Below are positions 1 through 64,000 of a stretch of 64,000 nucleotides of DNA, one piece after another (positions within the stretch are counted from its first letter, which is position 1; every line of letters begins with the position of its first letter). This stretch comes from an uncultured Pseudomonadota bacterium (GTDB lineage: Bacteria; Pseudomonadota; Alphaproteobacteria; RF32; CAG-239), in NCBI GenBank assembly GCA_902761535.1, contig CACWKS010000008.1, positions 9,022 through 73,021 of the forward strand, read 5' to 3'. The position numbers and the translations under genes were made by a program. The notes under the pieces were generated by a model, which was not told the origin of the DNA, ran no database searches, and saw only the letters and a list, made by a program, of their open reading frames with translations.

Positions 1-660
1 ATCTAAATCAATATAATCAACAATAAACACTGTCTTAACGCTGGAAGTACCGATGGTTGTCATATTGCAGGTATATTGACTGTCCTCAAGCAAAATATGG
101 TCAATATCGCGAATAAATAAAATCGACTGAGCCGGTGAACAGGTAGCAACCTGACCGCCATAAGTCAAATTATAATTAAGAATCAATTTCATGCTTTCGT
201 GTTTTTTACCCAATATGACATCTGTGATTTTCACACTGTCAATATAGGCATGAGTCGGCACAGCACCGACTTTCACCGGTAAGGTAACATAATTTTCCAA
301 GCACGCATGAGAAGTATCGCTGGCCTGACAAATCAAAGCGGTTGAATAGTTATTATTATCCATCAATTGAACCAATGAATTATATATATACTCATTTGTC
401 ATTGATAACTTTGCCGGCGCACACTGCTGTGATCTGCAAACCACAACCGGAGATTTTTTTGATGCTAAAGTTTTCTGAGGATTTGCCGGTTTTGGGTTAT
501 CCGAGCAGTCCTCACATACTTCTTTGGCCCATTGTTCGGCATAGCTGAAACCTTCGCCTGACATAACCTGCTTTGCGGTATGAGTGCGCAAATATTCACA
601 ACCTGTCAATATTTGAACGGTTGTTAAAGCCAATCCCATTGCAAAAATTTTTCGTAACAT
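1..660 (-). CDS. Hypothetical lipoprotein (partial; 3' end runs off the window)
   Basis: The reverse frame is open for all 220 codons from ATG at 660-658 to position 1 (checked triplet by triplet). It is absent from the ORF track because no stop lies in the window. N-terminus MLRKIFAMGLALTTVQILTGC is a signal peptide plus lipobox Cys. No family recognised. Confidence 0.55.
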   Translation of the reverse strand, partial: MLRKIFAMGLALTTVQILTGCEYLRTHTAKQVMSGEGFSYAEQWAKEVCEDCSDNPKPANPQKTLASKKSPVVVCRSQQCAPAKLSMTNEYIYNSLVQLMDNNNYSTALICQASDTSHACLENYVTLPVKVGAVPTHAYIDSVKITDVILGKKHESMKLILNYNLTYGGQVATCSPAQSILFIRDIDHILLEDSQYTCNMTTIGTSSVKTVFIVDYIDLD

Positions 661-820
661 ATCCTTTTAAGCCTAATCTGACCGAAATCTTATCCTAATA
701 ATATGCTCACTTAATATAAATACAAAGTTTTTTTTCAGGTTATTCTATGGGTTTTTGTTTTTTGTACTTGATAATTTTTTTTTAACGGGGCAAATTAGCA
801 AATTGAAAAAGGAATGTAAG

Positions 821-1312
821 ATGAAAAAAATAATTTTATTTGCCGTCATAGCTATTCTTGCCGCTATTTTTTCTGCTAACGGATATAGCGGTTATAAAGT
901 GGTTGACGGCGACAGTCTGGAACATGGACTCGAAAGAATCCGTCTCGAAGGTATAGATGCGCCTGAATATCTGCAAGATTGTTATGACAAACAAGGCAAC
1001 AAATATCGTTGCGGCATCAAGTCAGCAGACTATCTTCAATCGCTGTTGCATGGGCAAATTAATTGCCGCCGTTTAGGCAGAGACCGCTATGGGCGAAGCC
1101 TTAGCGAATGTTTTAATTCCGGCGGAATAAATATTAATCGACAAATGGTAATCAGCGGATGGGCGACATCTTACGGCAACCAATATACCGAAGAGGAAAA
1201 AATTGCCCGCAAGTCCAAATTAGGTGTTTGGCAAGGCAAGTTTATGCGTCCTGAATTGTTCCGTGCACTCAATCGTAGCAAAGATAAGCGCAATAAAAAT
1301 AAAAAAAGATAG
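821..1312 (+). CDS. Secreted staphylococcal-nuclease (SNase/thermonuclease)-like nuclease
   Basis: Start moved to the internal MKKIILFAVIAILAA signal peptide, preceded by AAGGAA. Motifs DGDS...RIRLEGIDAPE, RYGR, GWA and GVWQG are typical of the SNase fold. Confidence 0.75.
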   Translation: MKKIILFAVIAILAAIFSANGYSGYKVVDGDSLEHGLERIRLEGIDAPEYLQDCYDKQGNKYRCGIKSADYLQSLLHGQINCRRLGRDRYGRSLSECFNSGGININRQMVISGWATSYGNQYTEEEKIARKSKLGVWQGKFMRPELFRALNRSKDKRNKNKKR

Positions 1313-1386
1313 AGATTCTTGTTGACACCGCAGAAAAGTTATGTATATTGCAAAGCAACGTTTTATTTTATAAAAGGGTGAAAAAT

Positions 1387-1689
1387 ATGTATGCAGTAAT
1401 TAAAACCGGCGGTAAACAATACCGCGTTACCTCAGGCGATGTTCTTAAAATCGAGAAAATCTCCGGAGAGGAAGGTAAAGAGGTCGTTTTTAACGAAGTT
1501 TTGGCTTTGGGTGATGTAATTGGTAATCCTTTGGTTGCTAATGCATCAGTGAAAGCTTTGGTTTTGAAACAATCCAAAGATAAGAAGATTGTTGTCTTCA
1601 AGAAGAAAAGAAGACAAAACTATCGTCGTAAAAATGGTCACAGACAAAATATTACATTGGTTAAAATAACCGATGTGATCGGTAAGTAA
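1387..1689 (+). CDS. rplU: 50S ribosomal protein L21
   Basis: MYAVIKTGGKQYRV N-terminus with an RBS upstream. The track ORF begins further upstream. Confidence 0.95.
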   Translation: MYAVIKTGGKQYRVTSGDVLKIEKISGEEGKEVVFNEVLALGDVIGNPLVANASVKALVLKQSKDKKIVVFKKKRRQNYRRKNGHRQNITLVKITDVIGK

Positions 1690-1704
1690 TAAAGGAGATA
1701 AACA

Positions 1705-1959
1705 ATGGCTCATAAGAAATCAGGCGGTAGCTCTTCGAACGGACGCGATTCTATTGGTCGTCGTTTAGGCTTGAAAAAGTCCGGCGGTCAGGCTGTTATT
1801 CCCGGAAACATTATTGTTCGCCAACGCGGCACCCAATATCATCCCGGTGCCAATGTCGGTATGGGTAAAGATCATACAATCTTTGCCATTGCCGAAGGTA
1901 AGGTGGTTTTCACCAAAAAAGCCGGCGACAAGACTTTTGTTTCGGTTGTAACAGACTAG
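1705..1959 (+). CDS. rpmA: 50S ribosomal protein L27
   Basis: [16 protein letters not shown]...[10 protein letters not shown] signature. AAGGAG RBS. Confidence 0.95.
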
Positions 1960-1994
1960 TTCAACTGGAAAAGTTGCCGTACAGCAACATTGCC

Positions 1995-2030
1995 AAGGGG
2001 ATGTTTATTTTAGGCGTCCCCTTTATTTTT
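1995..2030 (+). terminator. Rho-independent terminator after rpmA
   Basis: Hairpin AAGGGGA(N)TCCCCTT followed by a T-run. Confidence 0.5.
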
Positions 2031-2062
2031 CAACTGCAAATAGCCGTAGGTTAATCTTTAAT

Positions 2063-3121
2063 ATGAAATTTTTGGATCAAGCAAAAATATATATTCAGTC
2101 AGGCGCAGGCGGATCGGGTTGCGTTTCGTTTCGTCATGAGAAATATATTGAATTTGGCGGACCTAACGGTGGCGACGGAGGAAAAGGCGGCAGTGTTTAC
2201 GTCGAAGCAGTTCCTAATCTCAATACTTTAATTGATTTTCGTTATCATCAGCATTTTAAGGCTCAAAAAGGGCGTAACGGTATGGGTTCCGAAAAAAATG
2301 GTCCCAAAGGTGAGGATTTAGTCATTAAAGTACCTGTCGGCACTGAGATTCTTGAAGATGATCAAGAAACGGTTATTGCTGATATGATTGAACCAGGACA
2401 GCGTTTTTTGTTGGCCAAAGGCGGTGACGGCGGACGTGGTAATACGCAATTTAAATCAGCCACCAACCAAGCTCCGCGTTATGCTGAACCTGGTTGGCCG
2501 GGGGAGGAAAAATGGGTTTGGTTGCGGCTTAAGGTTATCGCTGATATTGGTTTATTAGGTCTTCCTAATGCCGGCAAATCGACCTTTTTATCCGTAGTTA
2601 CCAAGGCTCGCCCCAAAATTGCCGATTATCCTTTTACAACCATTCATCCCAACTTGGGCGTAGCTTGGGTTAACAACTATGAAATGGTTATAGCGGATAT
2701 TCCCGGACTTATTAAAGGTGCACATGAAGGCATTGGTTTGGGTGACAGATTCTTAAAGCATGTGGAACGATGCTATGCCTTATTGCATTTGATTGATTGC
2801 ACTTCGGAAGATGTTGTTAAATCATATCAGGATATTCGTAACGAATTAACTTTATACAATCCGAGCTTGGCCGAAAAACCCGAAGTGGTAGTTTTGAGTA
2901 AAGCCGATTCGCTTGATGCAGCTGAAATTACCAAGAAGCAGAAAAAATTGGAAAAAGCTTCCGGTAAACGTGTTTTTGTTATTTCTTCAATTGCCAAACA
3001 AGGAATTTGGGAAGCTCTTAGTGAAATAAATCAGTTCATCACGCGAGAACGTCGTTGCAAAGACGACGATGAAACTCCGCAGGAGGATAATACTGACAAT
3101 GAAACATGGTCACCGATATAA
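2063..3121 (+). CDS. obg: GTPase Obg/CgtA
   Basis: Obg fold [28 protein letters not shown], Gly-rich GGDGGKGG, and G1 motif GLPNAGKST. Confidence 0.95.
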
Positions 3122-3139
3122 AATAAGGAGAAATTAAAG

Positions 3140-3502
3140 TTGGTAAAATCAAAAAAACAATCAATTGATGAATCTGCTCAAGAAATATTGGCAATAGTGC
3201 AGAAATCCTTAGATGACGGCAAAGCCGAAGATATCACGGTTATTGATTTGGAAGGCAAATCATCAATAGCCAACTATATGGTTGTTGCCAGCGGAACATC
3301 TAATCGCCATGTAGCATCATTGGCTGAAAATATCCAGCTTAAATTAAAAGAGCAGGGGTATAAATCAATTTCCGAAGGCGAAGAAAAGGCAGACTGGATT
3401 TTAATCGATGCTTATGACGTAATTGTCCATATTTTCAGACCGGAAGTCAGGAGCTTTTACAGTTTGGAAAAGATGTGGTCGGTTTCTCGCAAAAAAGAAT
3501 AA
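3140..3502 (+). CDS. rsfS: Ribosomal silencing factor RsfS (iojap-like)
   Basis: TTG start after AAGGAG. DYMVVASG and VHIF blocks are typical of RsfS. The obg-rsfS neighbourhood is conserved. Confidence 0.85.
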   Translation: MVKSKKQSIDESAQEILAIVQKSLDDGKAEDITVIDLEGKSSIANYMVVASGTSNRHVASLAENIQLKLKEQGYKSISEGEEKADWILIDAYDVIVHIFRPEVRSFYSLEKMWSVSRKKE

Positions 3503-3508
3503 TTATTT

Positions 3509-3895
3509 CTAGAACATCTCTATCATTGCTTTAGCATCATCATTCATCATACTTATATCCCAAGCCGGCTCCCAAACTATTTTTACTTCGACTTGTCCTA
3601 CTCCTTCGGTTTGAGCTAAAGCCTCGGCCGCTTGTGTAGGCATAACTTCGGCTACCGGACACATTGGTGAAGTTACCGTCATCTCTACATAAACATCACC
3701 GTTCTCTTTTTGTTCAAGTTTATAAACTAATCCCATATCCCAAATATTTATGGTTATTTCGGGATCTGATACGGTTTTTAGAGCCTCGATTAAATCATCA
3801 CGTTTAGCCAAAGGACGACCATTTAATGGTTTCCCCGCTTTAGCGATATAATCTTTTTTATAATTTTCTAAATCAATATCGTTTATTTCTTCCAT
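3509..3895 (-). CDS. sufT: SUF-associated DUF59/MIP18-family Fe-S assembly protein
   Basis: DPE..INIWDLGLVY-like block (DPEITINIWDMGLVY) and MTVTSPMCP motif. It is the last gene of the suf string. Confidence 0.7.
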   Translation of the reverse strand: MEEINDIDLENYKKDYIAKAGKPLNGRPLAKRDDLIEALKTVSDPEITINIWDMGLVYKLEQKENGDVYVEMTVTSPMCPVAEVMPTQAAEALAQTEGVGQVEVKIVWEPAWDISMMNDDAKAMIEMF

Positions 3896-3904
3896 GATTT
3901 GTCC

Positions 3905-5119
3905 TTAAAAAAATGTCCGTGCTTTTTCCAAGCTCTTGCACAAAATATCAATATCTTCTTCAGTATTATACAATCCTAGAGAAGCACGTATAACCGATTC
4001 GAATCCCATACGCCTTACCAAAGGTGCAGCACAATGATGACCGACTCTCACCGCAACCCCTTCTTTGTTCAGAATAAAGGCTAAATCTTGCGGATGGATT
4101 CCTTCGATTACAAAAGAATAAATACCGCTCCTGCTTTGGTGAGTTCCGAGCATTTTTAATCCTTTTATTTTTTGTAATCGTTCAAAAGCATAATCAGATA
4201 ATTCATTTTCATATTTTTCAATATTTTTCATGCCCAAATTCATTAAATAGCTTAAAGCTTCGCCCAACCCTATGGCTTGGACTATCGCCGGAGTACCGGC
4301 TTCAAAACGTGCCGGAGGCTCATCAAAAGTAGTGGAAGTATAAGTTACGACATTTACCATATCCCCTCCATATTGATATGGCGGCATAGCCGATAAAATA
4401 TCATATTTAGCATATAATACGCCGATTCCGGTTGGACCATATGTTTTATGTCCCGAAAAGGCCAAAAAATCGCAATCTAAATCTTGTACATCAATTTTTT
4501 GATGTACCGCTAGTTGACAGGCATCAATCAAAACCTTTGCCCCTTTGCGATGAGCCGAAGCAATAATTTCTTTTATTGGAAATACTGTTCCCAAAACATT
4601 AGATAATCCCGTTATGGCAACCAATTTTGTTTTTCCGCTTAATTTAGAACAAAAATCATCCCAATCAAATGATCCGTCATCATTTATTCGGCATATTTTC
4701 AGCTCAAATCCTATTTCATCGCGCAAAACTTGCCAAGGAACCAAATTAGCATGATGTTCGGCTTCAGATATAATAACTTCATCAATTTTAGTTAAAAATT
4801 TGCGCCCCCAGGTAAATGCAACTAAATTTATGGCTTCGGTAGCATTGCGAGTAAAAACAATATCTTCTTTTTTTTCGGCATTGATAAACTTTTTTACTAT
4901 ATCGCGAGCATTTTCGTATGCTGATGTAATTTCTTCCGATAACAAATACGAGCCGCGATGGACATTGGCATATTCCTGGCTGTAAACTTTCATCATCTTA
5001 TCAATTACACACTGCGGTTTTTGCGCCGAAGCAGCAGTATCTAAAAAAGTATTGGGCTTAGAATTTACCGATATCTTAAAAATCGGAAAATCGTTGCGAA
5101 TTTTTTTTATATCAAACAT
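3905..5119 (-). CDS. sufS: Cysteine desulfurase SufS
   Basis: Class V aminotransferase with the PLP lysine block FSGHKTYGPTGIG and the active-site RVGHHCA motif. Confidence 0.9.
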   Translation of the reverse strand: MFDIKKIRNDFPIFKISVNSKPNTFLDTAASAQKPQCVIDKMMKVYSQEYANVHRGSYLLSEEITSAYENARDIVKKFINAEKKEDIVFTRNATEAINLVAFTWGRKFLTKIDEVIISEAEHHANLVPWQVLRDEIGFELKICRINDDGSFDWDDFCSKLSGKTKLVAITGLSNVLGTVFPIKEIIASAHRKGAKVLIDACQLAVHQKIDVQDLDCDFLAFSGHKTYGPTGIGVLYAKYDILSAMPPYQYGGDMVNVVTYTSTTFDEPPARFEAGTPAIVQAIGLGEALSYLMNLGMKNIEKYENELSDYAFERLQKIKGLKMLGTHQSRSGIYSFVIEGIHPQDLAFILNKEGVAVRVGHHCAAPLVRRMGFESVIRASLGLYNTEEDIDILCKSLEKARTFF

Positions 5120-5141
5120 ATCTGCACTTTTCCCATAATTA

Positions 5142-6401
5142 TCAATTTTCTTCCGGCAATTTAAGCACTAATTTAATCCAATCAATAACTTTTTCATCAT
5201 CAACTTTAGCAATAACTTCTTGCAAATAAGCATCAATCAACATTTTTTTAGCTATATCTTCGTCTAAACCGCGCGATTTCATATAAAAAAGCTGCTCTGC
5301 ATCAAGCTGTCCGCAGGCTGATCCATGAGTACATTGCACGTCATCGGCAAAAATCTCCAATTCCGGTTTTACATCAACTTCTGCTTCATCACTCAACAAC
5401 AAAGCTCTGTGTTGCTGATATCCCTTGGTTTTAACTGCATTTGGAGCTATATGAATTTTCCCTTGAAAAATTCCTTTAGCTTGTCCGCCGACCACACCTT
5501 TAACCAATTGTTGTGAAAAAGTTTCTGCTGCCAAATGGCGAATATCCGTAGTAATATCCAAAGTCGCCCACCCGTTCATGGCATAAACGGCGTTAACCTC
5601 AGCCTGAGCACAACTTTCCTCTAAGTTTATAAGCGATTCGTTGCGTGCTAAATCCGCCCCCTTTTGCAAACAAAAACTTTTGTAACTTGCGCTTTTTTTA
5701 ACTTCAATGCTGTTGATTGCCAAATGAATGGCCTTAAAAGCCTCATCTTGAACTTTGTAATGTTCTAACTTTGCTTGTTCTCCAAGATAAATTTCATTCA
5801 CAATATTGTTAAAATAACAAGACTTTTGTTCACCGCTATAATTATAATACTCAATAATTTCAGCCTGAGCATTTTTCTCTAAAACGATTAAATTACGCAA
5901 ATTATTCATTAAAAGTATACCGCCGCTTTCAGTATGGCAAATTAAGCAAACGGGTTTGTTGATTTTCACCCCTTCAGCGATATGTATATATATTCCTTCG
6001 TTCAAATATGCTGCATTAAGTGCGGCAAAATTATGCTGCTCCGAATTTGCTAATTTGCCGATTCTTTCTCTGACTTCCGGATGTAACATGATTGCTTCAA
6101 TTAAAGGCATAATCTCTGTTTCCGGAGGAAAATCTGATAGTTCGGGAGCAAAAATACCGTTTACGAAACATATCTTATAACAATCAAACGGCAACTCGGG
6201 TTTATAACCTGTTTTATTTTCGCTGTTTACCCAAGCAAAATCACTATTTAAGAACATATTGGGTTTAGTGTATTTCCAAGCTTCGACTTTGGCATTGGGA
6301 ATTCCTTTATCGGCAAAAACTAATCGCCCCTGTTGCCTGAAATCATGCAACCAGGGAATATTGTCGCCCAACAGATTAACGTCTTTTAATAAGCTGCTCA
6401 T
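5142..6401 (-). CDS. sufD: Fe-S cluster assembly protein SufD
   Basis: SufB/D beta-helix C-terminal block (CTHGSACGQLDAEQLFYMKSRGL). It lies between sufC and sufS. Confidence 0.85.
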   Translation of the reverse strand: MSSLLKDVNLLGDNIPWLHDFRQQGRLVFADKGIPNAKVEAWKYTKPNMFLNSDFAWVNSENKTGYKPELPFDCYKICFVNGIFAPELSDFPPETEIMPLIEAIMLHPEVRERIGKLANSEQHNFAALNAAYLNEGIYIHIAEGVKINKPVCLICHTESGGILLMNNLRNLIVLEKNAQAEIIEYYNYSGEQKSCYFNNIVNEIYLGEQAKLEHYKVQDEAFKAIHLAINSIEVKKSASYKSFCLQKGADLARNESLINLEESCAQAEVNAVYAMNGWATLDITTDIRHLAAETFSQQLVKGVVGGQAKGIFQGKIHIAPNAVKTKGYQQHRALLLSDEAEVDVKPELEIFADDVQCTHGSACGQLDAEQLFYMKSRGLDEDIAKKMLIDAYLQEVIAKVDDEKVIDWIKLVLKLPEEN

Positions 6402-7159
6402 GCTTGCTCTTTCACAAATTCGGAATAACCTGTTCTTTCCAGTTCTTCAGCCAAATCTTTATTTCCGGTTTTTACTATTTTACCTCCGGCATAAACATGA
6501 ACATAGTCCGGTACTATATAATTAAGCAACCGCTGATAATGAGTAATAACCAACAATCCTGTTTTATCGGTTCGGCAAGCATTTACACCTTCACCGATAA
6601 TTCGCATCGCGTCAATATCAACGCCGGAATCAGCTTCGTCTAAGATTGCTAAATCCGGTCGTAAAATAGCCATCTGTAAAGTTTCCAATCTTTTAGCTTC
6701 ACCGCCTGAAAATCCCACATTTATTGAGCGCTTTAACATATCAGATCCTAAATTGAGCTTCCTTCCTTCTTCACGCAGCAATTTTACAAATTCTACCGTA
6801 TCCATCTCTTTTTCACCGCGATAAGTCCTGATGCTGTTTAACGCGTGTTTTAAGAAAGGGGTAATCGAGACTCCGGGAATTTCCACCGGTTTCTGCATCG
6901 ATAAAAATAAACCTTCTCTGGCTCTTTCTTCCACCGACATTTTGAGCAAATCTTTGCCTTTGAAAGTAATTTTCCCTGAAGATACATAATATTCCGGCTT
7001 GCCGCACAGTATATTGGATAAAGTCGATTTTCCGGCTCCGTTAGGTCCCATAATCGCATGAACCTCACCTTCATTAATGGTTAGGTTAAAACCTTTAATT
7101 ATTTCTTTTCCGGCAACTCCGCCGTACAAATCTTCAATCTCTAACAAAGGTGTGGTCAT
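6398..7159 (-). CDS. sufC: Fe-S cluster assembly ATPase SufC
   Basis: Walker A GPNGAGKST, signature FSGGEAKR and Walker B ILDEADSG. Start set at MTTPLLEIEDL (ATG 7159), which forms an ATGA overlap with the upstream ORF. Confidence 0.95.
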   Translation of the reverse strand: MTTPLLEIEDLYGGVAGKEIIKGFNLTINEGEVHAIMGPNGAGKSTLSNILCGKPEYYVSSGKITFKGKDLLKMSVEERAREGLFLSMQKPVEIPGVSITPFLKHALNSIRTYRGEKEMDTVEFVKLLREEGRKLNLGSDMLKRSINVGFSGGEAKRLETLQMAILRPDLAILDEADSGVDIDAMRIIGEGVNACRTDKTGLLVITHYQRLLNYIVPDYVHVYAGGKIVKTGNKDLAEELERTGYSEFVKEQA

Positions 7160-7431
7160 TTCTGCGCACTCCAATCATCCAGTCTTTTATCAATTTTTTT
7201 CAGCTTTTCTTTTTTATAAGCATCAACCTGCTCATGAATATCATAGCAATATTTCAATTGTTCCAACATAATTTCAACATCAGCGGTTTCTTCTATCAAT
7301 TCGGCAATATTATCCTTATGGCGATTAATGTTTTTTAGAATCTCTTTGGTTAACTCGCTCATTTCTTCAATAACTTGCAACATTTGCGGCTCTTTGCCCC
7401 AAGTTTTCAAAGCTCTTTGATAAGTATTCAT
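7156..7431 (-). CDS. MazG-like nucleotide pyrophosphohydrolase domain protein (small, single domain)
   Basis: EEMSELTKE ... EETADVEIML acidic helix pair is typical of the MazG/all-alpha NTP-PPase fold. Stop/start overlaps with both sufB and sufC. Confidence 0.6.
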   Translation of the reverse strand: MNTYQRALKTWGKEPQMLQVIEEMSELTKEILKNINRHKDNIAELIEETADVEIMLEQLKYCYDIHEQVDAYKKEKLKKIDKRLDDWSAQK

Positions 7432-8885
7432 TATCCGACACTCCCCTCTAAACTTATGTTAATTAATTTTGCCGCTTCTATGGCAAATTCCATCGGCAAT
7501 TGTTGCATAACCTCTTTGCAAAATCCGTTAACAATCAGACTGACGGCTTCTTCTTCCGATATACCGCGTTGGCGGCAATAAAACAGTTGCTCATCAGATA
7601 TCTTAGATGTAGTGGCCTCATGTTCCAATTGAGCAGTTTTGCAACGACTCTCTATGTACGGAACAGTATGTGAACCGCAAGTCGAACCTATTAACAAACT
7701 GTCGCATCTGGTATAATTACGGGATTTTTCTGCACCTTGGGCAACTTTAACCAAACCGCGATAAGTCTGATTGGAAAAACCTGCTGAAATACCTTTAGAT
7801 ATAATCCGTGAAGAGGTATTTTTGCCGATATGAATCATCTTAGTGCCGGTATCAGCTTGCTGATAATTATTAGTCAAGGCAACGGAATAAAATTCACCAT
7901 GCGAATTATCTCCTTGCAACACACAAGACGGATATTTCCATGTAACCGCCGAACCGGTTTCAACCTGTGTCCACGACATTTTGGCATTAATTCCGCGGCA
8001 TGCCGCTCGTTTGGTAACAAAATTATAAACCCCGCCTTTTCCGTCTTTATCACCCGGATACCAGTTTTGCACTGTTGAATATTTAACTTCGGCATTATTC
8101 ATCACTACAATTTCAACAATTGCCGCATGCAGTTGATTTTCATCACGTTGCGGAGCCGTACATCCTTCCAAATAAGAGACATAACTGTCATCATCGGCAA
8201 TAATCAAAGTACGTTCAAATTGTCCGGTATTGCGACTGTTAATTCTGAAATAAGTTGATAATTCCATCGGGCAACGCACACCTTTGGGAATATAAACAAA
8301 AGTCCCGTCCGTAAATACGGCCGAATTAAGACAAGCGAAAAAATTATCCGTATAAGGAACCACCGATCCCAAATATTTCTGTACTAATTCCGGATAAGCT
8401 TTAACAGCCTCTGAAATCGAACAGAAAATAATACCTTTTTCTTTTAATTGAGCCTGATAAGTGGTAGCTACCGATACGCTGTCAAAAACCGCATCAACCG
8501 CTACGACTCCGGCCAAAATTTTTTGTTCTTGTAGCGGAATACCTAACTTTTCATAGGTTTTAAGCAGTTTTTCATCAACTTCGTCTAAACTTTTTGGGGC
8601 ATTTTTTTGTTTTGGTGCCGAGTAATAAGATAATGACTGATAATCTATCGGATCATAACTCAACTTAGCCCAAGCCGGTTCATGCATATTTTGCCAAAAT
8701 TCAAAAGCTTGCAAGCGTTTTTGTAACAACCATTCCGGCTCACCTTTTTTCTTTGATATAAGCCGAATTATCTCGCTGGTTAATCCCAAAGGAACGGTAT
8801 CGGCTTCAATCTCGGTAACAAAGCCGTATTTATATTTATCGCCGCTTTCATCGGTTATTTCAATATTATTCTTAGCATCAGTCAT
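7431..8885 (-). CDS. sufB: Fe-S cluster assembly scaffold SufB
   Basis: Highly conserved SufB blocks ([44 protein letters not shown]). Confidence 0.95.
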
Positions 8886-8999
8886 GTAATGGAAATTAGT
8901 TTCTTTTTTTTATAAAATCAACTTATATTTATGCAAATTTAGAAAATATTAAGCCTTAATGGCATATTATAATGCCGGATTGGTTTATATGGTGTATTA

Positions 9000-9899
9000 A
9001 TGCGTATCAAGGTTTTATTGCTTTTCATAATAGTTATGCTGCTCGGTGCCTGTTCTGGAGACATCGGAATTTTCGGTTATACTCTCTGGGGCGGACAAAG
9101 CTATTATCGTAATACTTCCAGTGTAGTGGTTAAAAAAGGTGACACGCTGTATAGTATAGCCAATCGTTATGATGTCGCTTTACGTAGCCTTATTGAGATA
9201 AACAAATTGCAACCTCCTTATCTTTTGCGAGTCGGTCAAATTTTACGATTGCCGGCAGCCAAGTATCATATAGTTTCAAAAGGCGATACTCTCTACAATA
9301 TCTCCAAACGTTACAATGTCGATATGCCCAAACTGAGCGCCGAAAATCACCTAACCGCACCATATATTCTTAAATTGGGGCAAAAACTAACTATTCCCGA
9401 TAGTTTATATACCAAAACAAATTCCTCAACTTTGGTTCGCGTTGATTCTGCCAAGATTAACTCAAATAATAAAAGCTCATCTGTTAAAAACCAATATACC
9501 TACACTCAACCGTCGCTTAATCGTAAACAGAAATTTGCTTGGCCGGTAAAAGGTAATGTAATTATGGGATTTGGTCCTATTGCCAAAGGACGCCATAATG
9601 ACGGAATCAATATTAAAGCTGCCGCCGGAACTCCGGTCAAGGCTGCCGATTCCGGCACGGTTGCTTATGCCGGAAATGAATTAAAAGGATTCGGTAATTT
9701 AGTATTGATTAAACATAATGACGGTTGGGTAACCGCTTATGCTCACAACCAGTTACTTAAAGTAAAAAAAGGTCAGAAGGTTAAACGTGGTGAACAAATT
9801 GCTACAGTCGGTTCTACCGGTGGAGTAGGGACACCGCAGCTTCATTTTGAAACCCGCGCCGGCAAAAAAGCTCTTAATCCGCGAAATTATCTGCAATAA
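9000..9899 (+). CDS. LysM-repeat / M23 peptidase lipoprotein (NlpD-like)
   Basis: Lipobox LLGAC, two LysM repeats (VKKGDTLYSIANRY, VSKGDTLYNISKRY), and an M23 domain (HNDGINI, GSTG...PQLHFE). Confidence 0.85.
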   Translation: MRIKVLLLFIIVMLLGACSGDIGIFGYTLWGGQSYYRNTSSVVVKKGDTLYSIANRYDVALRSLIEINKLQPPYLLRVGQILRLPAAKYHIVSKGDTLYNISKRYNVDMPKLSAENHLTAPYILKLGQKLTIPDSLYTKTNSSTLVRVDSAKINSNNKSSSVKNQYTYTQPSLNRKQKFAWPVKGNVIMGFGPIAKGRHNDGINIKAAAGTPVKAADSGTVAYAGNELKGFGNLVLIKHNDGWVTAYAHNQLLKVKKGQKVKRGEQIATVGSTGGVGTPQLHFETRAGKKALNPRNYLQ

Positions 9900-9994
9900 A
9901 AAAATATCTTGTGAAATAATAAAAAATTCCCTATATATGCTTTAGAATTTGTTTTACAATAAACCGAATTTAGTTTTTAACGGAGTTATAAGAT

Positions 9995-10357
9995 ATGTTT
10001 ATTAGTCAGGCATTTGCTCAAACAGCTGCGGAAACTTCATCTTCTGGCAGTCTTACCGCCATGATTTTGCAGTTGGTTCTTATCTTTGCAATCTTTTATT
10101 TTCTTCTTATTCGCCCGCAACAAAAACGCATTAAGGAGCACGAGGCAAAAGTAAATGCCCTTTTGCGTGGTGATGAAATTGTCACCGGCGGAGGTATAAT
10201 TGCCAAAGTTGTTGATATTAATGCTCCTGCCGATGAGCTTAAAGTTGAAATTGCTCCTGCAGTGGTTGTTAGAATTGCACGTTCCACCGTGCGCGAAGTT
10301 TTAACCGAAGATATCAAAGCAGCCAATAACAATAAAAAAGATAAAAATAAAAAATAG
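9995..10357 (+). CDS. yajC: Preprotein translocase subunit YajC
   Basis: FYFLLIRPQQKR motif. Sits upstream of secD. Confidence 0.85.
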   Translation: MFISQAFAQTAAETSSSGSLTAMILQLVLIFAIFYFLLIRPQQKRIKEHEAKVNALLRGDEIVTGGGIIAKVVDINAPADELKVEIAPAVVVRIARSTVREVLTEDIKAANNNKKDKNKK

Positions 10358-10358
10358 G

Positions 10359-11915
10359 ATGTCAAAAAAAATGTATAAATTGTCTAGATCAAGAATAATT
10401 ATAATTTTAGCTATATGTTTGATCGGCGTGTTTTTTGCCGTTCCCAACATTATGCCCAATAAAGACAGCTTGCCCAAATGGTGGCAACCGATCAGTTTGG
10501 GTTTGGATTTACAAGGCGGATCCAATCTGTTGTTGGAAGTAAAATTAGATGATGTCATAAAGGAACGTATGTCTTCAATTGAGGATTCGGCACGTCAGAT
10601 TTTGCGTGAAAATCGGATTCGCTATAAGAGTCTTACTTCAAACGAAAATGGTGTAAAAGTCATAATTGATAATGCCGGATCGCGTACTAAAGCAGCTAAT
10701 CTGTTCCGCAAAATTGACGATGGTATTGTCGCAACCGATGATGGTACGGACGGATTGTTAATTGCCTACAGCGAAATTGCACTTAATCAGTTAAAAGCCA
10801 AAGTTGTTGAACAATCTATCGAGATAGTTCGCCGTCGTATTGATGAGCTCGGCACTAAAGAGCCGTTGATTCAATCACAAGGTACCGGCAGAATTGTTGT
10901 CCAGCTCCCCGGTTTGCAAAATCCCGAGCAGGTTAAGGCTTTGTTAGGTAAAACTGCTAAAATGTCTTTCCATTTGGTTGACGGCTCGGCCAAAATGTCT
11001 GATGCCAAACGCGGCATGGTCGGCGGAAAGTATAAATTGGTTTATGGTGAAATGGGCGAACCTTATTTTGTAACTCGTAAACCGGTGGTAGGCGGTGAAA
11101 ATCTTGTCGATGCTCAAGCCACTTTTCAAAATGGCGAGGCAGTGGTTTCCTTCCGCTTTAATTCATTAGGTGGTAAAAAATTCGGCGAAGTTACCCGCAA
11201 TAATGTTGGTGAAAGACTTGCTATTGTTTTGGATAATGAGGTTATCTCAGCCCCCACTATCCAAGGTCCCATTATGGGCGGATCCGGTGTAATTACCGGT
11301 AATTTTACCATTCAATCTGCTAATGATTTGGCATTGTTGTTGCGTTCCGGTGCTTTGCCTGCTCCTTTGGAAGTTTTGGAAGAACGCACGGTTGGTGCAG
11401 GTCTTGGTGCCGATTCGATTAAGGCCGGCGTTATAGCCTCAATAATCGGTTTAATTGCGGTGGTTGCTTTTATGCTTGCCGCTTATGGTTTGTTCGGTGT
11501 ATTTACTACTGTTGCAGTATTTACCAACCTTGTTTTAATGATGGGCGCACTAAGTGTTTTAGGTGCAACTTTAACTCTTCCCGGAATTGCCGGTATGATT
11601 TTGAGTATCGGTATGGCGGTTGATGCCAATGTTCTGATTTTTGAACGCATGCGTGAAGAAGTTAAGAACGGTCGTTCTACTCGTGATGCGGCAGATGCCG
11701 GATTTAATGAGGCATGGGCAACTATTGTCGATTCCAACCTCACAACATTGGTAGCGGCATTAGTTCTGTTTTATTTCGGAACCGGTCCGGTCAGAGGATT
11801 CGCGGTAACTTTAGCCATAGGTATTGCCACCTCGATGTTTACCTCTGTAACTGTTACTCGCGTTATAATTACCACCTGGCTTAATAAGTGCAAGCCTACC
11901 AGACTGCCTATATAG
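10359..11915 (+). CDS. secD: Protein translocase subunit SecD
   Basis: LGLDLQGG block and C-terminal SecD/F TM bundle with GMAVDANVLIFER. Confidence 0.95.
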   Translation: MSKKMYKLSRSRIIIILAICLIGVFFAVPNIMPNKDSLPKWWQPISLGLDLQGGSNLLLEVKLDDVIKERMSSIEDSARQILRENRIRYKSLTSNENGVKVIIDNAGSRTKAANLFRKIDDGIVATDDGTDGLLIAYSEIALNQLKAKVVEQSIEIVRRRIDELGTKEPLIQSQGTGRIVVQLPGLQNPEQVKALLGKTAKMSFHLVDGSAKMSDAKRGMVGGKYKLVYGEMGEPYFVTRKPVVGGENLVDAQATFQNGEAVVSFRFNSLGGKKFGEVTRNNVGERLAIVLDNEVISAPTIQGPIMGGSGVITGNFTIQSANDLALLLRSGALPAPLEVLEERTVGAGLGADSIKAGVIASIIGLIAVVAFMLAAYGLFGVFTTVAVFTNLVLMMGALSVLGATLTLPGIAGMILSIGMAVDANVLIFERMREEVKNGRSTRDAADAGFNEAWATIVDSNLTTLVAALVLFYFGTGPVRGFAVTLAIGIATSMFTSVTVTRVIITTWLNKCKPTRLPI

Positions 11916-11934
11916 TACGGAAAGGAATACGAAA

Positions 11935-12870
11935 ATGATAAATATGTTTAAATGGGTTACCTTAGATACTAATTTTAATTTTATGAAAGCCAAAAAATTG
12001 ACTTATATATTGTCATCGACAATGGTGGTGCTTTCATTGATTTGCATAGCAGTCAAGGGATTTAACTTCGGTATAGATTTTTCCGGCGGTATCTTGATGG
12101 AGATAAAATCGGAAAATGTCATCAATGTTGATGAATTGCGCAGCACGCTCAACAAACTTGATATTGATGATTTGAATTTGCAGTCCATGGGTGATGACGG
12201 CAAAGAAATTGTTATCCGTGCCCAGGCCAAAACCTTGGATGAAAAAGCTCAGATGGCTATTGTTAACCAAATCAAGTCAACTTTAGGCAGCGATTATGAA
12301 TATCGTCGTGTAGAATTAGTCGGACCTCAAGTCGGCGGCGAATTGAAAAAAGACGGTATAATCGCTTCGGTTATTGCTATTTTGGCGATTACTGCTTATG
12401 TATGGTTTCGTTTTGAGTGGCAGTTTGCTCTGGGTGCAATTGTCGGTCTTACTCACGATGTTATCATCACCGCCGGCTTTTTGTCATTATTCGGCTTAGA
12501 TTTCAGCTTGACCACGGTTGCCGCAATTTTAACTTTAGCCGGTTATTCGGTCAATGACACGGTGGTAACTTATGACCGCATCCGTGAAAATCTGCGTAAA
12601 TACAGAAAAATGAAGCAAACAGATTTGTTGAATAAGAGTATCAACGATATTCTTTCTCGCACTTTCTTAACCGGGTTAACAACTTTGTTTGCCGCCTTAG
12701 CGTTATTGATTTGGGGTGGTGATGCTCTTCGTTCCTTTGCCTTTACGATTTTCTTCGGAGTTGTTATCGGAACTTATTCATCAATCTATGTTTGCACAAC
12801 ATTATTGGAATTGTTTGATTTGCGTGCTCACCAAAATGAAGCGGAAATCAATCCTTTTGGTAATGCTTAA
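11935..12870 (+). CDS. secF: Protein translocase subunit SecF
   Basis: GIDFSGG block and YSVNDTVVTYDRIREN motif. Confidence 0.95.
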   Translation: MINMFKWVTLDTNFNFMKAKKLTYILSSTMVVLSLICIAVKGFNFGIDFSGGILMEIKSENVINVDELRSTLNKLDIDDLNLQSMGDDGKEIVIRAQAKTLDEKAQMAIVNQIKSTLGSDYEYRRVELVGPQVGGELKKDGIIASVIAILAITAYVWFRFEWQFALGAIVGLTHDVIITAGFLSLFGLDFSLTTVAAILTLAGYSVNDTVVTYDRIRENLRKYRKMKQTDLLNKSINDILSRTFLTGLTTLFAALALLIWGGDALRSFAFTIFFGVVIGTYSSIYVCTTLLELFDLRAHQNEAEINPFGNA

Positions 12871-12890
12871 CTTATAGCGAGGGGAGAAAA

Positions 12891-13718
12891 ATGACCAAAG
12901 TATCATGGAAACCGGGAACAATGCTTTTTCCTCTTCCGCCTGTAATGGTTACTTGCGGAACTATGAAAAAAGCTAATGTTCTTACCATAGCTTGGACGGG
13001 CATTGTTAATTCCGAGCCGCCGTTGACATATATTTCGATTCGTCCGACTCGTCACTCTCATGCCATTATTGCCAAGAATAAAGAATTTGTTATTAATTTG
13101 GTCAATCTTCCCTTGTCAAAGGCCTGTGATTATTGTGGGATAAAGAGCGGAGCTCAAACTGACAAATTTAAGGATATGAATTTGGAAATTGAAGCTTGTT
13201 CTCAAGTAAAAGCTCCGCAATTGAAAGCCTCGCCCGTAACCTTGGAGTGCAAAGTTATCGATAGTGAGAAAATGGCCACTCATGAAATGTTTTTGGCCGA
13301 AATAGTCAATGTTAACATTGATGATAAATATATTGAAGAAGGCGGCAGATTGGCTGTTGAGAAGATGGGCTTGGTTGCTTTTGCTCACGGACGTTATTAT
13401 ACTTTAGGTCGTGATTTGGGGGCTTTCGGTTTTTCGGTTGATAAGACTAAAGAAAACAAAACCAAACCGCGCAAATCCAAATTTATGGCTATCCTTAAAA
13501 TAGAGGAGAAATTAAAGGAAGGTACTCTCAAAATTAAGGAGAAAAAACCTTCTTTACAAAAAGCCTTAGCCGAGAAAAAAGCCCGCGCTGCCAAATCAAA
13601 TTCCGGCAAACGCAAGCCGTTGAGGGGCAGGGGATTATTAAATTCCAATCACAAAAGGAGTTTAGTAAACAGTAACAAAAATAAAAAGACGGTTTCACGA
13701 CCGAAGCCTGCTAAATAA
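12891..13718 (+). CDS. Flavin reductase-like domain protein with a ~100-aa Lys/Arg-rich C-terminal tail
   Basis: The N-terminal ~175 aa resemble the FMN-binding split-barrel flavin reductase family (PLPPVMVTCG..NVLTIAW). The tail is KENKTKPRKSK...KNKKTVSRPKPAK. Confidence 0.65.
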   Translation: MTKVSWKPGTMLFPLPPVMVTCGTMKKANVLTIAWTGIVNSEPPLTYISIRPTRHSHAIIAKNKEFVINLVNLPLSKACDYCGIKSGAQTDKFKDMNLEIEACSQVKAPQLKASPVTLECKVIDSEKMATHEMFLAEIVNVNIDDKYIEEGGRLAVEKMGLVAFAHGRYYTLGRDLGAFGFSVDKTKENKTKPRKSKFMAILKIEEKLKEGTLKIKEKKPSLQKALAEKKARAAKSNSGKRKPLRGRGLLNSNHKRSLVNSNKNKKTVSRPKPAK

Positions 13719-13816
13719 AACCAAAAAATTGTGGATTAAATCTTGCTATTTTTATTAAGATAATGTAAATTCCAAATAAATTTGAGATGTTACAATTTAA
13801 ACTGTAAGGATTAAAC

Positions 13817-14122
13817 ATGAGCACAATTACCCGTTCCGATGTCGTAGATGCTATTTATAGTGAAATAGGATTATCGAGAAAAGATTCCAATGATATATTG
13901 GATATGGTTGTAAATGAAATCGTTAAAGAATTGAGCGACGGCAACGAAGTCAAGCTGTCGCGGTTCGGTACTTTTTCTTTGCGCGATAAAAATGCTCGTG
14001 TCGGTCGCAATCCTAAGACAGGTGTTTCTGCGACCATATCGCCGCGCCGTGTTATTTCTTTCAAAGCATCGCAGACTCTGCGCAATCGTATCAATCGTCG
14101 CGGCAAATATAAAGCAAGTTAG
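13817..14122 (+). CDS. ihfA: Integration host factor subunit alpha
   Basis: HU/IHF fold with GRNPKTG arm motif. Followed by a MerR gene, as in many Alphaproteobacteria. Confidence 0.85.
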   Translation: MSTITRSDVVDAIYSEIGLSRKDSNDILDMVVNEIVKELSDGNEVKLSRFGTFSLRDKNARVGRNPKTGVSATISPRRVISFKASQTLRNRINRRGKYKAS

Positions 14123-14125
14123 CTT

Positions 14126-14521
14126 ATGACAGTCAACAAAAGCAAATCAGCCTTTCGCACTATTGCCGAACTTGCCGAAGAGCTCGGAGTTGCGACTCAC
14201 GTCTTACGCTTTTGGGAAACCAAGTTTGAACAAATCAAGCCGATGAAGCGTGCCGGCGGACGTCGTTACTATCGTCCTGACGATGTCGAACTCATCAAAG
14301 CTATCAAAAGCTATCTTTATGACAAACGCTATACTATTGAAGGCGTGCAAAAGCTGTTTAAGGAAAAAGGTCTTAAAGCGATTCTCGGTGATGAAATTCA
14401 AAAAGATTTTTTTGCCGAAGCTCCGCAGGAAGTTGAACTTAACCAAAGCTCTCGTGATATATTAAACAGCATTAAATCATCGCTTGAAGATATTAAAAGC
14501 AATCTGCTGAAAAATTTATAA
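14126..14521 (+). CDS. MerR-family transcriptional regulator
   Basis: N-terminal HTH block [19 protein letters not shown] and RRYY motif. Confidence 0.8.
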
Positions 14522-14526
14522 ATCTG

Positions 14527-15144
14527 ATGTCATATTGCAATTGGGGACATACATCACCGCTCAACCTCAAATATCACGATTGTGAATGGGGAGTGCCGGT
14601 GCATGACGATTATCGCCAGTTTGAATTTTTGATGTTGGAAGTTATGCAATGCGGACTTAATTGGAATATGATGATTAACAAGCGCGAAATTTTTCGCCGT
14701 TGCTTTGATAATTTTGATTATGATAAAATCGCCGCTTATACCGCTCAAGATATTGATCGGATAATGAATACCGAGGGTATGATTAAAAGCCCGCGCAAAA
14801 TTGCCGCAATTATCAACAATGCCAAGTGTTTTCAAAAAATTATCTCCGAATATGGCAGTTTTTGCAACTATATTTGGGGCTACAGCCAAGGACAAACCAT
14901 TTTATATGACCGACACTCGAGTGGTTATATTCCGGCCAGTAACGGACTTTCCGATATCATCAGCCGCGATTTGAAAAAGCGTGGTTTTAAATTTTTAGGC
15001 ACGATAGTGGTCTATTCTCACCTCCAAGCCTGCGGTATTATCAACGACCACGATAAAAATTGTCCCCGCTACGCTTATATCAATTCCCACTTCCCCACCA
15101 TCAGACAAAAACCCTGCCAAGAAAAAACCGTGCAGAAGTTTTGA
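14527..15144 (+). CDS. tag: DNA-3-methyladenine glycosylase I
   Basis: C-W...YHDCEWGVP and GLNW blocks characteristic of Tag. Confidence 0.85.
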   Translation: MSYCNWGHTSPLNLKYHDCEWGVPVHDDYRQFEFLMLEVMQCGLNWNMMINKREIFRRCFDNFDYDKIAAYTAQDIDRIMNTEGMIKSPRKIAAIINNAKCFQKIISEYGSFCNYIWGYSQGQTILYDRHSSGYIPASNGLSDIISRDLKKRGFKFLGTIVVYSHLQACGIINDHDKNCPRYAYINSHFPTIRQKPCQEKTVQKF

Positions 15145-15222
15145 ATTATGACATAAAACCAACAAATAAAATAAAAACATCAACTAACTATATATTTAAT
15201 ACTAAACTCAATGATTTTCTGA

Positions 15223-15579
15223 TTAAAATATATTACATAAAGGTCCCCAAAAATCTTCATTACAAGCTTCGCAATTATTTCCAGTATATTTCCATGCCGC
15301 TACTTTATCATCTTCAATAGTAAATGTTGTTTCACATTTCCAATTATAAACATTTCCATCTATGGAATAAACAGACGTCCTCAAATAACTAAGATATTCC
15401 ACGTGATTATCTAGTTTATAAGTACTTGTTGGAACACCCCATGTTTCTATTAAATTTCGTTTATCAGAATCCATCCAAGTATTTAATATTCTATCGTAAC
15501 CTGCAGATGTTGCACAGTTTGAGATAAAAAGCAAAGATGAAATCAGAAATATATTTTTCGAGCTTATAAATGATGACAT
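15223..15579 (-). CDS. Hypothetical lipoprotein
   Basis: Signal peptide ending in lipobox LFISNC. Sits in an AT-rich pocket. No family recognised. Confidence 0.5.
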   Translation of the reverse strand: MSSFISSKNIFLISSLLFISNCATSAGYDRILNTWMDSDKRNLIETWGVPTSTYKLDNHVEYLSYLRTSVYSIDGNVYNWKCETTFTIEDDKVAAWKYTGNNCEACNEDFWGPLCNIF

Positions 15580-15640
15580 GAGTTATTCCCTAGTTAATAC
15601 AAATGAACTAATAACAATATGACAATACAATTTTTTTAAT

Positions 15641-16153
15641 CTATTTTCCATACTTATAAAATATATCATCTATTTCATTTTTAATTTTTTGTGGATTATC
15701 TATTCCCTCAAATTTAATAACTTTATTGCCTGTTCCTGTAAAAACGATTGTTCCATATCCTAAAATTAATCCAAATAAACTTTTTTTAATGTTTGTAGAT
15801 TCAACTTTTTCTAAACGCAATTCATCAGTATTATGAATAAAAATCCCTTTTTTCAAAATAACACGCTTATTAGTAACAACCATCTCTACAGCTTTTGAAC
15901 TAAAATAGCAAAAAAAAGCAAAACCTCCAAACATCATAATTCCGATTTCACCTACTACCATAGCATCTTTTGTTCCCACAAATAATGTTGGTATAAAAGC
16001 CATTGCAAAAAGTAACATAAAGACAACGCAAGGCCAATATAACCACCCATTTACTTTTTCTGCGACCAAAATTTTTTCTTCTTTACCAAGATTTTTTGAA
16101 ACATAGTCAGGAAAATAAGTGTTTTTATTGTTTTCTTTTTTTTGTTTTGCCAT
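15641..16153 (-). CDS. Membrane protein with bacterial PH (bPH_2/YdbS-like) domain
   Basis: Two TM helices followed by VTNKRVILKKGIF....E.....V......S.....LGYGTIVF.GTG pattern. Paralogue at 34412-34963. Confidence 0.6.
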   Translation of the reverse strand: MAKQKKENNKNTYFPDYVSKNLGKEEKILVAEKVNGWLYWPCVVFMLLFAMAFIPTLFVGTKDAMVVGEIGIMMFGGFAFFCYFSSKAVEMVVTNKRVILKKGIFIHNTDELRLEKVESTNIKKSLFGLILGYGTIVFTGTGNKVIKFEGIDNPQKIKNEIDDIFYKYGK

Positions 16154-16375
16154 AGATAACCTCCTTTTTTTGACATATAAATAAATGATATAGTCTTACA
16201 CTCTGCTAAAATACTAAGCCCATTTCTGCTAAATTACAATTAAAATTATCTGATTATTTAAATTTTTCTCATCCTTGTTGCGCTAAAATAACAGAATAAA
16301 CTAATTAACTGAATCATCTAAAATCTTGCAACATTGATTTTTTGGTTTTATGATACAGCGAGAATTTAACCTGTT

Positions 16376-17860
16376 ATGGAGTTTGATGTGTTATCTCTTC
16401 TGATTTTTTTTATCGGCTATATGATTTTTGCCACAGCTAATTGGATTATTCACAAATTCGGTCCGGTTACTTATGAGCAAATAATGTTCCACCTCAATAT
16501 GCCTTTCGATTCGGAAACACGGCTTATGTTAAGCTATTTCAAACATACCGTTATGACTGCAGCCATCATTATTTTGCTTTTGTTGTTGCTGTTTTGCCGC
16601 AAATACAAATTTCATGTTAAACTCATCGATCAGGTCAGGGATTTTATTTATGCCAAAAAACTTTGGTTCAGCTTAGCTTGGTTAGCTTTTTGTTGCCTGT
16701 GGTTTTTCGTTCGTATGAATGTTTGGACTATGCTGAATTATCATAATATCAAACGTGAAACTTCCAATTTTTACGAGCAAAATTATGTTATACCCCAGCA
16801 TACCAAAATCACTTTTCCCAAACATAAACGCAATTTGGTGCTGATATTTATGGAGAGTATGGAGGCGACTTATGCCAAAATTCCGCACCATAATTATTTT
16901 GATGCCGATTTAATTCCCGAATTACATCATCTGGCCAAGCAAAATATCAATTTCAGCGATAATGAATATATCGGCGGTTCTTCGTCTATCGATGGAACTC
17001 AATGGACTCAGGGCGGATTGGTTGCTCAAACTTGCGGAATCCCTATCCAATTACCGATTAATGACGCTAATTTCTTCCATCCTAAAAACAGCTTTTATCC
17101 AAATGCCTGGTGTTTATACGATATTTTGCGGCAAAAAGGTTATGAAGAAAGTTTTCTGCTCGGCTCTAATGGTGAGTTTGCCGGCATGAACCGTTTTCTT
17201 GAGACTCACGGCAAACAAAAAATGTTGGATATTTTATATTATGCCAAACGTGACGGCCTCAAAGTTTCTTTTGAAAAAACTACCAAGTTGCCCGATAAAC
17301 AACTCTTTGTTTACGCCAAAGAGGAGCTGTCGCAATTAGCCTCACAAAATAAACCTTTTGTCTTCACCTTGATGACTTTGGATACTCATTACGGCACCGG
17401 AAGATTTGCCGATGATATTTGCGATCGCAAATATGGTGAACACAATAATATCAAAAATGTGGTTTCCTGCTCCAGTTATCAAATCGGTGAATTTGTCAAT
17501 TGGCTTAAACAACAACCGTATTATCGTGATACTGTTATTGTAATGTTGGGTGATCACCTGACTATGAACGAATTTTTTACTGACGATATGAATCGCAAAG
17601 TCTTAAACATATTTATCAATTCCTCAGTCGGTGCCGATCGCACCAAAAATCGCAACTTTACGCCTTTTGATATCTATCCGACCATTGTTGAAAGTTTAGG
17701 TGCCAAAATTTCCGGCCATCGTTTGGGTTTAGGAACATCTCTGTTTTCCGATATCCCGACCTTAACCGAAAGCAAAATGAGTATCGAAGAAATGGACACG
17801 GAAGTCCGTAAATCATCTAAATTGTACGATTGGTTGCTCTACGGTAAAAATGTCAAATAG
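16376..17860 (+). CDS. Membrane-anchored sulfatase/LTA-synthase-family transferase (phosphoglycerol-transferase-like)
   Basis: N-terminal TM bundle followed by alkaline-phosphatase-superfamily blocks (FMESMEATY, TLDTHYG, MLGDHL). Confidence 0.7.
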   Translation: MEFDVLSLLIFFIGYMIFATANWIIHKFGPVTYEQIMFHLNMPFDSETRLMLSYFKHTVMTAAIIILLLLLLFCRKYKFHVKLIDQVRDFIYAKKLWFSLAWLAFCCLWFFVRMNVWTMLNYHNIKRETSNFYEQNYVIPQHTKITFPKHKRNLVLIFMESMEATYAKIPHHNYFDADLIPELHHLAKQNINFSDNEYIGGSSSIDGTQWTQGGLVAQTCGIPIQLPINDANFFHPKNSFYPNAWCLYDILRQKGYEESFLLGSNGEFAGMNRFLETHGKQKMLDILYYAKRDGLKVSFEKTTKLPDKQLFVYAKEELSQLASQNKPFVFTLMTLDTHYGTGRFADDICDRKYGEHNNIKNVVSCSSYQIGEFVNWLKQQPYYRDTVIVMLGDHLTMNEFFTDDMNRKVLNIFINSSVGADRTKNRNFTPFDIYPTIVESLGAKISGHRLGLGTSLFSDIPTLTESKMSIEEMDTEVRKSSKLYDWLLYGKNVK

Positions 17861-17861
17861 C

Positions 17862-18284
17862 CTACCACGGCTCGGCATACAGCAAAAACTTATCTCTGCC
17901 GTTGATAGTTTTTATCTCATGATTGAGCAAAATTGTCGGCAATTCATATTGGCAAAAAGTACTTAAAGGATGGGCATTTTTAATAAAAGCCGTAATATTT
18001 CCGCTCGCCCCCAGCACCATTCGCGTTGAAGCAATTCCCCACACCTGATAAGCTTCATCTCGCGATAATCCGCTGTTAGGCGAAAACAAATCAAGCTCCA
18101 ACAAAGCCTTTCCGCAAGGAGTATCTTCAATAGTCATGGCGTTTTTATGATTTTTTACATAATCCAAAGCCAAGTGTTTGTTAGTATCATCATTTTGAAA
18201 ACTTACACTGAACAAAACCAATGAATCAGGTTTGGTCGTCACATCATAAGTTCTGGCGATTTCCAGAATTTTTTGATCTACCAT
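17862..18284 (-). CDS. Mini ADP-ribosyl cyclase / CD38-like (putative NAD+ glycohydrolase/cyclase) protein
   Basis: Ordered blocks LVLFSVS, MTIEDTPCG, QVWGIAS and STFCQYELPTIL match the remembered FWSG, TLEDTL(L/P)G, FW(K/G)xxS and S(T/F)FGxxE(L/V)xNL blocks of CD38 and Aplysia cyclase. ATG at 18284 is preferred over the track's TTG at 18302. Confidence 0.45.
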   Translation of the reverse strand: MVDQKILEIARTYDVTTKPDSLVLFSVSFQNDDTNKHLALDYVKNHKNAMTIEDTPCGKALLELDLFSPNSGLSRDEAYQVWGIASTRMVLGASGNITAFIKNAHPLSTFCQYELPTILLNHEIKTINGRDKFLLYAEPW

Positions 18285-18430
18285 GGCACACCGTGAATAC
18301 AACGTTCCGGTGTTTTTTCACAGTCCGCACGACCTTGTTCGTATTGTGCATGTCTTTCCGGCGAAAACTCACCTGCTTTAACACATGCCGTTAAAATAAA
18401 CACAAGTATAAAAGCCAAAATTTTTTTCAA
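18278..18430 (-). CDS. Unannotated 50-aa lipoprotein (TTG start)
   Basis: Hand-translated: (M)KKILAFILVFILTAC VKAGEFSPERHAQYEQGRADCEKTPERCIHGVPW. GAGGA lies 7 nt upstream of the TTG. Clear lipobox. Its stop overlaps the next gene's start (ATGGTAG). Below the track's 60-aa cut-off. Confidence 0.45.
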   Translation of the reverse strand: MKKILAFILVFILTACVKAGEFSPERHAQYEQGRADCEKTPERCIHGVPW

Positions 18431-18434
18431 GTCT

Positions 18435-18806
18435 TTATCCTCTGATAATAACCCACCAAATACTCACAACAGCCGCAATAATAATTATACGTGCCGATTG
18501 TGCCAACCAAACGCTTTTATCATAAGTTGCAGCCGATTTCCAAATTCCTTTGACAATTCCTACGGAATATATAACTAAAAACAACGATACGGCAAAATAA
18601 CACAACAACCAAGCAGCATTGATATGAGTAAAATTACTTATGTTAAAATTTCTGAAAAAATTAATCCAATTAGAACCCTTCGCATAATATCCGGATAAAG
18701 ATCTGAACATTTTGTGAGCATAATACAAAATAGTCAGTCCCAAAATCCCATATTTCCAAAAAGTAACCCTAAGCGGCAATTCTCCGTTGAAAAGTTTCTT
18801 TAACAT
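18435..18806 (-). CDS. Hypothetical 3-TM membrane protein
   Basis: Three hydrophobic helices. Ends 4 nt before the small lipoprotein ORF. No family recognised. Confidence 0.55.
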   Translation of the reverse strand: MLKKLFNGELPLRVTFWKYGILGLTILYYAHKMFRSLSGYYAKGSNWINFFRNFNISNFTHINAAWLLCYFAVSLFLVIYSVGIVKGIWKSAATYDKSVWLAQSARIIIIAAVVSIWWVIIRG

Positions 18807-18888
18807 TATTTTTGTCCTTTTATCTGACCGACAACCTTAGCAATTATGATGTTAATTGCCCATTTAAGCAAGCTAATAATCAAAAATC

Positions 18889-20268
18889 TTAACAGTTAGC
18901 TATATTAACCGCCAAACCGCCTAGAGAAGTCTCTTTATAACGATTACTCATATCTTTGCCGGTCGCATACATGGTTTTTATGGCACTGTCAAGTGATACA
19001 AAATGTTCGCCTTTGCCTTGCAACGCTAATCTGGCGGAATTTACGGCTTTGACTGCTCCCATCGCATTTCGTTCAATACAAGGAATTTGCACCAATCCGC
19101 ATACCGGATCGCAAGTCAATCCCAGATTGTGTTCTATGGCAATCTCGGCTGCTTGTTCAATCTGATTATTGTTTCCCCCCATAGCCGCTGCTAAGCCGGC
19201 CGCTGCCATCGAACAAGCCACTCCGACTTCTCCCTGACAACCGACCTCGGCTCCGGATATTGAAGCATTAGTCCGATAAAGCGAACAAATGGCTGCTGCT
19301 GTGGTAAAAAATTTCACAATTCCGTCATCGACCGATAAAGGCGACATATGAGAAGCGAATTTTTGAAAATAACGTAATACTGCCGGAATAATTCCTGATG
19401 ATCCCATTGTCGGAGCCGTAACCACCCGACTTCCGGAAGCATTTTCCTCAGCCACGGCAAATCCCCATAAGTTCAACCAATCAATTACTTCCAAACCATC
19501 CTGTTGATTAGTCAAAAATTTTTCTCTCATTCTGCGATAAATTTCCGCAGCTCTTCTTTTTACGTGAAGTCCGCCGGGGAGTTCTCCTGAGCCATGCATT
19601 CCTTTATCTATTGCCGCATCCATAATCCCGTGAATTTTTTTCAAATAATCAAAAACTTGTTTTTCCGGCGCCAGACATACTTCATTTTGCAAAACCACAT
19701 CAGATATGGAAAGATTATATTTATTGCAAATATTCTGCAGTTCTTTACAACTGTCAAATTGATGAGGCACATTATATATTTGGTGAACAATTTCTTGTCC
19801 CATTTCGTCTTTGCGTAGAACTGTACCGCCGCCGATGGAAAAATATTCCTCCGATAAAATTTTATTTTTTCCGGAAAAAGCCGTAAAACGCATGCCGTTA
19901 GAATGTTCCGGTAAAAATATTTTCTTATGTAGTTTCATATCATTGTCAACATCAAACGGAATAGGCTTCATTTGCGCCAAATGCAACATTTTATCCCGTT
20001 CAAGATAGAAATAATAGGGCTGGCTGGTGTCTATATCCTCAGCATTAAATCCCATTAATCCGTAAGTAATTGCCTTTAGAGTTCCGTGTCCTACACCGGT
20101 TAGAGCAAGCGAACCGTATAAATCAACTTTCAGCGAAGTGACTTTATCAATCTCACCGTATTTTTTAATATTATCAACAAATCGCTTGGCTGCAACCATC
20201 GGTCCGACCGTATGCGAGCTTGACGGACCGATACCTATGGCAAAAATTTCTGATAAACGATAATACAT
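18889..20268 (-). CDS. sdaA: L-serine dehydratase (single-chain, Fe-S type)
   Basis: IGPSSSHTVGPM N-terminus and C-terminal CDPVCGLVQIPCIERNA block. Confidence 0.9.
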   Translation of the reverse strand: MYYRLSEIFAIGIGPSSSHTVGPMVAAKRFVDNIKKYGEIDKVTSLKVDLYGSLALTGVGHGTLKAITYGLMGFNAEDIDTSQPYYFYLERDKMLHLAQMKPIPFDVDNDMKLHKKIFLPEHSNGMRFTAFSGKNKILSEEYFSIGGGTVLRKDEMGQEIVHQIYNVPHQFDSCKELQNICNKYNLSISDVVLQNEVCLAPEKQVFDYLKKIHGIMDAAIDKGMHGSGELPGGLHVKRRAAEIYRRMREKFLTNQQDGLEVIDWLNLWGFAVAEENASGSRVVTAPTMGSSGIIPAVLRYFQKFASHMSPLSVDDGIVKFFTTAAAICSLYRTNASISGAEVGCQGEVGVACSMAAAGLAAAMGGNNNQIEQAAEIAIEHNLGLTCDPVCGLVQIPCIERNAMGAVKAVNSARLALQGKGEHFVSLDSAIKTMYATGKDMSNRYKETSLGGLAVNIANC

Positions 20269-21983
20269 TATAAATATGTCCTGATATCTTTATATGGTTT
20301 AACCCCGATTTTTATCAAAGTATCGGCTATATATTCATGCAATTTACCCCATTCGGTGTTTTCTTCAATAAATTGCTGAGCTTTTTTAGGTGATTTTGAT
20401 AATTGCACGGCAATCGTTTCTTCCAAAATTTTATTCATAACTTTGGGCATTATGGCAAAATCAATACTTATTTTGTTATCAGCGTTGAAAGTAATTGCGC
20501 CATGTCGGAGCAAATAATTGAAATGAATCAAATCTCCCATACGGTGAGGTTGTATTTGTTGGGGTTTTGCTTTCAGCAACAGCCTCATTATCCATGTAAC
20601 ATAAACTTTATGTAAAGTTGTTTCATCAATAACTCCGGATTTAACATATTGCGGCATCATAGCTATTGAAACAACATCAGCCTTGTTTTCTTCAATAATA
20701 TGCTTGTAAGCACCTAAAGAATCTTTATAAGAACTGTCCGGCCCTAAAGAATGTCCGTTTTCATGTCCTATCACAAAAATATGTTCGACCTCATCATCAT
20801 AGTATTGATGAAAGTCTTTTTCTAATAAAGCATTTAGCATCTCCGTTCTCAGAGCTTTATCACCCGACATTCTGACTTGACGGTGATACACATTACGCCG
20901 TCCTCCACCGGTTCTGACCGATAATTTGTCATCATTGGGCAAATTCTGTGCGGTGGTAATTCCGCCTCGACATTGTGCATAATCTCCCTGCAGAGTTGCC
21001 AAATCTACGTCAACCATAGTTTGTTTGACATCATCACCTGTATCAATTTTTTGCTCATATTGGTCTGCCAAGGGCATTAGTTTGGCTAACTTTGACATTT
21101 GTGATTTAAACTTCAAAATTAAATCCGTACCTTTTTTATTTACTATACCGACACGAGCACCCAGCATATCTTTTGCAATCGGAAAAATATTATTTTCCTC
21201 CAATAGTGCGACTAATTCTTCATTTTCAAAAACACTCGGGGTTACCTCATCATCATAATTTTCTCTGGATAATGTGAATTCTAAAGGTGTATCCTGCATA
21301 ATCGCCCAGTGTTTGTCGGCTAACATATCCATATCTTCATTGTTTTGCAACAAAGCTTGAGCTTGCCATCCCAAATAATCATTAAATTCTTCATTAGTCG
21401 AGTAATGAGCCGCAACCTCCAATTCATTAGCTATGTCGGAAAAAGCTTGGGCAAAAAATTGTGTATAATCGATAGCAATCAAATCCTCACCCTTTCGGCG
21501 CACCATAGAGCGAGCAGACAATATTTTTCGTACCTCATCAATATTTCCGTTTTTTAACATCCGATATAAAATTTTATGAAATTCTTCAATCGATAAATCG
21601 GTAGGATAAAAATTACGTCCTTTATAAATATGCACATTTTCAAATATTTCTATCGGGTCTTTATCTATGCCGTTGATTCCGGCAACTCCGTTAAAAGAAT
21701 TAAAAAGTTTTAAGGCTTTAGCCGCATGAGTATTGTTTTTTGCTGCATCTTCTAATCCTTTTTTCAATAGAAGATTAAGCGGGTGATCCTGTTCAAGTGC
21801 TACATTGTTTAGAATACGCGCAGCTGCTATCAAATGAGACAAAGCTTTTTTATCCCCTTCTGCCAATTGTTGATAACCTTCAAAATTCCTGTCAATCATT
21901 TCAATAGGCATCATTTGCTGATTGATTATCTTATCTAAATCTGCTTCGCTGATTGCTATTTCAAAATTATTAATCTTCGTCAT
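20268..21983 (-). CDS. Zinc metallopeptidase, DPP III (M49)-like
   Basis: HENGH (HExxH) followed ~30 aa later by EENKAD, resembling the M49 second motif EExxAE/D. TAATG overlap with sdaA. Confidence 0.5.
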   Translation of the reverse strand: MTKINNFEIAISEADLDKIINQQMMPIEMIDRNFEGYQQLAEGDKKALSHLIAAARILNNVALEQDHPLNLLLKKGLEDAAKNNTHAAKALKLFNSFNGVAGINGIDKDPIEIFENVHIYKGRNFYPTDLSIEEFHKILYRMLKNGNIDEVRKILSARSMVRRKGEDLIAIDYTQFFAQAFSDIANELEVAAHYSTNEEFNDYLGWQAQALLQNNEDMDMLADKHWAIMQDTPLEFTLSRENYDDEVTPSVFENEELVALLEENNIFPIAKDMLGARVGIVNKKGTDLILKFKSQMSKLAKLMPLADQYEQKIDTGDDVKQTMVDVDLATLQGDYAQCRGGITTAQNLPNDDKLSVRTGGGRRNVYHRQVRMSGDKALRTEMLNALLEKDFHQYYDDEVEHIFVIGHENGHSLGPDSSYKDSLGAYKHIIEENKADVVSIAMMPQYVKSGVIDETTLHKVYVTWIMRLLLKAKPQQIQPHRMGDLIHFNYLLRHGAITFNADNKISIDFAIMPKVMNKILEETIAVQLSKSPKKAQQFIEENTEWGKLHEYIADTLIKIGVKPYKDIRTYL

Positions 21984-23481
21984 CTTTTACCTCGACTGAT
22001 CTAAAACGAAAAATTCTTATATCTTTTGCCCAATAAGCAGGACTTAATCCGGCTTGTAATTTTAATTTTTTTATAAATTCATTTTTATCTTTTACATCCA
22101 ACCAAGTATCTGGTAACAAAAAACCTTCACGTTTACCGCTGCGCAATAATAGGCCATCAACTCCATATTCTATCTGTTCCAACAAATCATCATACGATGA
22201 AAATTTTATTTTTTCTGGTTCAGTTAATAATTGTAATGATAAACTCAACGAATTTTTATCGGTAATTTTCAACCCTTCCGGTGTATTCATAATGTGAAAA
22301 ATATTGCGGGCGATATCGGCAGCAACAGCTCTTACTGCTGCGATTTCTCCAAAGCATCCCACCAATTTTCCGTTTTGATAAATTTTTACAAAAGATGCTC
22401 CGCGGTTAAATAAAAAATTATTAAAGTTTTTTCGTCTGACTTTATAACGTTTTTTAGGGGCTGAAGCTAAACTGTTTTGAGCAACTTTTAACAGCTCTTT
22501 ATAATGATGTCTGACAAAGTTTTTTAGATTATGATAATATAATTCACTACCGTTTAAAACAGTTTGTTCTAACGGCTCATCATAACTCCAACCTTTTACT
22601 TCTATCAATGCATTTGTATTGGCTGATACTTGTGAAGCATTTAATAATCTCGGAACCAAACCATATTTTTTGGCTAATATAACCGAAGTTTCCAAACCTG
22701 TCTTGCTGCAAAAAGCATGTCTGTTTTGTTTTAACCTGATTTCTAAATTTTGATCATCATCTGCAGTTGGTAAAAAATATCCGGCTAAATCAGCGACCAC
22801 AATTACCAACACATTTTTTTTATTAAGATAGGGGCTAATAAGTTTAGCTAACTCTTCCGGATTAACTTTACTATATAAAATAGGTGCAATTTTGGCGGAT
22901 TTAAATGTTTTTTGAATAAAGGGCAGTTGAACATTCAGCGAATTCTTTTTCGAATAATAACTTTGATTTCCTTTAGCTAAAGGACTTTTTTGCCAATCAT
23001 TTACTATATTTTGATTAATTGCTATATCCCCAAGCGGAGTAGTTATAATATTGTTGCTAGGTAAAGCTATACCGTCAAATTTTTGATGAGATGGACCGAT
23101 TAAAATAATATTGCGATAAATATCGCTAAAAGGCTTAAGTTGATTAAAACTTTCCTGAGCCAAAGCACCGGCACGGCGATAACCGTGATGTGGTTGAATT
23201 ATAATACGGGGAAAGTTTTTTAATTTAGGTTGAGAATATTCAATATAGCCGTCCGCGTTGTTGTTATTTTGATATGCATCGGCGGGATAGAAAAAAGCAG
23301 CCATCGCCAAATCTGCCGGAGGAATAATATCTTCATCACTCAAATTATATTCGGATATGCTTTGATGATTACTGGAAATTTGATATTTAAAATAAGCAAC
23401 ATTAAACCATATAATTACAAAAATTATGGTTGCAATCATTATATAACCCGATATTTTTTTTCGGTTGAACTCCATAAGCAT
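21970..23481 (-). CDS. Membrane-anchored fusion of a Memo-like (AmmeMemoRadiSam B) domain and an AMMECR1-like (A) domain
   Basis: N-terminal TM helix. Memo blocks FFYP, IIQPHHGYRRAG, LIGPSH, TPLGDI. C-terminal AMMECR1 blocks GKLVGCFGEI and GLLLRSGKREGFLLPDTW. Confidence 0.6.
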   Translation of the reverse strand: MLMEFNRKKISGYIMIATIIFVIIWFNVAYFKYQISSNHQSISEYNLSDEDIIPPADLAMAAFFYPADAYQNNNNADGYIEYSQPKLKNFPRIIIQPHHGYRRAGALAQESFNQLKPFSDIYRNIILIGPSHQKFDGIALPSNNIITTPLGDIAINQNIVNDWQKSPLAKGNQSYYSKKNSLNVQLPFIQKTFKSAKIAPILYSKVNPEELAKLISPYLNKKNVLVIVVADLAGYFLPTADDDQNLEIRLKQNRHAFCSKTGLETSVILAKKYGLVPRLLNASQVSANTNALIEVKGWSYDEPLEQTVLNGSELYYHNLKNFVRHHYKELLKVAQNSLASAPKKRYKVRRKNFNNFLFNRGASFVKIYQNGKLVGCFGEIAAVRAVAADIARNIFHIMNTPEGLKITDKNSLSLSLQLLTEPEKIKFSSYDDLLEQIEYGVDGLLLRSGKREGFLLPDTWLDVKDKNEFIKKLKLQAGLSPAYWAKDIRIFRFRSVEVKDDED

Positions 23482-23505
23482 CTTTCCAATAATTCGGTAT
23501 TTTAA

Positions 23506-25398
23506 TTAATATGCCGACTTAGCAACATCTTCGCCGATTATACTCTCTGAAATATAGCTGTCGGCACATTGAGCACTAGTGCAACGTTTAAGTACTAAAG
23601 CGTCACGCCCTTCTGTCAAACCGCGCAATTTGATTGACGGAACATAAACATCTTTAATGTTAATCTTAAATGTTATGTAACCGGTCTTACCGCTATTATC
23701 ACTCAAATAAGCTTTGATTGTATAGGTTCCGACGCTTCCCGGCATTGCCTGTCCGGTAAATTTATTCTCTTTCTCATCATACATAATCCAATCAGGTAAT
23801 GGTGAATCGTTTATTAATCCGGCCTTTACTGTAACATTACCGCTAAAATTCATCTTCTTAAATACACTTTCCGGTATTTCGACTTCAAAACGTTGTCCGC
23901 TGTCCAAATTAAGATCAGGTATAAGTTTTGATGAAGACAGATTAACCGGAGGACGCTTTGCCGGCACATCTAACAGATACGGACGATTATCCGGTAAAAA
24001 TTCTCCTTTACGCCATTTTTCTAATACTCCGCGTAAATAAACGGCAATTTGTGACGGTTTTTCATTGAGCATATAATAAGGAATTGCATCCATTCCTAAG
24101 GTTGCATACAAACTTCCCAAAGCATCTTGCAAATCAACATATGCCAACATAGCTTTTGCTTCATCACCGATAGCTCTGGCTGATTCTAACTGTGTCTGAG
24201 TCGAACGAGCTCCGCTTGATGTAGCTGTATCTTCTGCTATATCTTCCGAAGCACGCGAAAGTTCATGGGCAATACGATAATCCTCAACTGCTGACATATA
24301 ACGTGCCCAAGCCACATAAACCTGTGTTAAAATCAGATTAGTCATGCGTTGACGGCGCAAGGCTTCAGCTTCAAAATATTTCGGATTTTTTACGTTTTCG
24401 AATACTTCCATACCGACATCACGAGCTTTCTTTGACCATAAGCGATTATAATAATTGGAATCTTTCATATATTTCTGATCACCAGGATTGGACAATACTT
24501 TGAATGAGGCAACTATTTCATCAATATTTGTTACCATATCGCGCGTACGCAACTCCGGACGATTGTTCAAGGCCACCCATTCCATTTCACTCAAAGAGCT
24601 TTTAATCTCGGGCAAATCATAATTTCCGTCTTCTTTTCCGACCAGAGTAAACTCGGTATTGGGATGAAAACCCATAATAGAAGCTAAACGTACATTGGCA
24701 GTCTCTAAATCACGCTTCAAAACAGATAAATCCTTTATGCTTTGCATAAAATTACGTTTTTTATCTAGTTCTTCAACACTGAGACTCTTCCCTTCTTTTG
24801 CTAAATCGACAGTATTGGCGTTCATTTCATCGATATCTAAACTCATATATTCAATCATCTCATCAATCAAGGGCAACATTCTCTGTGCACTAAGTGCTTT
24901 CCAATATAAAGTACGCGTTTCCTGCATCAAATTATGTATAACCTTACGACTTTGTTCATAAGCAACTCCTGCCTGATAAAGTTTGTCTTTACTTTGATAA
25001 TATACCGTACTGACATCTAAGATATTCCATGCCAATTTAAGTTCTGAATCCATAGCTGTGCGATTCTCTGTATTAACATATCCGGCCGAAGAAAAAATTT
25101 CCGGTAGTCGATTCTTCGGTGAAAGTCCCATTTCAACCATGCTTTGCTGATAACTGGTCAAACGGCGCGTATAATTATACTTTAATGCCAACGCAAAAGC
25201 CATATACATATCAATCGGTTTTTGGATTTTTGAAGGAATATTAGAATACATCGATTGCATATCGGCATCTATACGAATCGCCCTATCCCAGTCAGTATAA
25301 GAAGCTGGAGCCGGAACGCTCACCTCATTATGGCCGCTACTGGAACATGCCGTTATCAACAACGCTAATCCGCCGACCAAAATATTTAATTTTTTCAT
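23506..25398 (-). CDS. TolC/OMF-like outer-membrane lipoprotein with C-terminal Ig-like (He_PIG / cadherin-like) domain
   Basis: Start set at MKKLNILVGGLALLITAC (lipobox). Long coiled OMF-type repeats (ALNNRPELR, LDLQDALGSLY-type blocks). Tail LPDWIMYDEKENKFTGQAMPGSVGTYTIKAYLSD looks like the putative-Ig domain. Confidence 0.55.
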   Translation of the reverse strand: MKKLNILVGGLALLITACSSSGHNEVSVPAPASYTDWDRAIRIDADMQSMYSNIPSKIQKPIDMYMAFALALKYNYTRRLTSYQQSMVEMGLSPKNRLPEIFSSAGYVNTENRTAMDSELKLAWNILDVSTVYYQSKDKLYQAGVAYEQSRKVIHNLMQETRTLYWKALSAQRMLPLIDEMIEYMSLDIDEMNANTVDLAKEGKSLSVEELDKKRNFMQSIKDLSVLKRDLETANVRLASIMGFHPNTEFTLVGKEDGNYDLPEIKSSLSEMEWVALNNRPELRTRDMVTNIDEIVASFKVLSNPGDQKYMKDSNYYNRLWSKKARDVGMEVFENVKNPKYFEAEALRRQRMTNLILTQVYVAWARYMSAVEDYRIAHELSRASEDIAEDTATSSGARSTQTQLESARAIGDEAKAMLAYVDLQDALGSLYATLGMDAIPYYMLNEKPSQIAVYLRGVLEKWRKGEFLPDNRPYLLDVPAKRPPVNLSSSKLIPDLNLDSGQRFEVEIPESVFKKMNFSGNVTVKAGLINDSPLPDWIMYDEKENKFTGQAMPGSVGTYTIKAYLSDNSGKTGYITFKINIKDVYVPSIKLRGLTEGRDALVLKRCTSAQCADSYISESIIGEDVAKSAY

Positions 25399-25576
25399 AA
25401 TCCAAACCCTTGTTGAACATATTAAACATATTGGCATATTATAACAATATTTTGCATATTAACAGTATTTATTTGCTTTTATTCAACTTTGTTGTATAAA
25501 ATTAATAAAAAAGATATCTTTATCGGTTATAATAAAATCAAAGCGATGATTTAATTTATATTATAGGTGCTTCTAA

Positions 25577-26353
25577 ATGCTTGATTTGTTAAGATCTTTA
25601 TTTAAATATAAACAAAAACGCAGTCCCGATAAACTTGGACTTTATCCTGAAATGGTGCATACCGATGCCATACCCGAGCGTCGCTACCTGTGGACTTCTC
25701 GTTTATTGGTTATTTTTGCCGTATTAAGCATTTGTGTCAACATTATGTTGGTTTTAACCATATATATTCTTCTTCCTCAGCGTGATGCCGAACCTCGTTT
25801 GTTGCAAATAAATGGTTATTTCAATCAATTAAATTTTTTAACCGAACAAGAAAGTTTTGTTGCTCCCAAAGATTTGTTGATTGAAATGTTTGTTCGTGAA
25901 TATATCCTAACCCGTCATACGGTTACTTCTAATTACGATGAATTGAAAAAACGTTGGCAGCCTGGTTCTCGTTTTTATTTAATGTCTTCTCCCGAGGTTT
26001 ATAAAGAGTTTGCTTCCGAAGATTTTGATCAATTGTTATATGCATATCAAAGCGGAGGTTTTACCCGCTCGGTTAATATTGAATGGATGTACCCCGTTGC
26101 CAGCGGTTTATGGATTGTTCGATTTGTTACTTATGATTATTATTCCGGCTCAAAAACTCCGATAATCAATATATGGCATGCTTATTTGCGTACTTCATTA
26201 GCCTTGATTAATTATGACAACAAATTGTTGCGTTATCAAAATCCGTTTGGTTTTTATGTATCTAGCTATTCATTGTCCTATATAGGCTCACCTGCTGATA
26301 CTGAAAAATATTTGCAACGTGTGCGTCGCAAACGTTTACGACAGCATTATTAA
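25577..26353 (+). CDS. VirB8/TrbF-like bitopic membrane protein (paralogue 1)
   Basis: Short cytoplasmic N-terminus, one TM, and a periplasmic domain with FVREYILTRHTV and QNPFGFYVSSYS blocks (compare VirB8/TrbF ..YV..RE.Y.. and NPLGF.V..Y). Confidence 0.5.
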   Translation: MLDLLRSLFKYKQKRSPDKLGLYPEMVHTDAIPERRYLWTSRLLVIFAVLSICVNIMLVLTIYILLPQRDAEPRLLQINGYFNQLNFLTEQESFVAPKDLLIEMFVREYILTRHTVTSNYDELKKRWQPGSRFYLMSSPEVYKEFASEDFDQLLYAYQSGGFTRSVNIEWMYPVASGLWIVRFVTYDYYSGSKTPIINIWHAYLRTSLALINYDNKLLRYQNPFGFYVSSYSLSYIGSPADTEKYLQRVRRKRLRQHY

Positions 26354-26370
26354 ACAAGGCTGAAGAAAAT

Positions 26371-27087
26371 ATGCAGATATTTTCAAGCTTGTTTCGCTAT
26401 CGAGATAAAAAAAGTCCTGATAAATTAGGATTATATCCTGAAAGGTTTCATATTCCCGCGATTCCAGAACGTCGCTATTTGTGGACTTCTCGCTTATTGG
26501 TAATAATAGCGGCCATAAATATCAGTCTTGTGATGATTTTGACTTTAACTATATATTTGCTGTTGCCTCAGCGAAGCACTTATCCTTTGTTGTATGAACA
26601 GCATTTAGGTACTTTGCGCACTTTACAATCTCAAACAACTACGGCTTCACCCATACAATTGCTTACTGAATATCATATCCGGGAATATATAAATCTGCGC
26701 CACAATCTGCCGGATCGTTTGGGACAACTGATAATTCGTTGGAATGATAATTCGGTGTTTAAATCGTATTGCAGCGAACAAGTTTATTCTCTATTTCAAG
26801 AGCAATTGCAAATGGACAGCTTAAAAAAAATGATTATCAAAAAAATCCGTCGTTCGGTAGAAATTGAAAAAATTGAAAATTTAATCGGTAATTTGTATTC
26901 GGTACATTTTAAAACCATCACGACTTACCCGAACAGCGAAAAACCGATTATCACTGTCATGAGAGCATATTTGCGAGTGGGGTATGTTGATTACGGCAAA
27001 AATCCTCCTCCGGAATATTTGCGCAATCCGTACGGATTTAAGGTTTTTAGTTATGAGCTTGGTTATTTGGGCAAAAATCCTCGCTGA
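26371..27087 (+). CDS. VirB8/TrbF-like bitopic membrane protein (paralogue 2)
   Basis: Same architecture. The N-terminal 45 aa are nearly identical in pattern to paralogue 1 (SPDKLGLYPE...IPERRYLWTSRLLVI). C-terminal RNPYGFKVFSYELGY. Confidence 0.5.
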   Translation: MQIFSSLFRYRDKKSPDKLGLYPERFHIPAIPERRYLWTSRLLVIIAAINISLVMILTLTIYLLLPQRSTYPLLYEQHLGTLRTLQSQTTTASPIQLLTEYHIREYINLRHNLPDRLGQLIIRWNDNSVFKSYCSEQVYSLFQEQLQMDSLKKMIIKKIRRSVEIEKIENLIGNLYSVHFKTITTYPNSEKPIITVMRAYLRVGYVDYGKNPPPEYLRNPYGFKVFSYELGYLGKNPR

Positions 27088-27167
27088 TATAGTTTGGAAA
27101 ATTTTTTCTTGACTTGACAATTGTTAATGCTAACATAACGCAAAATTAATAATTAAAATATTATAAT

Positions 27168-27398
27168 ATGAAATACATTATTATAGGAATTATCCTCTCC
27201 GTTGCATGGGTGATTGCAACTTTAGAGAGCAACAAAGCTCAAGGCTATTTTTGGGTGGCAGTACTTTGCCTCACCGGTTTTTTATTCGGCCTTTTGGCTA
27301 TAGTCTGCGAAGTATGGTGGATTTGGATTATTTCAGGCATAGCTTGGGCTATAGCAGCATTACTCCTTTTGATGATGCTACTTATCTTTAAAGTATAA
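27168..27398 (+). CDS. Small hydrophobic membrane protein (76 aa)
   Basis: Three hydrophobic segments, followed by a clean terminator. Confidence 0.45.
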   Translation: MKYIIIGIILSVAWVIATLESNKAQGYFWVAVLCLTGFLFGLLAIVCEVWWIWIISGIAWAIAALLLLMMLLIFKV

Positions 27399-27411
27399 TC
27401 TTTAAAAGAAT

Positions 27412-27435
27412 TCCCCCGCATGTCGGGGGATTTTT
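27412..27435 (+). terminator. Rho-independent terminator
   Basis: TCCCCCG-catgt-CGGGGGA followed by TTTTT. Confidence 0.7.
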
Positions 27436-27608
27436 ATATAATCAAATTAGCTAAATCTGATTTTACAAGATAGGGAAAAATATTACTCAAATTTTCATTG
27501 ACCACCAAGGTTTTGCAATCAGGTTTAAGTACAATATGCCAACGCTGTTTCGAATATCCCATACCGACTTTTTCACAATAAACTTGCCAAGAAGATAGAA
27601 AGAAGGGA

Positions 27609-27803
27609 ATGCTTAAGGATCTTTATGAATTTCGTAAAGGTGGCGAAAATAATAAAGAAAAGAATAGGAGAGCTAAAGTTTTTGCCGAGGTGTTGGGGAA
27701 AAAACCAATACTGCAAGAAGATCAATTTCTTATCGCTTTAGCTGCTAAAGATGGCTTAGTTTCAAAACCTACAAGACCAGTTCGAGATAAAGTGCGTGAT
27801 TAA
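27609..27803 (+). CDS. Hypothetical 64-aa basic protein
   Basis: ORF with a GAAGGGA RBS-like sequence and a downstream terminator. No family recognised. Confidence 0.3.
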   Translation: MLKDLYEFRKGGENNKEKNRRAKVFAEVLGKKPILQEDQFLIALAAKDGLVSKPTRPVRDKVRD

Positions 27804-27818
27804 TATTGAGTATATTAT

Positions 27819-27847
27819 AAAAAAACCTCCTTTATGGAGGTTTTTTT
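27819..27847. terminator. Bidirectional terminator (A-run, CCTCC/GGAGG hairpin, T-run)
   Basis: AAAAAACCTCCtttatGGAGGTTTTTTT between convergent genes. Confidence 0.65.
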
Positions 27848-27851
27848 GTGG

Positions 27852-28370
27852 CTATTTCACTACTCCGCAGGCAATGCGTGCACCGCCGCCTCCCAAGGGC
27901 AGGGGCTTGTCTTGATAATTATCACCGCCGGCATGAATCATCAGACTGCGTCCTTTAATCTCTTTTACCTTGAGGTGCGGTGCATAAATTTTTGTTTTAA
28001 CTATCCCTTGTGCATCGACTGTCAAATAAGGCAAATCGCCCTTGTGTCCTGATTTGTTCGGGCCCAAATGTTCACCGGTTTTATCCGGATCATAATGTCC
28101 GCCTGCTTTCAGTCCGGCGGTCATTTTGCCGTCTTTATCTGCCGCAGCACCGCAATCTCCCATCTCATGAACATGAAAACCATGCTCACCCGCAGGTAAA
28201 CCTTGTAAATCAATGTCTAATTCCAATCCTTGCGCACTGTCTTGCAAAGTTATCACGCCGATATTTTTATCCAATCCTTCGGCATTTATCAAATAAATCT
28301 CGCTTTTAGCCTTATTATTACCGTAACATCCTGCCAAAAATAATGCCAAACCTAACCATATTTTTTTCAT
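27852..28370 (-). CDS. sodC: Periplasmic Cu/Zn superoxide dismutase (lipoprotein form)
   Basis: Lipobox LAGC, GFHVHEMGDCG, and GGGGARIACGVV C-terminus. Confidence 0.9.
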   Translation of the reverse strand: MKKIWLGLALFLAGCYGNNKAKSEIYLINAEGLDKNIGVITLQDSAQGLELDIDLQGLPAGEHGFHVHEMGDCGAAADKDGKMTAGLKAGGHYDPDKTGEHLGPNKSGHKGDLPYLTVDAQGIVKTKIYAPHLKVKEIKGRSLMIHAGGDNYQDKPLPLGGGGARIACGVVK

Positions 28371-28562
28371 TTTTCATCCTCCCGCATCCTAACATATAAC
28401 CATGATCCGGCAAATTTCCATAAAAACCTGGTCGTTATAATTTTGCATAAGTTGATTCTCGCGTTTTTGTCTGGCCGTTTGATAAGCCACTTCATCACGA
28501 GTGCTAAATCCGTTATGATTAACACCATAACTGTCGATGCCGCCAAAGCCTTGTTTGGTAGC

Positions 28563-28901
28563 CTAACGGTGAAATGTATTAAAGAAAATTATTTGTAAAA
28601 TATAAACAGTCTCTTTGGGATAATACAACATAACAAGACTTTCCATTATTGCCCAAGGAATAATTATATATTTTAATGTAAGGATTTTTGTTGTATGGCA
28701 ATCAAACCATCTTTTTTTTAGAACAAATCTTAGAAATAAAGGATATCCTATCAATAAACAAAAATCAAAAAGGAATAAAATAGGAAAAAAAGGTACATAT
28801 GCATGCAATCCTAATATAACAATAATTCCTAAACCAACGCAAAATGAAATAAAAAAATCAATGGCTTTGGCAAAGTTATCTCTAAAAGTATATTTTTCCA
28901 T
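28563..28901 (-). CDS. Hypothetical multi-TM membrane protein (possible immunity protein)
   Basis: Very AT-rich ORF with 3-4 hydrophobic helices, 22 nt downstream of the glycine-rich ORF on the same strand. Confidence 0.4.
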   Translation of the reverse strand: MEKYTFRDNFAKAIDFFISFCVGLGIIVILGLHAYVPFFPILFLFDFCLLIGYPLFLRFVLKKRWFDCHTTKILTLKYIIIPWAIMESLVMLYYPKETVYILQIIFFNTFHR

Positions 28902-28923
28902 ATTTTATTCCTTTTATGTTCTT

Positions 28924-29220
28924 TTATTTATCTTTACTGTATATCATATTTTTTATGTTGTCAGCAAGATAATTAATACTCTGTGGTATAATTTTTCTGC
29001 CAACATTACCGAGTATACGACCGACCGGTGATTGGTTAATATAAAAACCTATTCCATTTCCTACGCCGTTAATCCCGAGATTCACTCCAAAATCATTCCA
29101 GTTTTCGGCATATCCTGCTGAAGCATTTATAGTATCAGTAAGAGCATTTATAGCTCTATTAAATTTATTTGTGTCATTTAATAAATGCACAGGTGTTGTA
29201 GCAGTTCCAAGCATCTCCAT
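28924..29220 (-). CDS. Small glycine-zipper protein (possible bacteriocin-like peptide)
   Basis: GVNLGINGVGNGIGFYINQSPVGRILGNVG glycine-zipper-type tract. No signal peptide. AT-rich. Confidence 0.35.
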   Translation of the reverse strand: MEMLGTATTPVHLLNDTNKFNRAINALTDTINASAGYAENWNDFGVNLGINGVGNGIGFYINQSPVGRILGNVGRKIIPQSINYLADNIKNMIYSKDK

Positions 29221-29291
29221 CCCTTTATAAACATAAGGATGATTTAATATATTTTAACTTATGTTATAATATACTTCGTTCGGAGGTAAAA

Positions 29292-29783
29292 ATGAAAAAG
29301 ATACTGTTGTTTTTGACCGTACTGATTTGTTGCATAACTGATGTCTATGCTAATGAAATTATACATGGAATTGACGTTGATGCGGTTTATGCTTCCGGCG
29401 ATTGGAGCAACAAAAACAAAATAAATGACATTATAAATGATTATAGCTTAGTACTACAATATCAAGAAAGGCTGGCTCTGTGTTCGTCATCAAGAGATAA
29501 ATTAAATTGCTTAAACATCTTAGCAGAAGAAATTATCAAACATTTTTACAATCATAATCTGGATAATAATTTAAATGATTATTATACATATGTTAAGTCT
29601 GTTTCAGCAGCTTATGGCATTATCTATTGTTTAAATAAATATAGACTTCCTTCCGGAACGATGTGTAATCAAGAAACACAAGTAAAAGTTCAAGAGAATG
29701 TTGAGCAATATGTTAATAATTTACTTCAATCTGTGGATCAAATCTTTCGCGGTTATAGTTTCCTTCAAGATTATAAAGATTAA
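29292..29783 (+). CDS. Hypothetical secreted protein
   Basis: Signal peptide MKKILLFLTVLICCITDVYA, GGAGG RBS and a downstream terminator. Confidence 0.55.
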   Translation: MKKILLFLTVLICCITDVYANEIIHGIDVDAVYASGDWSNKNKINDIINDYSLVLQYQERLALCSSSRDKLNCLNILAEEIIKHFYNHNLDNNLNDYYTYVKSVSAAYGIIYCLNKYRLPSGTMCNQETQVKVQENVEQYVNNLLQSVDQIFRGYSFLQDYKD

Positions 29784-29784
29784 A

Positions 29785-29816
29785 AAAGAGGAGCCTTTGT
29801 AAGGGGCTCCTTTTAG
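29785..29816. terminator. Bidirectional terminator
   Basis: AAAAGAGGAGCC-tttgtaag-GGCTCCTTTT. Confidence 0.6.
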
Positions 29817-29866
29817 TTTTTAGTAAGAAATGTGATATCCATCCGTTTGTTTATTCCATTCCAATT

Positions 29867-30097
29867 TCACACTTCGTTGTATAACAAAGCATTAGCCCGT
29901 TCTCTGGTTAAATTTTTTATATCTTCATTAGGATGATATCTTTTAGATATTCCCATATTAGTTTCTCCTCCTGGATCATTTATATTATTAACATAACCTT
30001 TTTCGTTGGGAATTGCATATTCTTGCAATGCTCGATGATAATCTTTATCACCAAGCATATTATCAATAAATTCTTTAGAGAAATCATTTCCATACAA
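29867..30097 (-). pseudogene. N-terminal stub of a GH108-family lysozyme
   Basis: NEKGYVNNINDPGGETNMGIS matches the GH108 EGGYvndp.DpGG.T.yGI block. The ORF stops after 76 aa, where GH108 proteins continue, and no PG-binding domain follows. Confidence 0.5.
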
Positions 30098-30151
30098 AGA
30101 ATAATCAACTAAAAGTTATACTACTTTAGTTCATCAGCGAATCATGTCACT

Positions 30152-32326
30152 TTAATTTTCTTTTGTTAATTCTGCCAACACTTCCTTTTTCAACGTAACA
30201 TTATCAACCTTTCCGGTTGCCGAAGTCGGTATCTTGTCCTTATACAAAATTACTCTCGGCATATATAATTCCGGATAACCGTTTTGGCGAATAAAATCAT
30301 GTAGCATATCCGAAGTCAGGCTTGGCTCGTTGGTAACCACCACAATTTGCTCACCTTTGTTTTCGTGCGGAATGGCAACCACGCCGCAACAAAATTCATC
30401 TTTACCTTCAAAAGCCTTGCAAATCATATTTTCAACTGCTTTCAGCGATACCATTTCGCCGCCGATTTTAGCAAAACGTTTAATCCTGTCTTTAATCTTG
30501 ATAAAGCCGATATCATCAACTTCCACCACATCACCGGTGTGATACCATCCGTTGTGCGGCGGTACCAAAACTCCCGGATTATCCGCGAAAATATATCCCG
30601 CCATAACATTCGGCCCTTTTACTACCAATTCACCGCCTTCGGCAATACCGTCAACTTCTTCCAAACGATATTCCATGCCGGGGCAAAGTTTACCGATGGT
30701 GCCGAATTTGTTAAATACCATATTATTACCGGCAACAGCAGGCGAACATTCGGTTGTTCCGTATGCTTCCATAAGTCTTGCCCCTAATCTTTCGTTAAGC
30801 AAATTGCGCGTATCCAGCTTGACTCCTTCGGCACCGGCATAGCACAAACGCAACGATCCGAAATCAAGCGGGTGAGCAATCTTGGCATAACTGCGGAAAA
30901 ACGTATCGGTACCGATCATCACCGTAGCATTTAATTCATAAAGCAAATCACTGATAACGCGGAAATGCAAAGGTGAGGGGTATAAAAAGACTTTTGCTCC
31001 TTGATACAATGCATATAATGTTCCCAAAACCAAACCGAAACTATGGAAAATCGGCATTGAATTAAGCACCACATCACTCTTATTCAAGGTTTCAAAAGAT
31101 GCAATTTGCCATACGTTGGAAATAACATTGCGATTAGACAGCACCACTGCTTTGGGCGCACCTTCCGAGCCGGATGTAAACAAAATCACCGCCCGATCAT
31201 CTGCCGTAGCTTTATAAGGCACGTATTTAATTTTATATTGCAACAGTGCCAACAATTTTGCCGGCAAAGAAATGCTTTTTCCGACTTCTTCCAAATAAAT
31301 TACTTTTGTTCCGTTATCTTCTATCGCCTTGATAACATCTTCCAAATTAGCCTTTTTAATAAACATTTTAGAAGTGATAACTTTCTTTACCAAGGTGGTA
31401 TTGATACCGCTGACAATGTTTTGCGCTCCGGCACTGAAATTAAGCATAACCGGAACTTGTCCGTAAGCATTTAGTCCGAAAAAGGTGCAAATAGCCGCCA
31501 CCGAATTAGGTAACAAAATTCCTAAAGCTTCCTGATGAGTTGACATCTTGTTAAAATATCTTCCCAAAACATAACTGCCCAGCATAATATCCTTAAAACT
31601 CTTCGGCTTACGGGTAATATCTTCCAAAACCTTGGGACGAACCAACCCTAAATATTTTTTAGCATGAACTTTTGCTGCTTTGATTAATTGCGTAAATACA
31701 GTCAGTTTTGGATCATACATCGACTCAAACATCATTTGCCGCATAATCATATAAATCTCATTGGAAATATGGTTACGCACATGACGCAAATTATCTTTTA
31801 ATTTTAGCGGTTTAGGCTTCTCGACCACAATCTTTACTTTAGGAAAATAGCGATGCGGCAACCTTCCGCCGGTCTTGGAGAAAAAACGGCAATATTGCAA
31901 ACCGTTAATCCAAATCGGAATAATCGGAGAGTCGGTCTTGTCAGCAATCAATCCTGCAGATTCATAAATCTTCATAATATTGCCGTTGGTAGTCATACGA
32001 CCTTCCGGAAAAATAACGCATAATCTTCCCGAGGCAACTTTAGCAATTAACTGTTTCAAATCGGGAACATCTAAATTGCCGTATTCCATCACATCGGCTT
32101 TTTTCATAAAGAAACGTATCCACGGATTGCGATAAAGTTGTCCGTGCAAAGCGAAAATGGGATTCCCCGGTAAAAAGGCAAACAAAATTATCGGATCAAT
32201 ATAAGAAACATGATTGGATATATAAACGCCTTTATGGGGTAAATCTTCAATATTAAAGCGCATTTCAAAACGAACTTTAAATAGCTTAAACATACATCTT
32301 AAACAAAAACGTACCAAATTTCGCAT
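30152..32326 (-). CDS. aas: Bifunctional 2-acylglycerophosphoethanolamine acyltransferase / acyl-ACP synthetase
   Basis: N-terminal PlsC-type NHVSYIDP (HX4D) motif and C-terminal AMP-binding domain (FTSGSEGAPKAV, YGTTE, GDV...D..GF..I.DR). Length 724 aa, as in Aas. Confidence 0.85.
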   Translation of the reverse strand: MRNLVRFCLRCMFKLFKVRFEMRFNIEDLPHKGVYISNHVSYIDPIILFAFLPGNPIFALHGQLYRNPWIRFFMKKADVMEYGNLDVPDLKQLIAKVASGRLCVIFPEGRMTTNGNIMKIYESAGLIADKTDSPIIPIWINGLQYCRFFSKTGGRLPHRYFPKVKIVVEKPKPLKLKDNLRHVRNHISNEIYMIMRQMMFESMYDPKLTVFTQLIKAAKVHAKKYLGLVRPKVLEDITRKPKSFKDIMLGSYVLGRYFNKMSTHQEALGILLPNSVAAICTFFGLNAYGQVPVMLNFSAGAQNIVSGINTTLVKKVITSKMFIKKANLEDVIKAIEDNGTKVIYLEEVGKSISLPAKLLALLQYKIKYVPYKATADDRAVILFTSGSEGAPKAVVLSNRNVISNVWQIASFETLNKSDVVLNSMPIFHSFGLVLGTLYALYQGAKVFLYPSPLHFRVISDLLYELNATVMIGTDTFFRSYAKIAHPLDFGSLRLCYAGAEGVKLDTRNLLNERLGARLMEAYGTTECSPAVAGNNMVFNKFGTIGKLCPGMEYRLEEVDGIAEGGELVVKGPNVMAGYIFADNPGVLVPPHNGWYHTGDVVEVDDIGFIKIKDRIKRFAKIGGEMVSLKAVENMICKAFEGKDEFCCGVVAIPHENKGEQIVVVTNEPSLTSDMLHDFIRQNGYPELYMPRVILYKDKIPTSATGKVDNVTLKKEVLAELTKEN

Positions 32327-32523
32327 AACTTTGTCCTCAATATTTATATCAATTTCGCGCTATAAATAGCTCATTTGATAACTGATGTAAAGTAGGCACT
32401 TTAGAGAAACTATTGAATAATTTCGGCTTTACCCCGTTAATCGTAATAATTGGACACATTAAGTTATTGACTTAAACACAACTTTAGCTTGCAACTGTTG
32501 ATAAATATTATAAAGTTTGCCTC

Positions 32524-32553
32524 AAACCGATTGGTTAATCGGTTTTATTTTTT
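32524..32553 (+). promoter_or_regulatory. Terminator-like hairpin in the fadL leader
   Basis: AAACCGATT-ggtt-AATCGGTTT (9-bp perfect stem) followed by TATTTTTT, 24 nt before the fadL ATG. Confidence 0.4.
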
Positions 32554-32576
32554 ATGAAACTCAGTGAGAAAGAACT

Positions 32577-33782
32577 ATGAAAAAAACAAGTTTATACGCT
32601 TTGCTGCTGGGTGCAGCTTTAATTCCTGCCGATGCTTATGCCGGCGGTTTTCAATTATCCGAATATTCAGCCTCGACTATCGGGCGTGCCTTTGCCGGCA
32701 CCGGTGTCGCCGGTGATGATTATTCGGCTGTGGCTTATAATCCTGCCGCTATGACCTTAAAAAATACCGGTATGCAGGCTGTTGCCACTTATTTCAAATT
32801 ACGCGGCCATGCCTACAATCTTGATGAGCCCGGAAAAGATGAAGGTATTTTATCAACCAAGGTAACTGTTCCGGCCTTTTTTGCTCAATACAAAATAAAT
32901 GATCAATGGCATATCGGCGCCGGTGTTTATGTTCCTTTCGGTTTGGGTACCAATTGGAAAGGTCATTGGTTTGGTGATACCGAAGCCACCGATTCGGTAA
33001 TTGAAGATGTTAACTATAACTTATCGGTTGCCTATAAAGCCACTGATAAATTGTCTTTGGGTCTATCGGTTATTGCCGATGCCATGCATGCCGAGTTGAC
33101 CAATTATTCAGCTAACCCACAGATGCCCGGAGCATATTCCATGATGGAAGCTGATGACATAAACGTATTATGGCAAGCCGGTCTTATGTATGAATTTAAT
33201 AAGAATACCCGTTTAGGCTTGTCTTATCGTCCTAAATCCAAACAAGACTTACACGGCGACCATGATCTTAGTCCCTATGGAATGAGCGGTCGCGTTCATA
33301 CTCGTTTGACTTTGCCGGAATATGCTAATGCTTCAATTTATCACAAATTGAATGACAATGTTGCTTTAATGGCCGGTGCTCGTTGGACTCGTTGGAGCAG
33401 GTTTAAAACCTTGGATATTTGGTCAACCATCGGAGGCCAAGATCATTCAACCGGTGCGGTTGACGAAGGTTGGAAAGATGTTTGGATGTTATCACTCGGT
33501 GCCGATTGGTATGTCAACGACCGGTGGACCTTGCGCGGTGGTATCGCTTGGGATGAAAGTCCGGTCAGAGATTCTAACCATCGTACCGCTCGTATTCCCG
33601 ACAGCAGTCGTGTAATCTTGTCGGTAGGTGCCACTTACAAAACCGGTAATTGGACTTGGGATGCGGCTTATTCCCATCTGATTATGCAAAAACATGACGG
33701 CTATCGCCAAACTCATGATTTTAATTTCCGTCGTGAGTTAAATACCGATATGTTGAGTTTAGGTGTTCAATATAATTTCTAA
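32577..33782 (+). CDS. fadL: Outer-membrane long-chain fatty acid transporter (FadL/OMPP1 family)
   Basis: Signal peptide, GGFQLSEYSASTIGRAFAG N-terminal hatch motif, and C-terminal aromatic residue F. Confidence 0.85.
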   Translation: MKKTSLYALLLGAALIPADAYAGGFQLSEYSASTIGRAFAGTGVAGDDYSAVAYNPAAMTLKNTGMQAVATYFKLRGHAYNLDEPGKDEGILSTKVTVPAFFAQYKINDQWHIGAGVYVPFGLGTNWKGHWFGDTEATDSVIEDVNYNLSVAYKATDKLSLGLSVIADAMHAELTNYSANPQMPGAYSMMEADDINVLWQAGLMYEFNKNTRLGLSYRPKSKQDLHGDHDLSPYGMSGRVHTRLTLPEYANASIYHKLNDNVALMAGARWTRWSRFKTLDIWSTIGGQDHSTGAVDEGWKDVWMLSLGADWYVNDRWTLRGGIAWDESPVRDSNHRTARIPDSSRVILSVGATYKTGNWTWDAAYSHLIMQKHDGYRQTHDFNFRRELNTDMLSLGVQYNF

Positions 33783-33800
33783 ACTTTGTCTGATACCAGA

Positions 33801-33836
33801 AAAACCGTCGCAGTCAAATCTTGCGGCGGTTTTTTA
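33801..33836 (+). terminator. Rho-independent terminator after fadL
   Basis: ACCGTCGC/GCGGCGGT hairpin followed by a T-run. Confidence 0.6.
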
Positions 33837-33904
33837 TTGACATTTTTCCAATCAGGCTTTATCGTTAGACAAAATTTTATTATTAATCACAAAACTTATT
33901 TATT

Positions 33905-34357
33905 ATGGAAGAAGTAAAAGAAAAAACTCCCCAAGAACAGTTGGATTATTTCTGTGCCAATTGTTGGACGCTTGACTCTCCGCAGTTGCTATATCGAGCC
34001 CTATGGGAGTCATTTATTTTCCACTTACCAAAGGAAAAATATGCAGAAATGATTCCCAAATTGGTTAATGCCAGAAAACATTACCGAAATTTGGTTTTTT
34101 TGGCAGAAAATTTGTTCAAACGCCTCACGGCTGATGAACAAAAAAAAATAAATTTTAACGGCTATTCTCCTACAAGTCTGAATGAAAAGGAGATTGCCAT
34201 CACCACAGCCGAATACCTGTGGCGAAGAAGCCGCAATCAGCCATGTAAACTTTATCATAAGGGTGGGTTCTCTCGCCCGGCGAGTATTGAAGACTTTCTG
34301 GCTGTTGAAGCCATAACGGAGATGCTGATGTTATCCGATTCATCGGCACTAACCTAA
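33905..34357 (+). CDS. Hypothetical protein (150 aa)
   Basis: ORF flanked by terminators on both sides. No family recognised. Confidence 0.5.
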   Translation: MEEVKEKTPQEQLDYFCANCWTLDSPQLLYRALWESFIFHLPKEKYAEMIPKLVNARKHYRNLVFLAENLFKRLTADEQKKINFNGYSPTSLNEKEIAITTAEYLWRRSRNQPCKLYHKGGFSRPASIEDFLAVEAITEMLMLSDSSALT

Positions 34358-34375
34358 AAAATGGTCTGAAAAACA

Positions 34376-34408
34376 AAAAGGACTATCCCGACGGGTAGTC
34401 CTTTTTTG
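34376..34408. terminator. Bidirectional terminator
   Basis: AAAAAGGACTATCCCgacGGGTAGTCCTTTTTT. Confidence 0.65.
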
Positions 34409-34411
34409 TAA

Positions 34412-34963
34412 TTAAAATTTTCTTTGTTGATTATAATAATTTTGCTGTATATCCGAGGTTGCTTCAATGCTCCGCCGAATGATTTCCTCGGTTTGTGCTT
34501 TAATCCACCAAGGCGCATAAACTTTCTTAAATACCACTTTTGATGTGCCGGTTCCCGAAAAATAGATACTGCCGTAATTCAGAATTTTCCCCATAATTGA
34601 CTGGCGAACACTCACCGCCTCAATTCGGCTGTTAACCAATTCTTCGGTATGAACATTAAAAATACCGATTTTATAAACCACACGATAGTTGGTAACTGCC
34701 ATTTCCACTGAATAGTTGCGGAAAAATGTGTAGATTATTCGTAACACAATCGCCCACCATATCACCGTTTCAGTTGTCTCCAAAAAATGAATGATTCTGT
34801 AATCATAATTGATGAACGGTGCCATATAATGGCAAAATAAGATATACAAAATCGACAATTGCAAATAAGAGTCAATATACACGGCCCAATGCAACTTTGG
34901 TGCAATTAAAACATCTTCTTCAATTTGCAGATTTCTTTGAACATAATTCAGCATTGTGACCAC
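34412..34963 (-). CDS. Membrane protein with bacterial PH (bPH_2) domain, paralogue of 15641-16153
   Basis: VTNYRVVYKIGIFNVHTEEL...IEAVSVRQSIMGKILNYGSIYFSGTG has the same pattern as the other copy. Confidence 0.6.
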   Translation of the reverse strand: MVTMLNYVQRNLQIEEDVLIAPKLHWAVYIDSYLQLSILYILFCHYMAPFINYDYRIIHFLETTETVIWWAIVLRIIYTFFRNYSVEMAVTNYRVVYKIGIFNVHTEELVNSRIEAVSVRQSIMGKILNYGSIYFSGTGTSKVVFKKVYAPWWIKAQTEEIIRRSIEATSDIQQNYYNQQRKF

Positions 34964-35150
34964 CCTGAAACAATCCCACTAGTCAAAATTTTATAATAAC
35001 ATATTAAAATGTCAACATATTTGATTAATAAAAGAAAAAAATATCCTCTCTCCTGCAAAAATATATTTCGGATTAAAAAAACTTGACTCTTAGACTAAAC
35101 ACAATAAAATCGCGACAATTAAAATTATTATTAACCTAAAATTATAAAAA

Positions 35151-35489
35151 ATGAGTACAACATTAATTTTAATCGTGATTTTAGCCGTCATACTGGCAGT
35201 CATCGGCGAGGTTTGGGGCAGTGACAATGGTGGTAGATTTTGGAATCCTTTCCAAATTTCTTTCCCAACAAAGCTTGCCCAGTTCGTTTACCGTCTGGTT
35301 TGGGTGGTTTTGATCATCGCCCTTTGTGCAGATGTAATCACAATGTTGAACTTCTCCGGCTACGGGTGGCTGTGGTTGATTATCATTCTGCCGGCCGTTG
35401 TAGTCGGTCTCTTTATCTTCGTCGTATTATTTATCATGGCGATGGTATGGTTGTTCAACAGACTGACAAAACTTTTGAATAACCTATAA
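35151..35489 (+). CDS. Small 3-TM membrane protein (tandem family member 1)
   Basis: 112 aa, TM-loop-TM-TM layout, with a terminator-like hairpin downstream (35490-35528). Confidence 0.5.
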   Translation: MSTTLILIVILAVILAVIGEVWGSDNGGRFWNPFQISFPTKLAQFVYRLVWVVLIIALCADVITMLNFSGYGWLWLIIILPAVVVGLFIFVVLFIMAMVWLFNRLTKLLNNL

Positions 35490-35624
35490 GTCGTTGATGC
35501 TTTTTTATAAGCCTCAACGGCTTTTTTTATATTTCATTTATCTGCCTGTTTTTATATTGACAAAAAGATATTTTTTTTTATAACTTAAATCGACAATATA
35601 ATTATTAATAAATAAATAAAAATT

Positions 35625-35999
35625 ATGGAAACATTAATTATTAGTGCCGGTGCGATAATTGTCATTGCGGCAATTTTGTTGCTCGTCGGAGCAATCTTTG
35701 GCGTAGAAAAACAGATTGAAAAAAAAGTGGCGATTCGATTGATTTCTTATCCGTTTCGCCTGAACTTCAACAAAAAATGGCAAAATGCCCTATTCAGAAG
35801 CATAATGCTCTTATTGGCAATAGTCTTCTGTATTGTTGTCATCAATGCCGCCTGGCTTGATTTAGGTTGGTATTCATTACTTTGCTTGCCTGTTTTGGCG
35901 TTTGCATGGTATGTGCTGACCTATCTGGTGAGCGGAGTCCTTACGATCGTAGGATTGATACTTATATTCCTGATATACGGATGGCAACATGACAATTAA
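35625..35999 (+). CDS. Small 3-TM membrane protein (tandem family member 2)
   Basis: 124 aa, same layout. Overlaps the next ORF by 11 nt. Confidence 0.5.
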   Translation: METLIISAGAIIVIAAILLLVGAIFGVEKQIEKKVAIRLISYPFRLNFNKKWQNALFRSIMLLLAIVFCIVVINAAWLDLGWYSLLCLPVLAFAWYVLTYLVSGVLTIVGLILIFLIYGWQHDN

Positions 36000-36330
36000 C
36001 ACAATTATCTCAATCATTGTATTGCTGGTGTCAGCATCATTGTTTGAGATTCTATCAAACGAACGTTATTCAAGCGAGGATGGCTGTCTAGGCATCATTC
36101 TCGGTTTACGTTTCAAAAATTCGGCATGGACGTTGTTGTATTTATTGCTGATTTTGGCAGCATATATAGCAATTACCTGGATTTTTGTAAAACTTCTGTT
36201 ATCGGCCGGTTGGATACTTTTTTTCTCGATAATTGTGGCAGTAATTGCCGCAGTAATTGTCGAAATAATAGCTTTGATTCTGATTCGGCTGATTATCTTT
36301 CTGATTTTAACTATTATTAATTTATGCTAA
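35989..36330 (+). CDS. Small 3-TM membrane protein (tandem family member 3)
   Basis: 113 aa, same layout, followed by a strong terminator. Confidence 0.5.
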   Translation: MTINTIISIIVLLVSASLFEILSNERYSSEDGCLGIILGLRFKNSAWTLLYLLLILAAYIAITWIFVKLLLSAGWILFFSIIVAVIAAVIVEIIALILIRLIIFLILTIINLC

Positions 36331-36333
36331 CGA

Positions 36334-36369
36334 CGCCGACGGTAATTTTAAAACCGTCGGCGATTTTTT
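36334..36369. terminator. Bidirectional terminator
   Basis: CGCCGACGG-N11-CCGTCGGCG followed by T8. Confidence 0.7.
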
Positions 36370-36852
36370 TTACACACTTGTTCCATACATCCAAACATAA
36401 ACAATGTTCAAAACGGAAGCAAACAACATCCATAAACAATAAGGAATTAACAGATAAGCCGATAAACGATTCAATTTGTGATACAACAAAGTCATTTTAA
36501 TCACGGCAACATCAAGTAATAGTATAATTCCCGACCCGAAAGCCAGCTGTCCTTGCGCAAAAAAGGCAAAACACCATAATATTTGTAAAAAGCATTGTGC
36601 TAAAAACAAGTCATTTGCCGGATTATGTAACAAAGATTCCGTTCGGCTTAATGCCAAATACGATGCTAAAATCAATAAGGCATAAAGTATCGCCCACACA
36701 ATCGAAAACACAAAATCCGGTGGCACAATCGCCGGTTTAGGCAAAGTTTGATACCACCCGTCGGTTCCGTAGCGTGAAAAAACCGAGCTCAAATAAGCCG
36801 TCAGCAAAACCGTTGCTAAAATATAAATAGATTTGAGTATTTTTTTCATCAT
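36370..36852 (-). CDS. tspO: Tryptophan-rich sensory protein TspO/MBR family
   Basis: 5-TM, W-rich protein with WYQTLPKP, PPDFVFSIVWAILY and LIPYCLW blocks. Confidence 0.85.
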   Translation of the reverse strand: MMKKILKSIYILATVLLTAYLSSVFSRYGTDGWYQTLPKPAIVPPDFVFSIVWAILYALLILASYLALSRTESLLHNPANDLFLAQCFLQILWCFAFFAQGQLAFGSGIILLLDVAVIKMTLLYHKLNRLSAYLLIPYCLWMLFASVLNIVYVWMYGTSV

Positions 36853-36937
36853 TTTTCTCCTTTCAACGCCATATATAATAACTGAGCGGAATAATTTAAA
36901 TAAAATTAAGCCTGGATAATTATAACGATACTCAGGG

Positions 36938-36976
36938 ATGATGGTATCGTGATTACCATCGTAGCAATCACGATAA
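36938..36976. promoter_or_regulatory. Two overlapping inverted repeats upstream of tspO
   Basis: GATGGTA/TACCATC (36940-46 / 36954-60) and ATCGTGATT/AATCACGAT (36946-54 / 36966-74) share bases, so the two stems are mutually exclusive. Confidence 0.3.
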
Positions 36977-37057
36977 TGTTGACACTGTGGCGGCTATACA
37001 TCATTTTGCTGGGAGAGATTGTTTATGGGTATGTTCTACTAAAAGCAAAAAGAAAAT

Positions 37058-37092
37058 AACAAAACCGCACTTTTCGTTTTTGAAAAGCGCGG
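37058..37092 (-). terminator. Rho-independent terminator after map
   Basis: On the minus strand, CCGCGCTTTTC-aaaaac-GAAAAGTGCGG followed by a T-rich run. Confidence 0.6.
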
Positions 37093-37109
37093 GTTGTTTA
37101 TTTATTTAT

Positions 37110-37916
37110 TCATTCATTATATGGTGGCTTATCCATTCCCTTAGGCGATAGGGTAAAAATTTCTGCTCCCGTCGAAGTTACGCCCAACGAATGTTCAAAT
37201 TGTGCCGATAGCGAACGATCTTTGGTCACGGCTGTCCACTCATTAGCCAAAATCGTTGCCTCTTTTTTACCGAAGTTAATCATCGGCTCAATCGTGAAAA
37301 ACATTCCTTCTTCAATTCTTGGTCCGGTTCCTTTCTTGCCGCAATGCATAACATTAGGCTCATCATGAAAAACTTTGCCCAATCCGTGCCCGCAAAACAT
37401 ATCAACCACCGAATATCCGTAATGATGGGCAATTTCCTCAATCACAGCACCGATATCACCGAAATATGCTCCCGGTTTAACTGCCTCAATTCCCCTCATC
37501 AAACATTCATAGGTCACATCACATAATCGTTTAGCTTTAACCGAAGGCTTGCCGGCATAATACATTCTTGATGTATCTCCATGCCACCCGTCGGCAATCA
37601 CCGTTACATCAATATTCAAAATTTCTCCGTCCAACAATTTACGTTCCGGTGAGGGAATTCCGTGACAAATCTCATGATTAATTGAAATACAGGTATATTT
37701 CGGATATCCGTGATAACCGATACAAGCCGACACCACACCTTTTTCTTTGATAAAACCCGCACATAAGTCGTCTAAATATTCGGTTGTTACCCCCGGTTTA
37801 ACATAAGGAGCAATAAAATCCAAACACTCTGCCGCAATTTGTCCTGCTTTGCGCATTCCTTCAAAATCTTTTTTATCGGTATGAATAACAATCCCGTCTT
37901 TATTTCGATTTGACAA
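37110..37916 (-). CDS. map: Methionine aminopeptidase type I
   Basis: Metal-ligand blocks DVTV..DGWHGD, GHGLG, FTIEP and QFEHS. Confidence 0.95.
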   Translation of the reverse strand: MSNRNKDGIVIHTDKKDFEGMRKAGQIAAECLDFIAPYVKPGVTTEYLDDLCAGFIKEKGVVSACIGYHGYPKYTCISINHEICHGIPSPERKLLDGEILNIDVTVIADGWHGDTSRMYYAGKPSVKAKRLCDVTYECLMRGIEAVKPGAYFGDIGAVIEEIAHHYGYSVVDMFCGHGLGKVFHDEPNVMHCGKKGTGPRIEEGMFFTIEPMINFGKKEATILANEWTAVTKDRSLSAQFEHSLGVTSTGAEIFTLSPKGMDKPPYNE

Positions 37917-37933
37917 TTAATTTTCCGCCTTTC

Positions 37934-38626
37934 TTAAAAAGAAATTTCCATTTTATCGCCCAATGATATACCATCATCTTCAATTTTGCAACCATAGCAC
38001 ACAAAATTTACGCCGTTTTGTTTTGCATCATACATGGCTGCTGCAGCTGTCGGGTCGATATCCCAAACAAATTTTGCTTTTGTGCAATCTTCACGCGGTG
38101 CAATCATCATAATATATCCTTTAGCTCCATTTGCTATTTTTTGATGCAAAGCTTCCAGCATCTTAATTTCAAAAAAGTTTATTTTTTGCGGAAAAGTAGC
38201 ATAGCCGTCTTTTTTGTGATAAATCGAGGTTACAAAAACAAAAGCCTTTTCATCGTTTTCACCGCTGAGTTCAAAATCTATTCCTCCGGCCTCTTCAGCT
38301 TTAAGCGAACGATAACTATTATATTCCTTAAAATCCGGCATTTGTTTACGACTGAATGCTTCCTTAAACAAAGATCGATTATATTTAGGATCAGCTAATA
38401 TCCAACCCTCATCGGTCTTAACAAACAACACGTTTTTTTTAATGATTTTTTGATTATTTTTAGCTTTTACCAATAATACCTGCATTTCCGGCTTACACAT
38501 TTCAGCAATTTCCACTGCACCGCAAAAGGCTGGTTCTTCTTTGTCATTAGCATCTTTAACATCAACAATCAGGTCGCCGATCACTCTGACTATTTTCCCG
38601 GCAGCTAATTCACCATCATAGTTCAT
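37934..38626 (-). CDS. SfsA-like nuclease-fold protein (divergent)
   Basis: N-terminal OB-like segment followed by IDFEL...FVFVTS...FP...G.KGYIMMIAPRED...DP..A.....A...GV. This follows the SfsA layout, but the usual FPDAVT.RG.KH block is altered. Confidence 0.5.
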   Translation of the reverse strand: MNYDGELAAGKIVRVIGDLIVDVKDANDKEEPAFCGAVEIAEMCKPEMQVLLVKAKNNQKIIKKNVLFVKTDEGWILADPKYNRSLFKEAFSRKQMPDFKEYNSYRSLKAEEAGGIDFELSGENDEKAFVFVTSIYHKKDGYATFPQKINFFEIKMLEALHQKIANGAKGYIMMIAPREDCTKAKFVWDIDPTAAAAMYDAKQNGVNFVCYGCKIEDDGISLGDKMEISF

Positions 38627-38798
38627 TTATTTTTATTCCTAAGCTTTTTGATTAATCAAACACTATATATAATAAAAAACCAATATTTGCAAGAGTTTTA
38701 TAATTAGAAACGCTTAAATATTTTTTAACTTATTAGTTATACAACATAAATAATAATATAGCTTAATCCGTCAAAATGACTCAAGGGAAGGGTAAAAA

Positions 38799-41193
38799 AT
38801 GAAAAAGAGTAATCTTTTATGTTTATTTTTAGGAACTACGTTTCTGACATCACCGGTATTGGCAGATGATTTTACAGTAACTTCAAATTATCTTAATTCT
38901 TTAACCGCACCTAAAGTAACATGGTCTGATGATTCTTCTTCCGGCGGTACGGCGGTTAATATCAACGGGCAAAATTTTTATTACACTTATCATAGACCCG
39001 ACAATTATACAGAAAGTTCTACCATAATTACTAATCTGGATCAGGAAGATACCTATACTCATAGAGTTTTTATCGATATAACCAATGCATCAAACAGGGT
39101 AATTTCGCTGCAAGCTGGGGGAGATATGTCAGATAAAAGTATTGTATCTGATTTTGTTAATAATACCGCAACCGGATCATCATCTGGATCAGCCGTAAAA
39201 AATAACAGTGGAGAAGGCAATACTAGCATAGTAGGATCAGTTTATGGTGATTTTATTAACAACAAAATTTTGAATACCTCAACTGCCGGTTTAGGCGGTG
39301 CAATATATATAGAAAGTCGTGGAGACGGTTCCAATGGTGCAATAGAAACTATTGAGGGTAATTTTGTAAACAATCTTTCTTCCGGCAGCAATAATTATGC
39401 TCATGGTGGTGCAATAGATAACCATGGTAGAATAGATAGTCTTAAAGCCAATTTTATTGGTAATAAAGGTATAAGTTCGGGTAGCTTTGTTATGGGCGGA
39501 GCATTAAATGTCGGAGCAATGTCTTATCCTAATGGAGGAGTTGTCGGGGTTCTTCAAGGTGATTTCATAGGCAATTCTGCAATATCGAGCAACAATTATG
39601 CCCATGGAGGAGCTATTAATAATTACGGAATTATTAATGACATAATTAACTCTAACTTCTTGTACAATGTTGTTGAAGGAAACGATTCCTCTGGCGGTGG
39701 TGCTATATATTCCAGTAAAAATTTGAATGTCAGTGCCGATAATGGCACATCATTATTTGAGGGTAACACTGTCAATGGTGAATCCAATGCCATTTATATG
39801 CTGGGAGCTGAAACAGGAATAGTTGATTTAAATCTTCGTGCTGAAAACGGCGGTGAACTTACCTTTAATGACGATATCGACGGAAGTTATTATAATATCA
39901 ATATCATAGGGGACGGCAGAGGTGATGTTGTTTTCAACCAAACGGTTGACAATGCCAATAATGTAATCATAAATGATGGCGGCATAATGAGAATGGGAAC
40001 AGAAGCAGCTATAAATTCGCAAGATTTTGATGCACCGGTCGGCGGAACACGAAGCTTAAAAGTAGATATCGAAGTTGATCGTGCCAATGAAACGACTAAA
40101 TCAGGTTTAATCACTTTGACCGGCGATGTTAAAGGCGACTACAAAGTTATAGTCAATTCGCTCAATAGAGATGGTTATGAAGGTGCCAATACCATGTTCT
40201 TGACTGCCCCGAACGACAGCGATGAAACTGATGAAAATTTCACGGTCAGCCGCATAATCGGCAGTCCGCATGAATGGGAAGCGATACGTAATTACGGAGG
40301 TGAAACCTCTGGCTCAAATTGGTATTTAGCTTTAACTAAATATGAAACCCCCGAAGTTGTAGCCGCCATCGGCTTGCATCAGGCAGCAATCGAGCAAACC
40401 CGCAGTGTTACCCGTAATATAGCCAACAAAGTTGCCGCCGGTAGAGAATATTGCCCGAATTGCGGTGTATATGACTACAATTGGGACGGCGAAAAATTGC
40501 GCAACTTATGGGTATTGGTCAACGGCGAGAATGCTCAAATTGACAAGCATATTGATATGGAAGCCAAAATCTGGGGTATTGAAGCCGGATTTGATATGCA
40601 AAAAGATCGGCTCGGATATTGATATCGATAGCTATCTGGCCGGTTTATACTACCGTTATGACCGTAATATGAATTGGTTGTTTGCCACTATCTACGGCGG
40701 CCTGCAAAAAGCTGAAATCAAAACTAATGATGGTGTAACCGAATTTGATACCGATGGTGTTGAGCTAGGTGCCGGAGTAGAGGTAGGACGCACTATACCG
40801 TTGAATGATACCGTCACCTTAACCCCGAGTTTCGGCTTGTATTATAATCAAGTCAACTTTGATGAAGCAGATGATAATGTCGGCAAACATTATAAATGGA
40901 GCACTATCCGCCATGCCGAAGCTGAAGCCGGAGTTCGCTTGGAAAAACAATTTGAGCGTGGTAAATTATACCTCAAACCGAGTATAATCCGCACCTTAAC
41001 CGGTAATGATAAAGTCAAAATCACCGGCATGGACGAGGCTGACACTTATCATGACCAAACTTTAGGACGTATCGAGGTCGGCGGACGCTATGGCTTTACC
41101 GATGCTTTCTCAGGCTATGCTTGGGGTAATTACACCTTTGGCTCGGATTACCAAGCAACCGGAGCCGGAGCCGGCGTCAGCTACTCTTGGTAA
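38799..41193 (+). pseudogene. Pmp-repeat (GGAI / FxxN) autotransporter adhesin, split by a +1 frameshift near 40600-40604
   Basis: Signal peptide, then repeated GGAI(Y/D/N) and (N/D)F(V/I)(N/G)N motifs. The beta-barrel ending in SYSW lies in another frame (track ORF 40432-41193). The frames meet at an A5 run. Confidence 0.75.
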
Positions 41194-41210
41194 ACGTTAC
41201 CTTTATTCAC

Positions 41211-41240
41211 AAAAATCCCCGAAAATCGGGGATTTTTTTT
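41211..41240. terminator. Bidirectional terminator
   Basis: AAAAATCCCCGaaaaTCGGGGATTTTTTTT. Confidence 0.75.
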
Positions 41241-41243
41241 GGT

Positions 41244-42983
41244 TTATGCTTTTTTTAACATAACTTCCGGCGCTTCAATACCCAACAAATACAACATTTG
41301 TTTTAATACATCACGCACCAATTTAGCCATTGTCAGACGTGATGTTGCCAACTCGGTGTTCTCCTCGCTCATAATCGGCGCCACATTATAAAATCCGGAA
41401 AAAATCTGCGCCAAAGTATAAGCATAATCAGCAATAATACTCGGCTCTTTTTCTTGATGTGCACGCCAAACTATCGTATTAAGTTGCGATATTTTTAATG
41501 CCAAATCGCGCTCCTCCGGCAAATTGATAATAATTTTACCGATTGATAAATTGCGCTCTTGTGCCTTACGCAAAATCGAATTTATACGAGCAATCGCATA
41601 TTGAATATAAGGACCGGTTTTACCATCAAACTTGGCAAAATCTTCCATGTCAAATACATATCCCGAAGCGGTATTATTCTTCAAATCTTGGAATTTAATG
41701 GCACCAACGGCAATTTGATTGACCATTTTTTCAATTTCTTTTTCGCCAAAACCATCAACTTCATTCGGAGCCGGCATTGATTCGCGAACTTTATCTTTAG
41801 ACAACTTAATCAAATTTTCCAAAGTCATTACCCCGCCATCACGCGTCTTAAAAGGCTTACCGTCTGCTCCGTTAACCGTGCCGAAACCATAATGTTTCAT
41901 CTTGACGTTCGGCGCAATACCTAATTTTTCCACCGCCTGAAAAACTTGTTCAAAGTGTAAAGATTGACGTTGGTCGACAAAGTAATATATTTCTTGAGCA
42001 TTAAATTCATCAACTCGGCGTTTAATAGTGGCAATATCTGTAATTTGATAACCGAAACCGCCGTCACGCTTAATCAAAATAATCGGAGGCATCGGTTTGT
42101 TATCTTCCTCCAAGCGCATAATCAAAGCGCCGTCGTCCATCTCGGCTAAGCCTTTTTCTTTAGCCATATCCACTACCTTGAAACTCATTTCATGGGCGTC
42201 ACTTTCACCCCACCACAAGTCAAAATTGACATCTAAAGCATCATAATTTTCTTTAATTGCCTCAATCGATACTTTGCGTAAATGTTGCCATGCTTTGCGA
42301 TATTCAGCCTCTCCGTCTTGCAGCTTTGCCGTGATAATACGAGCTTGTTCTTTGGCCGTTTCATCTTCTTTGCAACGAATATTGGCTTGCTTATAAAATT
42401 CGGTAATTTGATTGATATCATAACTTTCGGTTTTGCTTAAATCTCCGTCATGATTGATAATTTCCGCCAAAATCATTCCCATCGGCGTTCCCCAATCGCC
42501 CAAATGGACATCACCGATAACTTTATTGCCGATAAATTTTTCAATTCTTCGCACTGCCTCACCGATAACACCGGCACGCAAATGTCCTACGTGCATGGCT
42601 TTTGCCGCATTAGGTCCGCCATAATCCAATACTACCGTTTGCGGCTGAGTAACTTTTTGAATACCGAAATCACTGCCGTTTTCCATTTGTTGTAAAACTT
42701 CGGCAATAAATTCATTAGTGATGCTCATGTTCAAAAATCCCGGTCCGTCAACCGAAACTTTGGCAAAACAATTATCTTTTTTAACTTCATCGGCAATCAT
42801 TGTTGCAATTTCACGCGGATTCTTATGCAGAGATTTTGCCAAAGCCAGAGCTCCGTTACATTGAAAATCACTCAAATCCGGACGATCGGAGGTTTTACAA
42901 ACAGCATAAGCCGTATCCAACCCCAAATGAGCAAATATATCATACATTTTTTGATTAATAACATTATCTAAAGACAAGTTCAT
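41244..42983 (-). CDS. argS: Arginine--tRNA ligase
   Basis: Class I HIGH-type block (AMHVGHLR) and conserved ArgS C-terminal anticodon-binding domain. Start set at MNLSLDN (ATG 42983, AAGGAA RBS) because the longer track ORF overlaps the upstream gene. Confidence 0.95.
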   Translation of the reverse strand: MNLSLDNVINQKMYDIFAHLGLDTAYAVCKTSDRPDLSDFQCNGALALAKSLHKNPREIATMIADEVKKDNCFAKVSVDGPGFLNMSITNEFIAEVLQQMENGSDFGIQKVTQPQTVVLDYGGPNAAKAMHVGHLRAGVIGEAVRRIEKFIGNKVIGDVHLGDWGTPMGMILAEIINHDGDLSKTESYDINQITEFYKQANIRCKEDETAKEQARIITAKLQDGEAEYRKAWQHLRKVSIEAIKENYDALDVNFDLWWGESDAHEMSFKVVDMAKEKGLAEMDDGALIMRLEEDNKPMPPIILIKRDGGFGYQITDIATIKRRVDEFNAQEIYYFVDQRQSLHFEQVFQAVEKLGIAPNVKMKHYGFGTVNGADGKPFKTRDGGVMTLENLIKLSKDKVRESMPAPNEVDGFGEKEIEKMVNQIAVGAIKFQDLKNNTASGYVFDMEDFAKFDGKTGPYIQYAIARINSILRKAQERNLSIGKIIINLPEERDLALKISQLNTIVWRAHQEKEPSIIADYAYTLAQIFSGFYNVAPIMSEENTELATSRLTMAKLVRDVLKQMLYLLGIEAPEVMLKKA

Positions 42984-42994
42984 TTTGATTTTCC

Positions 42995-43324
42995 TTATTG
43001 CTCGCATTTAAAATAGTAATGATTTGGTACTAACAAACGACAGCTGAAAACAGTCTCTTTAACCGGAGTGGCACGAGTGCCGGTTTTGTTCTTTACACAC
43101 TCCTCATCAGCCAGTTTTTGCACCTCATCAAATGATGTATACAAACGATTATAACATATTGCCGGCTCATCAGGTTTTGATTTTCCGACATATAAAGCTC
43201 CGTTGCTCAAACCTCCGGCCTCTCTGCGTCTGTCAACAAACGGTCCGAACTGTGATGCACAACTGCTTAAAATTGCGGTCAACATCAATATATTTATGAT
43301 TTTATATCTTGCCAATTTTAACAA
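42995..43324 (-). CDS. Hypothetical lipoprotein
   Basis: Lipobox ILSSC, with 6 further Cys residues. Sits immediately upstream of argS. Confidence 0.5.
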   Translation of the reverse strand: MLKLARYKIINILMLTAILSSCASQFGPFVDRRREAGGLSNGALYVGKSKPDEPAICYNRLYTSFDEVQKLADEECVKNKTGTRATPVKETVFSCRLLVPNHYYFKCEQ

Positions 43325-43381
43325 AGCTCCTTATACTCAAAATCAAATTCGTATCAACAACTATAACAAGAAGAATTAAAA

Positions 43382-43966
43382 ATGCAAGCAAACAAATACA
43401 TCGGTGATGAAGCCTTTATCAAAATGTTGGATCACTATAATTGTCCGACACCGCTGAATGTGGTTAAAATGCGCTTTTGCGGAGCAATTTGCTCACCTAA
43501 CTTAAAATTACGTCCGGCAGATGTTATATCTTCTTTTTGGGAGGAGGGGGCAGCACCGCGCTTGACGACTAAAGCCGAAGCCGACTTGTTTTTCAAATTT
43601 TTCATGGGGTTGTGGGACGAAATATTTTCTTCTGTTTCCCAAAATAAAGTCAAAATATCACATATCGAAAATAATGACATCACCGCTTATTGCCAAATGC
43701 GTTATGATGAAGTAGAACAGGGGTTCGTTGAGGGATTTTTCGGCGGTGAAGAAAATTTGCAAATGCAAGGTTATTTGGCACAAATTGTCGATTCTCTCTC
43801 CGAATTGGCTTTAGCTTATCAAAAAATAGGTGCCAAAGGAGAACACTCGACAGCTGTATGGGATGCCGTCCGTCATACCGATAAGATGGTCGAACGCTCA
43901 ATAGCCTTTATTATCGAAAATTCGGTCCTTCCGCGTATCAAACAGTTACGTCGCCAAGTCAATTAA
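43382..43966 (+). CDS. Hypothetical protein, possibly UPF0149 (YecA N-terminal-like)
   Basis: Weak pattern resemblance only (CGAICSP...P..V...FW....P.......A...F..F..LWDEI). Confidence 0.4.
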   Translation: MQANKYIGDEAFIKMLDHYNCPTPLNVVKMRFCGAICSPNLKLRPADVISSFWEEGAAPRLTTKAEADLFFKFFMGLWDEIFSSVSQNKVKISHIENNDITAYCQMRYDEVEQGFVEGFFGGEENLQMQGYLAQIVDSLSELALAYQKIGAKGEHSTAVWDAVRHTDKMVERSIAFIIENSVLPRIKQLRRQVN

Positions 43967-44622
43967 ATCAGAGCACAAGAATAAAGTATGGCGAAAAAGT
44001 GCATTATTGTCCCCAGTAATACAAAGAAATGCCAAATTGCGTGAGTAAAAGCTTTTCTTTTGTTAATATAAAACAAAACTCCGAAGGTATAAGCTAATCC
44101 GCCTAATATCAAAAATACAATTCCTTTAGTCGGCAGATGTTCAAACAATGTCTTGGATGCAAAAACTATCAACCACCCCATTGCCAAATATAATCCGATT
44201 GACCAAAACTTGGCTCCGTTACCGTCGCTGAACAATTTCAGGAATGTTCCCAACAAAGCCAATCCCCAAATAATTCCAAATATACTCCACCCCAAAGCTC
44301 CTCGTAAATTCACCAGCATAAAGGGAGTATAGCTGCCGGCAATCAAATAATATATTGATATATGATCAAATTTTTTTAATATTTTTCTGCGGCTGTCGCT
44401 TTTTGCCGCATGATACAAGGTTGAAGCGGTATACAGCAACACCATCGACACACCGAATATCACTGTTGAAACAATATTCCAAGCATTTCCGTATATAGCC
44501 GAAAAAGTAGCCAATATGCTTATGGCGGCAATTCCCAAAACAATACCTATTCCATGAATAATGCAACTCCACAATTCTTCTTGCGGCGAATATCTTGTTA
44601 AAACTGTTGCACGCATAATCAA
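43963..44622 (-). CDS. Hemolysin III / PAQR-family membrane protein
   Basis: 7-TM protein with H...G, HIFVV-like HFFVLLG and LYHA blocks. Confidence 0.85.
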   Translation of the reverse strand: MIMRATVLTRYSPQEELWSCIIHGIGIVLGIAAISILATFSAIYGNAWNIVSTVIFGVSMVLLYTASTLYHAAKSDSRRKILKKFDHISIYYLIAGSYTPFMLVNLRGALGWSIFGIIWGLALLGTFLKLFSDGNGAKFWSIGLYLAMGWLIVFASKTLFEHLPTKGIVFLILGGLAYTFGVLFYINKRKAFTHAIWHFFVLLGTIMHFFAILYSCALI

Positions 44623-44787
44623 ATCCTCTCAATTCTTTATCATATAAAAAAATAATCGAGCTTGTCGCTTTCGTCAAGTAGGCACTTTTTTTAGATTTAG
44701 TATGCATAAAGAAACTAACCGCCGATATTTTTTTGCTTCTATCTTTAAAATCATCTTGTCATTACTATATCTTGAATAAGATGTATA

Positions 44788-45408
44788 ATGGAGATGATTA
44801 TGAAAGTTATAATTGCTGACCAACAACCCGTATATCGCGACGGACTTAAACACAATTTAGCCAAACTTAATTCTCAAACAACCTTTTTTGATGCTTCGTC
44901 AACCGAGCAAATCAAAGATATTTTAAGTCGCAACAATGATATCAATTTAATATTGACTGATGTTGATATACTTCGCCCGGATTGGGAAAGTAAAATTCGA
45001 GAATTGTTTAGTAATTTTTATGTACCTAAAATCGGGCTTATGAGTGAAAAACAAAATATGCTTGATTATCAAAAAGCCCAACATATCGGTTTATGTTGCT
45101 ATTTACCCAAAAATGTCGAAAGTGACGAGCTTCAACAAGCATTTAATACTGTCCTAAACGGCAAAAATTACTATCCTCACATTATTAAAACTGCACAATT
45201 AATCAATGATAATGATAAAAAGCTTACCAATCGCCAATTTGAGGTGCTTAAATATTTAGCCCAAGGATTATCAAATAAACAAATTGCATATCATATGAAT
45301 GTTTCCGAGGCTACGGTCAAATTGCATATCAATGCTTTGCTGCGTGCTATTGATGCCACCAATCGAACCCAAGCGGTGGTCAAATCGCAAAAACTGGGTT
45401 TGATTTGA
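44788..45408 (+). CDS. NarL/FixJ-type response regulator (REC + LuxR HTH), orphan
   Basis: REC domain with acceptor LILTDVDI and KP pair. The first acidic pair is reduced to DQ. C-terminal LTNRQFEVLKYLAQGLSNKQIA HTH. No kinase gene nearby. Confidence 0.8.
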   Translation: MEMIMKVIIADQQPVYRDGLKHNLAKLNSQTTFFDASSTEQIKDILSRNNDINLILTDVDILRPDWESKIRELFSNFYVPKIGLMSEKQNMLDYQKAQHIGLCCYLPKNVESDELQQAFNTVLNGKNYYPHIIKTAQLINDNDKKLTNRQFEVLKYLAQGLSNKQIAYHMNVSEATVKLHINALLRAIDATNRTQAVVKSQKLGLI

Positions 45409-46296
45409 TTACCATCTTAAAGTGCAATTTTTTGCCGCTGCCGACATTTTAACTTTAATACCCAAAGGTATAATATGTCGCTCCGGAATATGCCCATAAG
45501 CAAAATCACAAATTACCGGAACATTTAACCCTTTGGCAAAGTCACTGATGCAATCGGCAATTGTCCCGTCATTCTTATCCTTAATTTCACAATCGGAAAA
45601 TTTGCCGAATATAATACCTTTTAATTCGTCAAAATGCGGCTGTTGTTTAAGCTGTTGTAACCACAAATCAATCTTATAAGTTTTCTCTCCCACATCCTCC
45701 AGCAACAATATCTTACCGCGTAAATTGGGAAAATATTTTGTTCCGCACAGCAGGTTAAACACACTCAAACATCCTCCGACAATTTTTCCCTCGGTTTTAC
45801 CTGATTTCAAACATTTTCCCGAACTGATTTCATGCTTATCCTCAAACAAGGTTTTTTGTAATTCTTTTACCATAAATTCGTTGATTTTGCCGGTTTTTAC
45901 TTCATACAGAGGGAGAAATCCGGTCAATGAGATATTGTTTGCCAGTTTAACTGCTGCATTTTGCAAAGCTGTTGAATCGCTTAAACCTATAATCGGTTTT
46001 GGATGTTTTTTGAGCAACGCAAAATCAACTTTATCAAGCATTCTGGTTGCACCGGCACCGCCGCGCAAACAAAACAGTGCCTTAACCTTGCTATCTTTAA
46101 CCATACGATTAAATTCTTTTGCGCGCACTTCATCGCTTCCGGCCATATAGCGAAAGCTGTCGGTCAGATTGTCGGCATAAATAACTTTCAGTTCCAGTTG
46201 TTCAAACAGCCTTTTCAATAGCGGCAAATCTGTTTTTTTTCCTCCGCATGACGGTGCTATCAAACCGACCGTATCACCTTTTTTCAGCAAGCTCAT
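45409..46296 (-). CDS. ldcA: LD-carboxypeptidase (peptidase S66)
   Basis: GDTVGLIAPS, GLSDSTAL (nucleophile Ser) and YGHIPE (His) blocks. Confidence 0.8.
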   Translation of the reverse strand: MSLLKKGDTVGLIAPSCGGKKTDLPLLKRLFEQLELKVIYADNLTDSFRYMAGSDEVRAKEFNRMVKDSKVKALFCLRGGAGATRMLDKVDFALLKKHPKPIIGLSDSTALQNAAVKLANNISLTGFLPLYEVKTGKINEFMVKELQKTLFEDKHEISSGKCLKSGKTEGKIVGGCLSVFNLLCGTKYFPNLRGKILLLEDVGEKTYKIDLWLQQLKQQPHFDELKGIIFGKFSDCEIKDKNDGTIADCISDFAKGLNVPVICDFAYGHIPERHIIPLGIKVKMSAAAKNCTLRW

Positions 46297-47660
46297 TTTA
46301 TTTTCTCCAAAATTCTATATCCCATATCGGTTATGGAATTGTCTCTTGCCCCCATCAACACTACTCTGTCACCTTCATGAACAATCTTTAACAGATGTTT
46401 TTCCAAATCATCACGCTTTTCAAAAAAGTAAGCTTGTTTTTGTAATCTAATCGCATAGTCAATCAAATCCCTTGAAGAAATATCACGATTAACCGTGCCG
46501 CCCGAAAAATAGATTTCCGGCATCATTAAAATATCATCATTATCCATATATTTGGCAAAACTTTCAATAATTTCTTTTCCCATCAATCTCATCGGAGCAA
46601 ATCCGTGCGGTTGAAACATAATCAATAATCTTCCCTTATAAGCTTTCAATGCCGACATCGAAGCCGCCACTTTGTCCGGATTATGAGCAAAATCATCAAT
46701 CACGGTTATATTATTGCTTTTGCCTAATACTTCCAATCTGCGTTTAGTTCCGGCAAATCCTTGCAAAATTTCACAAGCTTTGGTTGCCTCAACACTTGAC
46801 ATTGAACATACCGCAACTGCCGCCGCTGCATTTGCAACATTAAAACGTCCGATTAAATTCAAATGATAATTTTTGCCCTTAAAATTGTAATTTGTTCCGT
46901 CATCGGTAGCTTTGATATCCTCAAAATAAAAATCAGCTTTGGGATTATCAATCGCAAAAGTAACAGTATTAGGGTGTTTGTTTAATAATTTTATCGTATG
47001 TTTACAATCCGCATTAAGCACTGCACCGAATTTAGCCCTGGCTGCAAAATCACCGAATAAAACTTCCAACTCTTCCAAAGATTTATGATCAAGCGATATA
47101 TTGTTGACCACAGATATATAAGGTGTGTATTTTTCAATTGAACCGTCACTTTCGTCAGCTTCAATTACGCAAATATCTCCTTTGTTTAATATCACATTGG
47201 CAATCCCCGGCATATCTTTATAATTTTGCATACCGGCACCGTTAATTACTGTCGGTTTCAAACCGGCCTTATCCAAAATATATCCGACCATTGCCGTCAA
47301 TGTTGATTTTCCCGAAGTCCCTCCGATAGCAATTCCTTTCGGGTAAGAAGCAAAAACTTCCGCCAACAAATCCGAGCGTCTTTTCACCGGAATATTTTTT
47401 TCCAAAGCTCTTTTGACATCAGGTATAGTGCTTTCCACCGCGGTTGAGGTGTATAACACTTCCAAATCATTATCCAACATTGATCCGTCTTGCGGACAAA
47501 TTTTAATTCCGATATCGCTTAAAGCTTTTTTAATTTTGCCTTCTTTTCCTTGATCAAAACTGCGATCCGAGCCGTAAACCTCACAACCTTGCGCTTTTAA
47601 CACCTGTGCCAATGCACTCATTCCCGAACCTGCAACCGCACAAAACCCTGCTTTTCTCAT
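46293..47660 (-). CDS. mpl: Mur ligase family protein, most likely UDP-MurNAc:tripeptide ligase Mpl (MurC-like)
   Basis: GSGMSALAQ, GTSGKST P-loop and DDFAHNP blocks. 4-nt overlap with ldcA supports a recycling role. Mpl versus MurC cannot be separated by eye. Confidence 0.65.
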   Translation of the reverse strand: MRKAGFCAVAGSGMSALAQVLKAQGCEVYGSDRSFDQGKEGKIKKALSDIGIKICPQDGSMLDNDLEVLYTSTAVESTIPDVKRALEKNIPVKRRSDLLAEVFASYPKGIAIGGTSGKSTLTAMVGYILDKAGLKPTVINGAGMQNYKDMPGIANVILNKGDICVIEADESDGSIEKYTPYISVVNNISLDHKSLEELEVLFGDFAARAKFGAVLNADCKHTIKLLNKHPNTVTFAIDNPKADFYFEDIKATDDGTNYNFKGKNYHLNLIGRFNVANAAAAVAVCSMSSVEATKACEILQGFAGTKRRLEVLGKSNNITVIDDFAHNPDKVAASMSALKAYKGRLLIMFQPHGFAPMRLMGKEIIESFAKYMDNDDILMMPEIYFSGGTVNRDISSRDLIDYAIRLQKQAYFFEKRDDLEKHLLKIVHEGDRVVLMGARDNSITDMGYRILEKIK

Positions 47661-47674
47661 ATTTTCATCCTAAT

Positions 47675-47712
47675 AAAAATTGCCGTTTATGCAATATCAT
47701 AAACGGCAATTG
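47675..47712 (-). terminator. Terminator after batD
   Basis: AATTGCCGTTTATG-N6-CATAAACGGCAATT (14-bp stem), T-rich on the minus strand. Confidence 0.65.
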
Positions 47713-47742
47713 GTTAAATTTTATCTAAAATCGGCAGAGATT

Positions 47743-49467
47743 TTATTTATATAACTTGGGCAAAGCTCCGTCATCATTACTCTGACATTTAACTTTATGT
47801 GCCGCCGCTTTCTTAAAAATCCGCACAAATTCACTGCCGTCCCATTGTGCATTGTTGCCCGAGTATAAAAATTCGCGAATTTTATCGGTTTGTTGATTAA
47901 AGTCTTCATCTTGCAACACGTCGGCCACATCTTGCAAATTGCTGATTCCGGCACTCGGGTATTTATCTTTTCCCCACCACAAAAGCTCATCACGCAGCTT
48001 ATGAATATCTCCGCTATGTGCGGCATTTATCACTGCTTTATAATGATTTGATTTTCCGGCACCGCCTCCGGCAAACAGCTTAAATAACAACCAAGCTAAA
48101 ATCATTCCGCCGACAAAAGCTGCCAACAACATCGCAATCATCATGGTATTGTCGACTTTGGTCACTTCCTGAACTTGTGTCGATAGAGGTTGAGGAGCTT
48201 CTATTGATGTCTTCTCTGCTTGTGGTTTGGGCAGCTCTGTCTCTCCATCACCCTTTACCACCATCGCTTTATAAGCCGGAATTGTTGCTACTTCCGGTGA
48301 ATTTGTATTGGTGTTAAACCAATTTACCTTAACCTCCGGCAACCATATCTCACCGCTCTCCGATGGAATATACACATTATCTGTTTGCATAGAGGTAATT
48401 ATTTGTCCGTTTTTAACCGTCATTTCCGTCAAAGGTTTTTCCGGATATTGCTTAACCCCTTTGACATTGGCAAATTTAAGCTCCGGCATTTGATTATCTG
48501 TTACTCCGTAAGCCTTAACATAAATTGTTCGGCTGACCGGTTCACCGACTTTAAATTTAGGATTGGGTGAATCAAATTCTGCTGATACTTCCACTTTTGA
48601 TGCCGGCAACCACCAACCGTCAACCGTTGCTGCCGGTTTAACTTTAACCGCTATCGGTTTAGTCGTTAACACTACCGGATTTTTGCGTGCAAAAATATCG
48701 TTCAATCCCAACCCTGAGAAAAAGTCATCATCACCGAAGAAATCGGCAAACGGATCAACCCGGCGATTCTTAGTCAGATAATATCCGTTAAATTTAACCG
48801 CCGGTATCTCCAAATTGCCGCTTTTTTGAGGAAACATCGCATAAGTAAAAGTTATTACCCGCAACTGTTTGCCATTGATAATTTTTGTTTCGACCGATGG
48901 CTCATCTAAAGGTTTAATAATCCAGTCATCGCCTGATCCCATAAAGATCGGAGCTTCGCCTTGCAAACCGCCGGTATCATATATTTTCAATTTATAAGTA
49001 ATTTGTTGCTGAATATAAGGATTTTTATTATCCGCTTCGCCGCTTATCTTAAATTGCGGCCTGTTGATATCGGAAGCGGTTGTCGTCGGTTCAACATCAA
49101 CAGCTTCGGCAGTTTTTACCTTGAGTTTTATCGGTTGGGTTTTATATCCGGCCAATTCAATTTCCGGAATAATAATTTCACCGGAGCGATTCGGTATCAT
49201 TACCAAACTCCATTGGCGTGATTTGCTGACATTGCCGTTGATAATATTAGTGCGATAGCCGTTTGAAATTGACAACACATTAAAATCTTTGGATAACACG
49301 TTCAAATCAGGAGTAGCACTGCTGTCAACATCTCTCAAATCAAGAGTTAACACCAAAGTTTCGCCTTCTGATACCGGATTACGATTGACTGTAGCCACAA
49401 ATTCCTGCGCCGCCGCAACATTCATTTGAAATATCAATAATCCTAATAAAATTAAAAACTTCTTCAT
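47743..49467 (-). CDS. batD: BatD-like (oxygen-tolerance) protein
   Basis: Signal peptide, repeated beta-rich modules, one C-terminal TM, and position at the end of a batA/batB string. Confidence 0.7.
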   Translation of the reverse strand: MKKFLILLGLLIFQMNVAAAQEFVATVNRNPVSEGETLVLTLDLRDVDSSATPDLNVLSKDFNVLSISNGYRTNIINGNVSKSRQWSLVMIPNRSGEIIIPEIELAGYKTQPIKLKVKTAEAVDVEPTTTASDINRPQFKISGEADNKNPYIQQQITYKLKIYDTGGLQGEAPIFMGSGDDWIIKPLDEPSVETKIINGKQLRVITFTYAMFPQKSGNLEIPAVKFNGYYLTKNRRVDPFADFFGDDDFFSGLGLNDIFARKNPVVLTTKPIAVKVKPAATVDGWWLPASKVEVSAEFDSPNPKFKVGEPVSRTIYVKAYGVTDNQMPELKFANVKGVKQYPEKPLTEMTVKNGQIITSMQTDNVYIPSESGEIWLPEVKVNWFNTNTNSPEVATIPAYKAMVVKGDGETELPKPQAEKTSIEAPQPLSTQVQEVTKVDNTMMIAMLLAAFVGGMILAWLLFKLFAGGGAGKSNHYKAVINAAHSGDIHKLRDELLWWGKDKYPSAGISNLQDVADVLQDEDFNQQTDKIREFLYSGNNAQWDGSEFVRIFKKAAAHKVKCQSNDDGALPKLYK

Positions 49468-49475
49468 TTTATCAC

Positions 49476-51287
49476 CTATTTTTCATTATAACGATTTTTT
49501 CTGTATTCTTCGGCAATAAATGCTCGTAACAATCCTCCCGGATCTTCGGGTATATCGCGATAACGCTGCATTTTTGCCTGCACTTTTTCATCATAATCTT
49601 CATCGCCTTCCTGCATTTCTGCTTGACCTGCTTGGTTTTGCTCACCTTGTTTCTGTGGCTGATCTTCTGTTTGTTGGTAGTCATAAGACCCACGTGACTG
49701 CTCAGGTTTATCCTGATTGTTTTCATTATCATTTTGCCCGCTTGAATTATTTTCTTGAGATTTGTCATCATTATCTTGCGGTTGCGGCGAATTATCTTGC
49801 TTCTGCTCTTGATTATCGTTGCCGTTTTGTTGCTGATTATTCATTTGTTGTTGCTGATTTTCTTCTCCCTTATTTTCATCATTCTGATTATTGTTTTGAT
49901 TGTTATCTTGCCCATTATCATTATTATTATTTTGTTCACCGCTTTGAGCTTGACTTTCCGAATCTTTATTTTGCTGCGATGATTGATTTTGTTGTTGGTT
50001 TTGTTGTGACGATTGATTTTGTTGTTGCTTCAAATATTCCAAGTTAAATTTGGCATCTTCATGTTGCGGCTGTATTTTCAAAACTTCTTCATATTTAGCG
50101 ATAGCTTCTTTAATTTTTCCCGATTTTGCCAAAGCATTGCCTTGATTATATAATCCTTCAACTGAATTATTTGAAGTATAATATCGCAAGGCTTCAGCAT
50201 AATTACCCTGTCGATAATAGCTGGCAGCTTTCCAGTTTTCATCGCGAAATAATTTTTCGGCTTTTGCATAATTTTTATTGTTAAATGCCTCCAACCCGTC
50301 TTGATCCGCATTTGTGAAAAAACCGGCTTGTGCCTCTCCGATAAAACAAAACAGTGCTATTATCAACAATCCTTTTCTGAATAATAATAAACAACATATC
50401 AGCGGAACAAACAGAAAATACCAACCGTTGTCCAACCATTGTTGCGACAAGTTTTCACCTTTTTCAATCGGAGCATTGGTTTTATTAATCATTTCCGCCC
50501 ACTCATCAATTTGACGATCATTATTTACGGCATCAAGATATTTGCCGCCGCCGGCCTCTGCAACCATACGCAGTTTTTCATTTTCACCGGCCGCAGTTGC
50601 GATGATATTAACTTTTATTCCATCGGTAATTGCTGCTTTTGCCGCTTCAAGCACCAAATTTAATTTTTGTCCCACATCTGAGGCAAATATCACTAAATTA
50701 CCTTGATTATATCCGGCTTCTTTTATCCTTTCTGCACCCAAGGTAATAGCTCGATCAAGGCGATCACCGTTAGCCGGCATTATATCAAGTGATAATGTAG
50801 GTAACAAGTTATGCAAAATTTTCACATCATCGGTAAACGGAACGATTACAAAAGGTTCATCACTATACACACCCAAAGCGGTTTGGGTTGAAGTAAGCTT
50901 ATCGGTAAAGTCTTTAATTTTGTATTTGGCTCGCTCTAGCCGATTTGGTTTAACATCATCATTACTCATATCCGACGACATATTAAGCATAATCACTACC
51001 GGATTTTGTTTTTGCATAACCGGAACTTCTATTTTTTCCCAACTGGGACCGGCTGCGATTATTGCCGCGGAAACCAAACCGAGCAACGCTGTTCGCATTA
51101 ACATTTTGCGATTGTTGGCAACACCTTTAATTAACAGAAAGTCCAATAATTTCGGATCAATAACCTTTTGCCATGAGGAAACGGCAGTATTTCCGTTGTG
51201 ATAAAGCCTTTGCAGCAAAAAAGGTATAACTGCCAATAACAAAAACCACGGACGTAAAAAATGAAAATCACCTAACCACTCAGTCAT
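49476..51287 (-). CDS. batB: VWA + TPR protein (BatB/BatC-like fusion) with a Q/N/D-rich C-terminal tract
   Basis: N-terminal TMs, VWA domain (VVIMLNMSSDM), a TM, TPR repeats (YNQGNALAKSGKIKEAI), then ~140 aa of Q/N/D/E low complexity. Confidence 0.7.
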   Translation of the reverse strand: MTEWLGDFHFLRPWFLLLAVIPFLLQRLYHNGNTAVSSWQKVIDPKLLDFLLIKGVANNRKMLMRTALLGLVSAAIIAAGPSWEKIEVPVMQKQNPVVIMLNMSSDMSNDDVKPNRLERAKYKIKDFTDKLTSTQTALGVYSDEPFVIVPFTDDVKILHNLLPTLSLDIMPANGDRLDRAITLGAERIKEAGYNQGNLVIFASDVGQKLNLVLEAAKAAITDGIKVNIIATAAGENEKLRMVAEAGGGKYLDAVNNDRQIDEWAEMINKTNAPIEKGENLSQQWLDNGWYFLFVPLICCLLLFRKGLLIIALFCFIGEAQAGFFTNADQDGLEAFNNKNYAKAEKLFRDENWKAASYYRQGNYAEALRYYTSNNSVEGLYNQGNALAKSGKIKEAIAKYEEVLKIQPQHEDAKFNLEYLKQQQNQSSQQNQQQNQSSQQNKDSESQAQSGEQNNNNDNGQDNNQNNNQNDENKGEENQQQQMNNQQQNGNDNQEQKQDNSPQPQDNDDKSQENNSSGQNDNENNQDKPEQSRGSYDYQQTEDQPQKQGEQNQAGQAEMQEGDEDYDEKVQAKMQRYRDIPEDPGGLLRAFIAEEYRKNRYNEK

Positions 51288-52284
51288 TTTTTTTACTCCT
51301 TTGCATTAAAGAGGCAATCAACGCAAACAACCAAGCTGCTATTAAAGGAATATAATACACTTCATCAACTTTTTGCACAAATCGTGCATCTTCATTTGAA
51401 GCCTCCAAAGAATCAATTATTTGATAAACCTTTTGTAAATCAGCCGCTGAAGAAGCCCTGAAATATTGTCCTTTTGACATCTCAGCCAAATTTTTTAATT
51501 CGTTTTCGTCCGCGTCATGCAGACCGACCGCTGATAGCATTCTGAAAAACAAATTAGGTGAGCCCACACCGATGGTATAGATTTTAACATCTTCCTGTGC
51601 CGCCAGTTTCATAGCACCGGCCATTGATAATGATCCGTCATTGTTTTCTCCATCGGTCAGCAAAATAATTATCTGACTTTTTTTATTTTTAGGAGCTTGA
51701 ATATTTTTTAATGCTAAGGCTAAAGCATCGCCGATACTGGTTGAATCACCTGCCATTCCGGCTTTCATGGAAAATAAAATATTTTTAACTGTTGCTTTAT
51801 CATAAGTGAGCGGTGATTGCAGATAAGCACGTGTTCCGAATAATATCAGACCGATTCGATCATTGGCTCGTTTTTGCACAAAATCAGCCACCGTTTTCTT
51901 TACTGCTTCAAGACGAGTAATTGCATGACCGTTAATGTTAAAATCAGGTTCCAACATCGAGGTTGAAATATCTAACACCAACATTATATCACGTCCTTCA
52001 TTAGGCAATCTTTGCGGTTCATCGGCAATTTGCGGACGTGCAGCTGCCAAACATAACAAAGCCCAAACTATATACAACATTACAAATTTGCCTGAAATTT
52101 TTTCATTTGTTCCGGCATTGACTTTCCATAAACCTCCGTTTTTCAGCGAAATTCTTTTCAAGTCATCTATAAACGGAATTCTCAGGGCATTGCCGTACAT
52201 CCCGCGCATCGGCGGCAGCAGATAATAAAATATCGGCGGTAACAAAAGCAATGCAAAAGCCCAAGGAAAAGCGAATATAATCAT
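51280..52284 (-). CDS. batA: VWA-domain membrane protein BatA-like
   Basis: FAFPWAFALLLLPP N-terminus and MIDAS block VLDISTSM. Start set at ATG 52284, which makes an ATGA overlap with the upstream ORF. Confidence 0.75.
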   Translation of the reverse strand: MIIFAFPWAFALLLLPPIFYYLLPPMRGMYGNALRIPFIDDLKRISLKNGGLWKVNAGTNEKISGKFVMLYIVWALLCLAAARPQIADEPQRLPNEGRDIMLVLDISTSMLEPDFNINGHAITRLEAVKKTVADFVQKRANDRIGLILFGTRAYLQSPLTYDKATVKNILFSMKAGMAGDSTSIGDALALALKNIQAPKNKKSQIIILLTDGENNDGSLSMAGAMKLAAQEDVKIYTIGVGSPNLFFRMLSAVGLHDADENELKNLAEMSKGQYFRASSAADLQKVYQIIDSLEASNEDARFVQKVDEVYYIPLIAAWLFALIASLMQRSKKND

Positions 52285-52742
52285 AGATTTTCTCCTATCC
52301 AGCTTTTGCAAAATTCATATAATTTAGCCATGTCATTACTGTCAAAATCCGAAGAATCATCCGGCATATAAGGAGCATTGAGCAAAATTTCTTTGACATT
52401 GTCCTCTAAATTAAACTTACCTTGCTTTGTCAAAAACTTTATCCATTCATCACCGCTCAAACTTACGGCTTGAGGGTATTTATACATACAAATTCGCCGC
52501 AAAATTTCTGATATTGCGGCCGCAGTTTTCACGGAATTTTTGCCTGCTGATTTTTTTAATTGCCGTAAAGCATAAAGTTTCTTTGATTTTCTTCGTAAAT
52601 AATTCCAGGTTTTCAGCAATATCAAAGTTGTTGAAATTGTAATCAAAATAATCCACCAACCATAGCCGATCGGCCACAAGGAAACCCCTTCCGGCAAATG
52701 AATATCACGTAACTCTGGCAGATTATCCGGCATTGAAACCAT
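52281..52742 (-). CDS. DUF4381-like membrane protein
   Basis: LRDIHLPEGVSLWPIGYGWW followed by a TM, the usual first small gene of bat/MoxR-VWA operons. Confidence 0.55.
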   Translation of the reverse strand: MVSMPDNLPELRDIHLPEGVSLWPIGYGWWIILITISTTLILLKTWNYLRRKSKKLYALRQLKKSAGKNSVKTAAAISEILRRICMYKYPQAVSLSGDEWIKFLTKQGKFNLEDNVKEILLNAPYMPDDSSDFDSNDMAKLYEFCKSWIGENL

Positions 52743-52799
52743 GATTTTTTTCGCTCCTTCCCTACAATTATTTAGGGACGAATATGATGATAATCAAGT

Positions 52800-54053
52800 T
52801 TATTTTAATTTAATTACCCCGAATTTTTTCTTACCCAAAGCAATTTTAATCTGTCCGTCAGATTGATCAACCGAACTCAAATGATAATTTTCATCGATAA
52901 CCGTCTTATCATTAAGTTTCAATCCGCCTTGTTTGATTAAGCGCCGAGCTTCGCCTTTGGATGCACAAAAACCGATTCCTACAAAAGCATCTAAAATTCC
53001 GCATCCGTCAGTAGTCTCAAAGACCGGCAAATTGTCGCCCAAAGCTCCTTGTTCAAAAGTTTTGGCCGCGGTATCTTGTGCTGCTTCAGCCTCGCTTAAA
53101 CCCCGACAAATTTTGGTTGCCTCAAAAGCCAAAATCTTCTTGGCTTCATTAATTTCTTTATCTTGCAAAGCTTCCAAACGTTTTACCTCATCCATCGGCA
53201 AATCAGTGTATATGCGCAAACATTTTCCCACTTCTGTATCGCCGATATTGCGGAAATACTGATAATAATCATAAGATGACAATTTATCTTCATTAATCCA
53301 AACGGCATTGCCTTCGGATTTACCCATTTTTTTGCCTGCAGCATCGGTGATAATCGGCGAGGTATAACCGAACAATTCTACATCATATTTGCGGCGTCCC
53401 AATTCTGTTCCCGAAGTGATATTACCCCATTGATCGGATCCGGCGATTTGTGCCCGACATCCGTATTTTTGATAAAGAACGCAAAAATCATATCCTTGCA
53501 ATAACATATAATTAAATTCCAAAAAGCTCATCGGTTGTTCGCGTTCCAAACGAGTTCTGACACTATCCATTGTCAGCATGCGATTGACCGAGTAACAAGT
53601 TCCGATATCGCGCAAAAAAGCCAGATAATTTATATCCTTAAACCAATCCCAGTTATCAACCATAACTGCACCGTTAGCACTATTGTTGAAATTCAAAAAT
53701 TTTCCGAAAGATTTTTGTAATCCCTTAATATTATGCTCCAAAGTCTCTTCGCTCAGAAACGGACGCAATTTGTCTTTACCGGAAGGATCACCGATGCGTG
53801 CGGTTGCACCTCCTACCAATGCAATCGGCTTATGTCCGCATTTCTGAAACCAACGCAACATCATTAATGGTACAATATGTCCCACATGCAAACTGTCTCC
53901 GGTCGGATCAGAACCCAAATATCCTACTGCCGGTTTACCTTCTTTTTCGCAATTATACAAATATTCATCAAAGCCTTCCAAATTAGTGCATTGATTGTAA
54001 AAACCGCGTTGCAGCATTATATTCAAAAATTCTGATTTTAACTGTGTCATCAA
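52800..54053 (-). CDS. tyrS: Tyrosine--tRNA ligase
   Basis: HVGH and KMGKS motifs and a C-terminal S4-like domain. Confidence 0.95.
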   Translation of the reverse strand: MMTQLKSEFLNIMLQRGFYNQCTNLEGFDEYLYNCEKEGKPAVGYLGSDPTGDSLHVGHIVPLMMLRWFQKCGHKPIALVGGATARIGDPSGKDKLRPFLSEETLEHNIKGLQKSFGKFLNFNNSANGAVMVDNWDWFKDINYLAFLRDIGTCYSVNRMLTMDSVRTRLEREQPMSFLEFNYMLLQGYDFCVLYQKYGCRAQIAGSDQWGNITSGTELGRRKYDVELFGYTSPIITDAAGKKMGKSEGNAVWINEDKLSSYDYYQYFRNIGDTEVGKCLRIYTDLPMDEVKRLEALQDKEINEAKKILAFEATKICRGLSEAEAAQDTAAKTFEQGALGDNLPVFETTDGCGILDAFVGIGFCASKGEARRLIKQGGLKLNDKTVIDENYHLSSVDQSDGQIKIALGKKKFGVIKLK

Positions 54054-54170
54054 TTTTTCCTTCTATTAAATATCATAACTAAATGTTAACGTATGGACGT
54101 TATAATTATCTTCGACAGCATAGCATATTATCACATATTTTTGTTAATGCAAGAAAGGAGTTGACTTTTT

Positions 54171-55265
54171 ATGTCATCATTACAAACTTTTCGAGTTTTA
54201 GGTATTTCCAGTGGTTCGGCACTTGACGGAGTTGATGCTTCGGTTATTGTTACCGATGGTGTTGATGTATTTGATATTTGCCGCAATTATGAGTTTCCTT
54301 TTGATGAGGAGTTACGTAATAATCTTATAAAATTACATAAAAATTATCCGAATATCGATGAAAATGAAAAAATCAATGTGGAGGCAAAATATACCGATTT
54401 TTGCATTGACGCGGTTAAAGAAATATTGGAGGATGATAAAGATATAAATTTGATCGGATTTGGCGGACATATCATTTGTCACAAACCTCAGGAACATATT
54501 TTGTGTCAAATCGGTGATAACGAAAAAATAGCTCATCAATGCAATATTACAACTGTCGGCAGATTGCGTGATGCCGATATGCTATCCGGCGGTATGGGAG
54601 CACCTCTGGCAGCCATTTATCATGCCGCTTTGTCGCAAAAATTGCCTAAACCTCTGGTGTGGATTGATATCGGAGGCATAAGTGCTTTAACTTATATCGG
54701 TATTAATGGCGAGTTATTGGCTTTTGATACCGGTCCCGGTAATGCATTTATCAATGATTGGGTGGCCAAACATGCGGGAATCTATATGGATCATAACGGC
54801 AGTCTTGCCGCTTCCGGTCATATTAACAACGATGTATTATCGTCTTTAATGCGGCATAAATTTTTAAATATTCAGCCGCCCAAAGCAGTCGATAAAAGTG
54901 TTTTTGATGATAAAAGAGAACATCTTGAAGGGTTGAGCGTTGAAGATGGCGCAGCTACCGCTACGGCATTTGTTGCCGATTCCATAATCAAAGCAATCAA
55001 AGATTTCGTTCCGGAAAAACCCAACGAAGTAATTATTTGTGGCGGAGGGGCTAAAAATCCGACTTTGATGCGTTTTTTACGTCAGCGATCTGAGGATCTG
55101 GAAATATGCAATTCCGAACAACACGATTTTGCTTCACAAGCTATCGAAGCTCAAGCATTTGGTTATTTGGCGGTTCGCCGTTGTAACCAAATGCCGACTT
55201 CTTATCCGTTCACCACCGGTGCTGCAATGGAAGTTATTGGTGGCGAAGTATATGCTAATTCTTAG
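54171..55265 (+). CDS. anmK: Anhydro-N-acetylmuramic acid kinase
   Basis: GISSGSALDGVDA N-terminus, DTGPGN and CGGGAKNP blocks. Confidence 0.9.
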   Translation: MSSLQTFRVLGISSGSALDGVDASVIVTDGVDVFDICRNYEFPFDEELRNNLIKLHKNYPNIDENEKINVEAKYTDFCIDAVKEILEDDKDINLIGFGGHIICHKPQEHILCQIGDNEKIAHQCNITTVGRLRDADMLSGGMGAPLAAIYHAALSQKLPKPLVWIDIGGISALTYIGINGELLAFDTGPGNAFINDWVAKHAGIYMDHNGSLAASGHINNDVLSSLMRHKFLNIQPPKAVDKSVFDDKREHLEGLSVEDGAATATAFVADSIIKAIKDFVPEKPNEVIICGGGAKNPTLMRFLRQRSEDLEICNSEQHDFASQAIEAQAFGYLAVRRCNQMPTSYPFTTGAAMEVIGGEVYANS

Positions 55266-55426
55266 TAATTAGCCTCTTTTACAGCCTTATCGGTTGCAAA
55301 ATCGGAAGTGCGTTGCACGGTGTTTCCGAAACTCTCCATGAAGGAGTCTAAATAACCGTTATCATACAGCCATTTTCCACCAAATACCAATCCGGCTAAA
55401 ATTACTAACCAAGTTAATGTTTTCAT
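55262..55426 (-). CDS. Unannotated 54-aa membrane-anchored protein
   Basis: Hand-translated MKTLTWLVILAGLVFGGKWLYDNGYLDSFMESFGNTVQRTSDFATDKAVKEANY. AAGGAG lies 7 nt upstream. Its stop overlaps the anmK stop. Confidence 0.4.
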   Translation of the reverse strand: MKTLTWLVILAGLVFGGKWLYDNGYLDSFMESFGNTVQRTSDFATDKAVKEANY

Positions 55427-55453
55427 TTTTTTCTCCTTTGAGTTATAAGTTAA

Positions 55454-55933
55454 TTATTTCATTGCATTAAGCAAAAGTTTGGCATAACAAGGGTGGTCCC
55501 CGTCACAGCTGATTACTACCTGCAAATTTTGATTAAAGTTTACAACATAAGTAGTTACAATAATTTCTTTGGGCGGATAGACGGGAATAATGTTTTTTTC
55601 CTGCCATATATTCACCTTATATCCGTTAATCACCTCTTGTGCCAAAACCGGTTCCTTCGGCTGATAAGATCCGTCAAAATTCATTGATATTTGCGTAACT
55701 TCTTGCTCGCTTGTTGCATTACCTGCCGGCATGGTTTCATAAATCACGCAAGCAATAACATCTTTATCGGCATCTTTTTGAATACGGCAATAATTATTGG
55801 GGTTGGTGTTTATTTTAGCTATTGCTTGCTCCAACCAGCCCTTCATTTGTAGCATATCATATCCGGCCTGAGATATAGTTGCTTGACCGAATATTAATGC
55901 ATTTAACAATAAAATTTTAATAAATTTATTCAC
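55454..55933 (-). CDS. Hypothetical secreted protein
   Basis: GTG start and signal peptide. AT-rich pocket. Confidence 0.5.
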   Translation of the reverse strand: MNKFIKILLLNALIFGQATISQAGYDMLQMKGWLEQAIAKINTNPNNYCRIQKDADKDVIACVIYETMPAGNATSEQEVTQISMNFDGSYQPKEPVLAQEVINGYKVNIWQEKNIIPVYPPKEIIVTTYVVNFNQNLQVVISCDGDHPCYAKLLLNAMK

Positions 55934-55970
55934 TTTTTTGTTTGCTTTCTGTTATCTGTTGAATTTTACA

Positions 55971-56882
55971 TTATTTTCTTTTCTCTTGCTTTTCTTTCAT
56001 CTTCTGCTTCATTTCTTCAAATTCTTTTTCAAAACTACTGTTTAATCGCGCTCTTATTTCTGCACTTGACTCTCCACCTAACATTTGCAGCAAATGCTGT
56101 ACATCAACAGTCTGCAATAATTGCTCTATAGTATCATCATAATTTCCACCGAATGCTTTTATGTGTATTCCTAATTGACCGACAGAAACAAATGCATAAG
56201 CACTTGTTTTTTCATTGTCAATAGCCTTCATTCCTTCAAAATTATTTACATTTAACGGAGTGAATTTACTGATATTGATTTCATCATCAATAATAGTTAT
56301 TTTTGAGCTGTTTTTTATATTATCAATGGATTGATTTTGCGATATCATTTCTGCATCATTACTCATTTTTTGAGAGATTTTATCCCCTAATTTATTCATC
56401 GTTCCGACAAGCGAATTAGTCATTTCTTTGCTCATTAAAAGGCAATAACTTTTGGCCAATTGCATAGTAATTTGTGATTGATTTAATATGAAATTACCTT
56501 TGGCAAAATTTTCAAGATTTTTGGCTTCAAGATTTATGGTAAAATCGTTGATGTTATTTGGCGCAATAAGTTTCACGATATTTTCTGCATCTTGTTGCGT
56601 CATAGGTGCCATTTTTTTATCTTCTTCCATGCAAACTTTTCCTATAGCCGCTATTTTAGCAAATTCCTCCAAAAAAACCGCTATTGCTTCTCCTACAGTA
56701 GCAAAATTTTCAGTTGCTATTTTACTATCAATGTTATTATCTTCCTTATTTAACAGTTGTTCTTCAAAAGAAGATGAATTTTCAAATTGATTTTGATTTT
56801 CCTCCTGAGCTTTTGCCAAGTTTGTACTAAACAGAATAACGCTTGCTAAAACAACAATTTTTTTCATCATGATCAGCCTCAC
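55971..56882 (-). CDS. Hypothetical secreted protein with Lys/Glu-rich tail
   Basis: Signal peptide MMKKIVVLASVILFSTNLAKA. No family recognised. Confidence 0.5.
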   Translation of the reverse strand: MRLIMMKKIVVLASVILFSTNLAKAQEENQNQFENSSSFEEQLLNKEDNNIDSKIATENFATVGEAIAVFLEEFAKIAAIGKVCMEEDKKMAPMTQQDAENIVKLIAPNNINDFTINLEAKNLENFAKGNFILNQSQITMQLAKSYCLLMSKEMTNSLVGTMNKLGDKISQKMSNDAEMISQNQSIDNIKNSSKITIIDDEINISKFTPLNVNNFEGMKAIDNEKTSAYAFVSVGQLGIHIKAFGGNYDDTIEQLLQTVDVQHLLQMLGGESSAEIRARLNSSFEKEFEEMKQKMKEKQEKRK

Positions 56883-57020
56883 TACAATTTTATTACCACA
56901 ATTCTAGAAGCAAAGCTTTAATATTTGTTTAAACTGTGGCTTTATTAACAATATTTCTTGCTTTAAGCATAAAATAATATAAAATAACCGCTACGAATTA
57001 TAAGGTTAAAGAGGAATATT

Positions 57021-58169
57021 ATGAGTTCAGCTGAAGTTAAACAACCGATAGTATTGCAAGTTCTACCGGAAATGAATCATGGCGGAGTCGAGTTGGGAAC
57101 TGTCGAAATTGCCACAGCATTGCAAGAAAGAGGCATCAAAAATTTTGTTGCTTCATCGGGCGGTCGCATGGTCTACGATTTGCAAAAAAACAAAATCAAA
57201 CATTTTGAACTTCCGCTCAAAACTAAAAATATACTTAAAATGTATATTAACTCATTGCGTTTGGCTAAAATCATCAAAGAAAACGGAATTAATATCGTTC
57301 ATGCTCGTTCGCGTGCTCCGGCCTGGAGTGCTTATTGGGCAGCTAAAAAGACCGGAGCTGTTTTTCTCACCACTTATCACGGCACTTACGGTTTAGGTCC
57401 GTTAAAACTTAAAAAGATTTATAATCGGGTTATGACCTATGGTAAGTTAGTTATTGCCATTTCCGAACACATCAAAAAACATATCATGAGCGAATACCAC
57501 GTCCCTGAGGATAAAATCCGCTTGATTCATCGTTGTGTTAATCTTGACAATTTCAGTCCCGAAAAAGTCAGTCAGGAACGAATCATAAAAACTATATCCG
57601 ATTTTAATATCCCCGAGGACAAACCGATTATCTCTCTGGTTGGGCGTGTAACGCCGTGGAAAGGTCAGTCTTTGTTGATAGATGCCTTATCAAAAGTAAA
57701 AAATAAAGATTTTTATTGTCTGATAGTCGGCTCTGATCAAGGGCGCACCTCTTATAGTAATCGTCTTAAAGAAATGGTCAAACGCTATAATCTTGAAAGT
57801 AAATTACAATTTATCGAACATAGTTTTGATATTCCGGCTTTATTGATGATATCTGATGTTGTTTTGTCAACAGCTACCGAGCCTGAAGCTTTCGGACGTG
57901 CTGCTATTGAAGGTCAGGCTATGGGCAAAATTGTGATTGCCTCAAACATCGGCGGCTCTCTGGAAAATACCATCGACGGCATTACCGGCAAATTGTTTAA
58001 AAGCGGCGATGTCGATGATTTAGCGGCTTCGATTGATTGGGCTTTGAGCCTTTCCAAAGATGAAAAAGCCAAAATCGGTGCTGCGGCGATAAAAAATGTA
58101 AAAGAACACTTTACGAAACAAATAATGTGTGATAAAACGATTGCTGTTTATCAAGAGTTAATAAAATAA
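57021..58169 (+). CDS. Glycosyltransferase family 4 (GT-B, group 1)
   Basis: GGVE N-terminal block and EX7E region EPEAFGRAAIEGQAMG. Confidence 0.8.
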   Translation: MSSAEVKQPIVLQVLPEMNHGGVELGTVEIATALQERGIKNFVASSGGRMVYDLQKNKIKHFELPLKTKNILKMYINSLRLAKIIKENGINIVHARSRAPAWSAYWAAKKTGAVFLTTYHGTYGLGPLKLKKIYNRVMTYGKLVIAISEHIKKHIMSEYHVPEDKIRLIHRCVNLDNFSPEKVSQERIIKTISDFNIPEDKPIISLVGRVTPWKGQSLLIDALSKVKNKDFYCLIVGSDQGRTSYSNRLKEMVKRYNLESKLQFIEHSFDIPALLMISDVVLSTATEPEAFGRAAIEGQAMGKIVIASNIGGSLENTIDGITGKLFKSGDVDDLAASIDWALSLSKDEKAKIGAAAIKNVKEHFTKQIMCDKTIAVYQELIK

Positions 58170-58190
58170 AAAGAAAGGAATAATTGAATT

Positions 58191-60116
58191 ATGGTTGCGA
58201 TAAAATTGCCTGATGGCAGTATAAAAGAAATGGAGCAGGGTGTTAGCGGAGCGGATATTGCTTCGGCTATCAGTCCTAATTTGGCTAAAGCTGCTTTAGC
58301 GATAGAAATTAACGGGGAATTAAAGGATTTGACTACCACTGTCACAACCGATTCTACAATTCGTATTATTACCGCCAAAGACAAAGAAGGTCTGCATATT
58401 TTGCGTCACACTTGTTCTCACGTAATGGCTCAGGCGGTCAAAGAGTTGTGGCCTGATGTACAAGTCACCATCGGACCGGCAATTGACAACGGATTTTATT
58501 ATGATTTTTCGCGTAAAGAACCGTTTACTACCGAAGATTTTGCCAAGATTGAAGCCAGAATGCACGAGATTGTCAAACGTGATGAAAAGCTCGAACGCAT
58601 TATTATGCCGCGCGATGAGGCTATAAAGTTTTTTGAAAATTTGGGTGAAAAATACAAGGCTGAAATTATCCGCGATTTACCTGAGAGCGAAACAATCAGT
58701 TTGTATCGCCAAGGCTCATTTACCGACTTGTGCCGCGGACCTCACGTTCCTTCAACCGGCAAAATCGGCGATGCATTCAAATTGATGAAGGTTGCCGGAG
58801 CTTATTGGCGCGGCGATTCGTCCAAAGAAATGTTGCAACGTATTTATGCCACGGCTTGGGCTGATAAAAAAGATTTACAAGCTTATTTGGATATGTTGGA
58901 AGAGGCCGCCAAGCGCGATCACCGCAAATTGGGACGCGAAATGGACTTGTTCCATTTTGAGCCGGAATATGCCCCCGGTGCAGTCTTTTGGCACGATAAG
59001 GGTTACAAGGTTTACCGTCGCCTGATTGAATATATGCGCAATCGTCAAGAGCATAACGGCTATATCGAGGTTTCAACCCCTCGTGTTATGGATCGTGTTT
59101 TGTGGGAAACTTCCGGCCACTGGGAAAAATACGGTGCTCACAACTATTCCGGTCAGACCGAGGACGGCAAATGGTTTTGCATTAAGCCGATGAACTGCCC
59201 CGGCGGTTTGTTGGTTTATAAACAAGGCATCCGCTCATATCGCGACTTGCCATTGCGCATGGCCGAGTTTGGCAAAGTTAATCGTTACGAGGCTTCCGGC
59301 TCGTTGATGGGGTTAATGCGTGTTCGTGAATTTACCCAAGATGATGCCCATATTTTCTGCACTCCCGAACAGATGGAAGAAGAATGCATCACCACCTTAA
59401 AGTTGATTTTGGATATTTACAAAGATTTCGGCTTTAACGAAGTTAAAATTTATCTTTCCACTCGTCCGGAAAAGCGTATCGGTTCGGACGAAATATGGGA
59501 TTTGTGCGAAAAATCTTTGGCCAATGCCTTGACCACTCACGGCTATGCTTTTGAGATTAACGAAGGCGAGGGTGCTTTCTATGGTCCTAAATTGGAATTT
59601 ATCTTAAAAGATGCCATCGGTCGCGAATGGCAATGCGGCACGATTCAGGTTGATATGAACTTACCTTCACGTTTTGACATCAGTTATATCGGTGAAGACG
59701 GCGAAAAACATCAACCGGTTATGTTGCATCGTGCTTTGTTCGGTTCAATTGAGCGATTCTTAGGTATATTGATTGAAAATCACGCCGGCAAATTGCCTCT
59801 GTGGTTATCTCCCGAACAAGTTGTGGTTTGCCCGATTGTCAGCGAGTTTGATGATTATGCCAAAGAAGTGGCTCAAGCCATGTGTAAGGCCGGTCTTAGT
59901 GCCGCCACCGATTTGTGTAACGAAAAGATTAACTACAAAGTTCGCGAACATTCGGTTGCCAAAATTCCGGTAATTGCCGTTGTTGGTGCCAAAGAGCGTG
60001 ACAATCGCACGGTTACCATCCGTCGCATCGGCTCTGACAAGCAAGAGGTTTTGCCTTTAGATGATTTGATAAAATCTCTTGTGTCTGAAGCTCAAATGCC
60101 TCATGCCGATGAGTAA
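58191..60116 (+). CDS. thrS: Threonine--tRNA ligase
   Basis: TGS domain, second additional domain (HILRHTCSHVMAQA), class II core and anticodon-binding domain. Confidence 0.95.
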   Translation: MVAIKLPDGSIKEMEQGVSGADIASAISPNLAKAALAIEINGELKDLTTTVTTDSTIRIITAKDKEGLHILRHTCSHVMAQAVKELWPDVQVTIGPAIDNGFYYDFSRKEPFTTEDFAKIEARMHEIVKRDEKLERIIMPRDEAIKFFENLGEKYKAEIIRDLPESETISLYRQGSFTDLCRGPHVPSTGKIGDAFKLMKVAGAYWRGDSSKEMLQRIYATAWADKKDLQAYLDMLEEAAKRDHRKLGREMDLFHFEPEYAPGAVFWHDKGYKVYRRLIEYMRNRQEHNGYIEVSTPRVMDRVLWETSGHWEKYGAHNYSGQTEDGKWFCIKPMNCPGGLLVYKQGIRSYRDLPLRMAEFGKVNRYEASGSLMGLMRVREFTQDDAHIFCTPEQMEEECITTLKLILDIYKDFGFNEVKIYLSTRPEKRIGSDEIWDLCEKSLANALTTHGYAFEINEGEGAFYGPKLEFILKDAIGREWQCGTIQVDMNLPSRFDISYIGEDGEKHQPVMLHRALFGSIERFLGILIENHAGKLPLWLSPEQVVVCPIVSEFDDYAKEVAQAMCKAGLSAATDLCNEKINYKVREHSVAKIPVIAVVGAKERDNRTVTIRRIGSDKQEVLPLDDLIKSLVSEAQMPHADE

Positions 60117-60131
60117 AACACCTTATGTGAG

Positions 60132-60167
60132 AAAAGAGGTTGCTTTTTTTAAGCAACCTCTTTTTTA
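60132..60167 (+). terminator. Rho-independent terminator after thrS
   Basis: AAAAGAGGTTGCTT-tttt-AAGCAACCTCTTTT followed by a T-run. Confidence 0.75.
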
Positions 60168-60230
60168 TTCCAAAATTCCGTTGACATCACTGCAAAAATG
60201 CAATATCTCATAAGCAACAATTTTCTATAA

Positions 60231-61532
<1,302 letters not shown>

Positions 61533-61553
61533 ATTTTATTGATTAATCTTAAG

Positions 61554-61589
61554 CACCCTCGATAGATACAGATTCGAGGGTGTTTTTTT
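61554..61589 (+). terminator. Rho-independent terminator after eno
   Basis: CACCCTCGA-N11-TCGAGGGTG followed by T7. Confidence 0.75.
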
Positions 61590-61795
61590 ATATTATCAGC
61601 AGTCATTAAAAATAACTTTCTTGTTAAAAAAAGCTTATTTTAGTGTGAAAAATGTGGTATAATAAGTATATAGTTTAGGAAAAACATACACTTATGGAGC
61701 AAGAGAATGGCAAAAGCTCGCTTAAATTATCAAAATTCTCAAGGTTATTGCCCAAACACCTCGAGTCTTTTGTGCCGTTTTCTGCTGATTTAAAA

Positions 61796-62260
61796 TGTCA
61801 CCGCTTGAGCGAGGAACGAGCGAGATTAGCGGTCTACGAATTTTAAAAATAATTCGAAGATGCCTAACTCCGAAATATAACCTGTCACCCCTGAGCAACT
61901 GAAAGTTGCGAATAAGGGGTCTTCGAATTTGTCCTTCCCATTGCAAGCAAGGGGATAAGAGGGGATAAAATACTTCCTTTTTTGCTTTATTTAAAAAAAT
62001 AATTCGAAGATGCCTAACTCCGTTCGCTATAGCTCACTTAAGGGCATGACATTAATATTTAACCTGTCACCCCTGAGCAACTGAAAGTTGCGAATAAGGG
62101 GTCTACGAATTTGTCCTTCCCCTTGCAAGCAAGGGGATAAGAGGGGATAAAATACTTCCTTATTTTTGCTTTATAAAGAAAATAATTCGAAGATGCCTGA
62201 CTTCGTTCGCTTTCGCTCACTACGGGCATGACATTATTGTTTTCAGGGTTTGGGATTTAT
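61796..62260. repeat. Mosaic direct repeats. Module 1 (AATAATTCGAAGATGCCT...) occurs 3 times here and once at 62554. Module 2 is ~100 bp with 2 near-identical copies and 1 diverged half-copy.
   Basis: Module 2 at 61879-61977 and 61061+1000 offset, that is 62061-62160 (near-identical), with a diverged half at 61796-61844. Module 1 at 61849, 61999 and 62182. Copy 2 carries an extra ~33-bp segment absent from copy 1. Confidence 0.8.
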
Positions 62261-62321
62261 GAGCCGCATTTTTGTAGGTTCGGACTTGCGAGCCATAATA
62301 AACTTTTTTGGGTTTGGGCAT

Positions 62322-62456
62322 AAGCAGATTTAAGATAAACAAAAATCAAACAACGCATGGAAACTTCCTTATTCGTTAACTGTTTGAGCAAACGCGTCAA
62401 GCGTTGGCGAGTTTTAACGAACATACGTGTTGTTTGATTTTTGCTTAAATCTGCTT
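62322..62456. repeat. 135-bp long imperfect palindrome (MITE-like element or structured RNA)
   Basis: Arms AAGCAGATTTAAG(ataaa)CAAAAATCAAACAAC and its complement at 62425-62456. Inner nested pairs TTCGTTAA/TTAACGAA and AACGC/GCGTT. Confidence 0.7.
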
Positions 62457-62460
62457 CGCT

Positions 62461-62725
62461 GGTTACTTTTGGTCATGCAAAAGTAACATAAATCACCGGT
62501 CCGACGCTTTTTGGTTACTTTTTGTTGCCAAAAAGTAACGTAAATATAAAAATAAAAAGAATTCGAAGATGCCTTACTCCACTCACTTCGTTCGTTACGG
62601 GCATGACATTATTGTTTTCAGGGTTTGCGAATATCCCAACAATTTTTGGTTACTTTTGTTGCCAAAAAGTAACGTAAATAAACCAGTCCGCGACTGTTTT
62701 GCCTTCAAAAAGTAACATAAAAAAT
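62461..62725. repeat. Family of GTTACTTTT...AAAAGTAAC hairpin repeats (4 copies), interleaved with another copy of module 1
   Basis: Hairpins at about 62461-62490, 62511-62543, 62646-62680 and a half copy at 62701-62720. The spacers between them are also related (CCGGTCCGACGCTTT versus CCAGTCCGCGACTGTTT). Confidence 0.75.
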
Positions 62726-62729
62726 CTGA

Positions 62730-63080
62730 TTATTTTTTCAGCGACAGCTCTTCCCAGGTTTTCAAACCCAGTTTGCCTAAATCATCAGGCATCTGATTGA
62801 CAATATTCATATCGGCAATATAAGCGTCTTTAATATTGTCTAACAAAGTTTCAACCACTATCACAACAGGGGCTTTGCGTAACTTATCCCGAACATCAGG
62901 ATTAATATAATCCAATACCACGGCCTGTTCTTCATTTCGTGCCAAAACCGCATGATCTTTGCCATCATAAATAACATAAGGGTGATGAGGCTTATTGCTT
63001 TTTGCACTTATATAAAAATACAGCTCACCTTCTTCACTTTCGGCTACAATATAATTACCTTCGGTCTGATAGTTTTGCAT
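62730..63080 (-). CDS. Hypothetical protein (116 aa)
   Basis: Clean ORF. No family recognised. Confidence 0.5.
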   Translation of the reverse strand: MQNYQTEGNYIVAESEEGELYFYISAKSNKPHHPYVIYDGKDHAVLARNEEQAVVLDYINPDVRDKLRKAPVVIVVETLLDNIKDAYIADMNIVNQMPDDLGKLGLKTWEELSLKK

Positions 63081-63150
63081 TATTTTTTGTCCATTTAGTT
63101 CAGCTTTTAGCTAAATTATACCATTTAGACAAAAATTGTCAACCCTAAAA

Positions 63151-63708
63151 TTACAAAAGATTTAAAAATGCATCAATAAAATCACCCCGCCTGTTCTGAT
63201 AATCCAAATAGTAGGCATGTTCCCACACATCGATACAAAACAACGCTTCAGCCCCGCTTATTGTCAGCGGACCATCGGCATTTGCAGTCTTAACAATTTC
63301 AATTTTTTTATCCTTTTGAACAACCCAACACCAACCGCTGCCGAACTGTGCCAAAGCTTTTTGCTTAAATTGTCGCTTAAATTCTTCCCAATCACCGAAA
63401 TTATCGCAAATTTCTTTTTTATACGCTTCTTTTTCCGATTCGCTCAAAGCCAAACTTCGCCAAAAAAACTGATGATTCCACATCTGTGCGGCATTGTTAT
63501 AAATTATCTCATCTTGCGGCAGATTATTAAAACTTTCCCGCACCACTTGTTCCAGAGACATATTTTCATAGCGTGTCCCCCTTGCAGCCTCGTTAAGTTT
63601 ATCGCAATAAGCTTTGTAATGCTTGTTATAATGAAAATCCATTGTTTCGGCTGAAATATAAGGTTCCCACGCTGTCATCGGTTTGGACAGTACCTTCATC
63701 ATAAACAT
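63151..63708 (-). CDS. sodB: Fe/Mn-family superoxide dismutase
   Basis: FHYNKH, AQMWNHQFFW and DVWEHAYYLDYQNRR. All four metal ligands are present. Confidence 0.85.
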   Translation of the reverse strand: MFMMKVLSKPMTAWEPYISAETMDFHYNKHYKAYCDKLNEAARGTRYENMSLEQVVRESFNNLPQDEIIYNNAAQMWNHQFFWRSLALSESEKEAYKKEICDNFGDWEEFKRQFKQKALAQFGSGWCWVVQKDKKIEIVKTANADGPLTISGAEALFCIDVWEHAYYLDYQNRRGDFIDAFLNLL

Positions 63709-63728
63709 TTTATTTCTCCTAAAATTTA

Positions 63729-64000
63729 TTATTTTGCTCCGTGCTTTTTGATATAAGCATTGGTTCCGACTTCATCAAGCAGCTTTTGTTCGTTGGCATT
63801 AAATTCTTTTTGTTTTTGTGCTTCTCTGGCCTCATCAATTATGTTATAAGTTTTTTCTTCCTTAAAAATATCCGCCATCTCATTGCGTAACTGTTCAATT
63901 TCGTTTTCCAATGCGGCAATAAACTGTTCCAAAGCACGTTTTTTTTTCAGATAATTTTCGGTATATTTTCCAAAATCACACAGCAAAGGATTCTGTGCGG
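63729..64000 (-). CDS. Hypothetical coiled-coil protein (5' end may lie beyond the window)
   Basis: The frame stays open to the window edge upstream of the track's TTG start. Heptad-like EQFIAALENEIEQLRNEM. Confidence 0.35.
   Translation of the reverse strand, partial: AQNPLLCDFGKYTENYLKKKRALEQFIAALENEIEQLRNEMADIFKEEKTYNIIDEAREAQKQKEFNANEQKLLDEVGTNAYIKKHGAK

Follow-up and report, generated by a model that had tools for sequence, protein, structure and literature searches.

Profile searches and a predicted structure indicate that an uncultured alphaproteobacterium of the gut or rumen encodes, in a single protein of 140 residues, a stripped-down relative of human CD38. We consider it probable that this protein is a minimal, single-domain, cytoplasmic NAD(P)+ glycohydrolase or cyclase resembling the Nac enzymes, which is vertically inherited and is not a polymorphic toxin. 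The homology is visible solely at the profile or structure level, and not from the single sequence. Bacterial enzymes with the ADP-ribosyl cyclase (ARC) fold are themselves already known: Tox-ARC was predicted in 2012 (PMC3482391), and two JBC papers of 2025 report crystal structures and assays of bacterial ARC cores ~150 residues long, stand-alone, non-toxin 'Nac' enzymes included (PMC12356396, PMC12605009). An earlier note on this DNA had regarded stand-alone bacterial members as a novelty, a view that these reports make outdated; what appears to be new, judging from sequence comparisons, is the context, namely an inherited, cytoplasmic, non-toxin version.

The gene and its product

The window, i.e. 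the whole stretch of 64,000 nucleotides that was analysed, offers two candidate start codons for the ARC gene, both on the minus strand: a TTG, giving 146 residues (17862..18302), and an ATG, giving 140 residues (17862..18284). The ATG at 18284 was taken as the start because 13 of 15 close homologues (139–166 residues in all) are 139–144 residues long and most of the 15 begin with MV(K/D)Q, and the coordinates given in the earlier note are therefore correct; its residue numbers equal the 140-residue numbering used here plus 6. The ARC domain occupies residues 1–140, with no other Pfam domain, and neither a signal peptide nor a recognisable secretion tag was found in the 140-residue protein. 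The GC content of the gene is 0.39, compared with 0.38 for the window, no compositional anomaly of the gene was found, and a second copy of ARC does not occur in the window. Table 1 presents the gene, the two genes upstream of it and the four motif blocks of its product.

Table 1. Coordinates in the window of the ARC gene, its motif blocks and the two upstream genes.
Feature	Position	Strand	Basis
Stand-alone ARC-fold (CD38-like) protein, 140 aa	17862..18284	minus	ORF, translation, homologues, profile matches, AF2 model, Foldseek
Block LVLFSVS, residues 22–28	18201..18221	minus	HMM alignments
Block MTIEDTPCG, residues 50–58	18111..18137	minus	profile alignments
Block QVWGIAS, residues 80–86	18027..18047	minus	profile alignments
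Block STFCQYELPTIL, residues 108–119	17928..17963	minus	profile alignments
50-aa Cys-containing predicted lipoprotein, lipobox L-T-A-C	18278..18430	minus	
123-aa predicted multi-pass membrane protein	18435..18806	minus	

Homology and fold

Taken alone, the 140-residue protein failed the Pfam check that the earlier note had suggested, since hmmscan returned no match to the ADP-ribosyl cyclase family PF02267 even at E<=10. Scans of the same protein against NCBIfam, PADLOC and PHROGs gave nothing usable, and a single-sequence phmmer search of the PDB gave chance FKBP matches only. A profile of the close family, on the other hand, put four ARC proteins at the top of the PDB ranking: porcine CD38 (E=0.005), Aplysia cyclase (0.02), Tac1 (0.058) and Pantoea ARCtox (0.16). 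With a profile of 70 sequences, the matches reached 1.7e-13 for Tac1 (9ouf), 2.2e-13 for Pantoea ARCtox (9ro8), 9e-12 for porcine CD38 (5bnf), 2.4e-11 for Aplysia cyclase (1lbe) and about 8e-7 for human CD38, and no non-ARC family occurred among the 42 PDB matches at E<=0.01. A link to Pfam is also provided transitively, because the relative P0047, which matches the family profile at E=4e-19, scores 29 bits against PF02267, above the cut-off of 25.

The profile match covers only chain residues ~72–187 of the 256-residue CD38 ectodomain, and the flanking parts and the Cys-rich insert are thus absent from the bacterial protein, as had been proposed. The AF2 model has a pLDDT of 92.3 and a pTM of 0.85. 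When it was compared with the PDB by Foldseek, the best 50 matches listed were all ARC or CD38 structures, each with a probability of 1.00; the best was 9ro8 (E=2e-5), and the TM-scores were moderate (0.5–0.6, query-normalised), with rmsd values of 5–6 Å. Between them, the profile matches, the Foldseek comparison and the transitive PF02267 link uphold the proposal of a minimal CD38/ADP-ribosyl-cyclase-fold core with its Glu, Trp and Ser residues in place. An exhaustive search retrieved 857 relatives, including C-terminal domains accompanied by PAAR-like DUF4280, by haemagglutinin repeats or by RHS repeats, the last of these below threshold.

Motif blocks and active-site residues

The four signature blocks recognised in the earlier note all pair as it proposed in the printed alignments with porcine CD38 and Aplysia cyclase. 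In HMM alignments, F25 and S26 pair with W125 and S126 of CD38, with the FWSG of Aplysia cyclase and with W490 of Tac1. Profile alignments pair E53 with CD38 E146, Aplysia E98 and Tac1 E516; W82 and S86 with CD38 W189 and S193, Aplysia W140 and S144, and Tac1 W540 and S544; and E114 with the catalytic glutamate, E226 in CD38, E179 in Aplysia cyclase and E573 in Tac1. Mutagenesis of Tac1 has shown that W490, E516, W540, S544 and E573 matter (PMC12356396), and all five map by alignment onto positions of the ARC family. In the printed alignment, Tac1 W529 faces Ser71 within a loop that aligns poorly, and thus has no counterpart in the window protein.

The family was found in 44 species-level genomes, and 48 loci were compared for gene context; residue counts were made on 47 Alphaproteobacterial orthologues. 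S26, T55, G58, W82, S86 and E114 are present in all 47 copies, C57 is likewise invariant, and an equivalent of E114 is found in 48 of 49 toxin-type relatives. Position 25, the site of CD38 W125 and Tac1 W490, is aromatic but not Trp, being Tyr in 36 copies and Phe in 11. Position 53 is acidic in 45 of the 47 (36 Asp and 9 Glu, with Ala in the remaining 2). The Glu of the window protein at this position is as in the toxins and unlike the Ala of Nac1, which weighs against our main reading, and the active site by itself gives no reason why a cytoplasmic copy of the enzyme should be tolerated.

Gene neighbourhood and inheritance

In the window, the ARC gene is the last of a tight three-gene unit. 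This unit opens with the membrane-protein gene, located 4 nt upstream of the lipoprotein gene, whose stop in turn overlaps the ARC start by 7 nt (CCATGGTAG), an overlap that is kept in loci L001 and L011–L014. The 123-residue protein has no Pfam or NCBIfam family, and family scans of the 50-residue protein yielded no match beyond one weak, sub-threshold lipoprotein match. Both proteins are confined to the sub-clade of the window (6 of 48 loci). They were considered as general immunity partners and rejected, being without family match, targeted to the envelope and limited to one sub-clade. On the other side, the ARC gene converges with a sulfatase-family gene, the two stop codons lying 1 nt apart. 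The 28 window ORFs that were scanned encode housekeeping proteins (Suf, SecD, tRNA synthetases, enolase and others) or belong to no family, and none of the 28 is a secretion-system, toxin or conflict gene. Family scans of the neighbours of the ARC gene detected neither Imm74 nor any other immunity family, although an immunity partner could sit elsewhere in the genome or correspond to one of the uncharacterised upstream proteins, which also weighs against our main reading. For the ARC protein itself, no anti-phage defence family of PADLOC was matched at E<=10. A promoter and terminator scan of the region performed no better than shuffles.

The 44 carrier genomes are nearly all labelled Alphaproteobacteria or proteobacterium, and most are named for rumen or gut sources. 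Throughout the family, ARC is the last gene of a co-directional cluster; the gene located 5' of it is always co-directional, with a gap that is mostly between -10 and +40 nt (48 loci). The commonest context is one in which ClpB is encoded immediately upstream (20 of 48 loci), and the orthologue cluster reads rpoH-prmC-DUF4167-clpB; this clpB linkage is missing at the window locus. The gene has shifted between contexts within the clade, and across the 48 loci neither a conserved downstream gene nor any conserved partner, upstream or downstream, was found. A YgjV-family membrane protein is encoded 3' of ARC in 4 loci, and a literature search on YgjV was uninformative. Pairwise identities of ARC follow those of its neighbours, with rho values of 0.84 for ClpB, 0.69 for PrmC and 0.68 for DUF4167, and ARC diverges about as slowly as PrmC.

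Comparison with characterized ARC enzymes

The closest parallel is with the Nac enzymes, the likeness being judged from the description of Nac1. Nac1, from Actinophytocola oryzae, is a non-toxic stand-alone ADP-ribosyl cyclase (Colautti, Kim & Whitney, JBC 2025; PMC12356396). E. coli yielded the purified enzyme with no immunity protein present, its products are cADPR and ADPR, and the Ala that it carries at the position of Tac1 E516 has been linked to cADPR release (PMC12356396). Nac enzymes are Tac1 homologues with no polymorphic-toxin components and no apparent immunity gene, a description that also fits the window protein: both consist of a single-domain ARC core encoded outside polymorphic-toxin loci, without an adjacent immunity gene, and both keep the catalytic Glu. 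The Nac class is further defined by harmlessness in the cytoplasm and by cADPR among its major products. A number of differences can nevertheless be noted. A Sec signal peptide suggests that Nac1 acts outside the cell, whereas the window protein has no such peptide; the E516 site is Ala in Nac1 but Glu in the window protein and mostly Asp, with few Ala, in its orthologues; and the two hosts belong to different phyla.

Tac1, a T7SS LXG toxin of Streptococcus parasanguinis (PDB 9OUF), and ARCtox, a T6SS PAAR toxin of Pantoea ananatis (PDB 9RO8), share with the window protein a catalytic core of ~130–150 residues and the Ser, Glu, Trp-x3-Ser and Glu-x-Pro motifs, and they are its best matches by profile (~2e-13) and by Foldseek. 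Both are C-terminal domains of secreted multidomain toxins encoded beside immunity genes (Imm74 or others), whereas the window protein is free-standing, lies in a housekeeping context and diverges in step with its neighbours (rho 0.68–0.84). Identity to the two toxins is only ~17–18%, the window protein has Phe for the first Trp, and Cys57 and Ser28 are family-specific invariants. With the metazoan enzymes of PF02267 (CD38, CD157/BST-1 and Aplysia cyclase), the common features are the central-core fold, the catalytic Glu (E226/E179), a Ser four residues after the Trp (W189/W140), and the TxE(D)T block. The window protein, predicted to be cytoplasmic, lacks ~70 N-terminal and ~70 C-terminal ectodomain residues of these enzymes, as well as the Cys-rich insertion, the disulfides, the signal or anchor sequence and the glycosylation. 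Finally, the TIR NADases of Thoeris, which make cADPR isomers, may have in common with it the use of NAD+ to produce cyclic ADP-ribose species, but they form an unrelated family and act with effector partners in defence islands, in contrast to the housekeeping context and missing PADLOC match of the window gene.

Proposed activity and alternative readings

From homology, the predicted fold, the active-site residues, gene context and conservation, we infer a substrate, a product, non-toxicity and a physiological role as follows. By analogy with CD38 and Tac1, NAD+ or NADP+ would bind in the cleft, its rings being held by W82 and the aromatic F25, with substrate contacts from S26 and S86. As nicotinamide leaves, E114 would stabilise or capture the ribosyl oxocarbenium, and the intermediate would then yield cADPR by cyclisation or ADP-ribose by hydrolysis; an acidic residue at position 53, as in the window protein, may favour hydrolysis. 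ARC would be the final gene translated from its operon, which in the window comprises membrane protein, small lipoprotein and ARC. The job of the protein is likely to be controlled NAD(P)+ turnover or the making of an NAD-derived nucleotide, possibly under stress. Further points to be set against this reading are the missing PF02267 match of the single sequence, the moderate TM-scores with rmsd values of 5–6 Å, Phe or Tyr in place of the first Trp, the lack of a counterpart to Tac1 W529, and the clpB linkage that is missing in the window together with the shifts of the gene between contexts. Among the roles put forward in the earlier note, the context argues against those of toxin and effector, and leaves that of signal generator, or of NAD-turnover enzyme.

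It is unlikely that the protein is an NAD(P)+-depleting toxin, be it an orphan or 'domesticated' Tox-ARC module or one member of a toxin-antitoxin-like pair whose partner is unrecognised (the 50-residue protein, the 123-residue protein or one encoded elsewhere). Its active site is as complete as those of Tac1 and ARCtox, the Glu at position 53 included, its family is akin to hundreds of polymorphic-toxin C-terminal domains, and even crippled Tac1 variants are still toxic in E. coli (PMC12356396). The stop/start overlap in a tight three-gene unit also recalls toxin-partner coupling, but the upstream proteins do not extend beyond those 6 of 48 loci, and a lipoprotein signal in one and the membrane nature of the other leave them ill placed to block a cytoplasmic active site. 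Toxins of this kind would further be expected to bring an N-terminal trafficking or delivery domain (LXG, PAAR, VgrG, Rhs, CdiA and similar), which the window protein lacks, and no partner is conserved on either side across the family, with no Imm74 or PADLOC match. A divergence as slow as that of PrmC and tracking housekeeping neighbours is, finally, unexpected for hypervariable, horizontally transferred toxins.

Quite unlikely, too, is that the ARC fold here serves a substrate other than NAD(P)+, be it by cleaving NMN, NaMN or nicotinamide riboside, by pyridine base exchange or by another nucleotide N-glycosidase reaction. Such an enzyme would function in salvage or catabolism, together with a nucleotidase. 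NMN cleavage and base exchange are further activities of CD38, and in yeast Sdt1 removes the phosphate from NMN and NaMN. An Sdt1-like HAD phosphatase, whose best NCBIfam match is the pyrimidine 5'-nucleotidase TIGR01993, below cut-off, is linked to ARC at several loci: one lineage carries it as a fusion with ARC (L018, and P0165 with 87% identity); in L026, L035 and L042 it directly precedes ARC, the two genes either overlapping stop to start or lying a few nt apart; and in L015, L024 and L025 it shares a cluster with ARC. The YgjV-family membrane protein that follows ARC in 4 loci and an aromatic residue at the W125 position unlike that of NADases point in the same direction. This HAD link, however, occurs in only 8 of the 44 genomes, and no HAD partner gene was found in the window. 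The fused HAD type usually follows glgB-glgX-malQ without ARC, so the fusion may be incidental; being limited to one narrow lineage, it was set aside as strong 'Rosetta-stone' evidence and kept as a lead only. A second apparent fusion, in L036, crosses a run of N and was rejected. Moreover, the residues known for NAD+ binding and cleavage in CD38 and Tac1 are all kept in the window protein.

That the protein reaches a eukaryotic host or other cells as an effector without N-terminal signal (by a type IV secretion system, outer-membrane vesicles or lysis), to deplete NAD+ or make cADPR outside its producer, is highly improbable. In favour of this reading, the carriers are gut and rumen bacteria, a T4SS coupling-protein gene lies ~2 kb from ARC in the relative L001, the distant relative P0033 bears ankyrin repeats, and the gene unit shared with envelope proteins in the sub-clade of the window was taken as co-expression. 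Against it, the T4SS gene is not conserved beside ARC, no secretion-system gene is present among the 28 scanned window ORFs, clpB with a housekeeping cluster is the most frequent context, and the protein has no signal peptide or recognisable secretion tag.

Significance

Colautti et al. (2025) closed with the question of a physiological role for cADPR in bacteria, and the only non-toxin ARC that they assayed was an actinobacterial enzyme that is secreted and has an uninformative gene neighbourhood (PMC12356396). The Nac-like, signal-less family described here, conserved in dozens of Alphaproteobacteria from the gut and rumen and diverging about as slowly as PrmC, is a cleaner test case, and it is tied to definable operons: the clpB/heat-shock cluster, the Sdt1-like phosphatase and the envelope pair. 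It is conceivable, if rather unlikely, that gut Alphaproteobacteria use a vertically inherited cytoplasmic ARC, co-transcribed with clpB in many species, for their own physiology, making a second messenger from NAD(P)+ under stress (cADPR, an isomer or NAADP) or lowering NAD+ on purpose. If true, bacteria would here have their first endogenous pathway of cADPR-type signalling that serves neither phage defence nor interbacterial warfare. On the same reading, the family could stand for a 'housekeeping' type of ancestor that gave rise both to the polymorphic toxins and to the CD38 family of eukaryotes. The cell appears to tolerate an active site like that of lethal NADases without an immunity protein, and the answer to this puzzle would bear on the control of NAD-consuming enzymes, as well as on the direction of evolution among housekeeping ARC enzymes, toxins and CD38.

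Gene start and signature blocks

Two start codons are available for the ADP-ribosyl cyclase-like (ARC) gene. Since 13 of 15 close sequences are 139–144 aa long and most begin with MV(K/D)Q, the ATG is taken as the true start. The gene coordinates of an earlier note, which proposed a miniature CD38-like protein from the window sequence, therefore stand; its residue numbers exceed by six those used here, which count from the ATG. All four signature blocks that it named were located in the ORF. The GC content of the gene (0.39) is unremarkable in a window of 38% GC.

Features of the ARC locus and related genes in the window
Feature	Position	Strand	Remark
ARC ORF	17862..18284	-	140 aa from the ATG at 18284
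ARC ORF, longer form	17862..18302	-	146 aa from the TTG at 18302
Block LVLFSVS	18201..18221	-	ARC translation
Block MTIEDTPCG	18111..18137	-	ARC translation
Block QVWGIAS	18027..18047	-	ARC translation
Block STFCQYELPTIL	17928..17963	-	ARC translation
Predicted lipoprotein	18278..18430	-	50 aa, Cys-containing; lipobox; directly 5' of ARC
Predicted multi-pass membrane protein	18435..18806	-	123 aa; tightly packed 5' of lipoprotein and ARC
HExxH (HENGH) protein	20268..21983	-	571 aa; no Pfam or NCBIfam match
anmK	54171..55265	+	no ARC gene behind

Homology to ADP-ribosyl cyclases

The single ARC sequence gave only a chance match in Pfam (E=0.26), none in NCBIfam, PADLOC or PHROGs, and only chance matches by phmmer against the PDB. 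The Pfam check proposed in the earlier note thus returned no significant family, and taken by itself this result would count against the homology. Searches with profiles and with the predicted structure point the other way. With a profile of 16 close sequences, the best-ranked PDB entries were porcine CD38 (E=0.005), that of Aplysia cyclase (0.02), Tac1, a T7SS toxin of Streptococcus parasanguinis (0.058), and ARCtox, a T6SS toxin of Pantoea ananatis (0.16). An exhaustive search of 1.84 billion representative proteins yielded 857 relatives with E<=0.001, 235 of them reaching E<=1e-10; one relative (P0047) matches Pfam PF02267 above cut-off. Many of the relatives form the C-terminal domain of a long protein, and the partner domains include PAAR-like DUF4280, filamentous-haemagglutinin repeats, sub-threshold RHS repeats and ankyrin repeats.

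A broader profile of 70 sequences, the window protein among them, matched Tac1 (9OUF, E=1.7e-13), ARCtox (9RO8, E=2.2e-13), porcine CD38 (E=9e-12), Aplysia cyclase (E=2.4e-11) and human CD38 (E about 8e-7), with no other family among 42 matches at E<=0.01 to solved structures. The alignments to porcine CD38 and Aplysia cyclase reproduced the pairing of the four blocks in the earlier note. AlphaFold2 models the protein with confidence (pLDDT 92.3, pTM 0.85), and the model's best 50 Foldseek matches in the PDB, led by 9RO8 (E=2e-5), are without exception ARC/CD38 structures, at moderate TM-scores of 0.5–0.6. Profiles and predicted fold together support CD38-like homology. The profile match spans only about residues 72–187 of the 256-residue CD38 ectodomain chain, so the flanking regions and Cys-rich insert of CD38 are absent from the window protein, as had been proposed.

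Active site

Fourteen residues do not vary among 47 copies from Alphaproteobacterial genomes: S26, S28, T55, C57, G58, W82, A85, S86, R88, G95, N96, F110, E114 and N121. Position 53 carries an acidic residue in 45 copies (Asp in 36, Glu in 9) and Ala in the other 2; position 25 is Tyr or Phe. The 70-sequence-profile alignment places residues of the window protein on Tac1 residues probed by mutagenesis (Colautti, Kim and Whitney 2025; PMC12356396). W82 and S86 are identical to Tac1 W540 and S544; F25 faces W490, keeping an aromatic residue if not the Trp, and H105 replaces R564. E53 corresponds to E516, whose change to Ala caused cADPR to be released, and E114 to E573, the sole substitution that abolished all Tac1 activity (PMC12356396). 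Tac1 W529 has no counterpart: the residue that faces it is Ser71, in a loop that aligns poorly. Judging from these alignments, purifying selection maintains an intact catalytic apparatus.

Local operon

Among the 28 window ORFs scanned for families, none belongs to a secretion system or encodes a toxin or a defence protein; every ORF that could be assigned to a family has an ordinary housekeeping role (Obg, SufS/B/D, SecD, Tag, serine dehydratase, Memo-AMMECR1, Arg-, Tyr- and Thr-tRNA synthetases, a Mur ligase, AnmK and enolase). The lipoprotein stop and the ARC start overlap by 7 nt (CCATGGTAG), and the membrane protein–lipoprotein–ARC trio is kept, overlap included, in five further loci (L001, L011–L014). 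In six loci the membrane protein, which has no Pfam or NCBIfam family, lies between sdaA and the lipoprotein–ARC pair. The lipoprotein, without family assignment and limited to the window's sub-clade, has 49–50 aa, a lipobox and two more conserved Cys in the window and those five loci, with the motif GEF(S/T)P(E/K)RHAQ...DC(E/K)xTP(E/D)RC. The HExxH protein lies directly 5' of sdaA, stop and start overlapping, in all sub-clade loci.

On the 3' side, a convergent sulfatase-family gene ends at 17860, a single base separating the two stop codons (17858..17864). This leaves no room for an immunity gene 3' of ARC, and the two transcripts must overlap or end inside each other's coding sequence.

Distribution and inheritance

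Among 185,579 species-representative genomes scanned, 44 ARC loci turned up, nearly all of them in MAGs that bear the label Alphaproteobacteria, Rhodospirillales/Rhodospirillaceae, Azospirillaceae or just "proteobacterium"; one 1.7-kb contig (L040) is labelled Eubacteriales. Records that name a source all point to rumen or gut: RUG rumen genomes, roe deer, goat, yak, water buffalo, and human-gut collections (UMGS, MGYG-HGUT, Hadza).

Among 48 loci compared, the gene 5' of ARC is co-directional in all, mostly with a gap of -10 to +40 nt. It encodes ClpB (20 of 48), DUF4167 (10), the lipoprotein/membrane pair (6), a metallophosphoesterase (4), a HAD phosphatase (3 adjacent, 2 apparently fused) or others (3). 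A recurring cluster is rpoH-prmC-DUF4167-(phosphoesterase)-(HAD)-(clpB)-ARC. The 3' gene is most often convergent, and none is conserved across these loci. In L030, L039, L043 and L047 the gene after ARC (gap -7 to +15 nt) encodes an inner-membrane protein of the YgjV family (PF10688); the family may be distant kin of PnuC/SWEET-type transporters.

In L005 (4884..6429) an ARC 68% identical to the window's lies directly behind anmK, within a BatD-VWA-TyrRS-AnmK neighbourhood common to the window, where anmK has none; within the clade the gene has thus shifted from one operon end to another. L018 carries a continuous 369-aa ORF (5311..6420) fusing an Sdt1-like HAD phosphatase to ARC, and P0165, 87% identical, is a second cluster of this fusion. 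In L036 the apparent fusion crosses a stretch of N and is possibly artefactual. In L026, L035 and L042 the gene directly 5' of ARC encodes a HAD that is related to the fused one but distinct from it, with a stop/start overlap or a few-nt gap. A sub-family of about 220 aa (P0036, P0039, P0052, P0053, P0057, P0115, P0160) has an N-terminal extension of roughly 55 residues with a recurring (L/F)NW(L/M)(T/P) motif; the extension is not a signal peptide or any known trafficking domain.

Pairwise ARC identity follows that of neighbouring ClpB (Spearman rho 0.84), PrmC (0.69) and DUF4167 (0.68); the pairs are not independent, so weight lies on rho, not on p-values. Mean pairwise identity is 58% for ARC and 51% for PrmC, conservation being about equal. 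This divergence looks as vertical inheritance under purifying selection predicts, and not as for a hypervariable, horizontally transferred toxin.

Interpretation

Tox-ARC domains were predicted in polymorphic toxins, with Imm74 as main immunity protein (Zhang et al. 2012; PMC3482391). Tac1, whose core structure is solved, rapidly hydrolyses NAD(P)+ via a cADPR intermediate (PMC12356396), and a structure is available for ARCtox, whose homologues were reported "exclusively" fused to delivery modules (Martinkus et al. 2025; PMC12605009). The earlier impression that stand-alone bacterial mini-ARCs were unknown is outdated: "Nac" homologues, without conflict-system neighbours or immunity gene, were published in 2025, and the window protein belongs to this known type. 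Nac1 of Actinophytocola oryzae, which has a signal peptide and carries Ala where Tac1 has E516, was obtained pure from E. coli with no immunity protein present, and its products were cADPR and ADPR in roughly equal shares (PMC12356396). A literature search found no paper on the Alphaproteobacterial family.

By analogy, the protein is best read as a Nac-like enzyme of the cytoplasm that would use E114 to cleave NAD(P)+ at the nicotinamide-ribosyl bond; its gene would be expressed from the distal end of an operon. The main puzzle is tolerance, as the predicted active site, Glu53 included, resembles that of lethal toxins and no immunity partner is evident. A low catalytic rate, regulation or a different preferred substrate are possible reasons. 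That ARC belongs to an unrecognised toxin–partner pair, as this likeness and the conserved 5' envelope pair might suggest, is unlikely given the family's divergence pattern. An enzyme with a non-NAD substrate, or a salvage enzyme, would fit the HAD phosphatase association and the non-Trp aromatic residue at position 25; with E114, W82 and S86 invariant, this is about as unlikely. Export as an effector would recall P0033, a 462-aa relative with N-terminal ankyrin repeats and ARC at residues 189–319 that may be a eukaryote-directed variant; for the window protein, amid housekeeping genes, it is very improbable.

The clpB and rpoH linkage, pointing to stress, the recurring Sdt1-like HAD phosphatase with one true fusion, the YgjV-family protein in four loci and the envelope pair of the window genome are leads, not conclusions. 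The Alphaproteobacterial family is a well-defined example of the published kind, apparently inherited and cytoplasmic, and brings the physiological role of bacterial ARC enzymes within experimental reach.

Follow-up and report, generated by a model that had tools for sequence, protein, structure and literature searches.

Organization of the locus

In the window, by which is meant the whole 64-kb stretch of DNA that was analysed, three small genes follow one another on the minus strand and meet a convergent sulfatase-family gene. These genes and the signals attributed to them are listed below, ARC designating the ADP-ribosyl cyclase (CD38) fold.

18435..18806, minus strand: ORF1, a 123-aa predicted inner-membrane protein with three long helices, from an unannotated family
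18278..18430, minus strand: ORF2, a 50-aa predicted lipoprotein precursor with a TTG start and the lipobox LTAC, conserved beside ORF1
17862..18284, minus strand: ORF3, a 140-aa leaderless, stand-alone protein of predicted ARC (CD38/Tox-ARC) fold; F25, E53, W82 and E114 form the predicted active site
18438..18442, minus strand: Shine-Dalgarno sequence GAGGA for ORF2, within the last ORF1 codons, 7 nt before the TTG
18843..18871, minus strand: predicted sigma-70-like promoter of the ORF1-ORF2(-ARC) unit, with -35 TTGCTT (18871..18866), a 17-nt spacer and -10 CATAAT (18848..18843)
16376..17860, plus strand: gene for a convergent 494-aa sulfatase-family (OpgB/LtaS-like) membrane enzyme, the boundary gene, outside the unit

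The tight junctions pointed out in a preliminary description of this DNA agree with the sequence. The 3' end of ORF1 reads AGA GGA TAA, so that its stop lies 4 nt before the TTG at 18430 and the GAGGA (18442..18438) is separated from this start by the 7-nt spacer TAAAGAC. The stop of the lipoprotein gene overlaps the ATG of ORF3, at 18284, by 7 nt (ATGGTAG), and a single nucleotide separates the stop of ORF3 (17862) from that of the convergent LTA-synthase-like gene (17860). The whole 64-kb window contains no Rfam RNA family at the gathering threshold, and these junctions are therefore not explained by a known RNA family.

A consensus scan for promoters and terminators produced nothing beyond what was obtained with shuffled sequences. 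The promoter proposed here is based instead on phylogenetic footprinting: when the region between sdaA and ORF1 was aligned for 10 loci, cTTGCt and (c/g)ATAAT proved to be conserved around a variable spacer. It was overlooked by the consensus scan because the -35 threshold of the latter was not reached. Further downstream, the overlap is always (C/G)CATGGTA(A/G) in the eight of eight loci that carry an ARC at the sdaA site, and all of these ARCs begin with 'MV'. The conservation of this overlap makes the co-transcription and translational coupling of ORF1, ORF2 and the ARC plausible. In the sub-clade of the window the ARC thus appears tightly wired to the expression of ORF2, an arrangement that would be compatible with some functional link there.

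Predicted three-helix membrane protein and small neighbouring lipoprotein

The description of ORF1 as a '3-TM' protein is supported by its AlphaFold (AF2) model (pLDDT 80), in which three long helices cover residues 12-37, 64-94 and 99-122, the first of them being weakly hydrophobic. Pfam and NCBIfam scans assigned ORF1 to no family, the weak Pfam matches to PKD_channel and MatC_N being rejected as below threshold, and the comparison of the model with the PDB using Foldseek returned nothing meaningful (best E 4.2). The ORF1 family nevertheless comprises at least 147 homologous clusters of 117-151 aa, nearly all of 122-131 aa, whose hosts are uncultured gut and rumen Alphaproteobacteria. Residues G8, L12, F16, W17 and S98 are invariant in this family, and dN/dS values for ORF1 range from 0.09 to 0.18.

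ORF2 translates as MKKILAFILVFILTAC followed by VKAGEF...GVPW. Its predicted signal, MKK-ILAFILVFI-LTAC, consists of a basic n-region, a hydrophobic h-region and a lipobox of the form [LVI][ASTVI][GAS]C, as expected for a lipoprotein precursor. The mature part would be 35 residues long and ends with PW. It had been credited with three further cysteines; only two were found besides the lipobox C16, namely C37 and C44, which form a C-x6-C motif and probably a disulfide in the mature lipopeptide. The NCBIfam matches of ORF2 (LA_0364, LvhB7 and others) were rejected as sub-threshold and driven by the signal peptide.

Comparative evidence strengthens the view that this hidden ORF with its TTG start is a real lipoprotein gene, and a conserved one. 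The small ORF is in frame in all 12 independent related loci, and each of the 12 orthologues keeps a lipobox, GEF..R, C-x6-C and G-x-P/A-W-stop. The lipobox is mostly LSGC, with the variants LCGC, LSAC, LFGC and VGGC. At the same aligned position, the start codon is ATG in six loci, TTG in five and GTG in one, and a Shine-Dalgarno sequence (an equivalent of AGGA/GGGG) is found 7-9 nt upstream in the 12 loci. The dN/dS of ORF2 is about 0.17, and the gene adjoins ORF1 in every locus examined, even if gene finders have overlooked it in certain public contigs (L007, L009). Judged from these alignments, the arrangement of the small ORF goes far beyond chance. Diversifying selection on ORF1 and ORF2, considered in view of the unusual divergence between the window and the related strain L001, was rejected, a dN/dS of 0.17-0.18 denoting weaker constraint only.

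ORF3 as a minimal ADP-ribosyl cyclase fold

The third gene had been called CD38-like, and both fold and profile searches bear this out by pointing to a minimal CD38/ADP-ribosyl-cyclase fold. When the AF2 model of ORF3 (pLDDT 90.9) was compared with the PDB using Foldseek, the top 50 matches were all ARC structures (E 1e-5 to 5e-3, TMq 0.47-0.60), including Pantoea ARCtox 9RO8 (E 1e-5), porcine CD38, Tac1 9OUF and Aplysia cyclase. A search of the PDB with profile A3 gave 39 matches at E<=1, every one of them an ARC, among which porcine CD38 was the best (4.9e-6) and ARCtox and Tac1 reached 7.2e-5 and 5e-4. Profile A1 gathered 858 relatives, some of which form the C-terminal domain of a CdiA-like, DUF4280 (PAAR-like) or ankyrin protein; two of these exceed the gathering threshold of Pfam PF02267. 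ORF3 itself has no PF02267 match even at E<=1, and the NCBIfam and PADLOC scans of this protein were also empty. The PF02267 model is built mainly on longer eukaryotic proteins. The ARC relationship of ORF3 is visible only by profile and fold searches; a search of the BFVD fold collection gave one unnamed match (E 2e-4), the rest being weak and nucleoside deoxyribosyltransferase (NDT)-like. According to the profiles and the predicted structure, ORF3 belongs to the ARC/CD38 fold, and the domain extends over residues 1-140, the full length of the protein. The missing PF02267 match and the TM-scores of only 0.5-0.6 with solved ARCs speak against this placement.

In the alignment, ORF3 matches CD38 and Aplysia cyclase exactly at three of the four residues of the active-site tetrad and in the motifs S/T-F-x3-E-L-P and W-x3-S-x-R. 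The predicted catalytic glutamate, E114, corresponds to CD38 E226, Tac1 E573 and ARCtox E356 and is kept in 23 of 25 family members; it lies in S-T-F-C-Q-Y-E-L-P, aligned with Y-E-L-P of the Aplysia enzyme and V-E-V of CD38. The stacking tryptophan of CD38, W189 (ARCtox W323), corresponds to W82, kept in 24 of 25 members, and W82, R88, F110 and E114 are each at least 90% conserved. The position of CD38 W125 (ARCtox W273) is occupied by F25 in ORF3 and is always aromatic but never Trp in the family (F in 17 and Y in 8 of the 25). The alanine mutant of ARCtox W273 is inactive. Proteins of this clade may therefore have little activity, or another substrate.

The second glutamate, E53, is found in T-I-E-D-T (T-L-E-D-T in CD38) and aligns with CD38 E146 and Tac1 E516, residues that promote the hydrolysis of cADPr. 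A Glu-to-Ala change at the E146-equivalent position shifts the product towards cADPr (Colautti et al. 2025, PMC12356396). In the close clade of 15 members this position is E in seven, A in five, D in two and S in one, and the glutamate in the copy of the window argues against cADPr as its main product. ORF3 is under strong purifying selection: its dN/dS is 0.022 against the L001 strain and matches the values obtained in the same comparison for sdaA (0.037) and the sulfatase (0.064).

Synteny of the ARC and of the ORF1-ORF2 pair

The three genes had been proposed to constitute one functional module, consisting either of a signal generator with a membrane effector or of a toxin with delivery or immunity proteins. 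This proposal is not sustained by the synteny, in which the pair and the ARC occur separately. In five lineages that are more distant (L011/12, L013/14, L015, L020-23 and L024-26), at identities down to about 31%, ORF1 and ORF2 are found but the ARC is not, these loci being viewed on contigs only, so that the genomes may hold an ARC elsewhere. The ARC is found without the pair behind AnmK, behind a ClpB-like gene, behind DUF4167, to which a metallophosphoesterase or HAD gene may be added, or alone. The AnmK gene of the window (54171-55265) has no ARC behind it; that of L004 has one. The homologues of the enzyme were surveyed for the same two neighbours, and co-occurrence was observed in 7 of about 28 distinct ARC loci examined, all of them the closest relatives. 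Enzyme and neighbours can therefore not literally be said never to co-occur. With at least 147 clusters against 15, the ORF1 family is some ten times as large as the close ARC clade, and one related ARC cluster alone accounts for at least 1000 contigs.

The pair is always located at the end of a gene string composed of AMMECR1/Memo, a 571-aa HExxH protein and, in some cases, sdaA. The flanks are housekeeping genes, and their synteny extends over a protein divergence of at least 40%. The gene downstream of the ARC is always a convergent housekeeping gene: the sulfatase in L001, L027 and L019, and argS or a peptidase gene instead in L002-L010. A functional link between the ARC and the sulfatase, suggested by the recurrence of this adjacency in L019, was set aside, the genes being convergent and the adjacency absent in L002-L010.

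Signs of a toxin or defence function were sought at the same locus. PADLOC gave no match for any of the three proteins at E<=1. Imm74 and Imm63 were not matched, and neither ORF1 nor ORF2 has a Pfam or NCBIfam immunity match. ORF3 carries none of the trafficking domains LXG, PAAR, VgrG, Rhs or CdiA, and its neighbours are sdaA, ORF1, ORF2 and the sulfatase-family gene, with no adjacent secretion-system gene. A signal-peptide-like N-terminus is seen in none of the 31 stand-alone homologues (ORF3 and 30 relatives), and no partner or immunity gene is conserved across at least five different ARC contexts. Relatives on mobile elements were found neither by tblastn against 50,697 phage and 72,556 plasmid records nor by a pattern scan of IMG/VR. 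ORF3 thus shows what defines the 'Nac' enzymes, namely an ARC outside a polymorphic-toxin or conflict locus and devoid of an immunity gene, and the joint inheritance of a generator and an effector in variable or defence islands is not what is observed here.

Comparison with known ARC enzymes

The best structural matches of ORF3 (E 1e-5 to 1e-4) are two toxins, Tac1 of Streptococcus parasanguinis (LXG/T7SS, 9OUF) and ARCtox of Pantoea ananatis (PAAR/T6SS, 9RO8), with which it shares a core ARC fold of about 130-150 residues and the W...E-L-P catalytic region. The identity is only 17-18% and Phe replaces W273 of ARCtox. These toxins are the C-terminal domains of secreted proteins and have cognate immunity genes (Imm74 or ARCimm), whereas ORF3 is free-standing and partnerless. 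The Tox-ARC proteins described by Zhang et al. in 2012 (PMC3482391) belong to the same bacterial ARC superfamily and, as there, fusions to haemagglutinin repeats or PAAR-like domains are seen among the distant relatives of ORF3. However, Tox-ARC is defined by T5SS, T6SS or T7SS delivery and by Imm74 or Imm63 immunity, and neither is present at the ORF3 locus; Alphaproteobacteria are not among the hosts given in that study (PMC3482391). With CD38, CD157 and Aplysia cyclase (PF02267), ORF3 has in common the fold and the motifs T-I-E-D-T (TLEDT-like), W-x3-S-x-R and S-T-F-x3-E, but it is about 110 residues shorter and lacks their disulfide-rich helical insertions, ectodomain and membrane anchor.

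Stand-alone 'Nac' ARCs without immunity genes make cADPr (Colautti, Kim & Whitney 2025, PMC12356396). Like them, ORF3 is a stand-alone minimal ARC outside a polymorphic-toxin locus, without an adjacent immunity gene and with the catalytic Glu kept. Nac1 of Actinophytocola oryzae, compared here by description, has a Sec signal peptide, while ORF3 and its 30 relatives have none and are predicted to be cytoplasmic. In ORF3, Phe stands in place of the first active-site Trp. The alanine found in Nac1 at the CD38 E146 position is common to some members of the clade of the window, whose own copy has Glu. ORF3 most likely adds to the stand-alone, non-toxin cytoplasmic ARCs, a kind first reported in 2025.

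Function of the locus

The account to which moderate confidence can be given is that ORF3 is a stand-alone, non-toxin cytoplasmic ARC, an optional add-on to a lineage-specific envelope operon in rumen and gut Alphaproteobacteria. The locus would combine two units of different age. ORF1 and ORF2 would be an envelope module of two genes, old and present throughout the lineage, in which a three-helix inner-membrane protein and a mature lipopeptide of about 35 residues are transcribed from their own conserved promoter. In one sub-clade, the stand-alone 140-aa ARC gene would have been appended at the 3' end of this module, with its ATG made from the final Pro/Ala and Trp codons of ORF2. Since this ATG lies within the end of ORF2, the ARC would be co-transcribed with the module, and its translation, probably at a modest level, would proceed by re-initiation or coupling. 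Devoid of a signal peptide and of a trafficking domain, it would stay in the cytoplasm, where it would most likely cleave the nicotinamide-ribose bond of NAD(P)+ by the usual ARC mechanism. E53 would favour ADP-ribose as the main product, and the Ala of sister lineages would favour the release of cADPR. ORF3 would thus be a self-sufficient enzyme of the 'Nac' type with a housekeeping or regulatory role, and neither the sensor nor the weapon in a system of three genes. Of this account, the gene structure, the fold, the synteny, the selection and the conservation of genes and residues are shown, while the activity and its product, co-transcription, coupling, the subcellular locations and the lack of toxicity are inferred. 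The strong purifying selection and the absence of an inhibitor gene are only indirect evidence for a non-toxic enzyme.

Colautti et al. (PMC12356396) report that NADase activity in the cytoplasm harms E. coli even when it is weak. An active cytosolic ARC without an inhibitor is puzzling given this toxicity and speaks against the account of a non-toxin cytoplasmic enzyme, an unlinked inhibitor or regulation being possible.

This tolerance would be explained if ORF3, in spite of its ARC fold, did not cleave NAD at all. It might act on an N-glycosidic substrate other than NAD, be it a nucleotide, a nucleoside or NAD-capped RNA, like the related nucleoside 2-deoxyribosyltransferase and LOG-like folds, or be a low-activity binder whose adjacency to ORF1 and ORF2 is pure synteny. 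The Phe or Tyr at the first tetrad Trp in 25 of 25 aligned members, the lack of a direct PF02267 match and the weak BFVD matches that include nucleoside deoxyribosyltransferases go in this direction. Such a change of substrate is nevertheless unlikely, given the exact alignment of three of the four tetrad residues and of the motifs with CD38 and Aplysia cyclase, and given that all significant PDB sequence matches and all top structure matches are ARCs. It is more doubtful still that the leaderless ARC is an endogenous cytoplasmic maker of cADPR or another NAD-derived second messenger, in which the choice between E53 and A53 tunes signal (cADPR) versus sink (ADPR), and the synthesis of which is tied in the sub-clade of the window, by translational coupling, to an ORF1-ORF2 pair that responds to the nucleotide or reports the state of the envelope.

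Equally doubtful is a toxin of the Tac1 or ARCtox kind that depletes NAD(P)+ after export by an unlinked secretion system, for instance as T6SS or T4SS cargo, with ORF1, ORF2 or both providing immunity or delivery. The closest characterised relatives of ORF3 are indeed antibacterial toxins (PMC12356396, PMC12605009), CdiA, PAAR-like and ankyrin modules are found fused to distant members of the family, and ORF3 has both the catalytic Glu and the second one that is typical of full hydrolases. Yet ORF3 has neither trafficking domain nor leader, no match to Imm74, Imm63 or any other immunity family was obtained, and the features of a polymorphic-toxin locus are absent. The membrane protein ORF1 and the periplasmic or envelope lipopeptide ORF2 both exist in ARC-less genomes and are therefore not cognate immunity proteins; elsewhere the ARC has no small partner either upstream or downstream, and its dN/dS of 0.02 is atypical of arms-race toxins. 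A defence system is very improbable. On infection, the ARC would make cADPR or a related nucleotide, upon which the 3-TM protein and the lipoprotein would permeabilise or arrest the cell, as in those Thoeris, CBASS or Pycsar systems that have TM effectors. Bacteria are known to use cyclic nucleotides derived from NAD as immune signals (PMC12356396), a single overlapping unit combines here a nucleotide-metabolising enzyme and small membrane proteins, and the E/A polymorphism at the product-determining position shows an evolving product spectrum. These arguments are countered by the persistence of ORF1 and ORF2 without the ARC in five lineages, as part of a housekeeping gene string, and by the absence of the pair from most ARC loci. 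There is neither a PADLOC match nor a sensor domain, the locus lies outside any variable or defence island with flanks syntenic across at least 40% protein divergence, and the ARC is under strong purifying selection. The tempting reading of this locus as a new defence system is removed as unsupported.

Before 2025, bacterial CD38-fold enzymes were known experimentally only as secreted NAD-depleting toxins, and a single report of that year hinted at non-toxin versions and at a possible role of cADPR in bacterial physiology. The locus reveals a clade of leaderless, partner-less and strongly conserved mini-ARCs, all now annotated 'hypothetical protein', in abundant uncultured Alphaproteobacteria of the rumen and gut. 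Their natural Glu/Ala variants at the product-determining position offer material for probing the role of cytoplasmic ARCs in bacteria; the second-messenger function considered above, if true, would be the first CD38-type intracellular nucleotide signalling in bacteria. A solid annotation is also provided by the often-uncalled 50-aa gene, predicted to encode a lipoprotein that is the obligate partner of an uncharacterised family of three-helix membrane proteins.

Organization of the locus

The minus-strand reading of positions 17600-19100, together with the ORF table, gave the following gene arrangement.

18806..18435, minus strand: ORF1, a 123-aa three-helix membrane protein; 3' end AGA GGA TAA
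18442..18438, minus strand: GAGGA Shine-Dalgarno of ORF2, within the last ORF1 codons, followed by a 7-nt spacer and TTG
18430..18278, minus strand: ORF2, a lipoprotein of 50 codons from the TTG at 18430, encoding MKKILAFILVFILTAC-VKAGEFSPERHAQYEQGRADCEKTPERCIHGVPW
ATG at 18284 to 17862, minus strand: ORF3, 140 codons, the ATG lying within CCATGGTAG at the end of ORF2
16376..17860: convergent sulfatase-family gene, 494 aa, its stop 1 nt from that of ORF3

This layout had been proposed in a preliminary description of the region, and the overlap, the TTG start, the GAGGA and the 1-nt gap between stops were borne out almost to the base. One detail has to be amended. Three further cysteines had been attributed to mature ORF2; Cys16 belongs to the lipobox and only Cys37 and Cys44 are additional. 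Within NCBIfam, the convergent sulfatase-family neighbor is most similar to OpgB/MdoB, the LtaS match being weaker.

Distribution of the three genes across related loci

The same description had likened the layout of these genes to that of defence or toxin modules, with a CD38-like "mini-cyclase" as the enzyme (ORF3, called here the ARC, for ADP-ribosyl cyclase). Related loci (numbered L001 onwards) were gathered by protein searches, contig look-ups, a genome scan and a metagenome scan, and synteny was established by searching all of them with tblastn for the three proteins and the neighboring genes' products.

Gene contexts of the ORF1/ORF2 pair and of the ARC
ORF1, ORF2 and ARC together: the window, L001/L027, L002, L003/L010, L007, L008, L009
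ORF1 and ORF2 without ARC: L011/12 (argS 42 nt past ORF2), L013/14, L015, L020-23, L024-26
ARC without the pair, behind AnmK: L004-6, L028
ARC without the pair, alone with the same convergent sulfatase gene: L019
ARC without the pair, its start overlapping the stop of a ClpB-like gene (a label based on reading the translation): L016-18, L029, L030, L037, L039, L046, L048
ARC without the pair, behind DUF4167 with or without a membrane YaeI/LpxG-like metallophosphoesterase or HAD hydrolase: L036, L038, L040-45, L047
ARC without the pair, beside UDP-glucose dehydrogenase, Mfd, RF3 or a Fic protein: L031, L033, L047, L035

The pair accompanies the ARC in about 7 of the ~28 distinct ARC loci, all of them closest relatives of the window (ARC identity at least 74%, upstream 571-aa protein at least 80%). 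Conversely, the pair occurs without the ARC, with ORF1 identity down to 31%, and always behind the string AMMECR1/Memo - 571-aa HExxH protein - (sdaA). This distribution, in which the pair and the ARC are each found without the other, does not support the three genes functioning as one defence or toxin module. The ARC has no constant partner gene across the loci examined and is, in every one of them, the last gene in its direction of transcription. These varied contexts fit a self-sufficient single gene that has repeatedly been moved behind housekeeping operons, at their 3' ends. Synteny links the window's TyrRS-AnmK block (AnmK 54171-55265) to L004:3884-5429, where an ARC gene (68% identical) lies 28 nt past AnmK; the AnmK of the window has no ARC behind it, and relocation of the ARC between related genomes is therefore directly documented.

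A ClpB-like gene immediately 5' (L016:20-1806) is the most frequent context of the ARC homologues of 45-52% identity, and in its overlap with this gene the ARC again rides on the 3' end of a housekeeping gene. The order found in more distantly related lineages is DUF4167, then the membrane-anchored YaeI/LpxG-like metallophosphoesterase (Pfam Metallophos) or HAD hydrolase, then the ARC (L036:1838-2974, L042, L045, L047; L038:1565-2245). A phosphoesterase beside an ARC might process ADPR or cADPR.

The translational coupling that the ORF2/ARC overlap had been taken to imply is likely in the sub-clade of the window, together with co-transcription, because the overlap, (C/G)CATGGTA(A/G), is maintained in all eight ARC-bearing sdaA loci. 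The eight corresponding ARCs begin with MV, an N-terminus forced by the overlapping ORF2 stop codon; those in other contexts begin with MH, MQ or MD. The coupling looks like an expression arrangement rather than a sign of shared function.

The ORF1/ORF2 pair

The small TTG-initiated ORF proved to be a real gene. Directly 3' of the ORF1 homologue, 2-12 nt past its stop, every such locus carries an ORF of 49-52 codons. All these orthologues keep a basic n-region, a hydrophobic core, a lipobox (LSGC, LTAC, LSAC, LCGC, LFGC or VGGC), a G-E/D-F motif and a C-x6-C pair, and end in G-x-(P/A)-W. The aligned start codon is ATG in 6 loci, TTG in 5 and GTG in 1, with AGGA/GGGG 7-9 nt upstream in all loci aligned, which validates the TTG start of the window. 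Pairwise against the window, where dS is unsaturated, the dN/dS of ORF2 is ~0.17.

ORF1 matches no Pfam or NCBIfam family. Its homologues form at least 147 clusters at 90% identity (117-151 aa, nearly all 122-131), the best name among them being 'hypothetical protein [Alphaproteobacteria bacterium]'. The AlphaFold2 model (pLDDT 80) consists of three long helices (12-37, 64-94 and 99-122), and no structural neighbor was found among PDB structures.

A cTTGCTt-N17-cATAAT footprint is present in the sdaA-ORF1 spacer (window 18871..18843, minus strand). Its hexamers are kept, with a variable N17, in 10 loci (the window, L001, L002, L007-L011, L013 and L020), and it is read as a putative promoter of the ORF1-ORF2(-ARC) unit. 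It was not flagged by a consensus promoter scan, the results of which were overall no better than shuffles.

The pair is a predicted envelope module separate from the ARC and belongs to an undescribed, functionally opaque family; at a best guess, ORF1 is a membrane protein and ORF2 its small lipopeptide partner, stapled by a disulfide. In every case it lies behind a fused Memo+AMMECR1 protein (503 aa, proteins B and A of the AmmeMemoRadiSam system) and the 571-aa protein (window 20268-23481, minus strand), which carries a HENGH (HExxH) motif and belongs to no Pfam or NCBIfam family. This string is conserved until the identity of the 571-aa protein has fallen to ~56%, and it may be the setting in which the pair actually functions.

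ORF3 is a minimal ADP-ribosyl cyclase-fold protein

ORF3 itself gave no match in Pfam, NCBIfam or PADLOC, and its close relatives number only 15 (48-99% identity), from uncultured alpha/proteobacterial MAGs and rumen/gut metagenomes. The profile of these 15 weakly matches porcine CD38, the Aplysia cyclase, 9OUF and 9RO8, the last a 149-aa 'ADP-ribosylcyclase toxin' in the PDB. When distant stand-alone relatives are added (profile A3), all 39 PDB matches at E<=1 are ARCs, with E-values of 4.9e-6 for porcine CD38, 7.2e-5 for ARCtox and 5e-4 for Tac1. The best 50 Foldseek matches of the AlphaFold2 model (pLDDT 90.9, pTM 0.85) to the PDB are likewise all ARC structures (E 1e-5 to 5e-3, TMq ~0.5-0.6). 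ORF3 is thus a minimal ADP-ribosyl cyclase (CD38-fold) protein, with which fold and profile evidence are consistent.

Active-site positions of CD38 and their equivalents in the window
W125: F25; F or Y in 25/25 members
E146: E53; in the close clade E 7, A 5, D 2, S 1
W189: W82; 24/25
E226: E114; 23/25

Position 53 (window ~18126-18128 in A1, the 15-member alignment) varies even among loci with all three genes, the L007 protein having Ala and that of the window Glu. The term "CD38-like" stands, but "cyclase" is less certain, because Glu at the E146-equivalent drives hydrolysis to ADP-ribose; Ala there (Nac1, Tac1-E516A) releases cADPr (Colautti et al., PMC12356396).

When 1.84 billion representatives were searched exhaustively with a profile, 858 relatives were returned. 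Many of them form the C-terminal domain of a long protein that also carries haemagglutinin repeats (CdiA-like), DUF4280 (PAAR-like) or ankyrin repeats, and two of these pass the Pfam PF02267 gathering threshold. Remote examples are P0044 (462 aa), P0101 (510 aa) and P0156 (1084 aa), fused to ankyrin repeats, DUF4280 and filamentous-haemagglutinin repeats; the ankyrin fusion suggests a eukaryote-directed effector.

Probably a conserved cellular enzyme rather than a weapon

The prediction of bacterial ARC domains, under the name Tox-ARC and with Imm74 as the primary immunity protein, dates from 2012 (Zhang et al. 2012, PMC3482391). Tac1, a T7SS toxin, and ARCtox, a T6SS toxin, were characterized in 2025 (PMC12356396, PMC12605009), and Martinkus et al. 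described ARC domains as 'exclusively' fused to secretion modules. ORF3 has no trafficking domain. None of 31 stand-alone ARC homologues has a signal-peptide-like N-terminus, their maximum 10-residue hydropathy being at most 2.0, versus 3.65 in ORF2. No Imm74, Imm63 or other immunity family of Pfam or NCBIfam was matched at the locus, the three proteins matched no PADLOC defence model, and no relatives were found in the phage collection, the plasmid collection or IMG/VR. Against the ~88%-identical L001 strain, dN/dS is 0.022 for the ARC, 0.037 for sdaA and 0.064 for the sulfatase gene; ORF1 and ORF2 give 0.17-0.18. With its low dN/dS and without toxin or defence hallmarks, the ARC bears the marks of a conserved cellular enzyme and not those of a weapon in an arms race.

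Colautti et al. (PMC12356396) also reported 'Nac' enzymes, which stand alone and have no immunity genes, and the ARC of the window fits this category. It differs from Nac1 in lacking a signal peptide, in having Glu instead of Ala at the E146-equivalent and in having Phe for the first Trp. The locus with ARC and pair is not a new kind of system. It offers a clean and testable case of a bacterial ARC predicted to be cytoplasmic and not a toxin, for which Glu/Ala variants exist naturally, in a clade publicly annotated only as 'hypothetical protein' and with one related cluster on at least 1000 contigs.

From these sequence-level facts we infer the activity, product, localization and coupling of the ARC as follows. 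Probably made at a low level via coupling to ORF2, the cytoplasmic protein would attack the nicotinamide-ribosyl bond of NAD(P)+ by means of E114; the substrate would be stacked upon by W82 and F25, with E53 favoring hydrolysis of the cyclic intermediate. In E. coli, a cytosolic NADase is toxic even when its activity is weak (Colautti et al., PMC12356396). Tolerance of a cytosolic ARC might possibly come from low intrinsic activity, perhaps owing to the W-to-F change, from regulation or from a different preferred substrate.

Additional observations

No Rfam family reached its gathering score over the whole 64-kb window, so that it shows neither tRNA nor rRNA genes, riboswitches or known sRNAs, an unusual result for such a length of bacterial chromosome. 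Just past the sulfatase gene, the minus strand carries two further small genes of envelope type: 15641-16153 encodes a membrane protein of 170 aa containing a bacterial PH domain (bPH_2), and 15223-15579 a product of 118 aa that begins like a lipoprotein (…LLFISNC…) and matches no family. In the ARC-less locus L023, a T4SS coupling protein gene (TraG/VirD4-like, L023:5578-7369) is located ~1.5 kb past ORF1-ORF2; L020-22, otherwise identical, have a TGT gene in its place, which points to a mobile-element insertion beside the conserved string.
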